Shown: one piece after another, positions 1 through 60,000 of the stretch
Layout: each line of letters begins with the position of its first letter
Numbering within the stretch: position 1 is the first letter of the stretch
DNA from: Lama guanicoe
Taxonomy: Eukaryota
Assembly (NCBI GenBank): GCA_013239625.1
Contig: MU053216.1
Location: 436,001 to 496,000 of the forward strand
Length of the DNA: 60,000 nt
Direction: 5' to 3'
The notes under the pieces: model-generated
The model's database searches: none
The model's input: the letters and a program-made list of their open reading frames with translations, nothing else
What the model was told of the DNA's origin: nothing
Translations under genes and position numbers: made by a program

Positions 1-671
1 CGTGCTGAGGCTGGTTGGGGCTCAGAGTCAGATGCAGAGGTATGGCCTACACACAGGATGGCACCGCCGCCCCATTATACCCCTCGAGGTCCCCAGCGCC
101 ACAGCCGTGGCAGAAGACGCAGGCCCAGGGTTCGGGTCAAAAGAAGCCCCTGCGCCCCTGCTGGCCCCCTCGCTCCAGCCAGACGCCCTCCACTGCCTGT
201 GTTCACCAGAACTTCTCGCCTGCTTCCTGTCACACCATCCTTCTTCTCTGCCCCCAGGTTTTCTCGCAGCTCATCCCTGGTCCTGGAAGGCTTTCCCAGC
301 CTCCTCTCCCCTCCAAGGTCACCTGCCACCGGCAGCCTCTCTCCCGCCTCCCCTTGGGGGCTGGAGGCCGGGAAGGGCAGGGGCGGAGCTCTGGCGCTGC
401 CCGTGGGAGGGGCCGGTTCTTGCTGTCAGTTCTGTGGCCAGGCCTCTCCCCTTAGTCCCTTGGCCTCTACACCCCCCACCCGCCTGGGTCTGCAGCAGCT
501 GAACGTCCCAACCCCCACCCCAGCCAGACCCTGAATCCCCTCTTCTTGGTCTCCCATCCTCTGAAAACCCTCAGCCAGTGGATCCTTCCTTCAGAGCGGC
601 CAGGCCCCCACCTCTCCCCGAACCAGGCTGCTCAGCCTCGGGGAAGCCTCCTGACCGGCCTGCCTCCCCTG

Positions 672-688
672 CCCCCCCCCCCCCCCCC
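672..688. repeat. C17 homopolymer (G17 on the LGR6 sense strand)
   Basis: 17 consecutive C, with further C-runs to about 702. Confidence 0.95.
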
Positions 689-1876
689 GTTCGGCCCCCC
701 CGCGGCCACTGCTCGCTGACAGCGACACCCTAACTCCCCCCACCCGACCCCGTCTTTACTGACAGCTGCTTGGAAGCCTCCCCTCACCTGTCCTCACCTT
801 TCCGGCCCAGGACCCTCCCCTGGCGGCCTCCCCCTTGGCTCCTGCAGCCCCAGAGCCCACGTGACGCATCTCAGCATCTGGCTCCCTTGGCACAAGTCAT
901 GCGCCGTCCTGCCCACAGTCACCCTGCAACGTGGGCTGGGTGTCTGGTCCTTGACTCTGCATGGCCCCCAGGGCTCCGTCGAGAGGCCCTTGTTCTCCCA
1001 GGAGACCTGCCTTGGAGACCTGACCCCGTTTATTCACAGCGAACAGCAGGATGTCGCAGGGGCGTCGCTGAAGCTGGAATCAGCCACTCTGTTCTGCTTA
1101 CCCTCTGTCAAGACCCCACCGCCCAGAAGAAGGGCTGGTTCGGCCATGCTGGCAGGAGGACGTGGTCCAGAGGGACGTCCATCCAGCCTCTCAGGTCTCC
1201 CAGGACAGAATTAGACAGACCTGAGCCTGCTTTATTGTCTCTCAGGTGCAACTAAGCATCACCCCTGCCCCCAGCCCCCAGTTTGGAGAATCACACCAGA
1301 TTTCAAAGCGCAGAGGAGGCAACTTTAGCAGAGTCACGAGCAGGCACATCCCTCGGCAATTAGCATGTAACCCAAAGCAATTCCCAGTGACCACCAAGCC
1401 CTTAGTAACTACCCTGGGAACCTACCAGCCCCGCACAGCAATGAGCCAGGAGCGAGTCTGCACCCCACGCTTCCCCTCGGAGGGCAGAGTTAACCCCAGT
1501 CTCCAACTCCTGCCAGGAATGCCATCTCCCCGCTCATCACCCTGACGGGGCTCAGCCGTCTAACTGCACATGGTGGCTTTCCTCGCCCCTCCAGGCCTGG
1601 GAATGAGCTGAATTTATCCTGTGCCTGTGCCAGAGCGTAAGACAGGGCCCGATGCCTGACCGCCAAATGTGGAGGACTTTATCCCAGGCCCCGACGTGCC
1701 CTCCAGCTGGCACGGTGTGGCGATGGCACTTGCACGTCCCAGCCCAGAGGGTGGCAGCTTAACTCCTGTTCTCCGGCCTCTGGTGGGGAGGGTCAACAGG
1801 AGATCCCCTCCCCGGCCCTGGGGAGAATGAGGGGAAGCGCAGAGAGGGCAGAGCCACGGGTGGAGGCAGCACTCAC

Positions 1877-2092
1877 AGCACCACCAGGCTGCTGAGGTTC
1901 TGGAAGGCGCGGTCGGGGACGTGGGCAATGCGGTTGAGGGCCAGCGTCATGGCCTGCAGGCCGGGGAGGTGGCTGAGGGCCCTGACCGGGATCTCGGTGA
2001 GCGCGTTGTCGTCCAGCCACAGGTGGCGGAGGGAGGGCAGCCCCCGGAAGCTCCCGTCCGGGACCAGGGAGATGAGGTTGGCATCGAGGCGC
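1877..2092 (-). CDS. LGR6: LGR6 exon 5 (three LRRs, 216 nt)
   Basis: ctctccaccag|G CGC CTC GAT GCC AAC...GTG GTG CT|gtgagt, encoding [72 protein letters not shown]. This frame is absent from the supplied ORF track. Confidence 0.97.
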
Positions 2093-3587
2093 CTGGTGGA
2101 GAGAGGGTGGAGAGGTGAGTCCCGGCAGGTGCAGACTGAGGGCCGGCCGGCCGGCAGGACCCCATAGGGCCTTCAAGGTGCCCGGGACCAAAGGCCAGCA
2201 TGCACCCAGTGTCCCACCTACTCAAGCTCCTGTGGTGCGCCCCCACCCCACCCCACGATTCCTTTGACCCTGTCAGCCATCTGTTCCTATTGGTGACCCA
2301 AGTTTGGACCTGCAGCCCAGTGTGGACACGTCTCCCCACCCCATACTCCCCTCTGAACTGTGGCTCCCCTGCCCCGGGGAGACACCATCCTTCCAGAGCC
2401 TCGCCACTCCGGGGCCAGACAACAGAGATGTTCCCACCGTCAACAGAGGGACGGTCCTGCCCTCTGCACGGAAAAGAAAATGCCTCCCCAAAGATGCAAG
2501 CCACTCCCACCACCCAACCCCGGTGCCCCTGCTGCCCGACTTCCCAGGGACCCAGCTGTTTGATGGGCTCCTTGCTTGGCTGATGGCCACAGGTGAGGCT
2601 GCTTCTCAGAGCAGGTAGGCTGACGGGGGGTGACCCTGTCTGGGCACAACCAGAGGGTCCAAGGTGGCGGGAGTACTTCTGATGCGAGTTCTAGAGGATC
2701 TTGGCAGCCCAGCAAGACAGGAGACAGCCCACCCTGGCTTCTTACAGGTAAGTCCAGGCAGTGACGCCCTTTCCCACTACGCCTCTTGGTCAGGGACCTG
2801 GGCTGAGCCACCCCCTTGCGGCTGGTCCCACGGGACGGGACGAGCTGGCCTGTGACCCTGGGTCTGCTCCTGCACTTTGCTGTCTTGAGGGGGCTTTGTG
2901 CTGAGGCCTGGCTCTTCCACACGGTCGGCACATGGCACCTGTGTCGTGGAGACCTCAGCCCTCCTTTGCAAAGGCCCGAGAGCCCCATAATCCGGACCCT
3001 TAAGAAGAATCTGTGTGCCTGGGTCGGGGTGGAGGGGAGACTCCTTCCATCCCAGCAGCAGGCGCCCACCTGCAGGCGTCGCGGGAGAGCAGCCGACCAG
3101 GACAGGGCCTGACAGCTGCGACGAGGAGAGGCCTCCACCCACATAAACCCAACCCAAAGGCCACTATCCCTTCAGCAAGGGCCGGTGCCTCCAGTCCCCA
3201 GCCTCCAACGGCCGCCAGACCCTCATGGCTGATGTGGCGGGGGTCGCCTGGGGACCACAGGTGGAAACACTGTGGACGGTCTGTTTCCGCAGTCGGGCGG
3301 GGCCTGGAATCTGTTTCCACGAGGCCCTGATGTTCTGCGCACAGACAGGGTGAAAAGTGCCGGATGAGCGTCAGGTGCGCAGGAGACGGAGCCCTGCCCT
3401 TCCCCACGGAGCTCCAACTCAGTGGGAGGGTCGGACTGATAGTCACAGAGCAGGGTGACCACAGGGGAGGCTGCAGGAGAAAGTGATGCCACATGGGGGC
3501 CTGGTGGCCCCGGGGGGTGGGTGGCAGGGCAGGGTGGGGGGTAGATCTCAGCAGAGGGAGTACACGGCAATTGCGGGGGATGAAAGC

Positions 3588-4329
3588 GGCCAACGGGGCT
3601 TCGGGAAGGGGAGGGGAGGGGAGCACGGGGGAGAAGGGCAGGCGCAGCCGGTGCGCCAGGGCCTGCGAGCAATGCTGTCAGGGAAACACGGAGCCACGAG
3701 GGTTTCCAGCAAAGGACGCGGACACGCAGCAGGATTCCTGGTGCTGGAGAGGGGCCATGCTGGAGGCCGAAGACCAGCGAAGAGACAGGCGCCTGCACAA
3801 CCATCGCGTCGGAAAGGTGCGGCCACATCCCGTCCCCCAAAGGGCCCCTGCTGGGGGTGCTCCCGTTGCTCTGGCCTGGGCGGTTGTAGGGCTGGCCTGC
3901 CAGGCTCCAGCGTCAGCAGTTCTGGGAGTCCTTTTAGCAGCGCTTGAAGGACACCAGCAGCCAACGGGACTTCGGGAAGGGGAGGGGAGGGGAGCACGGG
4001 GGAGAAGGGCAGGCGCAGCCGGTGCGCCAGGGCCTGCGAGCAATGCTGTCAGGGAAACACGGAGCCACGAGGGTTTCCAGCAAAGGACGCGGACACGCAG
4101 CAGGATTCCTGGTGCTGGAGAGGGGCCATGCTGGAGGCCGAAGACCAGCGAAGAGACAGGCGCCTGCACAACCATCGCGTCGGAAAGGTGCGGCCACATC
4201 CCGTCCCCCAAAGGGCCCCTGCTGGGGGTGCTCCCGTTGCTCTGGCCTGGGCGGTTGTAGGGCTGGCCTGCCAGGCTCCAGCGTCAGCAGTTCTGGGAGT
4301 CCTTTTAGCAGCGCTTGAAGGACACCAGC
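3588..4329. repeat. Direct tandem duplication, 2 x 371 bp
   Basis: 3588-3958 matches 3959-4329 with two mismatches (3588/3959 and 3598/3969). The duplicated ORFs in the track are offset by exactly 371. Confidence 0.97.
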
Positions 4330-4519
4330 CCGGCCTCCTTCCTGCCCGTGAAGTGCCCTCCACCTGGGCTCCCCCACCCCTGAAGCATGCCTGGGCTCCT
4401 CGGCTCCCAGAACAGTCCCATCACAGGCCCCGGAGGGCCCTGCCTGGCCTGATCCTCCACTTCCAGCCTCATTTTGGTCCCTCCTCATACACTGGAGCCC
4501 ACGATTACTCAGTGTGCAC

Positions 4520-4700
4520 TACTGTGTTCCACGGGCGCTACACACATCAAGTCCTTCCATTTTCATGGCCCATGAGGCTGACGTTTTGCAGACGAGAATG
4601 GGGAGGTGCAGGAGGTTAAGTAACTCGCCCAAGGTCCCATGTGTAGTAAGCAGTGAAGCTGGGATTCAACCCAGGCAATCCAGCTCCAGAGAACACGTCT
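4520..4700 (-). mobile_element. MIR SINE
   Basis: TTTTGCAGACGAG...GAGGTTAAGTAACTCGCCCAAGGTCCC...GCTGGGATTCAACCCAGGCAATC is the MIR core. Confidence 0.8.
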
Positions 4701-4924
4701 CTAACTGTTACCTGTGTTACCCGCACACTCCACACACCTCCTGTGTTTATGTGCCTCGCTGATCTCTGTGCAGACCTGGCGTGCTCCCAGAACACCCCAG
4801 CACTGCCGCAGCAACAGTCCCAAGCACTCACATACCCGCGTGCCCAGCCCACCGGGGGGGCCTGGGCTGCGTCCTCCAGCCCGTCTCGCCGGCTCCACCC
4901 CCACCCCCAGAGGCATCAAGCGTC

Positions 4925-5130
4925 CTCGAGCACATGGTCCAGGACCATCGGCCTCGCCACCACCTGGGAGCTCGTTAGAAGGGCATTATCTCAGCCCCAT
5001 CCCAGATTTAGGGAGTCAGAGCCTGAATTCTAACCTGACTTCCGGGGGGTGCCTTGAGTCTCAAGCACATTAATGTCTCTGAAGCATTGAGCCAGGCCTT
5101 CCAGAGCTTCTGATGCTCCGGTGCAGTGGC
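4925..5130. mobile_element. MER5A-like hAT-Charlie DNA transposon relic
   Basis: CACCACCTGGGAGCTCGTTAGAA...CTCAGCCCCATCCCAGATTTAGGGAGTCAGAGCCTG matches the MER5A core. Confidence 0.65.
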
Positions 5131-6007
5131 TGGGCGGCTGGATGGGAGAGGGAGGCTGCAGCGTTTTCTCGGTGGTTGGGGCCCGGCTTGTGCTGGGGGC
5201 CTTGCTCCTGGTTTTATCACCAGGCCCCAGGCTCCGGCACGCCCACACCGCGTGGTTCACAGACGGTGCCCGGCAGTGATCTTGAGTAAACAAGTGAATG
5301 AGTTCATGGGGAGAGGGGCGGCTTAGCTGCTGGAGGCCTGGAGGGAACCCAGGACAGTGGTGCCCCCACTGAAGCCCTGGGCTGGGTGTGGCCCCCAGTG
5401 ACGCCATGACACCAGCGGTACCTTGATCCCCTGATGAGCCCCGTCACGTGTCAGGTCAGCGCCAGGTGTGAGGTCTGCATCCTGGCCGTGATGTCTGAGC
5501 AGCTCCATTTCACAGAGCGGCCCAAGGCTGCAGGGCTGCTGGGCTGGGGTTCCAGCCAGGTGTCTGACCACGTGCTCACCACCTGGGACGCTGGTCCTGG
5601 GGGCCCAAGGAGGGCAAGGACCTGAGTGCCTCCTTGAGGAGCCCTGGGAGCCAGTGAGGCCGTGACCAGCGTCTGGGAGCTGCCTATGTGTGTGTGTAGA
5701 GTAAGCACACATGTGTGCCCTTACACACGCATGTACCTACTTCCTCACATCACCATGGCCCTGCTCTCCTGCGTTTGGTGCAGCCCAGAGACTGGAGGGC
5801 CTCAGAGGCCTCTTCTGCCAGGCTGGGCCCCCACTGCTGCTCAGCTTCAGTGAGACCCGCCCGTACCTCAGCGCTCCTGGGACAGGGATGTGCCAAAGGG
5901 GGAAATTTGGCAAACTGGCAAACGAAGGACATGGGACGGCAGTGGGAGAAGAATTTGCATGACTTTCCACATGGGCAGGTGGGCTGGCGGTGGGACATGG
6001 ACCCAGG

Positions 6008-6145
6008 GCAGCATGGCTGGATTTAGCAAATAAAAATGCACGCTGCCCATTTAAATTTGAATTGCAGATAAATGGTGAGCAATTGTTAGTGTAAGTGTGT
6101 CCCAGGCAACGCTTGGGACAGCGCCCAGCTACACTGGAATTTCAG
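6008..6145. mobile_element. MER53-like hAT MITE relic (partial)
   Basis: GATTTAGCAAATAAAAATGCACGCTGCCCATTTAAATTTGAATTGCAGATAAA...TGTCCCAGGCAACGCTTGGGACA matches the recalled left arm and centre of MER53. Confidence 0.75.
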
Positions 6146-8134
6146 AGGGGTGGGAATAACCGTTCTGATATGTTGGCTCAGCACGTCACGTGGTAGCTCT
6201 CAGCCTGGGGGTCCTGCGAGTGTGGCCTTGGCCTCGAGATGGGTCTAGGCACAGAGCCCTCGTCTAACTGTGGGGCTGTGGGGGGTAGTCTCCTGAGCTG
6301 TGTGGCTTAACTACCCCCTCCTCCCTGAGACAAGACCATCTGGAGGCTGAATGCGAAGTGCACGGCTCAAAGCCCGCCCTCCCGCCTCCCAGTCCCTCGC
6401 ACCAGGAGGCCACCCAGAGGAGCCTGGGGCTCAGGAGGAACCAGCGGCTGCAGGTCCTCCTGGTGGTTTTGACCTAGAGGACAGACAGCCCTTGGAGGTA
6501 CGTTCCCCAAGGGGTCCAGAGAGGATGGGGGGAGGCGATGGAGCCACCCTGACTCCTACTTCCCCTGCCCCTCTCGCCTCTGTGAGTCTCTCCTGCCCCC
6601 AGGAGCCCCTATCCTTGGGTCCCTTCTACTGTCTCTGCCCAGCCCCCGCAGGACAGGGTGCTTCCTGAGCAGCTCCTCACCCCTGGGTCAGGGGTCAGGC
6701 TCCCAGGGTACCCCGTCCGCGAGGGCTTGTGGGCCGGGTCCCCCTGTCATCGGGGGGAGCCTCGGAGCAGCTCCCATCCCAGGCGGGGGAGCCAGTCCAC
6801 CACAGACTCGGGTTCGGCAGGAGGAAGAGGCCAAGTACACCAAGCACGTTTTAGAATGAAGTCAGCGGCCCTTTCCTCTCTCCCACGTGGGCCTGGGCTC
6901 CTGGAGTGATGTCTGGTTTCAGTTCTTCCCTGGGTACTCGGGCAGATGAGCAGGGACGTCCGGGTCAGTTCTGGCTTGCCCGGGCTCAGGAGGCAGCAAA
7001 CCCTGGATCTCGCACTCCCCCCGCCCTGGGGGGAGACAGGGAAGGAGGCCTGAGGCCCCTTCCCTCCAAGCTCCAGGGGTCGGAGGGCCGGCTAAGGAGC
7101 ACCGGACTCCTGGGGAGTCGGCACCTGGCCCCCTGGCGGAGTGAAGGGGAGGAGACCCTAACGGGGAAGAAGTGGCCACAGAAGAGGTTGGGGGACGAGG
7201 GCCTTCTCACTGACTGTGGCCCCGGAGCAGCAGTGACCTCGGAACGCTCTTGTGCCTGAGCTTGAAGGGGCCCCGCCTCATCACCTCATCTGAGGAGCCT
7301 GAGGCCCAGAGAAGGTGAGCCCAGTGCCCAGAGGGGGGGGCGGCCCCTCCCACCAGCCTGGCTCCCCTACACGGGCATGACGACACAGAGGTGCACATGT
7401 CTCTGGGCCAAGGAGGCACGTTCTCCTTTGGAGCCCGGGGCCCCTGACAGCCCACAGAGCATGAAACTGACCTAAAGACCCTCCCTGGAGTGTCTTTCTC
7501 GAATCCACCCTATATCCCACCAGACCTCAGTCAAGTGCACTACGGAGGGACAGATTCGGGGCTCCCAGTGGACGGCCACCTCACCACGCATGGCACCACG
7601 CAGGCACCCGTTCAACAGGGATCCCACACGTGAAGCCCCAAGCCCAGCAGGTGGCACAGGCTGACCTTGAATCCTCAGGCCGGTGCCCCCAGAGGCCTCA
7701 GGGTCAGCTAGGAGAAAGGGCGGGGTCCCTGAGCCATTCCGCGAGTGCGCCCCCCAGCTCCCAGCCACACGACGAGGGGGACACGGCAGTGGTGGGACAG
7801 GGTCCTTAGAAGCAGAGAGGGCCTGAAGTCCATGAGGACAGGTGGCAGGAAGGAGACCCCCCAGGGCCAGTCCAGGGAGCAATCCCGCCTCCTCCAATCA
7901 GAGAAGGCGCTCCCAGGCCCCTCCCGTGGTGTGGTCCCCTCATCCTAGGAGAGGGCCTCTCGCCAGTCCGAGGATGTGAGCGTCCCTCCCTGGCAGTGGA
8001 CAGGAGGGCAGGGTGCCGAATGTTCAGAGATGGGCCAGCTGCTCTCATCCTATGACGGACCCCCACCCACTTCAGCCTGGCTGCCTCTGGCCTCCTTAAA
8101 GCGGCCCTCCACGCAGACTCTCCTCGCAGATGCT

Positions 8135-8245
8135 CCCACCATATAATTTTCAAGACCCAACACAAAATGAAGGTGGGAAGCCCTTGCTCAAAATGGTTAA
8201 GACTCTCAGGAGGGCAACAGCGGAGCCTAACCCTTCTGAGCTGGA
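8135..8245. mobile_element. MER91-like relic
   Basis: ACCCAACACAAAATGAAGGTGGGAAGCCCTTGCTCAAAATGGTTAAGACTCTCAGGAGGGCAACAGCGGAG. Similar to the 48815 copy. Confidence 0.6.
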
Positions 8246-11200
8246 GGCAGGGCACTCGCAGACCCGGCCCTTCTCTCGAGCCAGAAACCCTCCAAGTGGT
8301 GGCCGGGTCTCTGCTCTGCCTCCCCGACTATGGGCGCGAGGGCAGGAAGAGTTCGGGGAGGGGCCCTGAGGACAAGGCCTGTGGGTTTGGTGCCAGGCTG
8401 TGGACCATCTGCCCTGGGCCAGACCCTGGCGGCCTCTTTCCCTGGGGACCCCTGGCCCTAGCACACGCGGGCACGCATCACACCTTCAGGAGAGGAAGGA
8501 GAGGGAAGGGGCCAGGGAAGGGGGCGTCTTGGCTATGGCTGGGGGGAGGCAGGTGTGGGGGAGGGGAGGAGACTGAAGGAGAAAAATGAAAGCAATCGGC
8601 CACTGTGGACACAGTTACCCTGACTGGCACCTGAGGGAGCACAGGGCAGGCTGGCACCAGCTGAGCCCTGAGGTCGCGCCCGGGCCGCCCGCAGGCAGTG
8701 GGCCCCAGCCTCCCGCCACTGCCAGCCTCTGCACGGAGGGCCCTGCATCTCCGAGGAGCGGGGGTCCCTCTGGCTGCTCACCCTGCTTGGGGTTTGCACA
8801 AAGCCTGTAGCGCACCTCCCGCTGACCAGCAGGTCCCCACGTGCTCCCAACACGTCACTGTCAGTTCTGCCCCGAGTGACATTCCTTTTGTCTTCAGTGC
8901 AGTCGGACTGGACTAAATTCAGTCCAAAGGGAAGGAAGCATGTGGTCGCTGGACCGCAGGGACCACTCAGCACAAGCGCCCACCGCCAGGCAGCGCCGTG
9001 CTCAGCTCCGCTCTCCCGCGGGGAGAGCCCGTGTTCCCTCTGGAGGCGCTCTTAGACTCTTTATATTTAATGAAACAGCACAAAACCGTAGCTGGCGTTC
9101 GCGGTGAGCTAGCGCTCGACATAAACCTCGTGTCTGACCTCCACCCCGGCGCCGTGGACTAGGACGCCTGCACTGCCCCCGGCCCGCAGGAAACGGCTCC
9201 AAGGTGAAGCCCAGGGTCTGACTCCAAAGCCTGTGGCTTCAAACCCACAGCTGCTGACTTCAGTCGAGTGTGTGGAAGATACTCTGGAACTGGGACCGGC
9301 CCTCTGCCTGTGGGAAATCCAGGGAGGCCTCACAGAGGAAGCGACATCGAGCTGCTCTCGGGGAGGGGGTTTCTGCAGGTAGGGCTAGGGGAAGGCACAG
9401 AAGCAAAAGGAACAGCAGAGCAAACCCCGGGGCAGGAGACGCACGGGGGCGGGGGGGTCGCCCGCTGTGGAGGTGGGTGAGAGGGGCCGGCGGGGAGGCA
9501 GTCCCCGTCGGAAAAGGGCAGCAGGTGGGTCACTGTGAGGCCAGTGGGGATGGGTCAGGGCGAGAGGCCTGGGCAGGGGCGGAAGTCAAAGGTTCTCCTG
9601 TGAGAGGCTCTCGGAAGGCAGGCCCAGGAGAGCGGGGAGGAGACAGGCAGGGGAGGTGGGAGGCACCCAGGAAAACAGCAGTTTTCCAAGCCTGTCGGCC
9701 AGGGACCCCATCACACACCTTATGCCCCACACTGCGCAGAACCAGGGGGTGGGATCCCACCAGCGCTGCCCCTCCGCCCCAGACCCCAGATTCCGGGAGG
9801 TGCGTGGGAGGGAGTCCCCGCTTCCCTCTGAGCTCTGACCTCTTTCTCCGTCCTGGGATGGTGACTGGTGGGGTGGGGAGGGGAGCTGGGAGACGCTGAG
9901 CCAGAGCTCCTCCACCACTCAACCCCACGAGGCTTCCCCTCACCGGGCTTGAGCCCCACGCTTGGCCTGGAAGGCCCTTCCGTCTGTGTGGAGAGCAATC
10001 GGCCGGGGCCCTCGGGGGCTGACAGCCTGGGGCAGTGGCAGGGTGTTTGCACTGGAAGTTGCACCCAGCCTTAGTCCAAGGGACTGGACCCAGACTCTGT
10101 TACAGGAGGTCCCCCCAGCCTAGCTCCTCTGTGCCTGGCACTGATGTCTGTGCCGTCTGGGCAGCTGAGGGCTCCCCAGCCTGCACCCCATCCCCTTGGG
10201 GCAGTACGCCTCTGGTCTCCTCGAGGCAGCACCGTCCAGTAGGGCTCCCTGAGCTGCTGCCACCAGCCGTGCGTGGCTCCTGGCCGCATGAAAGGTGGCT
10301 AGTGTGGCCGAGGAGCTGAGTCTTGACGCTGATTCCATTTGAATGGCCACCCGCGCCTAGTGGCCACCACACTGGACAGCGTGGCTCTAAGGCATGAGCC
10401 AGGCTCAGTGCAGCTATTTGGGGTCTGGACGGAGCAAGATGTGGTTCCTGCCCCGGAGAGGCCCACGTTCTATGAGGAAGATGAATAAAGCAACAACAGA
10501 CAGGGATGCAGCGTGTGCGCGGGTGAGAGAACAAGGCTGTGTCTACATGTGAGGCCCCGAGAGCAGAAGGTGGGAGCGGCTCATCGGGGACTGGGACGTA
10601 GCACAGGCCTGCCCTGGGCCTCGGGGAATCACTGAATTTTCACCAAGGGGACAAGGGGACGAGGTGCCAATCAAAGCAGCACGTGGGGCTGGGGGAGGGA
10701 GGCGGCTGGGAGGAGATCGCTTGTGGACCTGAACTTGAACACGCAGGCTTTGAGGAGGACAGCTCCCGGGGGCCAGGAGGCTGGCGAGAGCCTTGAACCT
10801 GCAGAGACAGAGCTCCTGACCTCGAAAAGCCCCTTCCCCACTCCGGGCCCAGCCTGCAAGGGGGAGGGGCTTCCAGCCCCTCTGTGGGTCTGCCCTCCTA
10901 GGATTCATGTCTTCTTGGGACACGTTCCCCTGGCTTGTGTCCCTGTGTCCCCGAGCCATGTCACACGCAGAGACTTAGGGCTGCCGGCCCCCGACCCCCG
11001 AGGCCCACAAGCATGTCAAGTTGACAAATTCTACCCCTTGGACAGTATTCCTTCTTTAGAGTGTGGAAGTTGCCTGTAATGTGTTTGGAAACCTGGCAAA
11101 TATTATTAGGTAGACTTTTAATTAATGGAGGATAGCTTTTTGAGAGAAACTGCGGGCAATGGGACACAGACTTGGAATGCAGGGAGCTCTGGGCCAGGAT

Positions 11201-12944
11201 GGTGGAGGGTTGGGAAGGACACTCAGTCTCAGTGGGAGGAAGGCCAAGACGACATGGGACCTCCGAACAGTGTCACCAAGCTTTCCTCCCGATGAGACCG
11301 GAGGCCTCCGGGGGCGCCGCTCCCTGAAGCTTGCCCACAGCGGGCTTTCAGCCTGTGCGCCTTTGTTTGTTTGGATGGCGTTCTGGGCGTTCCCAGCGCT
11401 GTTCAGAGGACTGCCTGAGAGAGACACTAGTTCCAGGGTGGGAGCTGAAAGGGCACCCCGCAACCAAGGAGGAAAGGGTCAAGGTCACAGAACAAGGAGA
11501 GGGCAGAGCCAAAGAGGGCGGCTGGCACCGAGCCCCATCCGCTGCCCTCCTGCCCCGGTCCACTTGGTGTTCCTCACCCCCACCCCCACCCCCACGGCCA
11601 GTGCCCCCGGTTGGCCTCCCTGACACCCCCAAGGAGGACATCGTGGCCAAGGTCCGATGGGGTCGCATCCCTCAGGTCCGAGCCCCCAACCCCTGGAGCC
11701 CATTGTCAGGCACCACCCCCCCAGGGCTTGACCTTTCCAAGTCCAGAAAGGAAAACTCTGGTGTTGGAACCAAGTGCCTGGGGGTGGAGGGGAGCGTCCC
11801 AAGGTGACAGAGAGCGTGGAGGGCAGAGAGGAAGCCAGCCGAGCTGCCTGCCGGGCCGAGTGTGGGGGGTGAAGGCAGAAGGAGCCTTAGGGCAGTCTGT
11901 GTGTCCCCTGCCCGCTCCGGCTGAGAGCCGGGCAGCCCCTCCCGCGCTCTCTGCACACAGGGAAGGCCTGCACCTGCGTTTACAGAGGAAAGTGACTTCA
12001 TTAGCTCTGATTCACGCCGCCTTGCCTCGTAAGAGCTTTTCCCTCTCATGCCGCCCCGCCGCCGCAGCCAGCACACCAGAGGGAGGGTATCAGGAAGAAG
12101 GTGATTCCAACTGGTTCGCCAGGCTGTGCAGACGCCGGCCCCGCCCCGCCCCGCCTGCCAGGAGAGCCGGTGGAGGGGCCAGAACCCCAGGAGGCAAAGA
12201 AAGTGCTTCCTTTGTGTACATCAAAGGCTGACACCTGAGCACGCCCCAAGCCATTTCATGGGTTTTAATGGGCAGCAATCTATAAAAATAATTACCCACC
12301 CTCCAGGAGGGAGGCGGGAGGAGACTCAGCGGCAGCTTTACCAGCTCCCCCTGGAGACACGGACCCACAGATCTGGGCAGAAGGCCAGCTTTGTGGGTGA
12401 CAATCCCGGAATCCTGGGGTGGGGACTCCCAAAGGCACTCTTCCATGTCCCAGCCTCCAGCCGCTGGGTTCCAGACGGCAGGCTGGTTTCGGGGACCTTC
12501 CCGGCTGTCTGACTGCCCGTGAGAGCTGGGCCTGTGGCTGCTGGGGCCCGGACTCCTGCCCTCGGCAAAGGGCGCTGTGGTCGGTGCAGGAAGAAACAGG
12601 CGGGTTTCCCCACCCTCCAGAGAGGGGGCAGCGACGGCAGAGGCTTAGGGGACCAAGCAACACGAGGGTGTCCGAGGGGCCGTCCCAGCACACTCTGCAG
12701 CACAGGCACCGGGGACAACCGAGCCCGGTACTAACTCTTCCAGAGGAACCGCGTGAGGACAGGAGGAAAAGGCAAGGGAAAAGGCCGTCAGCTCTGCCTC
12801 CCCACACAGGGCTCCAGTCCCTCCCACTGTCTGTTTGTCCCCCTCACTCCCAAGGGCCCCAGGCTCCCTGTGAACCAGTGCGCGGTCACTGTGGTGGGGT
12901 GTCAATGTCTCCTCCCCAACCCCTGCCTCCCACCCATATACTCA

Positions 12945-13195
12945 TCCCTCCGTCTGTCCACCCACCCATCCGTCTGTCCATCCGTCTGTCCATTCATCCA
13001 TCTGTTCATCTATCCACCCATCTGTCTGTCCATCCATCCATTTGTCTATCTGTTCATCCATCCATCCGTTTGTCTGTCCACCCAACCGTCCATCTGCCCG
13101 TTCGTCTGTCTGTCCAACCATCCATCCAACTGTCTGTCCACCCACCCGTCCATCCGCCCGTCTGTCTGTCCACCCAGCCGCCCAGCCGCCCACCC
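12945..13195. repeat. Degenerate tetranucleotide simple repeat (CCAT/CCGT/CTGT/CCAC)
   Basis: About 250 bp of TCCA/TCTG/TCCG units with a recurring CCCACCCATCCGTCTGTC-like higher-order pattern. Confidence 0.9.
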
Positions 13196-14424
13196 GCACA
13201 ACCTACAGAACACCCCCCTGTTCTGGGCTTGTCCTCTTGCTCAGAGTCACTCGCGGCTTCCGGTCACTCCACACCCTTTAGCCTGGGCTTCAAGAGCCTG
13301 TCCCTGGAATGACTCTCTCATCAGCCTCGTTTCTCAGAAGGCCCCCAGTCCCCTGTTCATCTGGGAAGTGCGCCCCCGCCCCCATCCCAGAGCTCATGGT
13401 TTATCCGTTTCTGTTCCTTTGCAAAGGTTGGTGCCCTTCACAGAGGCATGCTCCTCCCTCTTCAGAGCTCTGCTTTAAACCCCTGGCCCCCAGGAGCCCT
13501 GACCTCGCCCTGTAGGCCCTGGTCCCCCTACACGTATCTCCTCAGTCCCGGCTGATTGACCTGTGAGCTCCCCGCACCCCGCTGAAGCCCTCGACACGGG
13601 GAGACTGGCCAGGACCCCTCTCCTCCAGCCCAGGGAAGCAAGTCAAACTCAGCCAAGTGGTTTCCGGCTGGGACAGAAAATTTAAGCACCTTGCCACTTT
13701 AACGCCTGCGAAGACACAGAAGAAGATGACAGCTTAGCCTTGGACCAGAAGCACACTTGGGCCGAACCTGGCATCTCTCCTGCCCCAGGGCTGGGGGACT
13801 GAGGAAGACAGGTGATAAGGCGTGGCTTTCGCCTGCTTCGCTCCGAGAACAAGAGGAGCCCCAGCCTCTCAGACAGAAGGTGGGAGGAGCGTTCTCCCGT
13901 CTGCCCGGCCGGAACCACAGTCCAGAGGGCTGCTCCGCCGTGTCCCTGCCCTGAGGGGGCCATGTGTTCTGGGGCAGCCCGTGTACCACCCACCTCCACC
14001 CCAGCTCCCACCTCTCCGTCCTGAGGAGCTTTTAGAACTCTGGCGCCTGGGCCTGCCCCGGACCTCTGGAGCCCGGTTCAGGGTGGGGTCTGAGCATGAC
14101 ATTGTCCAGATTCCCTCTGCTGATTCCAACGCCCGGCCAGGGTAGCAAGACTACAAGCGTACATAGACCCTCATACTGTCCTTGGTCCAGGGGATCAGAA
14201 CCACCCACTGGGCGAGGGGCAAGGCTCGTGCAGGGCACCAGAGCCACGGCACCTGCCGAGATGCTAGTGCTGCGGCCTGCTTCCCACCCATGAATCTAAG
14301 AAGCCGACTCCGCCAGCACCGCGGGACAGAGTGCCCGCCGCGGGGGATGCTCGCTGCCTCCCAGGGGCGCACACTGCGTCAAGGTAAGGTGCTCTCTGCT
14401 TAAAGACTAGGGGGAGGCAGAGGC

Positions 14425-14828
14425 TCAGAGGGACACTTGTAAACCCATGGTCACAGCATCATCATAGCTGCCCAGAGCGGGAAGCAGCCCAGTGTCTGTC
14501 AGCAGACGATGGGTGAACAGAACGTGGGGCGTTACTCAGCTAAAGGGAAGCACGTGCTGACACCCGCTGCAACACTGACGCTCAGGGAGGTGAGTCAGGC
14601 ACAAAAGGGCAATGCTGCACGACTCCACTCACAGGAGGCCCCTAGAGCAGCACACTCACAGGGACAGAAAGTGGAGTCTGGCTGGCAGGGGCTGGGCGAG
14701 GCGGGTGGGAGCTGCTTTTGGTGGACACAGACTTCCAGCTTTGCAAGACAGAAGGTGATCTGTGGATGGATGGTGGTGATGGTGACACAGTGTGATGTGA
14801 TGTGTTTGTCACTGAACTGCACCTAAAA
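14425..14828 (+). mobile_element. Second L1M 3' UTR fragment
   Basis: GGAAGCAGCCCAGTGTCTGTCAGCAGACGATGGGTGAACAGAACGTGG...GGATGGATGGTGGTGATGGTGACACA...CACTGAACTGCACCTAAAA, typical of L1MB-type 3' UTRs. Confidence 0.75.
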
Positions 14829-16295
14829 TCCACATGGAAATGCAGGGAGCTGGAACAGTCAAAACAACCTTAAAAAAGAAGAACAAAGTGGGAGGACTGA
14901 CACTTCCTGACTTCAAAACCTGCTACAGAACGACAGAGATCAAGACGGACGGCACTGGCCTGAGGACAGACGTAGAGGCCAACTGAGCAGAACTGAGGCT
15001 CCAGAAGTAAATGTGCGTGTTTATGGGCAACTGATTATCAACAAGGATCTAAGACAATTCAACGGGTAAAGAACAGTCTTTTCAAAGAACAGCCTTTGGG
15101 GCGATGAAGTGTTGTGCTGAAAGAACTCGCTAACTGCACGGCAAAGAATGAAACGGGGCCTCTACCTCACACCACTTACAAACACTGACTCAGAAGGATC
15201 AAAGACATGAGACTTTTAGGGGGAAACAGAGCCATAAATCTTCCTGACCTTGGATTAGGCAACAGTTCCTTAAATACAACACCAAAAAGTCTAAGAAACA
15301 AAAGAAAAAGCAGATAAACTGGCCTTCATCCAGATGAAAACCTTTGCTCACCAAAGGGCATCGTCATGGGAGTGAAAGGACGCGCCTCAGAACAGGAGAA
15401 AACGGCAAGTCACACACCGGGAAGGGCAGAGCACCCCCTGCGTCTGGGCCATTTAAAGACCTGCGGCAGATCAGCAGCAGAAAAAGACAACCCGGTTAAG
15501 AGTGGGCGAAGGGTCTGAACAGGCCTTTCCCCAAACGCGGTGAGCAAACGACCAGCAGGCACAGGAAAAGAGGCCTGACACCGTCGGCCACCAGGGCCGC
15601 GAGAGTCAGACCACAGCGAGGGGCCGCGGCACACCCGCCAGGACGGCCGTCCTCGGAGCGGCACAGGCGCACGCTGGCAGGGCGCGGGGCCCCGCAAACC
15701 CTCTTGCAGCGATGGTGCGGGTGTGGGGCAGCGCAGTCCCGTGGAAGATGTTTTGGCAGTTCTTCAAAGAGCTGTACATAGAGTTACCATATGACCCAGC
15801 AAATTCACGCCCAGCTGTATGCCCAGGAGAACCGAAAACACAGATGTTCACAGCAGCACTGCTCACAGTAACCAAAAAGCGAGGACAACCTGATGTCTAC
15901 CACCTGGCAACAGGTAAGCAAGTCGTGGTCCACCCAAACGACGGAGCACTATTCAGCCCTCAAAGGGACAAAGCACTGACAGATCCGTGAACACATACGC
16001 GGGTGAGCCTGGAACACATCACGTGAGGTGAGAGGAGCAGACACAGGAAGCTGTGTTTTGCGGGATTCCATTTACGTGCGACGCCCACAGCAGGCAAACC
16101 CAGAGAGAGAGAACGCAGGTGTGTGGTTGTCAGGGAGGCGGGAAGCGGGCTGAGAGGGACAGCTAAGCGAGGACAGGCTTTCTCGGGGGGTGGAGCGTGT
16201 GCTGGATTAGTGGCGATGGTCGGACAGTTTGCAAACATGCTTAAAAACACTCAAAGGGTGAGTTTTATACTATGTGAATTAGATCTCAAATTGTG
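14822..16295 (+). mobile_element. Degenerate LINE-1 (L1MB/MC-like): 3' ORF2 and 3' UTR, antisense to LGR6
   Basis: ORF2 relic motifs KKKNKVGGLTLPDFKT (about 14870-14920) and WQFFKELYIELPYDPA (about 15755-15800). The 3' UTR ends GGGTGAGTTTTATACTATGTGAATTAGATCTCAA. Confidence 0.9.
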
Positions 16296-18214
16296 AAAGC
16301 ATGTAAACCTGAAACAACCACGCCAGTCCAGCACTGGCGCGATTTGAAGGAAGAGTAGAGCAGGCAAAGATTCAACGCACCGCAAGGAGGCGTGTGTGAG
16401 AGCACGTGTGCTCAGAGACGCACGCGGACGTGCTGACAAGCCTTGCGCCCGATTTCTATTTTCTTTTCCTTTTTTGTATTTTCTAAATTTTCTACAATGA
16501 GTCAGACCAAAACCAAACGTGTGTTTTAAAAACAAAGCGCGTCTGTGTATAACTACGTCCCAGGCTCTGGAGTGTGCAGATGGGGCAGGGCACGGGGGCC
16601 GGGAGGGAGGGTTTCCGACTGAGCAGCAGAAGCCCCGTGCGCTGCCGCCGCTTCCCCTGATCTCCCCTCAACTGGTCACCAGGTCCTGGCAGTGGACCCC
16701 GGGCCTGGGCTGTGGTCCAGGCTCTGTCCCGCAGGGTCTCCTAACTGGCCTCGGTGGCCTCAGCTGGTCACTGAAGGGCCAGCCCTGGCTGCAGACCTCC
16801 CTCCTCTGCAGGTCTGCCCCAGGGCACCGCCAGCCAGGGCGCCAGGCCCGCCCGGGGCTGCCATCCCCCAAATCCAGTGTGCCCTCCAGCCCTGATCGGC
16901 AGCCCTCCCCCTCACAGAGGCCGTCCTCTCATCTCCACCCGGTCCTTCACCTTTTACTGTACCTTCAATACCAGCTCAAGGGCGTCTCTTCACGGAGTTC
17001 GGCGCCCCCCCAGCCAGGAGGGACCCTGGCACGAAGAGCTTCCCGCTCACCTCAGAAGCGGCTGCCAGGCTCCCAGGACCACCAGCCTTGTGACTCCGTG
17101 TCCAAAGGGCCGCAGTTAGAACCAGATGACAGGGGTTCTTTAAGGCCCTAAAAGCTTTGGGCATTTATTTCAAGGCATCTGACGTTCGACGACACAGTTT
17201 CCTCCGGGCCCCGAGTCTCGGCTCCAGGTGGGCTCACGGCTCGGCCAACAGGACAGTGACACCCACTTTGAAGCTGTCTGGAAACTCCGACAAGACTGCA
17301 GCAGAAAAGCTCTCAGTAACTTCGAGAAGCTTTATGAAGCCCTGAGCTGAGTTTGTACCAGCTGGGGGTGATCACGGCCGTGGGGGTGGGGGTGGGTCTG
17401 AAACCCCGATGTGGGCGTGGAGACGTGGCTGGTGCACGAGAAGCCGCAGACCACACTGCAGATAGGAAGGCCGTGGTGAATGGGGTGTCAGACCTCTCCT
17501 CCCCAGGCAGACACTCGGCCAGGAGGGTCTGGAGGTGAAACAGTCTAGCATCACTGCTGACCAGCTCAGAGCAATTAGGCTGGACTCGTATTTAAACTGC
17601 CTACGTGTTCTGCTCTTTGAAAATAAATCTATGAAAAAGAAAAACTCACAGTCAAACTCCTCACCTTTGCAGAATAGTGGAAGGAGCCGGACGTCAGACG
17701 ACACGGATTCAAACCCCAGCTCCGAGGCCTGGTGCCCTGGAGGGCCGTCCATGCCTGCCCGGCTCGCGTGGTCCCCACCCCTTCCTGCTGCCCTCCCAAC
17801 CCTCCCGCGCGTCCCCAAGAGTTCTGGCCTGGCCTGCTTGTGTCATTGTCCCGAACCTCTACTTAGGTTCCCCCTGGAGCTGGTGTGCCTGACCGGCACG
17901 GGGAGGGTGCTGACCGCAGATGTGGGCCATGGAAGGAAAGCCACAGCCACTGAGGGGTGGCTGGCCCCTCAGGAGGGGAGCACCCACCCTCTCTGGGAGA
18001 CCTGGTTTTGTAGCAAAGCCTGGCAGGGCTGAAGGACCCCTTACCCCAGCTCCTCACAGCCAGACTTCTCTGGGCCACCCAGTCTCGGGGCCCCACACAG
18101 AGAGCGCCGACACTGTGGGACAGGCCCACAGGTCAGTCTGATCACAGTCTTAACCACAGCGCCACGGTTACCTGACCTGGGCCACGCCTGTCGGAGCACC
18201 AAGTGTCTCGTGAG

Positions 18215-18315
18215 TCTTCATTACCCCAGTTTACAGATGATAAAACCAAGGCTCAGAAGGTGCAGACAAATTGTCGTGACCCTTCGTCTAGAAAGGGGCA
18301 GTGCTGGCTTTCAAC
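18215..18315 (-). mobile_element. MIR SINE fragment
   Basis: CATTACCCCAGTTTACAGATGATAAAACCAAGGCTCAGAAGG. Confidence 0.65.
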
Positions 18316-18913
18316 GACAAGCAGCGGCTATTTCAGAGGAAGACCTTGAAATCCCAAACCACCCTTTCACCTGAAAGGACAGATTCTCTGGGAGCCACCA
18401 CTGCGGCCAAGCCTGAGCCAGCCTGAGCCAGCCTGCCAGCCCTGTGTCGACAGATACTCGAGGGCCTGGATCACGGGGGAGGTGAGTGGCCACCAGCAAC
18501 ACTCCTGAAGCCTTTTTCCCTTCTCCTTCTGACTCTCGGACTCGAGTAGCTATGGGCAGGCTCCAGGTCCAGCAGGAGCAACAAAGCAAGAGAGCTCCAC
18601 CTGGATCCTTCTTGATCTGCCCTGGCTAGGGCCTCCCCACCTGCCACCCTGGTCATGGAACTAGGGATGCCTGGTTCTGGCATTTAGTGTACTCAGTGTG
18701 CTGAAAGGTGAGTGGAATCAGTCCAAGAGGACTTCCTGGAGGAGGTGTGTTGTATTGATTTAGGCAGCAGAGAGGAAGAGGAACAGCTCAAGCCAAGGCT
18801 TGGAGGTCAAGGAAGATATGTTTGGGGAGCCGGGGGTGCTGGGGGTGAGTGACCTCGTTGGAGTGGGTGGAGAACAGGCACCAGGCACACCAGTGTGAAA
18901 GCAGGTGTAACTC

Positions 18914-19038
18914 GGGGAGTAGGGTACAGCTCAGCGGTAGAGTGACTGCTTGGCATGCGTGAGGTCCTGGGTTCAATTCCCAGTACCTCCATAAAGAAAT
19001 AAACAAACAAACCAACCTAACGGCCTACCCCGCAGAAA
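18914..19038 (+). mobile_element. tRNA-derived SINE (camelid Vic-1-like) with a 17-bp target-site duplication
   Basis: A-box (AGCTCAGCGG), B-box (GGTTCAATTCC) and an A-rich tail containing AACCTAA. GAAAGCAGGTGTAACTC flanks it at 18897-18913 and 19039-19055. The family name comes from the recalled consensus. Confidence 0.9.
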
Positions 19039-20119
19039 GAAAGCAGGTGTAACTCACGGGAAGACGGGCCCCACTGGCCTCAGGGTCTGTGGGCTCTGAT
19101 CAGAGGTGCCGTGAGTGCCAAGTGCCGTCTGATGACGTTCAGGAGCCTTGGGCCCGCCCTCACCTGCCGCTCGCTCGCTCGCTCGCTCGATGCAGTCCAC
19201 CCCAGCCAGCAGCAGGACTAAGAAATGGCATGGCTTAGCTGGCGTCCAGCCTCCCCGCCCCAGGCCCCACCCCCGCCCTCTGCCCTCCCTTCCGGCTTCG
19301 GCCCACCCAGATGTTCCAGGGCCCGGGTCAACAGACACGCAGCCGAGAGGCACAGGGGCCAGGGGCTGGGGGCCGAGGCAGCTGTTGCGGGGGCTCCCTG
19401 AGGAGGCCTCAGCCTCATTCCTGCCAGCTGGACAGAGCAGGAAGGGAAGAGCAGTGGTCTGGGGGGCAGAGCCTCCTGCCCATCCCCCCACGGCCAACAC
19501 TTAGACAGAACTTCACCCCCGCCCCGCCCAGAGCTCTGGGAACTAGGGTGCCAGGGAGGGCACCTGCCCAGCCCTGCCTCCTCGGAGAGTAAGGTCCCCA
19601 TTCCCCACAGGGGCAGAGACCATCCCCATGTGGCAGGTAACCCTAATGTTATTCTTGGCTTTGGAAGCCACTGTATGGCTTTTTAAAAAAATAACATGTT
19701 TATCTCCCACTTCTGTCTATTTGGACTGATACATGTACTGACGTGCAGACCCTGACAGCAAGCCACCGGGGGCTGGGCCGCAGCCCACGCCGCGCAAACA
19801 CAGCCTGGGGGCCCACCTCGCAGCCCGAGGCCGCACGTCCTCCTCCCTTTGAGCCCCGCTGCCCCGCGCTTCTCCCTCCTAGCTCTGTGGACTCTCCCCT
19901 CTGTCGGGGAGAGAGGACAGGGATGGGGGCGGACACCCCGGGGCTCCCCCTTTCCTGGGACTTCCTGGGTGTGCTGAGGAAGCTGAGGAAGGTGTTCTGG
20001 AGGTACAGGTGGTGGCAGAAAGACCATTGCCTCAGGAGCAGACACACCTGAGTCTCAGTTCTTGTTCTTACACACGGCTCATTACTGAGCAAGTTACTTC
20101 ACCTCTCTGCCTTGTTTCC

Positions 20120-20870
20120 TCACTCACTAATCCATACATTTTTATAGCCAAAAACCATGCAGTGCCCAGTGTGTGTCAGGCCCAGTACCAGGTGCGGGGA
20201 ATCCTGAGTCAAAAAGGGACAGTCTCCACCCTCACGAACTCAGAGCACGGAGGGAAACACAGACAGGGAAGTAAAAGGGTGGCAGCAGGTGAGCAGGCTG
20301 CCCGGGGGGTGCAGCGGGGGCCCCTGCAGGATGAACGTGGAGGCAGGAAAGGCTTCCGGCAGGTGGGACAGCGAAGCCCAGACCTGAGCAGGTGAGCAGG
20401 GCTCCTCTGCTGCACGGGTGGGGGGTTGGGGCAGATGGCATGTCCTGCAGCCCAGCAGGGAGCTTGGCCCTGTCTTCAGGGCTTCGGGGACCACGGAGAT
20501 TTTTAAGCAGTCGGGTGATGTGATCAGGCTTGTGTTCTAAGGCCCCTTGGACTGCCGAGTGGGGAAGATGGGGGTAAATCCAGGACGGAAGCAGAGGGCC
20601 CAGGTGGAGGCTGTGGCAGTGACTCAGGCAGGGGTGAGCTGGGCAGGTGATGTGGCCACAGCGAGTGCAGGGCGAAGGGCTCACTCAGAGCAAGCAGGAC
20701 GCATGGTCACTGGGACTTGACTGACAGGACGCAGGCGTGAAGGAGAGAGGGTCAAGGGTGAGGGCCAAGTTGTGGATCAGGAAATAAGTAACAACAGAGA
20801 TGCTGGGTGTGGAACACCACGGGAGGGAAGGTGGTGAGCACTTGAGGGGACATCCTGTGGGCCACGAGTG
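20120..20870 (-). mobile_element. L2 LINE relic
   Basis: Tail-like CACTCACTAATCCATACATT, then GTGTGTCAGGCCCAGTACCAGG...GATTTTTAAGCAGTCGGGTGATGTGATCAGGCTTGTGTTCTAAG, typical of the L2 3' region in reverse. Confidence 0.65.
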
Positions 20871-22619
20871 GAGATTCCAACAGCAGCTGAGGCTGGAGGT
20901 GTGGACTTGAGAATCGTGCCATCGGTGGGGTGGCGGGGGAAAGGGGGGAGGGAGTGCGCAGAAGACAGACTCCGAGGAGAGAGGGGTCAGCGCCTCCCCG
21001 GCTGCTGAGAGATACCACAAGGAGGCTGGGACGGGCCTGGCCTTGGGAGGACCTCCATGAGGGACGGGGGCCGCAGAAGCCGGCCTGGAGGTGACAAATG
21101 GCTTGTGGGTGGGGCTGGAGGAGAGAGGCGGCGGCGGCCGGGGGCCTTGGGGTGACGCCTGTCCCCTGGAGAGGCCCGGAGCAAGTCCCGCCCTCTCCCG
21201 CCCTCTGCCCCTGCCCACTCCTCCTCCTCCCTTGCCTTGTTCCAAACTGCAGAGCTGGGCCCCGAGGGGAGATGTGGCGCCAAGGTCACCTCTGCCAGGT
21301 CCCCTGAGGCCTCCAGCCCCAGAGAGGCGCTGTGCTCCCCGGCTCCCCACGCACAGGCAGTGAGGCAGGACCCCGAGAGCGGCCCCCTGAGGAAGGGCCC
21401 CTTCGCCGGGGAGACTCAGGGCGCGGGAGGAGGATGGGCTGCGACGCCAGGCTTGCTCTTTCCTCGGGGGCATTGTTTGTGCGGGGGTCTCCTCTCCATG
21501 GCTGCCAGGGCCCCCGGAGGTCACCCCCGTCAAACACCAGGGGCCATCCCGCCTCCCTCCCCGCCACCCCAGCCCCTTCTGAGGGTCCTTGCCGGAGTGG
21601 CGGGGAAGGAGCCGGCTCTAAGTCCAAAACCAGGTGTTGGGACCAGGGAGGGGGAGCCACTTCCATGAGAGTCCCTGGGGTGGGGGGGCCACATTCTGAA
21701 ACAATTGACCTTAGAGCCATCTGGCTAGAGCAGTCACAGGGCCCCAGAAAAGACTGTCCCCCTTCAGTCAGGGGCGGAAAAGCATCTGCAGGCCCGGCCT
21801 GGGTTCCAGCTCGCTGGAGACACTGAAGCGTCGCCTCCCCTCCCCAGAGCCACCCCTCCCCCCCTGGCTGGCTTCCCCACCTGCAGGAGAGGAGGGTGGA
21901 CCGGGTGGCCTGTGGTGCCTCCCACTGGTATCCTGAGGCCCTGTGGTCTGGGGCAGGCAGCCTCCACCCACGCGGGCTCTGCCGTGGCCCCGCCTGAGCC
22001 CACTGCCTTTTCTGGTTTTATGTGGATTTCCTCACACCGGTGAGCAGCTGGCAGTCACCTGGGCTCCAAAGGCTCATAAACGGGTGGAAAATTACTCATA
22101 GATCTCGAAAAAGATCACACTCTGCCAGCCCCTGACCAGTCTCCTCTCCCGATGGCTGCGGGGCTGGGGAGGGGCAGTAGGGGACGGACAGCGGCAGTGG
22201 AAGGCTGGCGGCAGCACACAGGTGCTGTCTCCACCTCTTCCTGGCCGGGATCAGAGCCACCCCTCACCTCTACTCTGGGCGGACAGAGTTCTGAGGGAGA
22301 ACGTTTCAGAGATCTGAAAAGATATCTGCACTCCCAGAAAACGTCAGGAGGGAAACAGAGTGAGATGGTCCTGCAGGCCAGACAAGGGGAGTATGAGTGA
22401 GGACCTTCAGAAAGCCCTCTGGCCTTTCCCTCCCTGTGGTTGTAGACAGCTGGGGTGGTCTTCCCCAAGGCTAACCTTTATGTCTCCAGCTGCAGCCTGC
22501 ATCCAAGGTCATCTGGTACACCTCATGGCCTCTTGGCAGGTCCACAATCAAACCAACCCAAGCCCCACATTTCCGTCCTGTGAGTGCTGGTGACTGTAGG
22601 GGGCCAGAGGCTCCTGGAG

Positions 22620-22800
22620 CAAAGAACTCTGAGTCTGAAGTTTTAGTTGCGTGCTAATCGCAGGAAGGTGGGGGGGCGGGGGTCTTGATAAATGTGGATT
22701 CTGATCCCTCTGTCTGGGCGGAGCTTGAGCGTCTGCCTGACTCACCGCCCCTGAGGCAGACGCTGCTGCTCCGTGAACCACACTTTGAGGACCAGGGTCA
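22620..22800. mobile_element. MER5A-like relic
   Basis: GATTCTGATCCCTCTGTCTGGGCGGAGCTTGAG...GCTGCTGCTCCGTGAACCACACTTTGAG. Confidence 0.6.
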
Positions 22801-23427
22801 GAGCCCGGTTCCCTATCCGGCTCTGCATCAGGCACCACCGGGGGCGGGGGGAGTTTCTGGCAAATCCGGCCCTAGAGAGTCCAGCTCCAGACGGAGAAGG
22901 GCCTGGGGAGCCGCTCTGCCCTCGTGCTGCGTGCGGGTTCCTTGGGGACCAGACCTCTGGTTCCTCCCAGCTGGTCTCCCGCATGGCCTAGGGTCCTGGC
23001 TAAGAGCACACGTGCGGACAGACCATTCACCGATTCTGTGGTCAGCTCCTGACCCCTGGTTCCCTCACCTGCGGCATGGGGGTCATGGGACCTCCCTCAG
23101 AGACTCGTCCCAGGGGACAGAGGAGGTGGTGTCTGCTGGGCCTTAGCCCACAGCCTGGCACCACAGGAGGCCCACCAAACACAGACTGCAGCGTGGCTCT
23201 CGCTGCACACTGGGCTTCACCCGGCTCCCACTGTGCCCATCAACGCCCTCTGCCGTCATGCACTAACTTCACATCACATTCACCCGTGCTGACTTTCTGT
23301 CCATAGTGGGGTGGGGGGGACCACATCAAACCATGAGCTGCTGAAACGTGAGGCCCTTGTCTTATTAGTGATCTCAGGCATTTCAGGTGCTCAGCAAAGC
23401 TTGAACGAGCAAGCAGATAAATGCAAG

Positions 23428-23520
23428 AGTGGATGGATGGACGGACAGACAGATGTGTGGATGGATGAGTGAAAGGACAGACGGACAGATGCACAGATGG
23501 ACAGTCAGATGGATGAATGC
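23428..23520. repeat. Degenerate (GGAT/GGAC/AGAC)n repeat
   Basis: GTGGATGGATGGACGGACAGACAGATG..., following an L2-like 3' tail. Confidence 0.85.
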
Positions 23521-24519
23521 CCGGGGTCAGGTGTCCTCCTCCCTCCGGACACACCTGGAACCCAGGCCAGGGCTCTGCACTGGCATCGGCTGCTCAGGAA
23601 GAGCAGGGAGGAACCTTGCTTCTGTCACCTCCCCGTGAGGGAGGGGATCACCGCACATCTTGGCTCTGCTGGGGGCCATGTGCAGCTAAACCGAATCTGC
23701 GTGGTCAGCTCCCACACCCCCGCCTGGGTGCCCTGCCTCTCCTGGGCCCCTAGGCCTAGGCCAGCGGGAGCTCCTGGGGCTGAGGAGACCCGGGAGCCCA
23801 GGCTGGGGTGCTCCCCGTGGGGCCGAGGTACCAGGCTGCTCCTGGGTGGGCCAGCTCGGGCCACCTCCCTCCTTCCCAGACCAGCATTTATGGCTGAAGG
23901 CGCCTCCGCAGGACCCAGGGCCCAGCCCACACAGACGCTCCCCTTGGAGCTCCAGGGGCCAAACGCCCGTGTTCAGACCATCAGCACATGCGGAGCCCGC
24001 GTGCCCGCCCCCACCCACCTCGAAGCAGCCTCTGCCCCAGACGCATGTAGCAATCAACTCCCGGAACCTTGGGGAGGTCCAAATCCAGTAGCATGTAATC
24101 ATGGAGCCTGAAATAGCCGTGCCAGGGAGGCCAGCTGCCACCTCGCGATCCCTGGGGACCTGCGGGGGCCCCACCGCGCAGCTGGGCCTCTGTCCCTCTC
24201 TGGCTGGCGGGTAAGTTGGGAGGTGCCGACAACATTCACCAGATCACCTGAGAGCTCGGGGGCAGCTCGGGGGCTGGTCCACGGCAGGCCGGGCATCTCC
24301 AGGACAAGGCCTGGGATCAGAGTCACCCAGCCTCCAGGCCCGCTGCCCCCTCCTCCCCAGTGTGGGGCCTTATCACGCAAGGCCCTCACTGTAGCCCAGC
24401 CGGCCCGCGGGCCGCTGCCCTCACCAGACCTCCTGTTCCCTTCTGACTCCGCTCTCAGCATCTCACCCCGCCATTCTCCGCAGGACCCTCACTCGCCCTT
24501 CTCTGACACCCCCGTACTC

Positions 24520-24890
24520 TTTAGTGGGTTGCATGGTGCCGTCCGAGATGGTGAGCCCAACTCCCAGAACCTGAGGGCAGAACTTTCTTTGGAAAAGGGT
24601 CTTCGCAGGTGTAACTAAGTTAAGGAGCCCAAGTATCTGGGCGGCCCTAAACCCAACGACAAGCTTCCCTGTAAGAGGCACAGAGACACACAGAGGAGAG
24701 GGGAGGCCACGGGAAGGCCCAGAGACGCAGCCCCAGGAAGGCCGGCACAGCAGAAGATGAAGGGGCCCGAGGCAGAACGTGGCCCGGCTGACACCCGCGA
24801 TTCAGACCTCGGGCCCCCAGGACTGAGGCAACCACCTGCTGCTTCAGCCGCCAGTGCATGCACGGGGAATTGCGGCAGCCCCAGGACACT
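24520..24890 (+). mobile_element. MaLR solo LTR (MLT1B/C-like)
   Basis: TTTGGAAAAGGGTCTTCGCAGGTGTAACTAAGTTAAGG...GGCCCTAAACCCAACGACAAG...AGAGACACACAGAGG matches MLT1 motifs. Confidence 0.75.
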
Positions 24891-24914
24891 GACACGCCCC
24901 TCTTCCATAACTGG

Positions 24915-25095
24915 CTCTTACTCTTCAGTGGATGTCAGAACCCCCTGGGGCTTGTGAATGCAATTACTGGTCCCACCTCCAGAGTTTCTGATTCGGCAGG
25001 TCCGGGGGGGCCTGGGAGTGTGGATTTCCGGCAGATTCCCAGGTGGGGCTGGTGCTGCTGGCCCAGGGACCCGGCTTGGAGAACCACTGCTCTGC
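24915..25095. mobile_element. MER5A-like relic
   Basis: CCCACCTCCAGAGTTTCTGATTCGGCAGGTCCGGGGGGGCCTGGGAG...TTCCCAGGTGGGGCTGGTGCTGCTGGCCCAGGGACC...GAGAACCACTGCTCT. Confidence 0.75.
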
Positions 25096-25564
25096 AAGTT
25101 CCCTCCAGACCGTGTGAGCCCAACTTCTTGGTCCCGTGAGCTTCCTCCTTCCTCAGTACTCAGGCGTCGGAGACAGTGCCTCCTGCAGGGAGCCCCAACC
25201 CCGTGCACAATTGGCTCCTTCTCTTGAAACTGGCCAGGCCCCCCCGGGGGCCTCCTGAAGATGTGCTTCCAGGAGGCTTGAGTGGGGAGGGAGGCCGGCG
25301 CTCACCACGAGAAGACCCTGCGCGTTCCACCAGGCTCTGTCTGGGGCAGGGCCCCGCCCTCAGATCCGTCTGCAAAACGGCTGACTCCCCCTTGTGCGCG
25401 TGAGACAGAAGAGCTCTTCCTGGTGACAGCGTCCTAAGGCCCTTCACTAGTGGGTGTTATTAGTTACAGCCAGCCCCACGCCCTCTCCCGGGTCGGGACC
25501 AGGGGTCTCTAGGGTTCAATGCTGATGCCAGAGTGTCAGCAGCCCCAGCCCAGCCCTGTCCCCT

Positions 25565-25870
25565 AGTTACGGATAAATGTTTATGTCCCCGCAAAAGTCA
25601 CGCTTCCACCCCCCACCCCAACACGATGGACTAGGAAGCAAGGCCCTGGAGGTAACGGGCCATGAGCGCGGAACCCCAGTGAGCAGGTCAGGAAGGAACT
25701 TCCGTCCCCGGCGTGAAGGTGCAGCGGAAGCCGACGGTCTGCGCTCGGGAGAGGGTCCTCGCCAGAACCCAGGCGGCCAGGCTCGGGTGCGGTTGGAGGT
25801 GGATCTCTGCTGTTTGTCAGCCCCCCCGTCTGTGACACGTTGTCACAGCAGTGCAGCCAGAGTCCCAGGG
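25565..25870 (+). mobile_element. MaLR solo LTR (MLT1A-like)
   Basis: Starts GTTACGGATAAATGTTTATGTCCCCGCAAAA and ends CTCTGCTGTTTGTCAGCCCCCCCGTCTGTGACACGTTGTCACAGCAG. Confidence 0.6.
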
Positions 25871-28299
25871 CCCTTGGGCACCCCCAGCGGGGGGCACGCT
25901 CCAAGGCCAGCCGCAGAGCAGGTGCTCTGCCAACGCGGCTGGCCTGTCTCTCAGGGCTTCTCTTCTGCTCCAGCAGCGCCCTCAGAATCACCTTGAGTGC
26001 GTGCATGGACTACAGGCTGGGCGGCCCGAGTGTCCGCCCCGGCCCTGCTACCTCTTGTCTGTGTCCTTGTGCCTCAGGCTATGAAATTAGGGTGATGAGG
26101 CTACCAGGATGTCCCTCCCACAGAGCTGGGACGTGAAGGGAGGTTGTGAGGAGAAGCGGCTCACACACGGAGACGGCCACGGAGCGCTGGCCATCGCCGG
26201 TCTCTGGGACGGCCGTCCCTCGGAGGAGGGCCAAAGGCATTGGATGAGGGGGCCTTCTCAGAAGCCCTGTGCTGGCTGCTCTCCCCAGGAAGCCCCCCCA
26301 GTCCCTCAGAAGCCTCGGGCACTGGGCGGCATGGTTTGGCCATGTTCTCCTGGCGAAGCTCAGGCCTGTCCTCCTCCCACCTCACCAATTCCCAGGGGCC
26401 TGGGCGCGCTCGGGGAGACCAGCCCTGGCAGAGCCCCCGAGAACAGGCCCGCAGCATCGCCAGCGGCTCAGGAGCAGCCCCATGCCCGCCGACCCCCGGC
26501 AGGCGGCCGGGGCTGGGGGCTGCGCCGGTGCCAGCTGGGTCTGTCTGGAGTCTGACATGGCTCTTGGTGAACTTCACAGCTCGGCACGGGGTTGGGGCTT
26601 CAGGGCGCCCCCAGCAGTCACGCGCTTCTCCCGGGGCTGGGGTGGGGGGCCAGGCCGGGCTGCTTCCTGTTTCCTCCCTTTGCTGCTGCCGCTGCGCTTC
26701 CCTGGTTCTGCTCGGGCCCCCCCCGGCCCAGGCCTGGGTCTTTCTGGGCTGTTCTCCTGCTTCTCCGTGGACCCTCCTCACCCCCACCCAGTTCCTACCT
26801 TCCCTGGGCTCGGCTGGCTGCTTGCGGTTTCTCTTGGCCATGGCCCCAGCCTGGCGTGACACATCTGGTGCGGCCACCTCTCCTTCCCACGCGGCCAGGG
26901 AGGGGCGCCATGGGGAGCTGAGTCTCTGGGCCCCTGCCCCACTGGCCACTCCGCACTCCCCAAGCCCGCTTCCCAGGCCGGACATCTGATTCTGGCCGGG
27001 AAGAGTGGGACCTCCACCAACATTCCAGGAATGTCCACGGGACCTTGGAACAGCCAAGTCCCTGGGGCCTGGCCTGCTGTGGACACACCTCTCCCAGGAG
27101 CAGAGAGGCACAGGCAGGGATGTGTCCCCAGACTCATTCCCAATCCTTTGACTCCCAACAGGCATTCGTTTTGCCAGCACTTGTGGGGAAGGAGGGCAGG
27201 CACCTGACGATGGCCACCAAAGAGGCTTCCTTTCAGCCGTGACAGAAGGACACAGCCTTCGAAGTCCAGCATCCCCGGGTGGCCCTGCCCTCCCCAGAGC
27301 TTGTCTGAGCCTCTGCTCCCTCGTCTGACAGCAGAGAGGGGCTTTGCGAGGATGAAATCAGGTCAGGAGTATAAAACACCACACACAGTGCTGGCCCGGC
27401 ATGGGGGCTCGACACAACCACTGCCGCACCCTCGCCCCTCAGCCCGGCAGGCTGGGCCTGGTGCTCCAGACTCTGCCTGAGTCAGGGGGACGGGGCCTCA
27501 CTTCGAGGCCCCCAGCTCCAAAATCTCAGGAGGTAACAGCCACCGAACAGAACCTTTAAGTGAGTTCTACAACACCCCACTCCCAACACACCCACGCACA
27601 CGCACACGCCCACGTCCACACGAGCACAACACTCACTCACGCGCTGGTGTCCTTCGGTAGAACGACCCGCGTTCCAGCTTGTCCTGGATGCCTGGTCGCC
27701 TCCCTGCAGGCACCTCAACTCAGCAAGTCCAAAGGGACCTGAGCGTCCCCTTGCCCTGCGCCCCCCGAGCTCGTCCCCTGGGGTTCACGGCTCACTACTT
27801 GCTCGGCACGTCCTTACTAAGCTCCGCCACACGCCAGGCTCCCAGCCCCGGCCTCCGCGTCCAGCCCGGTGTCCGAGCCCGGAGCCCGTGGTCAGTCTGG
27901 CCCCTTCTCTCCCTCACACCCACCTCCAGTCAACCCGCCAGCAGTAAGAGTAACCGCGGCAGAAGTAGCACAGAGGTGCCGGCCCGTATTTCCTTCCATC
28001 CCGTCGAGAGACATGGGCGCTCTCCCCACCTCCGTTTTACTGGAAAAGGAGCAGACGCACCGAGGTCAGTAACCGCCCAGGCCTTACAGGGAGCGAAGGA
28101 GCTGAGACGCAACCCCCAGGGCTGGGTTCTGATGGCCCAGCTCCTTGATGTCCCCAGAGTCGGTCAACTGCTCCTCAAGCCGCTGCCCCACCTTTCCGTC
28201 GACTCCATCATGATCTATCGGCATAGGAGCCAGTCGCTGGCTCCTGCCTCCAGGCTGTCCTCCTTGACTGCTGCCAGCATGATGTTTGATGATGCGAAC

Positions 28300-28570
28300 T
28301 CCATCGCATCACTCTCCTGCTGAAAGTCCTTCCTCGGCTCCCCAGGGTCTTAAGCACAAAGTCCAAATCCTCATCCCTCCCTGATTCCAGGTCTCACTCC
28401 CTCCTGCCCCTGCCCCCAGCACCCCACAACAGGCAGCCAGACTCGCCCCCTTGCACACTCTCCGCAATTCACTCACTTCCTCCTTGTCTCTGAGTCTTTG
28501 CATATGCTGTTCCCTCTGCCTGGAACGCCCTTCCCTGCCTCTTCACCTGATCCTTCAAGATGCAAAAACT
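28300..28570 (+). mobile_element. L2 LINE relic
   Basis: CACTCTCCTGCTGAAAGTCCTTCC...AAAGTCCAAATCCTC...TTTGCATATGCTGTTCCCTCTGCCTGGAACGCCCTTCCC. Confidence 0.7.
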
Positions 28571-30219
28571 CAGGTTTTGCCTTTCCAGCCAAGCCTCCAA
28601 GCCTCAAAAACATGTGTAAAGACAACGAGTGGGTGACCAGTCAAGTGAGCAAAATCACAGGCGCATCAGCACACATCACAGCCGTGCCAGGTCCTCACAC
28701 TGACCGCGTGAGCTCCTCATGGAGCCCTGTGAGCTCGGCAGGGGAGGTCAGCACCCCCACGGGGCACAGAGAGGGTCAGAGACTCCACAGTGAGTGCCAG
28801 AGCCCAGCAGGGGGCCAAGCCTGCTGGTCAGGTCTGCGTCACACCTAGGGAGTGCTGCGCCCCTGCCCTGCCACACACCCCCCCACCCCGGGCAGCAGGA
28901 GCGACAGCTGGATCAGCTAGGTCTCCCAGCCACGGGGCTGCCACCCCTCAGGAGCACAGGAACTGCCTGTGTGGCCCACGTGTCTAGAAGACGAGACCTT
29001 CAGAGTTCCTGAGCACAAAAAAGATGCAAGTCGCAGTATAAAACATTCACCTCAGAGGAAGTGTGAAAAAGTCTGGGGAAAGTCTTTGCCCCTGTGAAGA
29101 CTTCTTGGATACTTTGCACGAAACGTCAAACTGCCCCTGCGTCGCTGGTGCCCGGAGCAATGGTTTAGTCTTTCCTGGGAGGGGAGTAGGCCCAGCCTTC
29201 CTGGCCTTTGATCCTCTGACCTTGGCCTCGAGGGGCACACCAGCGGCCTGACCCTGTTCATTGGTGACTCTGGACAGAGGGAGAGGAGGTGACCCCCAGA
29301 GGCCCAGCCCTTGTAGGGGTGGAGGGTGGAAATGGAGGAGGATGGGGGAGGTAGGGGCAGCTCTACCACTTCGGCATCTGGGGAGGGTGGAGGGTTAGGG
29401 CAGGAAGGAGGGAGACAGGCCTGGGTTGGGTGGCAGGGCTGGGCCCCTACGCCTGCCCTCTGTGTATGGTGGGTCGTGAGGACGAGAGGATGGGGCAGGG
29501 ACCACAGGCCAGGACACCAGAGGCCTCTGTCCTGAGACACCGCATGCTAAGTGGTCCTCCGTCACCCCCATGGCTGAAGGTTAGGCCCAGTCCTGGTTCC
29601 CAGCTTTGACTTCTCTCCCGTCAGACGCAGATGTACCTAGAAATTCAGCTGCCTCACAGGGCATGCGTCAGGCACCAACTGTGTTCCAGGCCCCGTGGTG
29701 CGCACCCATCACCTGCCGGGAGACCACAGCACCTGTTTCTGCGTCCATCCTGGGGCCACAACACCCCTAATGGACAGGAGAGGAACTGCAGGGCTCCCTG
29801 GAGGGAGGGATGGACGGGTCATGGGCAGCCAGTGAGTCCAGGACTCTGGGGAAATGAGTGTCTGAGCGGCACCCCACCAAGCTGAGGGTCAGAGCGGGTG
29901 AGGTGGGGAGACAGACGGCTCCTGACGCTTCTCTGGGGCGGCAGCCTCCAGCCAACCTCCACCCAGGCTCCTTGGCAGAAGGCCAGACACCCCGGGACGA
30001 CGGCCCCAGAGGCCCCGTCCCCACCCTCCTCCGGCGGGGCTGGGTGCCTCCCGACCCCAAAATACCCACGCAAGTGTGCACACGACTTCCTGCCACAAGC
30101 CCCCAGAAAAACCAAAGCCTGGAGCGCGCCACAGGGACACGGAGTGAAGGGGCCCGAGGGCCGGGGCCGTGACTCAGGCCCAGGAAGCAGGTGTCCAGGC
30201 CCACCCGCCATGGACTCAC

Positions 30220-30291
30220 AGAGACTGCAGGCTCGGCAGCTCCCACAGTGCCTCCGCAGGGACGCCTCCCAGCCGGTTGTTCTGCAGCATC
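30220..30291 (-). CDS. LGR6: LGR6 exon 4 (one LRR, 72 nt)
   Basis: ttccttccag|G ATG CTG CAG AAC AAC CGG...CAG TCT CT|gtgagt, encoding [24 protein letters not shown]. Confidence 0.97.
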
Positions 30292-33200
30292 CTGGAAGGA
30301 AAGGAGACGGCGTGAAGGACCGCACGGCCTCGAACGGCCCCACGCCAGGCCTATTTGGAGCCCAGAGAGCCCTGGCCCCTTCCCAGCCCCACAGGCGTCC
30401 AGAGGCTGTGGAGGTGTTGGGGGCTGGGCCCGGGCTGGGAGGCTGCCTCGGAAGGGCTCGTGGGCCGAGGCAGGACTGGAGAGAAGCAGAGGGGCCCCTC
30501 GGGGAAGCAGCGAGGCCAGGAAACAGAGCACGGGACTCCCTCGCACTTCGGTCCGGGAGGACGCGGGGAAAGGTGTCACTCCTCCCTGGCCTCCGCTTCT
30601 CTGTCTGCAGCTGAGAGGCGGAGGGTTCCCTGAGGAAGGGGAGGGTGAGGGGCCCAGGCAGACATGCAGCTGTGGGCTGCCTATCTGTAGAGCCAACGGA
30701 GATGTCCGGATCGGCGTGTCGGGACAGCCCGGGGGCCCCATCGCACACGGCCTGTGGACAGATCCCCCAGGAGGCTGCCCTCCCGGCCCCGCAGGGTGGT
30801 GGGTCAGGGAGCGGGCAGCAGGGGAGAAAGGGGGGTCTGGGCCCCCTTGGGTGGCACTGCCGACCCCAGGCACCAGAGCTGTCCTCAGAAAAGGCTGCGG
30901 AAGTCACTCCAAAGCACAGGGAGTCCCTGAAGACTCGGGCCCTGGGTGGGGGTCCTGCCCGCCTGGCTCTGAGGAGGGCCTGGGTGGTAGCGGCCTTTGC
31001 AGCATCCCCCTATCCACCGCCGGCCTCTAGAGCTGCCCAGAAATGAGGAGGAGGCAGGCCCATGGGGCGGGGCTGGCCACCCAGGGGTCAGGGAACAGCT
31101 GGGGGCAGGCAGAAAGCGGCCCCACCTGGCGGCCCGCACGCCCGCCATCCGGCCCTCCTGTCCAGGCACTGTCCCGAGGGAGCAGGTCTATCCTAGGGCA
31201 GGCTGCTCTGGAGCTGCGGGTGGGGCCTCCAGGGAGACCATGTGTGCCAGCCACCTCTTACCCCCTGCAGGGTGTTGCTCCTCCCTGGCCAGCTCCACGG
31301 CCCCAGGCGTGGGGTGGGATGAGGAGCTCTGGCCACAGGTGCCCCCTCACCCAACAGGCACCAGTCCTCAGAGGCTCCTGCATCTACTCACAGACCCGGG
31401 AGGAAAGAACCGTGGCCTCCCTGAGGGCAGCCCCGATGGTGGAGCTGGGCAGGGGCAGTGAACCCGAGCACGCAGCCTTCAGGGCTCTGCGGGACAGAGA
31501 CCCCACCTAGAGTCTCAGGAAAAGGCCTGAGGCAGGGGCTTGACCGGAACCTGTGGGCCGAAGACGTGGAGAACCAGCAGAGGAAGGCGAGGCCCAAGAG
31601 TGACACCTCAGGTCAGGTGTGGGGCTGGGGGAGGGACGCAGGGGTCCTGCCACAGCCACTGGGGGAGAGTCAGGAGGAAGTACCCTCGTGTTGGTCCTCG
31701 GCCTCTGGGAGGGCAGGATGGAGGTCGGGTGTCCCACCCGGACAGCCCAGCCCCACAGGAAGGAAGATGCAGCTCAGACAAGGGTCCAGGGAGCTGCTGA
31801 AGTGACCCTGTCCCTTGGCACCGGAGGGGACATTGTGCCAATGGGGGGGCTCTGCTGTCTTTCTCGTACAGGTCTGAAAAGGAGTGACAAAGGGCACCGA
31901 GGCAGGAGAAGGAGACACCAGACACTGTGAAGCACTTCTTGCTCAGATGCAGGTGAAGCCCCTTGCTTGGAAGGCGCTGAGTAAAAGGACACGCTCCCCA
32001 AGACCACCCACTCACCCCGAAGCAGAGGGGTCTGCAGGCAGAGTGGACACGAAGGCTTTGGGGGCCCAGGGTCAGTGGCGGGAGGGGATGGACAGCTGGC
32101 TGCCCCTGGCTCCAGCCACCCAGCTGCCCACTGTGCTGGGCCGCGAAGGGGCAGGGCTGCAGCTTCCAGGAGCTTTGACTTTTTGCCCAAAGCAGGCGAA
32201 GAAGAAAGGCTCACCCCTAAGCTGGAGACTCGGGAACGAGGGACGGGTCTCACGTCCTCTGAATTCCCGACAGACAGAGCCTGCTCTCTGATCTGGCTGC
32301 AGGTCGGGGCCTGGCTGGGCAGGGACCCACCTCCACACAGGCCGCCCGGGCCTTGTGTCTGGCTTGGGGCGCCTCCCCCATCGTCCTGCAGGCAGCGGTG
32401 TTGATGGGAGCAGGACGGACGGAGAGAAGAGGCAGGAAGAAGGAGAAGAAGGGCTGGTGAGAGGGAGGGCAGGTCTGAGGCAGAGAGGGAGGTGGGGGGC
32501 AGGAGACCAGGCTGCGACAGAGGCTGAGCAGAGGAAGGGCAGACGAGAGACCAGAGAGCCCTGGGATCAGGGGCTCCGAGGCAGGTCGAGAGAGAGGCTG
32601 GGGGCCAGCGGTGCCGAGTCCGACCACGTGGAGTAAGAAGGGGATGGGCTGGGGACTGCTGACTGGCCAGAGCCTGAAGCTCACAGGCCACAGGGACAGG
32701 GCCACTGCTAGCCCAGGGACTACCTGGAGCGAATTAGAAAAAGGTACTCCTTTCTAGATGGATGTAGCCCTAAGGCAGGCACAGGACTGGATTTCAGCCC
32801 CTTCCCACCCCTTAGCCGGATGCTCTTGTGCAGTGAACAACCTGCTCAACTGTATAAAGAAGACCTGCAGGTCAAGTCAGGGCTGGGGGGCAGGAGAGGC
32901 GGGGAGTGGCTCACCACTTTGGGAAGTCTCTAACGCTCTTCTATTGCTCCAGAATCAGCCCCCAGGGTACTCATTGTCTTCCCAAGCCAGTCCCCGTGGT
33001 GAGGTGACCTCCCAGGGAACACTCCCCCTGCCCGCAGACCCTCTGCACCTCCTCTCCCACCTCCTTCCACCCACACGCATCACAGCAACAGGCGTGGGGC
33101 CAGGGGACGACAGCCCCGGTGGGGACAAACGAGCCATGGACCGGGGTCAGGTAGGGGTGCCTTCCATCCCCCTTCCCCCAGTGGGCCGTCTGGTCACTGG

Positions 33201-33737
33201 AAGAGGGACGTTAGGGGAGGTGATAAGAGGGCCTCTTCAATTCTCACTTTCCTTTTGCTTTGAGGAAAGGTGAGCGGGCCTGGGAGGGAGAGGAGAAAGT
33301 TTACAGGAGAATGAGACTCAGTGTGGAAGCCAGAGACCAAGCCTGGGGCCAAGGGGAAGGGCCCAGAGAGGACCTGCCGATTCGTCTCCAGAAACAGTCC
33401 CAGCCCTCCGGCCTGGGAGGTCTGGGGGAGCACAAGGGTCTGTCCCTGGGCCCAGCCCCATGAAGTCCTGGACTGACGGGCCCGCTGCACGTCACAGAAG
33501 AAGCAAGTTCGCGTCCCTGCGCTGTGGCACGAGCATCAGGTGCAATTAAATGTTTGTTTACAAACCATAAAGTTTGTTACAGACAAGGCGAGAGCAGAGA
33601 AATGGAAATAATCAAAACGAAGTGAAGACAAGGAAGCAAGAAGCCAGTGGCAAACCGAGACACTGGGCTCGAAACCTGACTTTGCCCAGAGATCTCAAGG
33701 CCCTGTGTCCAGGTAACACGGGTGTCCTTGGACTTAC

Positions 33738-33809
33738 AGGGTTTTCAGGCTGTAGAGACCGGCGAACGCTTGTCCCGGGATGTGTGAGAGGTGGTTCCCA
33801 GAGAGACGC
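33738..33809 (-). CDS. LGR6: LGR6 exon 3 (one LRR, 72 nt)
   Basis: gatttgcag|G CGT CTC TCT GGG AAC CAC...AAA ACC CT|gtaagt, encoding [24 protein letters not shown]. Confidence 0.97.
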
Positions 33810-35593
33810 CTGCAAATCAGAGGAAAGGGCAGCGTGTCGGCAGGGAGCCAAGGTGGGTGACCTCCCTTGGCCAGCGTCGCGGGGTGTTCCTAGAATGCCC
33901 AACTTTCAGACAAGGAAACCGAGGCTCGGAGAGGCCAGCTCGCTCTCCACTAGGCTCACAGGGCGTGGTGTCCTCGCCAGCTGTGATCAACCTCCAGGCC
34001 CACGTCCGCTTCAGTGCTGGCCTGCTCACCACGGCCGCCCTCACCCCCGAGCTGCGCTGCATCGGCTCACGAGACAGACGGACGTGCCTACGTCTCCCCA
34101 CGCCCCACACTTCACAGCCAGGCCCACCAACCCGGGAGGGCAGGATATGGGGCGTTGGTCCAATGAGGCATTTCCACGTTTGTCGTGGGGTGGCGACCAG
34201 CTGTGACAGGAGCGAGTGCCGTGGAATGTGCTAGGTGCGCTAAAGCCTGGCTGGGCAGAGCACCGGGACGGGCTGGAAGGCCCTGCCAGACCTCCCGACC
34301 ACATTGTTACACATGTCCATTCTTACCAAGACGCTTGCAGATGTAGAAACTGTGCTGACGCAGCTTAGAAGCTATTTTTAAAAAAATGTATCTCTACTAA
34401 GAGTCTCTTTATTTGACATTTATTATTTTAAAAAAACACGTGGAAAGGCATCATATGTGGGGTCTCCAAGCTTGGGTTCTGCATGTGGGCATTTTGCCTC
34501 TAAAATGGCCCCACCCCCTCTCCGGGAGTAGGGGATGGAGGACCAGCTTCCGGGTCGCAGGTGTGCCCGTGGGTCACCCGACCAGCTCCCCCGCCTCTTC
34601 CTGCTTTCCTCTCCCACCCAAGCTGGGCCCCTCCACCTTGAGAGCCCTTGCTGCCCCTCACTCTGTCCCTTGCTTTGAGTCCTGGCTTCAATTTCCTCCC
34701 CAGGAAGGCTTCCCTAGCCCACCCACGCTGCCCCTGCCTGACCTGAGAGCCGGAGAGCCGGGGCCCATGCCAAGTGCCCACCCATCCTGCTCGGGGCTGC
34801 AGCCGGCAGGGGACAGGGGGCTTTGTTTTGTTTCCCCTGAAGCACCTTGAGCTCCCCTTTCACACGGGAAGGGGAGTGGAGACTGAGTACTTGGTCTGGA
34901 AAGAAGCTCAGCCGTGGCCATGGGGTGACGGGCAGGCTATGTGCACTCTTAGAGGGCACTGTCTTGGGCCAGGATGGGGAGACCTGCTAGGGAGGAGGGG
35001 GTCGGGGTGGAGGTGGAGCATGGAGTGTGTTTGGGGCCAGAAGCCCACGGTTTGAGAGTTCAAGCAGAGCCCGGTAGAGCCCTAGGGATCCAGGGTGGTG
35101 CCCAAAAAGAGCCAGCAGGCTAGGGGGGCCGGGAATTGGCAAGGATGAGAGTGGTTGGGAGCAACATGGCCTGGCTGCCCAGAGCAGGCGGGCGGGTACT
35201 CTGGCTGAGAAGCTGGCTTGCTTATGGGCACCACTAGGGCATGAGGCCATCCTGCAGGGTGACCGCCGTGCGGAGGATTAACCAGGGAGGACTTTGTGGA
35301 GGAAGTGGGCCTCGCGTTGGCCCTGATCGAGTGGAGAACAAGCTGGTGGGCCTGCGGGCTGGAGGGGAACATACTCAAATGCAGGAGGGAAGCAGGGATG
35401 TGAGCAGGACCAGCCTCATTGGAGCAAAGCTGGCCAGGTGGGCTTGGGCCCACGACAGAGCGTCTTCGAAGTGGGTCCTTTGGGCCACAGGGAGCCAGAG
35501 GAGGCACCTGACCTGGGAAGATGCACTCTGAAGATGGGCAGAGTGCACCAGAAATGAGGTGGGCGATCTGCCTGTTAGAGGCTGGTGCAGCCC

Positions 35594-35662
35594 CACAGGT
35601 GAGGGGACGTCCAGGGACACAGATTAGGGGATGTCCAGGGACACAGCTTAGGGGATGTCCAG
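35594..35662. repeat. 24-bp minisatellite, about 3 copies
   Basis: CACAGGTGAGGGGACGTCCAGGGA / CACAGATTAGGGGATGTCCAGGGA / CACAGCTTAGGGGATGTCCAG. Confidence 0.85.
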
Positions 35663-36000
35663 TCAGCGGCAGTGGGAACAGGACCGAGGGACACTTCAGG
35701 GAAACACCTCCGGGCCTGGGGAGCAGGTCGGGGACAACCCCTGGAGAGGAGCAGAACAGACGGAAAGGAGGAAGGCTGCAGAGGGGTGGTCGGGGGAGGA
35801 GCGGAAGCTGGATTTCCGAGCTCCTGCACCATGCAGCCCCCACTGCCACCCTCGGTCCCACACCTGGGCCAGGTAGACCAGGCCCTGCTCCCCAGGACAG
35901 CTTCCCAAGGCCCTTCCTGCTGAGTCTGCCCCTCCTGGGGAGCCAGGGCCTAGGTGTCAGAGGTCACAGCACCTCCAGCCCCGGCGGAGGCTCTACTCAC

Positions 36001-36072
36001 AGTTCCTCCAGGAAGCGCAGGTGGTGGAAGAGGCCGGGCTGCAGCTCCGTGAGGTTGTTCATGCTCAGGTCT
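36001..36072 (-). CDS. LGR6: LGR6 exon 2 (one LRR, 72 nt)
   Basis: tcctccctgcag|A GAC CTG AGC ATG AAC AAC...GAG GAA CT|gtgagt, encoding [24 protein letters not shown]. Phase 2-2. Confidence 0.97.
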
Positions 36073-38479
36073 CTGCAGGGAGGAGACAGAGCGGGTGGGC
36101 TGTGGGCTGCCTGACCCGCCCCGGCCCCGCCTGCGGACACTGCGGGGCCCCGTGCCATCCGCACGCAGAGCCGGGCAGCGCCCTCCTGGGTCCCTGGGCC
36201 AGGGCCCTCCCTCCTCCCTCAGTGGACTGATTCTGATGGGGGCGTGGGGAAGCTGACTGCCCCCTACCCTGGCCCAGTTTGGGCTAGAGAAAAATTCACA
36301 GGCCTCTAGAGCAGGAGGGGCCACTTAGCACACAAGACGTCTGTGTGCTTCCTCCCGGGGGAAAGTACCAGACACTAGCCCGCATGTGTGATCAATCCAG
36401 GACAGGCCCTGGGGTCACCCTTTTACTCCATCCCAGAGCCAGTGGATGTCACCACCCTCTGAGGCCTCCACAGTCTGTCTCCCGTTGTCTCCCGTTGTCT
36501 CCCCGCTGCCCCCAGGACCCTTCTCCAACCAGAGTCTGGCCCCTGGGCACGTCACAGAGAACGCCGGATTCCCGAGTGGCAGGATGAAGACATGCCCCCT
36601 CCATGGGCTCCCACCTTAGACCACTCCAGCCCGCCCATGTCCTCTGAGGGACCCTGTGGGCATTTCAGTGCCACTGCCCCTGAAGACCCCCTGCACACAC
36701 AGGGTCCCAAGAGTAAGAGCTGGCATTTCCTGGAGGCCCCTACGCCAGGTCCGGGCTAACCTTTATCCAAATAATCCCATTGAATTCCCACAACAGCCCC
36801 AAGGTAGAGTCCACCGTTACTCCATTTACACTCAAGAAAACAAAGAGGAATGGGCACTGAGCACTGAGGTCAACTGTCTCCTCCATTTACCCTTCAGACC
36901 TCGAGCTCTCAATCACCGTGACCTTCAGTTTCCTCATCCCTAAAAGTGGGTGAACACCCCAAACTCCCAGAGTCCTCATGAGGAGGCAGTGAGCCAGTGC
37001 CTGCAGGCCAGCCAGCAGGCTGGGGAGGGAGAAGAGCGCTGCCCTGGTCTGTGGTCCTGCCCTTTCCTCAGTAGGGCGAGCAGATGCATGTGTGTCCCAC
37101 ACATTTGGGATCCATCCTGTTTCGAAGCCCTCGCCAGCCCTGCCCCAGGGCACAGAGTGAGCCCAGAACAGACACCCACTGCTGGGTCCCACCCCTAGGC
37201 CTCCGGCAGCCCCTCCCGCCAGGGACGCACTTGAGCTGTCAGACCTCAACATCTCCACGTTCCTCAAGAAACACACTTGCTGACGAGTGTGCTCGAGGTG
37301 GTAGGGAGCCCAGCTCCAACCTATACAAAGCCTGCTTAGTCTCCAGTGTTTTATCCCCCATGTGCTTGGCCTCGGGGCACCACATCCTCTAAGGTGGAAG
37401 ACGTCTGAGCACGCAGGAAGAGCTGGGAGCCCGCCGGTTCCCGTCCACACTCCCTCCCCGCTTCCCACGAAGAAAGAGGCCCTGGGCCTGCCCTTCCAGG
37501 AGGAAGGCTGAGTGAGGTGTGGCAGGGGTGCTGGTGGCCATGGAGGACACAGGGCGCTGGATGGAGGCAGGGAGGATGGGGAGGCCCGCAGAAGCCCAGG
37601 CCGCCGCCTCTGCTGAGTCCGGGCCTGGCTCATTGCCAGCCAGGCGGGAAGGCGTGAGGTGCCACAGGAGCGATTACCTCCCAACATGCGCCCGTGCATT
37701 TCTGGACGTGTCTCCACAGGCGCGGGCGCAGGAGTTCAAGGAGCACGCGGGGCGTGTGACTCAGGCCTCATCACTCAGCCGTTCCCCCAGGGGCCGCAGC
37801 GCAGAGGCTCTGATGTGGCTCCAGCATCCCCAGCCCCACCACCGATGAGCGGCCTCATTGTTCTCCCCAGGGAGGAGGGGGCCTGCCCCAGCCCGCCCCC
37901 ACATCCTGCCCAAGACAGCACCGGGCCAGCTGCGGTGCCCAGGGGAGGGGTGGGGAGCCCCCTCCAAACCCAGGCCTCCACAGAAGGAAAGGGGCGGGGC
38001 TGGTGCCAAGGAAAGGGGGCAGGGGAACACTTGGAGCAGGAGAGGAGGTCCAGTGAGAGCCCTGAGCTGAGGTCCTCCCGCTGAGCTGCAGGCCTGGGGG
38101 CAGCAGAAGACCCTGGGGTGGGGGGGCACCGGGCAGCCTCAGGGGGCATGCAGCGCCCGGGACGCTGACCACAGGGGTCCTGGGAAGTTGGTGATTCTGA
38201 GCTAGGACTTTCTCCGGGCAAACGAGGGAGCCTGGCTCAGACTTGGCCGCCTGAACCAGGGCAGTCAGGGGCCCGGCGTCCGGCTGTGTGAGCTTGTACG
38301 TACTGACAAGGCATGCGAGCTCTTGGACACGCTTGTCTCGTGGGGTGCTGGGCACACGTGTCATGTGAGGGCACACGTGTGTGTTCGTCCATATGTGTGT
38401 AGAGTGCTGTGCTCTTAAAACTCACAACGTTCTCAAAGCACCCACGTGTTATAAAGACAGAGACTCTGGGAGAAGCGCA

Positions 38480-38575
38480 TCCAAATCTCACCCCCTCCTC
38501 TGGCTCCTTTGTGACCTTGGGCAACCCAGCTCCATCTCTGGGCCTTGGGCCTCCCCTCTGGTCTGTCTCCCCAGG
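38480..38575 (+). mobile_element. MIR SINE fragment
   Basis: TGTGACCTTGGGCAACCCAGCTCCATCTCTGGGCCTTGG. Confidence 0.5.
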
Positions 38576-39544
38576 ACAGGGCACAGTTGGCTCAGAGGTG
38601 GTGTTTTGGGGCCTGACTGGTGGCTGAACTGGACATGGATACCTGAACTCAAGCTCTGCTCTGCCACTGTCTCCCTGTGGGCACCACACACGCACAGGCA
38701 CACACACGTGCACGCACAACCGCTCCCCAGGACGGGCCTCGTGGGCAGCCGGCCTGTGCAGGACACAGAGACCCCCACACACAAGGGCCTGGCCTGGTTT
38801 AGGTCTTAACACTTTCTGAACAAGAGGCACCATGTTTCCTTTTGCACTGGGCACCTCAAACTGCTCCTCCCAACTGACCCGCAAGGGTGGGTTGCAGCCC
38901 ATCCTGAAGGGCATCAGGGCTCTGTGTGCTCGGCTGGACACAGCCGTGGGGGGACTGGACAGGGTCACTGAGCGGGGCTGCGGGCGGGGCAACCGGACCC
39001 CCAAGGAAGCAGGGTGAGGGGCGTCACCACTGAGACGAGGAACAGTTTGAGAAGAGGGAAGACGCTGGGAGCTGGAGGCAGAGGGCGCACAAGACCTGAA
39101 GCTGGCCGGGGTGGGGGTAGCGGGAGCCCTCCCCTCCCTTGGGCTGACACTCAGAGGCCCTGGGGGTTTGTTGTTTGTGTTTTTCCTGCAGGAGAAACAG
39201 TGGATGGCAAAGCCCCCCGGGTCCTGCGGGAGGGCCTGGGAGGACTGTCCCCACCGGCGGGAGAAGAGGCTAGGAAGCAGCCCCACCCCTGCAGCCAAGT
39301 AAAGGGTGGCCAGGGCGACTGGGAAGGGAGCCCCGTCCCCGGTGTGGCTCTGCCCCCAGGTCACCTCCTCTGGGAGGCCTTCCCAGCCCCCCCACCCCGG
39401 CAGCGCTGGGCAGCGCCCTGGGGGCTTACACGGCTGTGTTCGCGCTCCCGCAGGGGCTTCAGCACGACGCTCACGGCCCACCACGTGCCCGGTGCCGCCC
39501 TGCCTCAGCCCCCCACAGCGCTGGGCAGCAGCGTGAGGCCGGCC

Positions 39545-39720
39545 AGGCCACGTGACGTCTCCCAGCCTCTGTCTGCCCCTCTGTGAAACAGGGATGATGG
39601 TCCTTGCCTCACGAGGGTTGGAGCAAGGACTGCGCGAGTCAATGTATCATACGAGTTAGTGAAACACCTACAGGCCCCCCTCACTCAACATGCCTCCTGG
39701 TCAGCGCTGTCCTCATCTAA
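39545..39720 (+). mobile_element. MIR SINE fragment
   Basis: CCTCTGTGAAACAGGGATGATGGTCCTTGCCTCACGAGGGTTGGAGCAAGGACT. Confidence 0.55.
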
Positions 39721-41219
39721 GTGAATCATGACGAACTATGGAGACTTGCACGGAGTGACCCTCGTCACGTGGGCTCCCCCGCGTGCGAGGGCTTGGTCTC
39801 AGTCTCCTCTGCGCCCTCCAGTCCTGGGGGCCGCGTGGCACCTGGGGGTGCACTGACCACAGGTGAATGATCACAGCTCGCCCGGCTTCTGCGGACAGCC
39901 CTCACCAGGGCGCCGGGTTTGAATCTGATTTGAACTTCCCCCACTGCTTCGGGGCTCCTCCACGGTGCTTAGTTCCAAGGTGGCGCACAACTGATGGGAG
40001 CCGTTGTTAAACGCTCACTCTTCTCTTGACCCAACGGCCTTGAGAGGGTGGACGCAGAGCCCTGCCCTGAGGTCCCTCCAGCGTCCACAATGAGCCGGCT
40101 TCTCCTAGGCCTCGTCCTCCGGTCAGGGCCTGTGGTTTAACAACCTGCACAGGCCAAGCCGGGCTGGGCACATCTCCTGCTGTGTTGGGGGACAGCGTGG
40201 GGGTGGGCAGGGAGCAGGCCAGGCCCACCCAGAAAGAGTCCAGCAGGGCCCCCAGGCCAGCTGCCACTCACAAGATGCTCACGGACCTCCTCTGTCAACA
40301 AGAGGCAGGTGACAGGACAGAAAGACCATGGAATTTGGGGTCACGGCCCCTTTGAGCCCCACAGATCACTAGGGTCTTTCCTGCCTTACAGCTGTGGGCT
40401 CAGGGTGCCGGGAGTGGGGGTCGGGGACAACCTGGGGCTGGCTCTGGGCCTCGAGCCCACGGTGCTGTGGGGAGGTAGCCACGACGCCCCACACTCGTGC
40501 TCTGCTCTGTGGTCTACAGACTGCTCCTGCAGCCACCCTCCTGTCTGGTTCTAAACTCTGTGTCTGGACTCAGAAGGCGGGGTCGACAGGGATGGCTTCC
40601 TGGGGCAGAAACGAGGGATTCGGAGTGGGAGGGGCCACAGGGGTGGGAGGAGGGCGTGAAGGAGGAGGTATGGGGGATGGTAAGAGAGATGCGGGGGGTG
40701 GGGCTGGCACCTGCACTCGGGGTCACTGAGGGGTCCCCATGGTTATTTGGCCAAGATGAGGCTCGCACAGGTCAGACGAAACTGGGGAGAGAGCAGTCCT
40801 TGGGTGACCCAGTCAGTCAGGTGGGGCAGGAGGGACGAAGGCAAGAGAAGGAGCCGCTCCTAAAAGCCTGGAAGTCAGGTGAGAGGGGCTTTCTAGCCCT
40901 GGGTTCACACCCCGGAGCCAGGCAGTGTCGCTCACAGGATCACGATATTTTGTCACGGCTTGTGGGGCTCCTCAAACTGACGGCAGAGAAAGGAGTCCAA
41001 GGGTGGAAGAGGCCAGGAGAGGCACCCCACCTCTCCGAGTTGGCACCTGGCCACTGCCTCGTGTGACTGTTTAATTTCCACTCATCAAAGTCAAGTCAAA
41101 TCAAAAGCTGGGCTCCTCAGCTACACGGGCCTCGCTTCCAGGCTCAGCGGCCGCAAACTGGACAGTTTGGACAGAGGGTGTGTCCCTGGTGCCTGTCGGT
41201 GGCCCCAGGACAGCCCCTG

Positions 41220-41330
41220 CAGTCAGCCCGGCCTGCGTCCCACTCCCAGATCTGTGCTTGCTGGCTGTGTGACTTTGGGCAAGTGACTTGACCTCTCTCC
41301 GCCGTGGTCTCCTCGCTGGTAAAGCGCTCT
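41220..41330 (+). mobile_element. MIR SINE fragment
   Basis: CCCAGATCTGTGCTTGCTGGCTGTGTGACTTTGGGCAAGTGACTTGACCTCTCT. Confidence 0.7.
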
Positions 41331-41454
41331 CTGGGGCCTGGCATGCAGCAGACAGCCAGCACTGCCCCAGTGCTGCCGCCACCGCGGCCCAGCTGAAGTG
41401 CCTCCTCCTGCAGGAAGCCTCCAACCTTGAGCGCTCACATAACTACCCAGCCGT

Positions 41455-41545
41455 GTGTTGTTCAATCAGCATTTATTAAGCACCTACCGTACACCAGGCC
41501 GTGTGCAAGGTGATGACGCTGCCAAGTTCAACAATGCAGGATCCC
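41455..41545 (-). mobile_element. L2 3' end fragment
   Basis: TCAATCAGCATTTATTAAGCACCTACCGTACACCAGGCCGTGTGC. Confidence 0.6.
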
Positions 41546-44224
41546 TGCCCTCAAAGAGCCGGCAGGTGAGACAGCGACGAGAACGGACAGTGACCAGTCA
41601 CAGGGCCTCGGGCTAACCTCTGGTTTCTGTGGGCTCGCTCACCAGCCAGGCTGCCCACCCCGCCCACCCCTGCAGACTGTCCTCGCCTTCTGGGGCTGGT
41701 CTCCCCACCCACACAGACAGGCACTGTCCGTGTCACACAGGCATCAGCGTCGGGGACCCTTTTCTCTGCAGCACGGAAGGGTGGGGCGTGTCCCACAGGT
41801 AGCCCTGGCCAGGACTGACCTGGAGCCGGAGGGTCCAGAACAGACTCCTGGAGGACTCGCCTCTCCACCTGCCAAGCTCAGTGTCCTTGACTCACCAGCA
41901 TCGCTTCCATCCCCTGCTCTGATCTCAACTCCATGCGTGTGGATGTGCGTGGGCGGAATTCTGTCCTCCCCCTGGACCCAGAGCCCTCAGAGGCGAGGGC
42001 TGTGACGTCCCATTAGATCAGAGCTCCCGAGGGAGGGACGGTGGTCCCCCCAGGCTCCCAGGAGATGGGCCAGGTGAGGCTGGGCCGAAGTCATGGGTGG
42101 GAGGGCCTGGGTAGCCCTGGAGTGGGAGGGGAGTGCACTTTGTGTGCAGAGCAGACCACACAGCCCCAGCCCTGTTTGTTTAGCTGAAGCTCTGGTCCTG
42201 GGCCTTTATCCCACCAGATAAAGAGGCAGGGTGTGTCTGGAGGGAAACAGGAGGAGGCCCTCTATTCAGAGGCCCCCACCCCACGTCCCAGCTGGAAGCC
42301 TTCCTCTCACATCCAGACCCCTCATCCCCTGTCCCCTTCCCATCCCAGCACCTCAGCATCCAGCTGAACTGTGCCCACCTAGCCAGATGGTTTTCTGGCT
42401 TCTCAACTTGAATCTAGTGGGAAGAGCAGAAGCTGGAGGTTCGGAGCATCTGGGAGGAGCCGCCTTTGCTGGGACAGACCTGTCGCAGACGCAGACTCCG
42501 CAGAAGGAAGGTCCCATCCCAGACCCGCCTCTCCCGCCCCTCCCCATGTGAAGGCCTTCTGCATCTCTGTCTCCTTCATCAGGCCAGGAGGGAAGCATTC
42601 TTTGTTCCCTTTTAAATGAAAAAAGGGAGACTCTTTGCATCTAGTCACACAGTTAAACAAGTGGCAGAGCCAAACCCACGCGCTTGGCTCTGCTGAGCCC
42701 AGCTGCACACGGAACCCAGGAATGAAAGGTGGAGAGGTGGGAAGTGGGGGTGGGCAGCTCTGGGAACAACAGAGGGAATCAGAGGGGAGGGAGGGAGAGG
42801 GAAGGCAAGGGTTGGGGGAGGGCGAGGGACGGAGGGTCCCCACCCCTCCTGGCCTCAGCCTTGGCCTCAGGGTCCCGCTCGCTCCCTGGGCTTCGAGGAC
42901 CAGTGGAACTTTCCGGAGCCCGGCCCCCTTCCTCCAGCTTCACCTGGGTGAGCCAGGCCCTGCCCTCTCCACCCAGGAGGTCCTGCCCACCCACAGAGCC
43001 TCACCTGTCCTTCTTCCCAGCATCATCCGGCCCCTGGGGCCCCACTGCCTGGTCCCGGGGTGGTTCCTGCCATGCTCTGTGCTGACCCTCACCTGTCCAC
43101 CCGTCCCACCACCTTCGTCCCTCCCCGGGGCAGGAGCTCCAACAGCCTGCCCTCCTCCCCAGGCCCTGCCTGTTTGGTTCGGGGACGTACAAAAAGACTA
43201 GACCCAAGACCTCAATCTAGCGCCCCTTCCCAGCGACGTCCTTCCTGACGCCCGCCTGGCCCCCTCGTGCTGCAGCTGGGCTGGGCTGAGGACAGACGGA
43301 GCCTTTCCCGCTGGCTGGGGAGTTCTCTGTGGGCGCTGGGGCCAGTCTGCTTGGGTCTGTCTCTCGCCCAACTGCCTCCCAGCTGTTTGAGGAATTGGGG
43401 GGCGGGGCGGTTAGCTATGCCTAGTGGTGTGTGGCGTCCCTCCCTCACCTGAGCTCACCCCAGAGCCTTTCCCCTGGGGAAGCAGCTCTGCAAGGTTGCA
43501 ACAGAAAGGGGTGGGGCGGCGGAGGGTGTCCTGGGTCAGCCTTAGGAGGCGCCAGCTGCTGCTTCTCTGCGGCCTCCAAAGGACTGCCACCTGCCTCAGC
43601 CCTGGTCTCTCATCTTTGATCCTCTGATCTCTGGCCAGGGTCCCCCTGACAAAGACATTCCTGTCTCCCTGGCCTCCTCCAAGGAAAGGCAAAGGGCTGG
43701 GTGCCCTCCCCGCCCAGGCTCCTCCCTCCTCCCTGTGCTGTTCCGCCTGGAAGCCCCAGAGGCCCTGGGACAGGGACTTGGCTGGGTCCCCCTGAGGTGG
43801 TGGGGTCTTGAGGGACAGGGCACAAAGGCAGGGCTGGCCACTGGGCCACCACTGGGCAGATGCCCTGGCCGGACACTGTTGGGCAGGTGCCTTCAGCTCA
43901 GTTCCCTGTTCCTGGAGCCCACATGTGCCGAGCCTTGCTGAGGTTCCTGTGCCCGAGTGCACACAGGAAAAGGGAGGGGAGGGAGCACACCTGCCCTCAG
44001 GAAGCAACAGCCTGAGGAGGCATTCAGAGCCACAGGCACAGCTGGACAGGGCCTGGAATGTTAGTGCTGGAGGAGTCCCAAGTGCCTGAGGACCAGGACA
44101 CAGTCTGGGAGGGCTTCCTGGAGGAAGGCCAAGAGGGGCAGGGTCAGCCCTGAGAAAATGGCCTGACCTGAGTGAGGGCTTTGCCGGGAATGGGGGGCCT
44201 GAGCAGGGGTGCTGAGGATAGCAG

Positions 44225-44620
44225 GGAGGGGTGGTGCAGCGGGCCCCCTGGTGGGCTTCTGAGTGAGAACTTGCTTGGGAAAGGGTCTTTGCAGGTGTAA
44301 TGAAGTGAAAGATCTTGAAATGGAGAGAGCCTCTCAGACTGCGTGGGTGGCCCTGAACCCGATGACAAGCGCCCTTAGAAGAGACACGCACAGAGGAGGG
44401 GGTGACGTGGAGACAGGCAGTGACGCGGACACAAGCCCTGGGAGCTGGCAGCAGCAGGAGTTAGGGAGGCGGCGTGGATTCCCAGAGCTCCAGGGAGCAG
44501 GGCCCCGCTGACACCCGGACTCTGGGCTTCCGGCCTCCAGATGGGAGAGAATCCATCTCTGCTGTTTTAAACGCCGTCTGTGGAGCTCTGTGACAGGAGG
44601 GACCGGAAGTGTACAGTGAG
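44225..44620 (+). mobile_element. MaLR solo LTR (MLT1B/C-like)
   Basis: GGGAAAGGGTCTTTGCAGGTGTAATGAAGTGAAAGATCTTGAAATGG...GGCCCTGAACCCGATGACAAG...CTCTGCTGTTTTAAACGCC. Similar to the 24520 copy. Confidence 0.78.
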
Positions 44621-44999
44621 GGTCAGAAGGCTGCGGGCACCCTGCCCTCTCCCCGTGCTCACCTCCCTCTCTCGCTGGGGTTCCTCCTGCCGCCTGAGAC
44701 CCCAGCCTCCCACACCTCACTGGGGAACCCGAGAGTTCTCCCCAGAGTCCTCTCGGGTCGGCTGGGACCCAGCACTTCCACTCCGGACACCAGGCCAGCA
44801 GAAAGCCCTTCAGGTGCTCACCGAGCACTCATGGTGGCCCTGTCCATGAGACCCCAAACTGGAGGGCCCACCTGTGTGCCCCGGGCAGCATGGACCGACA
44901 AACCCAGTGTGGGGTGAGGGAGCCAGAGGCCAAACAGCGCTCAGTCCACATCCACGCACAGCGCGGGCCCGGGCGGGGGCGGGGAGCGGCGGGGACACT

Positions 45000-45305
45000 G
45001 CTGATGTTCTGTGTCCGGTGCTGGTTACACAGGGGTACTCCGCTGTGAGGGTTTTTTAAGTCCATTTTCCTTTCTTTCTTTTTCCTTTTTTGTGGAGGGA
45101 GGTGATTAGGTTCGTTTGTCTAAGAATTATTTAAGGGAGGCACGGGGGGTTGAACCCAGACCTCATGCCTGCTAAGCAGGCGCTCTCCCGCTGAGCCCTC
45201 CCGCCCCCACCAGGCTGTGAAGCTTTATCTGGCCACACGCTTGCCACAGGTAGTAGTCTCCTGTGTGATGTGCAGTGCACTTAAATAAAAAGTTAGTTTA
45301 AAAAA
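45000..45305 (+). mobile_element. Old L1 (L1ME-like) 3' end, split by the SINE
   Basis: ATGTTCTGTG...GGTGCTGGTTACACAGGGG before the SINE and ...GCACTTAAATAAAAAGTT after it resemble the L1ME 3' terminus. Confidence 0.55.
45065..45208 (-). mobile_element. tRNA-derived SINE (same family), inserted in an L1ME-like 3' end
   Basis: The reverse complement reads GGGGGCGGGAGGGCTCAGCGGGAGAGCGCCTGCTTAGCAGGCATGAGGTCTGGGTTCAACCCCC...AACCTAATCACCTCCC plus an A-rich tail, and aligns by eye with the 18914 copy. Confidence 0.85.
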
Positions 45306-48300
45306 TGAGAGAGAGAGGGACTCACTCTGAAATTCTTTCGTGAACCTGCTGCCACCTAAGGTCTCCACCTGGAGTCCCACGACATCCTGGGGACATGTCC
45401 CAGCCTTTACCTTGGGAGCCTGAAGTTGGACGTGTATTTCCATGTGTCATGCCACCAACCTCACCCGCATCTCCCTCGCAGGCCCTGGCACCCAGTAGGC
45501 GCTCAATAAACGCTTGCTGGGACCAGCTGCAGGGCCAAGGGCTTTGCTGTTTTCAGCTTGCCCCCAGAGGTCCCAGCCGTGGGTCCCAGGGTTCCGAGGC
45601 AGGACACTGACCACGGCTGTCTCTTCCCCCATAACCCCCCACCCGGCTGCGCCTGTCTCCACCCCAGCACATACAGGGCAGTGAGCCCCCAGCACAGATG
45701 GTGGGTCTGACTCGTCTGGGACCTTCAGACCCGGACACACAGAGCAGACTCAAGGACCAGCAGCCTCGGGTCCCTGGGGCCCCCTCTCCTCCCAAGCCTG
45801 GCATATCTTTGTCTTAGCTTGTTTGAAACTGGATGGAACTTTTCGAAAGTTTTCTTTAAAAAAAATAGTAAAGAGAATGAATAGGAAAGGCAAAAGCTTC
45901 TAAGGGGACAGATTCATAGATGTCTCACCCTCACGAAAGTCAAGCCCAGCCCCGGGCTGGCTGACTGGCAGCTTACGAAGCTCCCCCATCGGCTTCGCCC
46001 TCACCGCAGCCATCTGGGTCGCACGCCACACCGAGCCCGCAGCGGAGCCAGGCCAGCACTGCCCACCAGGACCTCTCGCAGGTGAGCGCAGCCGCTCCTG
46101 CTGCTGACACCGCGCCATCTTTTCCTTGCTTTCGTCACTCATCCCGGCGGTAGTTCTGAGCACCCACGTGCAAGGGGCTTGGGCAGCACTGAGACGCCAG
46201 CCCTGCTTTCCTGGGGCTCCCAGCCCAGAGCGGAGACAGAAGGGTGGACAGGAGGTAGAAGCCAGGGAGGGAGTCCTGGGCGGAGCCGGCATGCGGAGGG
46301 CAGCCCTCTTGCAGGGCTGAGGGCTGAGAGCTGAGGGCAGTTCCTCGGGGAGACGGACATCTCAGTCAGCCCCTCGTACCCTAAGTCAAGCTGATGCTTC
46401 CCCGACATCCTCCAAGACCGCTCCCCAGAGCTGCAGGCTTCCTGCCCGAACCCATTTCCCAACCACAGCCCTGCAGTAAATCACGGTGATGTCCACAGGC
46501 CGACAGCTAAGTACAAATTAGGTAAACGCCACTGGGGGCGAGGTGGGCGCCAGGCAGTGGCTGGCCGGCTGACGGTCTGATTTATCCCAAGGATAAGCTG
46601 TAGGGAGGGGCTTGGCATACTTTAAAATGCAGACTTGGACCCAGTAGGTCTGGGGTGGTGTCGGAGCTTCTGCACCCAAACAGGGTCGCAGACAGGGCGG
46701 ATACTGCTTGTCCGGGACCGTGCGCTGAGCTAGGGGCTCTGGGACTTCCAGGGGACCCGAGACTGAGTCTCCTGAGAGCCCCTCAGGAGTGCGTTTTCCA
46801 TCACTCTTGGCCAAGTTTTGACCAGACGAACTCAGAGACGTCCGGCGGCAGGGGGCAGGGGGCAGAGTGCAGGCGCAGCGACGTGTGAGTCCCGCGAGGG
46901 GCCGGCCCAGGCCCTCAGCCTCCTCGGCACCAGGTGGCCCGCAGGACCCTGGGGACCGCCCCGCACCTGCATCTCCAGCCTCCAAGGGGCCTCAGCCCAC
47001 TGGCCAGTGCTCACGGGGTTAACAAACCGGCAGTAGCTGCCCCTCTCCTCTGCCCAGAATCGTAAGGAGACTGGGGTGTTACAGCAGGAGAGTGGAGGGA
47101 CACCAGAAAGAACTTCCCAGGGGTCACATTCCTGACGGTCAGGTGGGGAACGGCTGGCCTGCCCTGGGGTGGCAGCCCAGGCAGGCGCAGGGCTGCAGGG
47201 AGACCTCAGGAGGCCCTCAGGCCAAGCTTCCAAGCTGAGCGTCTCAGAACTTCCCCTCTTGCTACACTCTCCCCACTGCCCCCACGGGCTCTAGGGCTGC
47301 CCGACTGCACTGGGCACGCCAGGGTCCTGGGGGCCAGGAATTGCCTGAGCCTGAGCCCCACCCTCCAATGGTGCCTTTGCACCCCGTGCCAGTCTGGACA
47401 TGAGGCTAGCGCTTCCTGGCAGGGGGAGGCGGGGCAGGAAGGAGGGGCGCCTGCAATGAGTCTAGGGGTGGCATGGCGCCGACTGGTGGGGTGGTGGGCG
47501 TGCCTCTTTCCGCTGGCTGCACGTGGTTAAGGGGGAGCCTTGTTCTGGCCGGGCACACAGCCCTGGAGGTGCTGGGGACAGTGGTGCCTCGTCCTGGCCC
47601 TGGGATCTCGAGAATCACTGGGCAAGACCGACTCAGGGACCCTGGCCCCACCCTCACCACAGCCTCTCACACCCCTCTCCCCTCCCTGCCCTCTGCACCT
47701 TCATTTATACGACCATTTCTCTAGAATATCTGGGGACCAGAACTATCAACCCAGTTGGAAGCAGGCCCAGAAGGCTCTCAGCAAGTTGGTGACAAAGAGA
47801 GAATTCTAGCCAGGGTGGCCTGATTCCAAGTCCACTGAACAGAGAAGGGCTCAAAGGTGCAGACAAAACTGGAGGAGGGGGCCTGCCGAAACCCCCACTC
47901 TTCCAGAACGTGCAGCCCCCACGGTACAGCCGGAGAGAAACGCAGTGGGACGGGGGAGACTGGGGAGGGGAGGGGGCCAGGCAGCAGGGGTACGTTGGCG
48001 GGGCAGGGCTCCTGGGGAGGGGCTGGGGGGCTCCCACAGTGAGTTGCTCAGTCTTTGTGTCCTGCTCATTTGTTACATAGAGAGTTGTTAATGTAATACA
48101 AGGGCCTGGCACATCTGGCCGCTGCTAAGTACACACAATAAACTATAAAACCACACTGAGCTGGAACTGCGTCTCAGGCCCCCTCCAAGCGCATCGTGCT
48201 TTAACCATTTAACCCTCAGCACAACCCCACTTCACGGGTCAGGAAATCAAGGCACTAAAAGAGCAATCCTCCCCAAGGACTGACAGAAGGCAGAGCAGGC

Positions 48301-48814
48301 TCTGAACCCAGGCGGGATGGCCCTAAGCTCAGCCTGTAACCCTGCTGCTATGCCCCGAACCTGGAAGGAGCCCACAACCAGGACGCTGAGGGGCCCCCGT
48401 CCCCATTCATGCAGAGTCCTCGCCCACCAGAGTCTGATGACTGACTGATTCGCAGAAGTGTGGGGACCCCCCAGCCCAGCGCAGCCCTAGATCCTTGCCT
48501 CTGCACGAGCCATGCTTAGGCCGAGGAGCCCCGCCCGGTGAGGCCGCCTCTCCTGGCTCCGGGCGCTCAGGTGCACTGGACAGAGGCTGCCTCTCCCCGG
48601 CAGCATGCCTGGCTGGGGGGTGCTCCATTCCACCCACCGTTCCTGCCTCGCCCGCAGGCATCACGACTGTGGGAACAGAAGAAAAGGGTCTAGCAGGCAG
48701 GGACCCAGGGCACAAAGCACAGAGAAGGGATCCATCAAATCCATGGCCACCTGGAAAGGGAGGCAGCCCAAGGACCCACGCTCTGCAAACTAGAAACACG
48801 AGGCCCAGAGGCTG

Positions 48815-48990
48815 AGGGCAGGCTGGCTATGTGGCTTGTAAGACCCAGTGCAAAATGAAAACCTGAGGCCCCTTGGTTAAAAATTAAGAATCTGGGGACG
48901 GCAACAGCAGAGGAGCAGTCCAAGCTGGGGCCCTTCTACGAGCACAGGGCACAGCCACCGTGGGGCACAGCCACCGCGGACCCCGGCCAG
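48815..48990. mobile_element. MER91A-like hAT-Tip100 relic
   Basis: CCCAGTGCAAAATGAAAACCTGAGGCCCCTTGGTTAAAAATTAAGAAT...ACGGCAACAGCAGAG...GGGGCCCTTCT. It includes a short duplication GGGCACAGCCACCG at 48947 and 48963. Confidence 0.7.
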
Positions 48991-49372
48991 GGCGAGCCCA
49001 GGTCCCCAGCTCACCAGCGCTGAGGCCGGTACTGCGTCAGGTGTCAGGAGGGCTGGGGTCCGGCAGGCGTGTCAGAGGGACGAGCCCTGAGTCTGCTCCA
49101 GGGTGAGTGAGGGTGGGGGCCGGGCTGCCCCGTTCCTCACTTCTGTCCCCAGCAGAGGTCCTCTAGCTGCCTCGTCACCGTGTACTGCAAAGGCGGGGAT
49201 TTGCCTTCGGCCCTTCCTGCCTCCACGCTCACAGGCCAACGCTGGGTCCACCCCACCTCCCGCCCCCAGCCCTGGTGCCCGGGATCTGAGCTGCGGGAGG
49301 GCGGTGAGGGCAGGTGCCGCTGGTACAGCTCGCCACCTGCGCAGGGCGCCCCTGCAGGTGGAGACCAGGACT

Positions 49373-49510
49373 GCGTGTCTGTGTGAGTCTGTGTCTGTAT
49401 CTGTGCTCCCCGTGTGTCTGTCTGTCTGTGTGTCTGTCTGTGTCTGTATCTGTGTGCCTGTGTGTCTGTGTTTGCCTGTCTGTCTGTCTGTGTCCCTGTG
49501 TGTCTGTGTG
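49373..49510. repeat. Degenerate (TG)n/(TGTC)n repeat
   Basis: GTGTCTGTGTGAGTCTGTGTCTGTATCTGTG...TGTCTGTCTGTGTG. Confidence 0.9.
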
Positions 49511-52500
49511 AAGGGAGGGGCGATGTGGGCCTGAGAAGAAGGGCCCCAGCAGCACAGACCCGCCCGTCTGAAGGGGGGGCCTGGCCCCACCCTGAGAGCC
49601 CCCCACCCCACACGAGAGACATGGTCCTGCCATCAGGAGCCTGAGTGGAGGAGGCAGGTGGACAGACAGAAGAGCAGATGAGTGCCCCCTGCACAGTGGT
49701 AGGCGGCAGTGCTACCTGGCATCTCCCAGAGAGGGACACACACACACCCCCGTCTCAGCCTCCCTGCCAAGCAGGGCCTTTCCGCACAGCTTTCACCGGG
49801 GCCACCGTCGCCCGCCTTGCGGTGAGTGTCCGCCTGGGGCCTCCAGGGCCTGATCCAGGGCTTTCCCTGCTCACAGCCACCACCCCGGGGTCTGCACGGG
49901 GGCATTGGTCAGGCATGAACTCTGCCCCTCTGTGCCCTCCTGCTGCTGCTGTGGGCCTGCCAGGTGCAGCCTCACCCCCACCATGTGCCACCTGAGGTGT
50001 GTGCTGGCCTCATGTCCCCCCAGCCCCTCAAAACTCCCTCACCCTTATGTGGAAGGGGGAGCAGCGGCCAGCCCCAGGAGGGCGGTGGCAGTCGAAGCCT
50101 TTGGCTGCGAGTCCTGGTGGGCAGGGGCGCCAAGTCTGCAGCCGTGAGATGGGGAGGTCTGCTCCCACAATGGCCAGGGGTCAGCGGCCCTGCCACTGAT
50201 CCTTGACAAAAGGGACAGGGGACGGGGGCTGCAGCACAGAGGGGTGACGGTGTTATCAAAATCCACAGGGCACTCACAGCAACAGGGGCTTAACCACAGG
50301 AGGCCCCTGCCCACTGAGCCCACTGCCCTGAGGATGGGTCATTGGGGAGGACCCCTCCTACAGGAGGTGTCAGGAGCCCCTCAGTAGTGGCTGCCTCTGG
50401 CCTGTTTCCAGGAGCTGAGGGCAACACAGGTCGGGGGACAATTCTGACTAGCAGATCACTCCGGGCACTGGAATAAACCCTGCCATCGTTGGTCCTCAGA
50501 GGCCCCTAGGAAAGCAGTGTACTGGGCAAGGTGCAGACAAGGACAATGCCGCCCCCGCCCCCTCCAGAGCCCATCTGACCTGGCTCTGAGCCTAGGACTA
50601 CATCCAAATTCCTGACACCCCCTCCCACCGCGCTATCTGGACACCCTCGGGGACACTGCCTCCTCCAGCACCTCCAAAGTCCAAGGCGGGGGGAGGGGGG
50701 AGGGCTCACTGCAGAGCCCACCCTCCTGGTCTTGCTGCCAGCAAAGCCCAGACAGCAGAGTGGCGGGGGCGCCAGGGCTGCTGCGGGCCTGCCTCCAGCC
50801 CTCTCCCATGTGCCCGCCCCAGTCCCCGGGGTGGCCGAGTGCTCCAGCCAGAGGCCCGGGGCCGGGCACCATGCTTACACTGGACCCAAAGAAACGGTGG
50901 AGGCTGAGGGGAGGAACAGCCAGGTCCAGCAGCAGGCAGTGCAGGGAGAGACTCGACTCCTCCTGGCCAGGAGCAGACCAGCTTCCCCGCCACAGCAGGG
51001 CTCCCGGGTGTGCGCAGGGTCCCCTCGCCTGGCCGAATGCTTCCTGGGGGTGCTGGATGATCTACCCCAGCTGCCCAACACCATGAATAGAGTTTGTTTT
51101 TGTTTTCATTTCTTTTAAAATGTGCTTTCAGGAGAAAAAGGCAGAAAGTTCTGCTCTGGAACACCCAGCCTTGGAGAAGGACAGAGGAAGCTGTGGAGAG
51201 AAACCCAGGGCGTCCAACCGTCTTCCCTGGGCCAGCCCTCCCTCTCCCCAGGCGCCTAGTCCACCGGCCCCATCTGCCTCTCCTGGTCCACCAGGACCTT
51301 CACTGACAGGCCCAGTACGCTGGCTCCTCTGAGGCTCCGACCTCTCGGCTAGTCCCCTGGAGACGCCTCAGATCCACCCTGGAGGGGGGCCAGCCTGTCT
51401 CCCCTACACCCTCACCACACCTCGCAGGGGCTCCCAGAGGCCATGGCTGGCAGGTGGAAGTGGGTGGGGAACCACGCTGACTCTTTCTGAGAAAGATAGG
51501 AACCTGGCAGCCAGCTCGGCGGGGCTGCTAGGCCTGGGGGTTTAACTTGTCCAGAATCTGCCCAGCCCTCGGAGCCCAGACCCCCAGGCCTGCCCTCTGC
51601 GAGGCAGGCGCACCACGGTCAGAAGGAAGACGGCCAGGCTGAACTCAGCACTGCACGGGCTGGCTGGCGGCCTCTGCGAGCTTCTCAGTCCTTAGGGTGG
51701 AGAAGCAGACTTCTCACCTGTGCCTCCCCCGCATGAGAAGAAGAGATCGAGGTGCTTAAGAAAGGGCAGTGAATGCCGACAGTTACACGAGAGGTACGGC
51801 AGGGGCCCCAGCTGTGTCTGCAGGGGGCCAGGCGAGCTGGGCTCCAGGCACTGGCCTTCCCAAAGGCCTAGTGTCCTCCTGGAAGTCCAGAGAATGGACA
51901 TTTGAACCAGGAAGGCGTCTCCACCGTGTGCTGGAGCAGAGGGAGGAGGCAGAGAACGGCACGAGCCACGTCCCTGGCCCCAGCCTCCGACTCCCCGTCT
52001 CAGGGTTCGCCAGAGGAGACCCTTGGCCCGCTTCCCTCCCAGGGCCGGGGGAACTCAAGGTACAGGCCCTCCTTGCTGGCTCTAGAGGAGACAGCAGGCA
52101 GCAGCAGGGCAGGGGACCCAGTGGAAATGCTGGCTCGGGAGGTGCCCTGTCGCGGGGCAGCTAGGCCCGGCCCCCACCTGCCCGCGGCCAGCCCCTGGGG
52201 CGCGCTCTGGCACGGCGCGGGGAGTGGTGCCAGCCCGGGGCCCTCCTCCCCACCCTGGCCTGCTGCCGCTTCCAGAATAACCCTCTGTCCGCAGCATGCA
52301 TTTGGCCTCCTGGTGTTGCTCTCCTCCTGAGACCTGTTCTCCCATGTCTGAGGGAGAGAAGAGACCTAACTTGTTGTTAGGAATTGGGGACCACCCCCCT
52401 TTTCACCAGAGGACTGCTTAGCACAGAGGGGCTCCCCCAGTTCTGACAGCCCAACTCAGGGAGTCCGTTTCAGTTTGTCTAGAACTTGTCTTTTCCAACG

Positions 52501-54209
52501 TGGGGGAGGAGGGTTGGAAATTTCTCCCTGACCCCTGTCCCTTGGACCTTCCCGAGGAGTCCAGAACCCCAGCAGGACACCGTGTCCTTGGCCCTGCACC
52601 CAGCAGGTGGGTTACTAGCCTAAGGGCACTCAGCCCCTCCAATCCTTGAGACCCTTAGGGCGCTTCCGAGGGTGGAAAGGGAGCGGGTATGTCAATGGTG
52701 CATCCATACCTGCCTCTCCCTGCACTGCCCCAGGGAAGTCTCATTCCACTGAACTCCATTTCTAGGGAGAAGCTGCACTCTCCACACAGCGATCACCTGG
52801 AAACCTAGACTGTCCCTCTGGGAAGAGTCCTCCACGGGCCAGGCGTCCCCACCAGGAGGGCTCTCGGGAAGGCATTTCCTGAGGGGAAGGGAGGGGGCCT
52901 TACCAGTGAGGAGGGAGGCAGGTGGGATGGCCGCCTGATGGGGTCTAGACTCTGGCACCTGAAGTCCCCCATCACAGCAGCTCTGTTATCCCCTCCCCAG
53001 GCCTCAGCAGATCCTTTGCAGTTGAGGGTTGAGAAAACAACCGTGGAGGTTTCAAGGCAGATACTAGACAAAGGCCCCCTTGGCTTCCTTTGTGCCCTTG
53101 CACCTCCCCACACCCCCATGGGGGAGTTCTCACCAGGAAGAAGCCGAAACTTGGGACAAAGACGTACAGCCTGTAAACTGAGGCGCCGACCTGGACCCAG
53201 GGTCCGGGCCGGGCTCCCCAGGGCCTGCCTCCCCACTAGTGGGCACGGGGGCCATCAGGGTTGAGAGCCCACAGGACAGAGAGGGGGACCAGGACGGGAA
53301 GGTGGGGCTGGCCGGGCGGGCGGGGCCAGCTCTGCTCCAGGCCAGGCTTTCTTCCTCTCTGCCAGCCGCCCCACCCGGGCACTCCCTGCCCGCTGCTGCT
53401 GGAGGCCAGAGGCTTCCTTTTTCTTTTGCCTGCAGCTGCTTCCTGCCTTTCCTTTGAACTGGGGTGTTGGTTCCCCACAGGCTCACCCTCCTCCAGTGAT
53501 CCCCGCCCCCCTCTGCCTTTGATGGGCCCGGACCCCCCAGGCCCTGCTGGCACCCTGGTTCTGGGGTGACCTGGGACCAGCTCAGCCTGCGCCCCACCCC
53601 CAGCAGCTCTCCCTGGGCCCCCCCCTCGCTGCATCGGGACAGGAGGCTCAGAGTTGATTTCTCCTGCCTCTCCCACTGTTTCTCAGTAGAACCTGTGACA
53701 CTGGCATCCACAGCAACTGAAGGGTTAGAACTCACAGCTCCCAAGTCTGTGGGAAGTGGGCGGGGCACACAGCACAGGCTCTTAGAATCTATTAGGAAAG
53801 GAAACGGAAGCCTGGCCTCCAAGGTCAAAATCGAGAAGAGGCACGTGGGGCCCCCAGACATGGCCCCCACCCCCCAGGTCAGCTCTTCTCCACCAGCTGC
53901 AGGTGTCTCTGCTGCTTCAGACGACAGGCCCTGCAGGGCCCCGCTGCTGTGTTGGGGAGCAGGCTGGGGTCTCCCACCCGCTGCCCCGCCACCCCCACGA
54001 AGCTCTATGTGTGCACCGGCCAGAATCTGCTACTCCAGATTCCCAGAGAGCCCCCCGACACACGCGGGCACGCACAGGCACACGCCTATTCCACACCTTT
54101 CACAGAGCAGCTCCTCTCCTCCCAGCGCTGGCTCCAGCACTTCGTCCTCCCGAAAGACTTCCACGGCTGACAGTTCTCGGCCTGACCACCCCAGTAACAA
54201 CACCGGCAG

Positions 54210-54350
54210 ACACTGAGCTCTTCCCCAGGGCCGGGCACTATGCCAAACCCTTTACAGACTCTACCTCAGTGAATCCAGACAACAGCCCTGCCTACGAGGT
54301 AGGTATGAGCCCCATTTACAGATGAGGAAACTGGCCCAGATCACCTGCTC
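54210..54350 (-). mobile_element. MIR SINE fragment
   Basis: GGGCACTATGCCAAACCCTTTACAG...AATCCAGACAACAGCCCTG...CCCATTTACAGATGAGGAAACTGG. Confidence 0.7.
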
Positions 54351-57300
54351 ACGATGACGCCAGCCCTGCTCCGCTATGGCCAATGCCTGTGCCTGTGCCC
54401 CCCGCTCCCCCCAGCTCCCTGCCTCCGTCTCATCACCCCTCAAGCAGGGGTGAGGAGGATGCGAACCACTCAGAATCCACGCACACTCCCACGCGACCTT
54501 TCGTCAAGTCCACTGGTTGTCACAGGCAGTCTTAAGAGGACTGAAGTCCCAAGGGGGCAGGAAGCTGGCGGGCGGGTGTTGCCTGGGGTGGGGCCCCTCC
54601 CTCAGTGCCAGTGCAGAGGGGATGGAATTGGGTGCTGAGGGGAAAGGTCAAGTGCATGTGCCCAGGTCTTTCACAGCAGCCGCCAAGACAGCTTTTCCCC
54701 TGCCAGTCACTGCCCGGCACAGCTCAACTCTGGGGGCAAAAGGAGGGACTCAAGGTACCAGAGATTCTCCAAGCCAGGACAACTCAGTGTCGCCAACATC
54801 TGTACGTGCTGGTCTCCTCACTGGGTGGACGTGGGTCAGGACAGGGAAGGGGAACCCCACCTTCTCACGCTGTCAGGCCGGAACACCCCAGAGCAGGGGC
54901 TGCAGCACCCCCAGGTCAGTTCCCAGGAGGATGCCCAAACCCCCGTGAGCCCCGTGAGCCTCACTGAGACCACGGGTCAGAGGTACTAACAACGAGAGAA
55001 CTTGCAGGGCGGAGCGTTTGAAGCCTGGCCTTCCCACCTTATCAGCAGGGCAGCAGCACTCAAGGCTGTCATCATCTTGCCCTTGGGGGTAAAGCAGAGA
55101 TGGCAGTGGTACAGAGAAGGCTTTCTGGCCTTCCCTGGAGCCCAGATGGACAAGGCAGAGCTGTGTGCACAGAGAAGGGGAGTGGGTATAAGGGAGGGGC
55201 AGCGATGTGAAGTGTGCTGGGAGACCTGCAGAGTCACCTGGAGCCCGCAGGTCCTTGGGGCCTCCTATGGTTCAGTCTGCGGCTGCTTCCAAACGTCCCC
55301 AAGTGCCCCCTCTGACCGGCCGCTCCCTGAACATCGAGTGCTTCCGTCTCACCTTTCACTTCCCCACCCTGTGTCGGGGAGACCTGCATGTTCACCCCAC
55401 CCCCAATATCCGCCAGCCAGCTGGACCCCAGAGCCCCAGGCCAGCCAAGCACTGGCGAGCCCAACACACCCCTCCTCTCCTCCCACCAGCAGCGGCTCCC
55501 TTGGGTCCTCCACTCACCCCAGGCTCAACTCCCTCGTGTTAAGGTTCGGCTTCCTGCCGCCTCCACCAGACACCCACGGGAGGCAGGACAGCGATGGCCA
55601 CCTGTCACATGGCAGGCATGGTGCTGGGTACTTGATCCGACACATCGCCCCCTGGATCCCTGCCACCACTTCTCCCCAAGCACAGATGATGGCTTAGGGG
55701 AATTTGGTGGCGCAGTAGGGGCAGAACTAGGAAAACCCTGGAGTCTGAGCGGCCCAGACAGAGAGGCCCTGCTGGTCAGGGCCGCAGGTGCAAGTGTAAG
55801 CTGTCCTCAGCAAGTGCTGGGCCTCCTGGGCTGCAGCTAGACCTGCGCTCCCTTTGCTGAGGAGGGAGGGGAGACCCTCACACCGACCCACCCTGAGTTG
55901 GCTGCCTGGGCAGCTCTCCAGAAAGGCCAAGGAATAAGCCCCCTGCCCCCAGCAGAGACCCTTCAGTCACCATCCAGACAAGACCCCTGCCTCCTGCCCT
56001 CCCTCCACGATTCCAGAGTCTGCTGCTAAGTCCCACGTTGCGTGGGACCCTGCCTTCCCTCCCCCCAACTCTGGGAAGCACAGTCTGAGTCTCGGGAGAG
56101 AGGAGCTTTCTCAGCCCCCATGGAGACATGGGACTGGCTCAGAAAATCCCAAATGCTGACTTGCCAGCTCCAGGGGAACAGTGACAGGACAGTGGGGGAA
56201 ACTTCCTGTGGTCGTGGATGGTGGGACGCTGGAATTGTAACGGCGGCACTGTCTTCTCCTTCCCCAAGTTCTTCCACAGAAAGGGTGTGTCTGGGGGTTG
56301 GACCAATCAGCCTCAGGAAGGCCCTGTCTCCCTGCCCCTCAGCCTGGAAAAGGAACCTTTCTTCTGCTCCCCCAGGGAAAGGCCCCACAGAAGTCACTTC
56401 CAAACCCTTTTTAGCCACAGAATCCATAAGGAAGCGATGTCCTATACCACCCACATGTAATCGGCTCAGGGATCCGCCCTGTGAGGAGCAGGTGCGGGGC
56501 CAGGGCCACCCTCCCTTGCCAGCAGTGGGGCCCCTCAAGGCCCCAGGGCCTTCACCCCGGGAGAGGGAAGGATGCAGTTTGCTCTCCTGGAATCTCTTCA
56601 CTATCTCCTCTCCCCTGGCCCCCAGCCCATGTCTCTGGGAGTGGAGGGGGACATCCCATAGGGACAGAGAGATGGGGAGGGGAGCCTCCACACCCTGCCA
56701 GCACTGAATGCCCTGGTCCCATTTAATTCAACAAGTACTTACCTGACTCTGACAACTAGACCGGCTCCCACCTGCTTTCTCAGAGCCCCCAAGTGCTGCA
56801 ACCCAAAGTGATACAGCACCAGGACCCCATCCCTTGGACAGAGGGCCCCAGACTTTCCCACTTACTCTCCTCCTCTGAGTGAAGGTGATGGGGCCTGGGC
56901 AGGGCTGAGCCAGGAAGGGTTTCCTCTCCTTAGAGCCGGGGCAGGTGGTCTGAAACTGCCCTCACCCACTCCTCCTGACCAGGTGGTGAGTGGTCAGAGC
57001 CCATGCCTCAGGCCCTGAGGCGGAGCCCCTCTGAGCCACCCTCAGGACAGCACCCCCAGCAGGGTCCCCTTCCCGAGCCGTCTCACCCCAGCTCAGACTC
57101 TAAACACAGCCTGCCCACAAATCAGTGTCTCCAACATGGCCTCTTGGGATGTGACTTCAGAGAGGACCCTGGGGAGCCAGGAGGCCTCAGTGAAGAGAGG
57201 TGTTGCAGGCAGGGGCCCTCTTGGAGGAGACCAGAGTGGGGAAAGACCCTCTCCCGGCTTCTGGGACCTCCCACCAAGGCCACCCAGCCTTGGTGTGACA

Positions 57301-57559
57301 GCTCTGCTCTTCTGGGCAAACAACCTTTCCACCCCACCGGGCCCCCTCCCTTCTCCACCACCAAGTCAGCCAGCGTTGCCAGCTATGTCCAGGGCACTGC
57401 TCTGCGGGAGAAGAAAGCAGCAAGAGGAGAAGGGGGCGGGCCTGCGCCCCTCCAGCCCAGGTACAGAGGCCACCTCTCACCAAGCCTGGGCTCCCCGGGC
57501 GAACCCCGAGACGGGGCCAACTGGGAAACCACGCCAGGCAAGCTCAGGCGCACTCCTGG

Positions 57560-58010
57560 TCGATCCTCTGTCTCAGGCTTTCCTCCCCGCCCCGGGCCCG
57601 CGGGCCCGCATGCCCCCACCGCGCAGGTGCCCGGACCGCGGCGGGCGGCGGGGGGAGAAAGGCGCGGTACTCACAGGTAAGCCGTCCTGGGGTCCAGGTC
57701 GCGCGGCACGGCCGAGAGCCCGCGCTCCGAGCAGTCGGCCGACAGCGAGATGCCGCCCCGCTGGCAGCGGCAGGGGGCCGGGCAGGCGGGCCGCGGGCCG
57801 GGCTGGGGCGCGCCGCGGGCGGGCGGGCAGGCGCACAGCGCGGCGCAGAGCCACAGACACGGGCTCTGCTGGGCGGCGGCGTGCGCGGCGCAGTCAGGCT
57901 GGCGCAGGCATCGCCGAGCGATCTTCGCTCCTGGTTTCACGGGTTGGGCTTGGCAAGGGAGGGAGACGCGGCGGAGGAGGAGCCAAGGCAACTTTCTTGC
58001 CCGTCCGCTC
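57560..58010. promoter_or_regulatory. CpG island over LGR6 exon 1 and proximal promoter
   Basis: Very dense CpG and GC-box-like (GGGCGG) content around exon 1, well above the flanks. Boundaries are by eye. Confidence 0.85.
57675..57911 (-). CDS. LGR6: LGR6 exon 1: signal-peptide-like segment and Cys-rich LRR N-terminal cap (start codon problematic)
   Basis: Reads [61 protein letters not shown] and ends TAC CT|GTGAGT (donor GT at 57674-57673). The nearest ATG (57911-57909) is out of frame with this sequence; see findings. Confidence 0.85.
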
Positions 58011-60000
58011 CCTTGCCTCCTTTCTTCCAGCTGGCGGGGGCTTCATCCAGGAAAGGAAAAAAGCAAAGAACCTGGGGAGGGACCTGCCGCGGTTTGGAAA
58101 CGTCCCCCGAAGCCCGGGCTGTGGGTCAGGACCCCGTGCCTGCAGGGACTGCCTCGGGGTCACAGGGGACTCAGGAGCCCTGCGGCAGCCCTGAAGACTT
58201 TCCACAGCTCCCAGGCCCGCCGCCGCCTTTCCTACGGGAGGAAACTGGGACCCAGGAGGGAAGTGCTTTGTTCAAGGTCACCGCTGGTGGGAATTTGGGG
58301 TCCCCCTCGGCCCCTCCGTGGGGAGGGGTGGGGGGACAAGAGGTTGTCCTGAAGGGTGAGCTCTGAGGGGCCTCTTGCAGGCTGGGTGAGGGGGCCTTCT
58401 CGCCGAGCCCCTGCCCGCCACTGCAGAAGGGTGCGATGTCTACCGCAGGGTGTCCTTGCATGCAGCCCGGGTCAGGTGTGAGCCCGGGAGCACTTGACCC
58501 TGCAATCCGCGGAGCCAGGCAACAGCTGGGGGACCCGCCCACCTGGCCGTGTGGTCAGGCTGAGAGTCGGCGGTGGGCGCCACCTGGAGGCCAGTCCTGC
58601 AGCCACAGCTCAACCAGCCCCTGGCCAGACAGGCCAGCCCCGAGGCCTGAGGGGCAAGGATGGTGGCTGGAGCAGGGGCCAGCCCCGTCTCTCCTGAGAC
58701 TAGTCTTGGTGGCTGTGCCTCCTTCCCGGAGCCTTTTCTTTCTCTGGTCTCTAGCGCTGAGCCAAGCTCAGTGTAGAGCCAGAGCCACCGTGTTCCCCAC
58801 TCCTGCCACCTCCCCAGGTCCATCCCAGGTGGACATCAGCAGCCTGGAGGCCTCGGGACAGCCAACACTCCCTCCACCCTGGACTGCCAAGCCCCAAGGC
58901 CCCCATACATCCCTCCCATTGTCTTCTCTCACCTCCCAGGCCCCAGGGGCTGACCAGCTGGGCCAGGTAGCCCATGGACCCTGGCCCTGGGTCTTGGATG
59001 GGTGCGGCTCTGATGGAGACAAGCCTCCAGGGAGGCCTGGGTGGTCGAGCATGGAGGCCCTGGGAGACCACAGGTGGGCTGCCTGCCCCCCACCCCTCGC
59101 TCTGGCCCCTGCTAGACTGCAGCTCCCAGTAGTCCCCTCAGCAGTGGGGGGGTCAGGGGCCTTGCCTGCTGGAGGGTCACTGTGGGCCAACCCTGGGCTC
59201 CTGACAAACGTGGGGTCTGAGGAGGAGGGGCCCTCATCCTGGGGAGGCTCCTGACTGAGCGGGAAGCCCGGCCTCCGGTCCGCTTCCACACCAGGCCTGA
59301 GAAGGGCCCTCCTTGACCTCTGACCCCTTGTCCTCTCAGGGCCTCCCGCTCTGCTTTGTCCAGGCTCTGCGTCCCCCTCCCTGGGCCCTCCACCAGGAAC
59401 AACTGGGGACCAGCATTGGGCACCAGCTGTCCAGGGCCACGCAGTCCGATCAGGGGACAGACGGGCCCTGGTGAGGCCACCAGCGATCGCGTCACCACCG
59501 AACACACTGCAGGCCTGCAGCTTGGGACAGGCTCACCCTAACCCTAACCCTCCTTTCTGTTCCTCCTCCTGGTTTTTTCCTCCCCCAAACTCCCTTGCTG
59601 CTACTCTCCTGGCTCCTGTGGGGGAGGGGAGGGGGCACAGAGAGCCTGGCATCTCTGACCCGAGGAGCAGCAGAGCCCCAGCACCTGCCCCTGCGGGGCT
59701 GCAGCAGGTGGAAGGTGGGCGGGCGGGAGGAAGAGGGCACGGACAAGTCCGTCCTGAGGCACACGGGGCGGGGTGGCCCTGATAGCCAGGGCTCTGAAGC
59801 CAGGCTCCCAGGACACTAGGGACTAAATGTGAGGAAGCTAGGAAACTAGAGGGCAGGGTCTGGGGACTGCCCCGGGGAGGGCCACCTGCTAGGCCCATCC
59901 CTGCTTCTGTTTCCCCCAGGCCCTTGCACTGGGCTGTTTCTTTCCTCCTGGAGAGTGGATGGACAGAATGCACTCGGCCTCAGGCTTGACCACATCCTTT

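What the first reader, a model, noticed from the sequence alone, without database searches (positions are those of the whole stretch)
57850..57911. LGR6 exon 1 has no in-frame ATG: the expected start opens only MPAPA-stop
Seen: the frame encoding LWLCAALC...TAYL is open from an in-frame TGA at 58045-58043 to the donor, but contains no ATG. The track's 'M' at 57991 is TTG. The nearest ATG (57911, context GGCG-ATG-C) reads ATG CCT GCG CCA GCC TGA CTG CGC, i.e. M-P-A-P-A-*-L-R, and lies 55 nt upstream of the LWL codons, which is out of frame. From memory, human LGR6 starts MPSPPGLRALWLC, with 27 nt from ATG to L. Inference: (a) this ATG is the ortholog, with a Gly-to-TGA change plus about 28 extra nt, disabling the signal-peptide isoform; (b) a 1-nt error in a very GC-rich region (deleting one base between 57908 and 57896 restores [22 protein letters not shown]); or (c) non-AUG initiation at in-frame CTG 57907 or TTG 57991. 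Exons 2-5 and all splice sites are intact, which argues against old pseudogenisation. LGR6 marks skin, nail and mammary progenitors, so a real lineage-specific change would matter.
Basis: partly seen in the sequence, partly recalled or inferred. Interest (0 to 1): 0.7.

Follow-up and report, generated by a model that had tools for sequence, protein, structure and literature searches.

The report
Assembly gap hides LGR6 start codon
This camelid LGR6 gene looks as if it has no start codon, most likely because about 86 bases that should hold the start are missing from this draft assembly, so it is probably an artefact.

Summary
On the minus strand, the frame encoding LWLCAALC...TAYL (57856-57675) is open back to a TGA at 58045-58043 and contains no ATG. 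The ATG at 57911 reads MPAPA-TGA and lies 55 nt upstream, out of frame.

The biological reading is not supported. All 20 exon-1-bearing LGR6 sequences I read have a Met exactly 9 residues before LWLC. These include RefSeq alpaca and Camelus models that start MPSPAGLRALWLC.

An independent short-read contig from a closely related organism (run X7) matches the window on both sides of 57856/57857. It carries 85 unaligned letters there, a net 86 extra bases, exactly where the nine missing codons belong. Contigs from two other runs end 11 and 35 nt before that point. A window-private dinucleotide at 57822-57823 (Pro instead of Cys) lies 33 nt away. Local GC is 82-84%.

The most likely explanation (about 0.7) is a bad contig join or low-quality patch in a 55,231-piece draft assembly. 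I did not see the 86 letters, so their holding the ATG is inferred. A real deletion in this animal (about 0.2) is not excluded. ATG 57911 is real sequence and sits in the 5' leader.

The parts
57675..57856 (-). The part of LGR6 exon 1 present in the assembly. It encodes [60 protein letters not shown] plus the first two bases of the next Leu codon. The donor GT is at 57674-57673.
   Evidence: tblastn of alpaca protein P0052 residues 10-70 gives 60 of 61 identical. Best database hits are Camelus ferus LGR6 at 95%.
57856..57857 (.). Breakpoint. An independent contig carries 85 unaligned letters here (net 86 extra bases) that the window lacks. This is the inferred position of the missing ATG and codons 1-9.
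   Evidence: table 8: X7 record 6 aligns 57200-57856 to record 2140-2796 and 57856-58600 to record 2882-3626. Orthologous proteins need 27 nt (MPSPAGLRA) directly 5' of the L codon at 57856.
57822..57823 (-). Dinucleotide private to the window. It makes codon CCC (Pro) where other data give TGC (Cys), so CPPARG replaces CPCARG.
   Evidence: table 3: X1 and X7 both read G>C at 57822 and G>A at 57823. Alpaca and Camelus proteins have Cys here.
57894..57911 (-). Upstream ATG mini-frame ATG CCT GCG CCA GCC TGA (MPAPA-stop) in the 5' leader. It resembles the true start MPSPAG.
   Evidence: The letters are identical in the X7 contig, with no differences listed between 57857 and 58214. The 6-of-9 residue match to MPSPAGLRA is reached at only 4 of 119,948 positions in the window, and this is the only one starting with M.
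58043..58045 (-). TGA that closes the LWLC frame upstream. It overlaps the only other minus-strand ATG nearby (58046-58044).
36001..36072 (-). LGR6 exon 2 ([24 protein letters not shown])
   Evidence: 24 of 24 residues identical to alpaca P0052. AG acceptor and GT donor are present.
33738..33809 (-). LGR6 exon 3 ([24 protein letters not shown])
30220..30291 (-). LGR6 exon 4 ([24 protein letters not shown])
1888..2092 (-). LGR6 exon 5 ([15 protein letters not shown]...). Its 3' end was not determined here.

Best explanation
The window holds the 5' end of an ordinary LGR6 gene from a South American camelid or a very close relative. About 86 bases are missing from the draft assembly between 57857 and 56 on the minus strand. 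They lie directly in front of the Leu codon of LWLC. By inference they hold the real ATG, the first nine codons (MPSPAGLRA) and about 59 nt of leader. The loss most likely arose when two short-read contigs that both ended in this 82-84% GC stretch were joined without a gap, or when a low-coverage patch was filled wrongly. A private two-base miscall 33 nt away fits the same cause. Shown: the anomaly itself, the net 86-base difference at exactly this point in an independent contig, the private dinucleotide, the ending of other contigs here, and the canonical start in alpaca and Camelus proteins. Inferred: that the 86 bases contain the ATG, and that they are present in the animal that was assembled.
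For: (1) All 20 exon-1-bearing LGR6 sequences I read have Met exactly 9 residues before (L/F)W(L/F)C. These are 10 of 10, 5 of the 10 fetched (the other 5 lack exon 1 altogether) and 5 of 5. Alpaca XP_072804949.1 and XP_072804950.1, and the Camelus models, start MPSPAGLRALWLC. (2): X7 contig record 6 (7,536 nt, mean word depth 23.6) matches the window on both sides of 57856/57857, with 85 unaligned letters between and a net 86 extra. It differs otherwise at only 7 positions in 1,401. (3): the X1 contig stops at 57845 and the X2 contig at 57821. Short-read contigs from other samples therefore also end at this spot. (4): the window's bases at 57822-57823 are contradicted by both contigs that cover them (X1, X7) and by the alpaca and Camelus proteins. 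(5) GC is 0.835 for 57700-57899 and 0.82 for 57800-57920. The assembly has 55,231 pieces. (6) None of the 14 DNA runs holds more than 0.89 of the sampled words. For X7 the losses expected from its listed differences plus the junction, 124 of 871 words or 0.858, match the observed 0.86. (7) An older alpaca model, XP_015102527.1, also lacks exon 1 and starts in intron-1 reading frames. Exon 1 has therefore been a problem for annotation of a camelid assembly before.
Against: I never saw the 86 letters. Read laying printed none and is capped at one call, so their content is inferred. X7 carries a different organism label from the best holder. No run known to come from the assembled animal covers the junction, and the X1 and X2 contigs stop short of it, so a real deletion in this animal is not excluded. 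The two sides share only 1 nt at the junction, so this is not a classic collapse of an exact repeat. Read as it stands, the in-frame leader ([15 protein letters not shown]) aligns loosely with other mammals' leader plus start (PAAEMPSPAGLRA-LWLC). That could instead be read as real decay, with ATG changed to CAG and a 12-15 nt loss.
Confidence: 0.7

Rival explanations
1. The 86-bp deletion, with or without the neighbouring dinucleotide change, is a real allele of the sequenced animal or its species. It removes the AUG and the first nine codons of the signal-peptide isoform of LGR6. Expression would then depend on non-AUG initiation or on alternative first exons.
For: The window has no N and reads through cleanly. 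The own genome holds no stray contig with the missing piece: only the window's own site matches exon 1, covering residues 9-70. No run demonstrably from the same animal contradicts the junction. Alpaca models exist that start in exon 2 (P0050, [10 protein letters not shown]), so transcripts without exon 1 are predicted in this group.
Against: Alpaca and all Camelus models keep the canonical start. A second window-private difference 33 nt away, extreme GC and contigs ending here in other samples all point to poor sequence rather than mutation. No DNA run holds more than 0.89 of the words.
Confidence: 0.2
2. One reading: ATG 57911 is the orthologous start codon, disabled in this lineage by a Gly-to-TGA change and about 28 inserted bases.
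For: MPAPA*LRR matches MPSPAGLRA at 6 of 9 positions. Only 4 of 119,948 positions in the window reach that, and this is the only one beginning with M. The letters are confirmed by the X7 contig.
Against: The same X7 contig carries these letters and also 86 further bases before LWLC. The alpaca protein starts MPSPAGLRA directly before LWLC. The stretch therefore coexists with a working start and is leader sequence, perhaps a decayed local duplicate.
Confidence: 0.04
3. One reading: a single-base error puts ATG 57911 in frame, or translation starts at in-frame CTG 57907 or TTG 57991.
For: The frame is open from 58042, and CTG 57907 and TTG 57991 are in frame.
Against: The X7 contig shows no 1-nt indel anywhere in 57857-58214 (tables 4 and 8). 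A 1-nt shift would give a leader peptide unlike any orthologue's. All 20 orthologous sequences read use AUG.
Confidence: 0.04

Closest known systems
Vicugna pacos LGR6 isoform X1, XP_072804949.1 (P0052)
   Same: 60 of 61 residues of the exon 1 part present here, including the alpaca-type GGISLSADC and DPRTAYL. Exon 2 is identical at 24 of 24 residues, and exons 3-5 are colinear and identical over their exonic parts.
   Different: It begins MPSPAGLRA before LWLC, whereas the window has no such codons. It has Cys where the window has Pro (57823-57821).
Camelus ferus LGR6, XP_032322804.1 (P0001), and other Camelus models (P0049, P0051)
   Same: The same gene, 95% identical over the exon 1 part, with the same MPSPAGLRALWLC start as alpaca.
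   Different: Three residue differences in exon 1 (C/P, T/S, L/R), so the window is closer to alpaca than to Camelus.
Older alpaca model XP_015102527.1 (P0053)
   Same: A camelid LGR6 model without a usable exon 1. It is identical from exon 2 onward.
   Different: Its N-terminus comes from reading frames at 46142-45981 and 45024-44821 inside intron 1. The second of these carries an in-frame stop in this window.
Missing or damaged GC-rich first exons in short-read vertebrate assemblies (general knowledge, recalled; no paper read here)
   Same: An extremely GC-rich 5' exon, contigs ending at the spot, and a locally wrong consensus.
   Different: Here the loss is hidden by a gapless join rather than marked by Ns.

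Membership tests
LGR6 orthologue (leucine-rich repeat-containing G-protein coupled receptor 6) | Exon 1 encodes the Cys-rich LRR N-terminal cap (ACPAPC.C ... LSADCS) with high identity to named LGR6 proteins | tested here: met
   46 proteins scored E <= 0.001 among 119 candidates. All but one bear an LGR6 name and the remaining one has none. The best are Camelus ferus at 95%. Identity to alpaca is 60 of 61.
LGR6 orthologue (leucine-rich repeat-containing G-protein coupled receptor 6) | Downstream 72-nt LRR exons are colinear and spliced in phase | tested here: met
   Exons 2-5 were found in order on the minus strand. Exons 1-4 have canonical AG/GT sites and exon 5 has its AG acceptor.
LGR6 orthologue (leucine-rich repeat-containing G-protein coupled receptor 6) | AUG 9 codons before LWLC, giving the signal peptide | tested here: not met
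   The window has no in-frame ATG, whereas all 20 orthologous sequences read have it. I attribute the failure to missing sequence, not to the gene.
LGR6 orthologue (leucine-rich repeat-containing G-protein coupled receptor 6) | Seven-transmembrane domain in the last exon | not tested
   It lies outside the 60-kb window. Only exons 1-5 are present.
Upstream open reading frame (uORF) in a 5' leader | An AUG upstream of the main AUG, closed by a stop before it | tested here: inconclusive
   ATG 57911 to TGA 57894 is present and confirmed in the X7 contig. The main AUG was not seen, and its position is inferred.
Upstream open reading frame (uORF) in a 5' leader | Lies within the transcribed leader and is scanned by ribosomes | not testable with these tools
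   The one RNA run laid (X15) gave no real cover of 57675-58093.

The most novel reading that the evidence does not exclude
The 86-bp loss is real. This animal, or its species, carries an LGR6 allele without the AUG and first nine codons of the signal-peptide isoform. It would make the receptor only through non-AUG initiation (for example in-frame CTG 57907) or from alternative first exons. That would be a natural hypomorph of a skin, nail and mammary progenitor marker in a fibre-producing camelid.
Probability: 0.2. Interest if true: 0.45.

Novelty: not a real feature. Interest (0 to 1): 0.1.

Why it matters
If the reading is right, nothing biological follows. The value is practical. Gene models built on this assembly will mis-start or drop LGR6 exon 1, as an older alpaca model did. 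A scan for lost start codons should treat gapless joins in extremely GC-rich first exons with suspicion. If the deletion were real, it would be a natural start-loss allele of an adult stem-cell marker gene in a fibre animal and worth genotyping. The evidence here leans clearly against that.

Tried and rejected
(1) RNA evidence. Run X15 (RNA, share 0.35) gave only a spurious 35-nt GC-rich piece inside exon 1 (57785-57819, 4 mismatches, loose ends on both sides) and two pieces upstream at 58094-58302 and 58344-58512. It says nothing about the start used.

(2) X1 and X2. Their contigs stop at 57845 and 57821, and nothing from these runs was laid on 57858-58600. The tool warns that a filter leaves some records out, so these holes prove nothing.

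(3) Looking for camelid reading frames from public read assemblies that would reveal the missing letters as protein. The sense-strand search at near lengths gave 5 hits among 5 candidates, all differing from the alpaca and Camelus exon 1 peptides at many residues. The antisense 391-aa frame gave no hit among the 8,000 candidates scored.

(4) A stray contig in the own genome holding the missing N-terminus. Only the window's own site matches, over residues 9-70. The one hit reaching residue 1 (L008, E = 0.2) is a low-complexity chance match.

(5) Host DNA in metagenome contigs. An exact 27-mer gave 0 matches. The peptide-pattern scan matched 594 stretches and confirmed none.

(6) Earlier notes of this scan: nothing near, nothing in relatives, nothing on LGR6.

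(7) Literature. One search for LGR6 with alpaca, llama, camel or camelid listed 15 of 12,992 papers. Only one of the 15 held LGR6, a 2005 paper on the relaxin family (listing only, not read). I found no report of an LGR6 start-codon change in camelids.

(8) Direct repeats that might explain a collapse. I found only short or weak pairs spaced 45 nt apart (10 nt exact; 34 nt at 74%), which may be chance in such GC-rich DNA.

(9) Reading-frame homology of the leader with other mammals was ambiguous. Different parts align in different frames, so I do not use it.

Full report
**What is in the sequence**

On the minus strand, ATG 57911-57909 is followed by CCT GCG CCA GCC and TGA (57896-57894). The Leu codon of LWLC starts at 57856, which is 55 nt downstream and out of frame. 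The stop-to-stop frame 57671-58042 has 123 codons and no Met. It is preceded by TGA at 58045-58043. A scan of 57675-58300 finds only two minus-strand ATGs, at 58046 and 57911, and both are in frame +1 relative to LWLC. The exon 1 donor and the sites checked for exons 2-5 are canonical, and the encoded residues match alpaca LGR6. The window has no N.

**What gene and what organism**

The exon 1 peptide finds named LGR6 proteins: 46 with E <= 0.001 among 119 candidates, all but one bearing an LGR6 name. The best are Camelus ferus at 95%. The 90% cluster around that protein also holds Vicugna pacos and other Camelus models. Against alpaca XP_072804949.1 (P0052), the exon 1 part present here is 60 of 61 identical and shares the alpaca-specific residues. 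The window therefore comes from a South American camelid or something very close. It lies in an assembly of 2.05 Gb in 55,231 pieces.

**What orthologues do**

Every exon-1-bearing LGR6 sequence I read has a Met exactly nine residues before (L/F)W(L/F)C.
- 10 of 10 proteins fetched (camel, pig, whales, hippopotamus, dog, a chimpanzee-named cluster).
- 5 of the 10 fetched. The other five lack exon 1 altogether.
- 5 of 5 short reading frames from other mammals.

Alpaca and Camelus start MPSPAGLRALWLC. The canonical start is therefore present in both branches of the camel family, and the window's state is either derived or wrong.

**What independent reads show**

Fourteen DNA runs from four coded organisms hold 0.80-0.89 of the sampled words of 57400-58300, and none holds more. 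I laid three DNA runs and one RNA run on 57200-58600.
- **X7 contig.** Record 6 (7,536 nt) aligns 57200-57856 to its positions 2140-2796 and 57856-58600 to positions 2882-3626. It therefore has 85 unaligned letters, a net 86 extra bases, exactly at 57856/57857. That is directly 5' of the L codon, where orthologues place MPSPAGLRA. Elsewhere it differs from the window at 7 of 1,401 positions.
- **Upstream letters.** The X7 contig is identical to the window from 57857 to 58214, so the ATG 57911 to TGA 57894 letters are real DNA in that organism.
- **X1 and X2 contigs.** They are otherwise identical to the window and simply end at 57845 and 57821.
- **Private dinucleotide.** X1 and X7 both contradict the window at 57822-57823. 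They read TGC (Cys), as the alpaca and Camelus proteins do, where the window has CCC (Pro).
- **Cross-check.** The words X7 should lose from its listed differences within 57400-58300 plus the junction come to 124 of 871, giving 0.858. This matches its recorded share of 0.86.

**Interpretation**

Two window-private defects lie 33 nt apart in the most GC-rich 200 bases of the region. GC is 0.835 for 57700-57899 and 0.82 for 57800-57920. Short-read contigs from other samples end at the same spot, and the assembly is highly fragmented. The simplest account is a gapless join of two contig ends, or a bad gap fill, that dropped about 86 bases. The last 27 of those bases would be ATG plus eight codons, and the rest would be leader.

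With 86 bases restored, ATG 57911 would lie 141 nt (47 codons) upstream of LWLC. It would be in frame but closed by its own TGA. That fits the annotated alpaca protein starting at MPSPAGLRA rather than further upstream. An older alpaca model (XP_015102527.1) also lacks exon 1 and borrows reading frames from intron 1. This suggests the exon has troubled a camelid assembly before.

**What remains open**

I did not see the 86 letters, so their content is inferred. X7 carries a different organism label from the best holder. No contig from a run known to be the assembled animal crosses the junction. A real deletion, at about 0.2, therefore stays possible.

One point can be read against me. The leader as it stands ([15 protein letters not shown]) aligns loosely in frame with other mammals' PAAEMPSPAGLRA-LWLC. 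That could be taken as in-place decay. However, these are short matches rich in Ala, Pro and Arg, and other parts of the leader align in another frame.

**The ATG at 57911**

MPAPA*LRR matches MPSPAGLRA at 6 of 9 residues. Only 4 of 119,948 positions in the window reach that, and this is the only one beginning with M. It may be a decayed local duplicate of the start region sitting in the leader, and could act as a five-codon uORF. Neither point could be tested: there is no RNA cover and no sequence of the insert.

**Attempts that gave nothing**

- Searches for camelid reading frames from public read assemblies.
- A search for a stray contig in the own genome.
- Two metagenome scans.
- Earlier notes of this scan.
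- One literature search, listing only.

**Verdict**

The biological interpretation is not supported for the lineage. The most likely cause is an assembly artefact (0.7). Interest is low.

Noticed in passing
window 57894-57911 (-): The upstream mini-frame MPAPA-stop followed by LRR resembles the true N-terminus MPSPAGLRA at 6 of 9 residues. Only 4 of 119,948 positions in the window reach that. Its letters are confirmed by an independent contig. It may be a decayed duplicate of the start region in the 5' leader and a possible 5-codon uORF. With the 86 extra bases it would lie 141 nt upstream of LWLC, in frame.
   Followed up: partly
window 46142-45981 and 45024-44821 (-), inside intron 1: The N-terminal 122 residues of an older alpaca LGR6 model (XP_015102527.1) map here at 97-98% identity. 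The second block carries an in-frame stop in this window where the model has Arg. These look like spurious or alternative first exons used when exon 1 was unavailable.
   Followed up: partly
window 58094-58302 and 58344-58512: Low-depth contigs (about 3.5) from an RNA-labelled run (X15) lie upstream of exon 1. One has 2 and the other 8 differences, plus an 11-nt gap. They could be upstream or divergent promoter transcripts, a longer leader, a relative's sequence, or DNA carried over in the library.
   Followed up: no
window 57767-57893: Direct repeats all spaced 45 nt apart (a 10-nt exact pair at 57839 and 57884, and a 34-nt pair at 74% at 57767 and 57812) lie within the GC-rich exon 1. They may be a trace of a 15-codon periodicity or chance in 80% GC DNA.
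   Followed up: no
proteins P0003, P0054, P0055 (Camelus ferus LGR6 isoforms X2, X1, X5): These models carry a roughly 265-residue low-complexity insertion after LRR exon 8-9 that looks like a retained intron. A 125-aa reading frame from public read assemblies (P0057) clusters with it.
   Followed up: no
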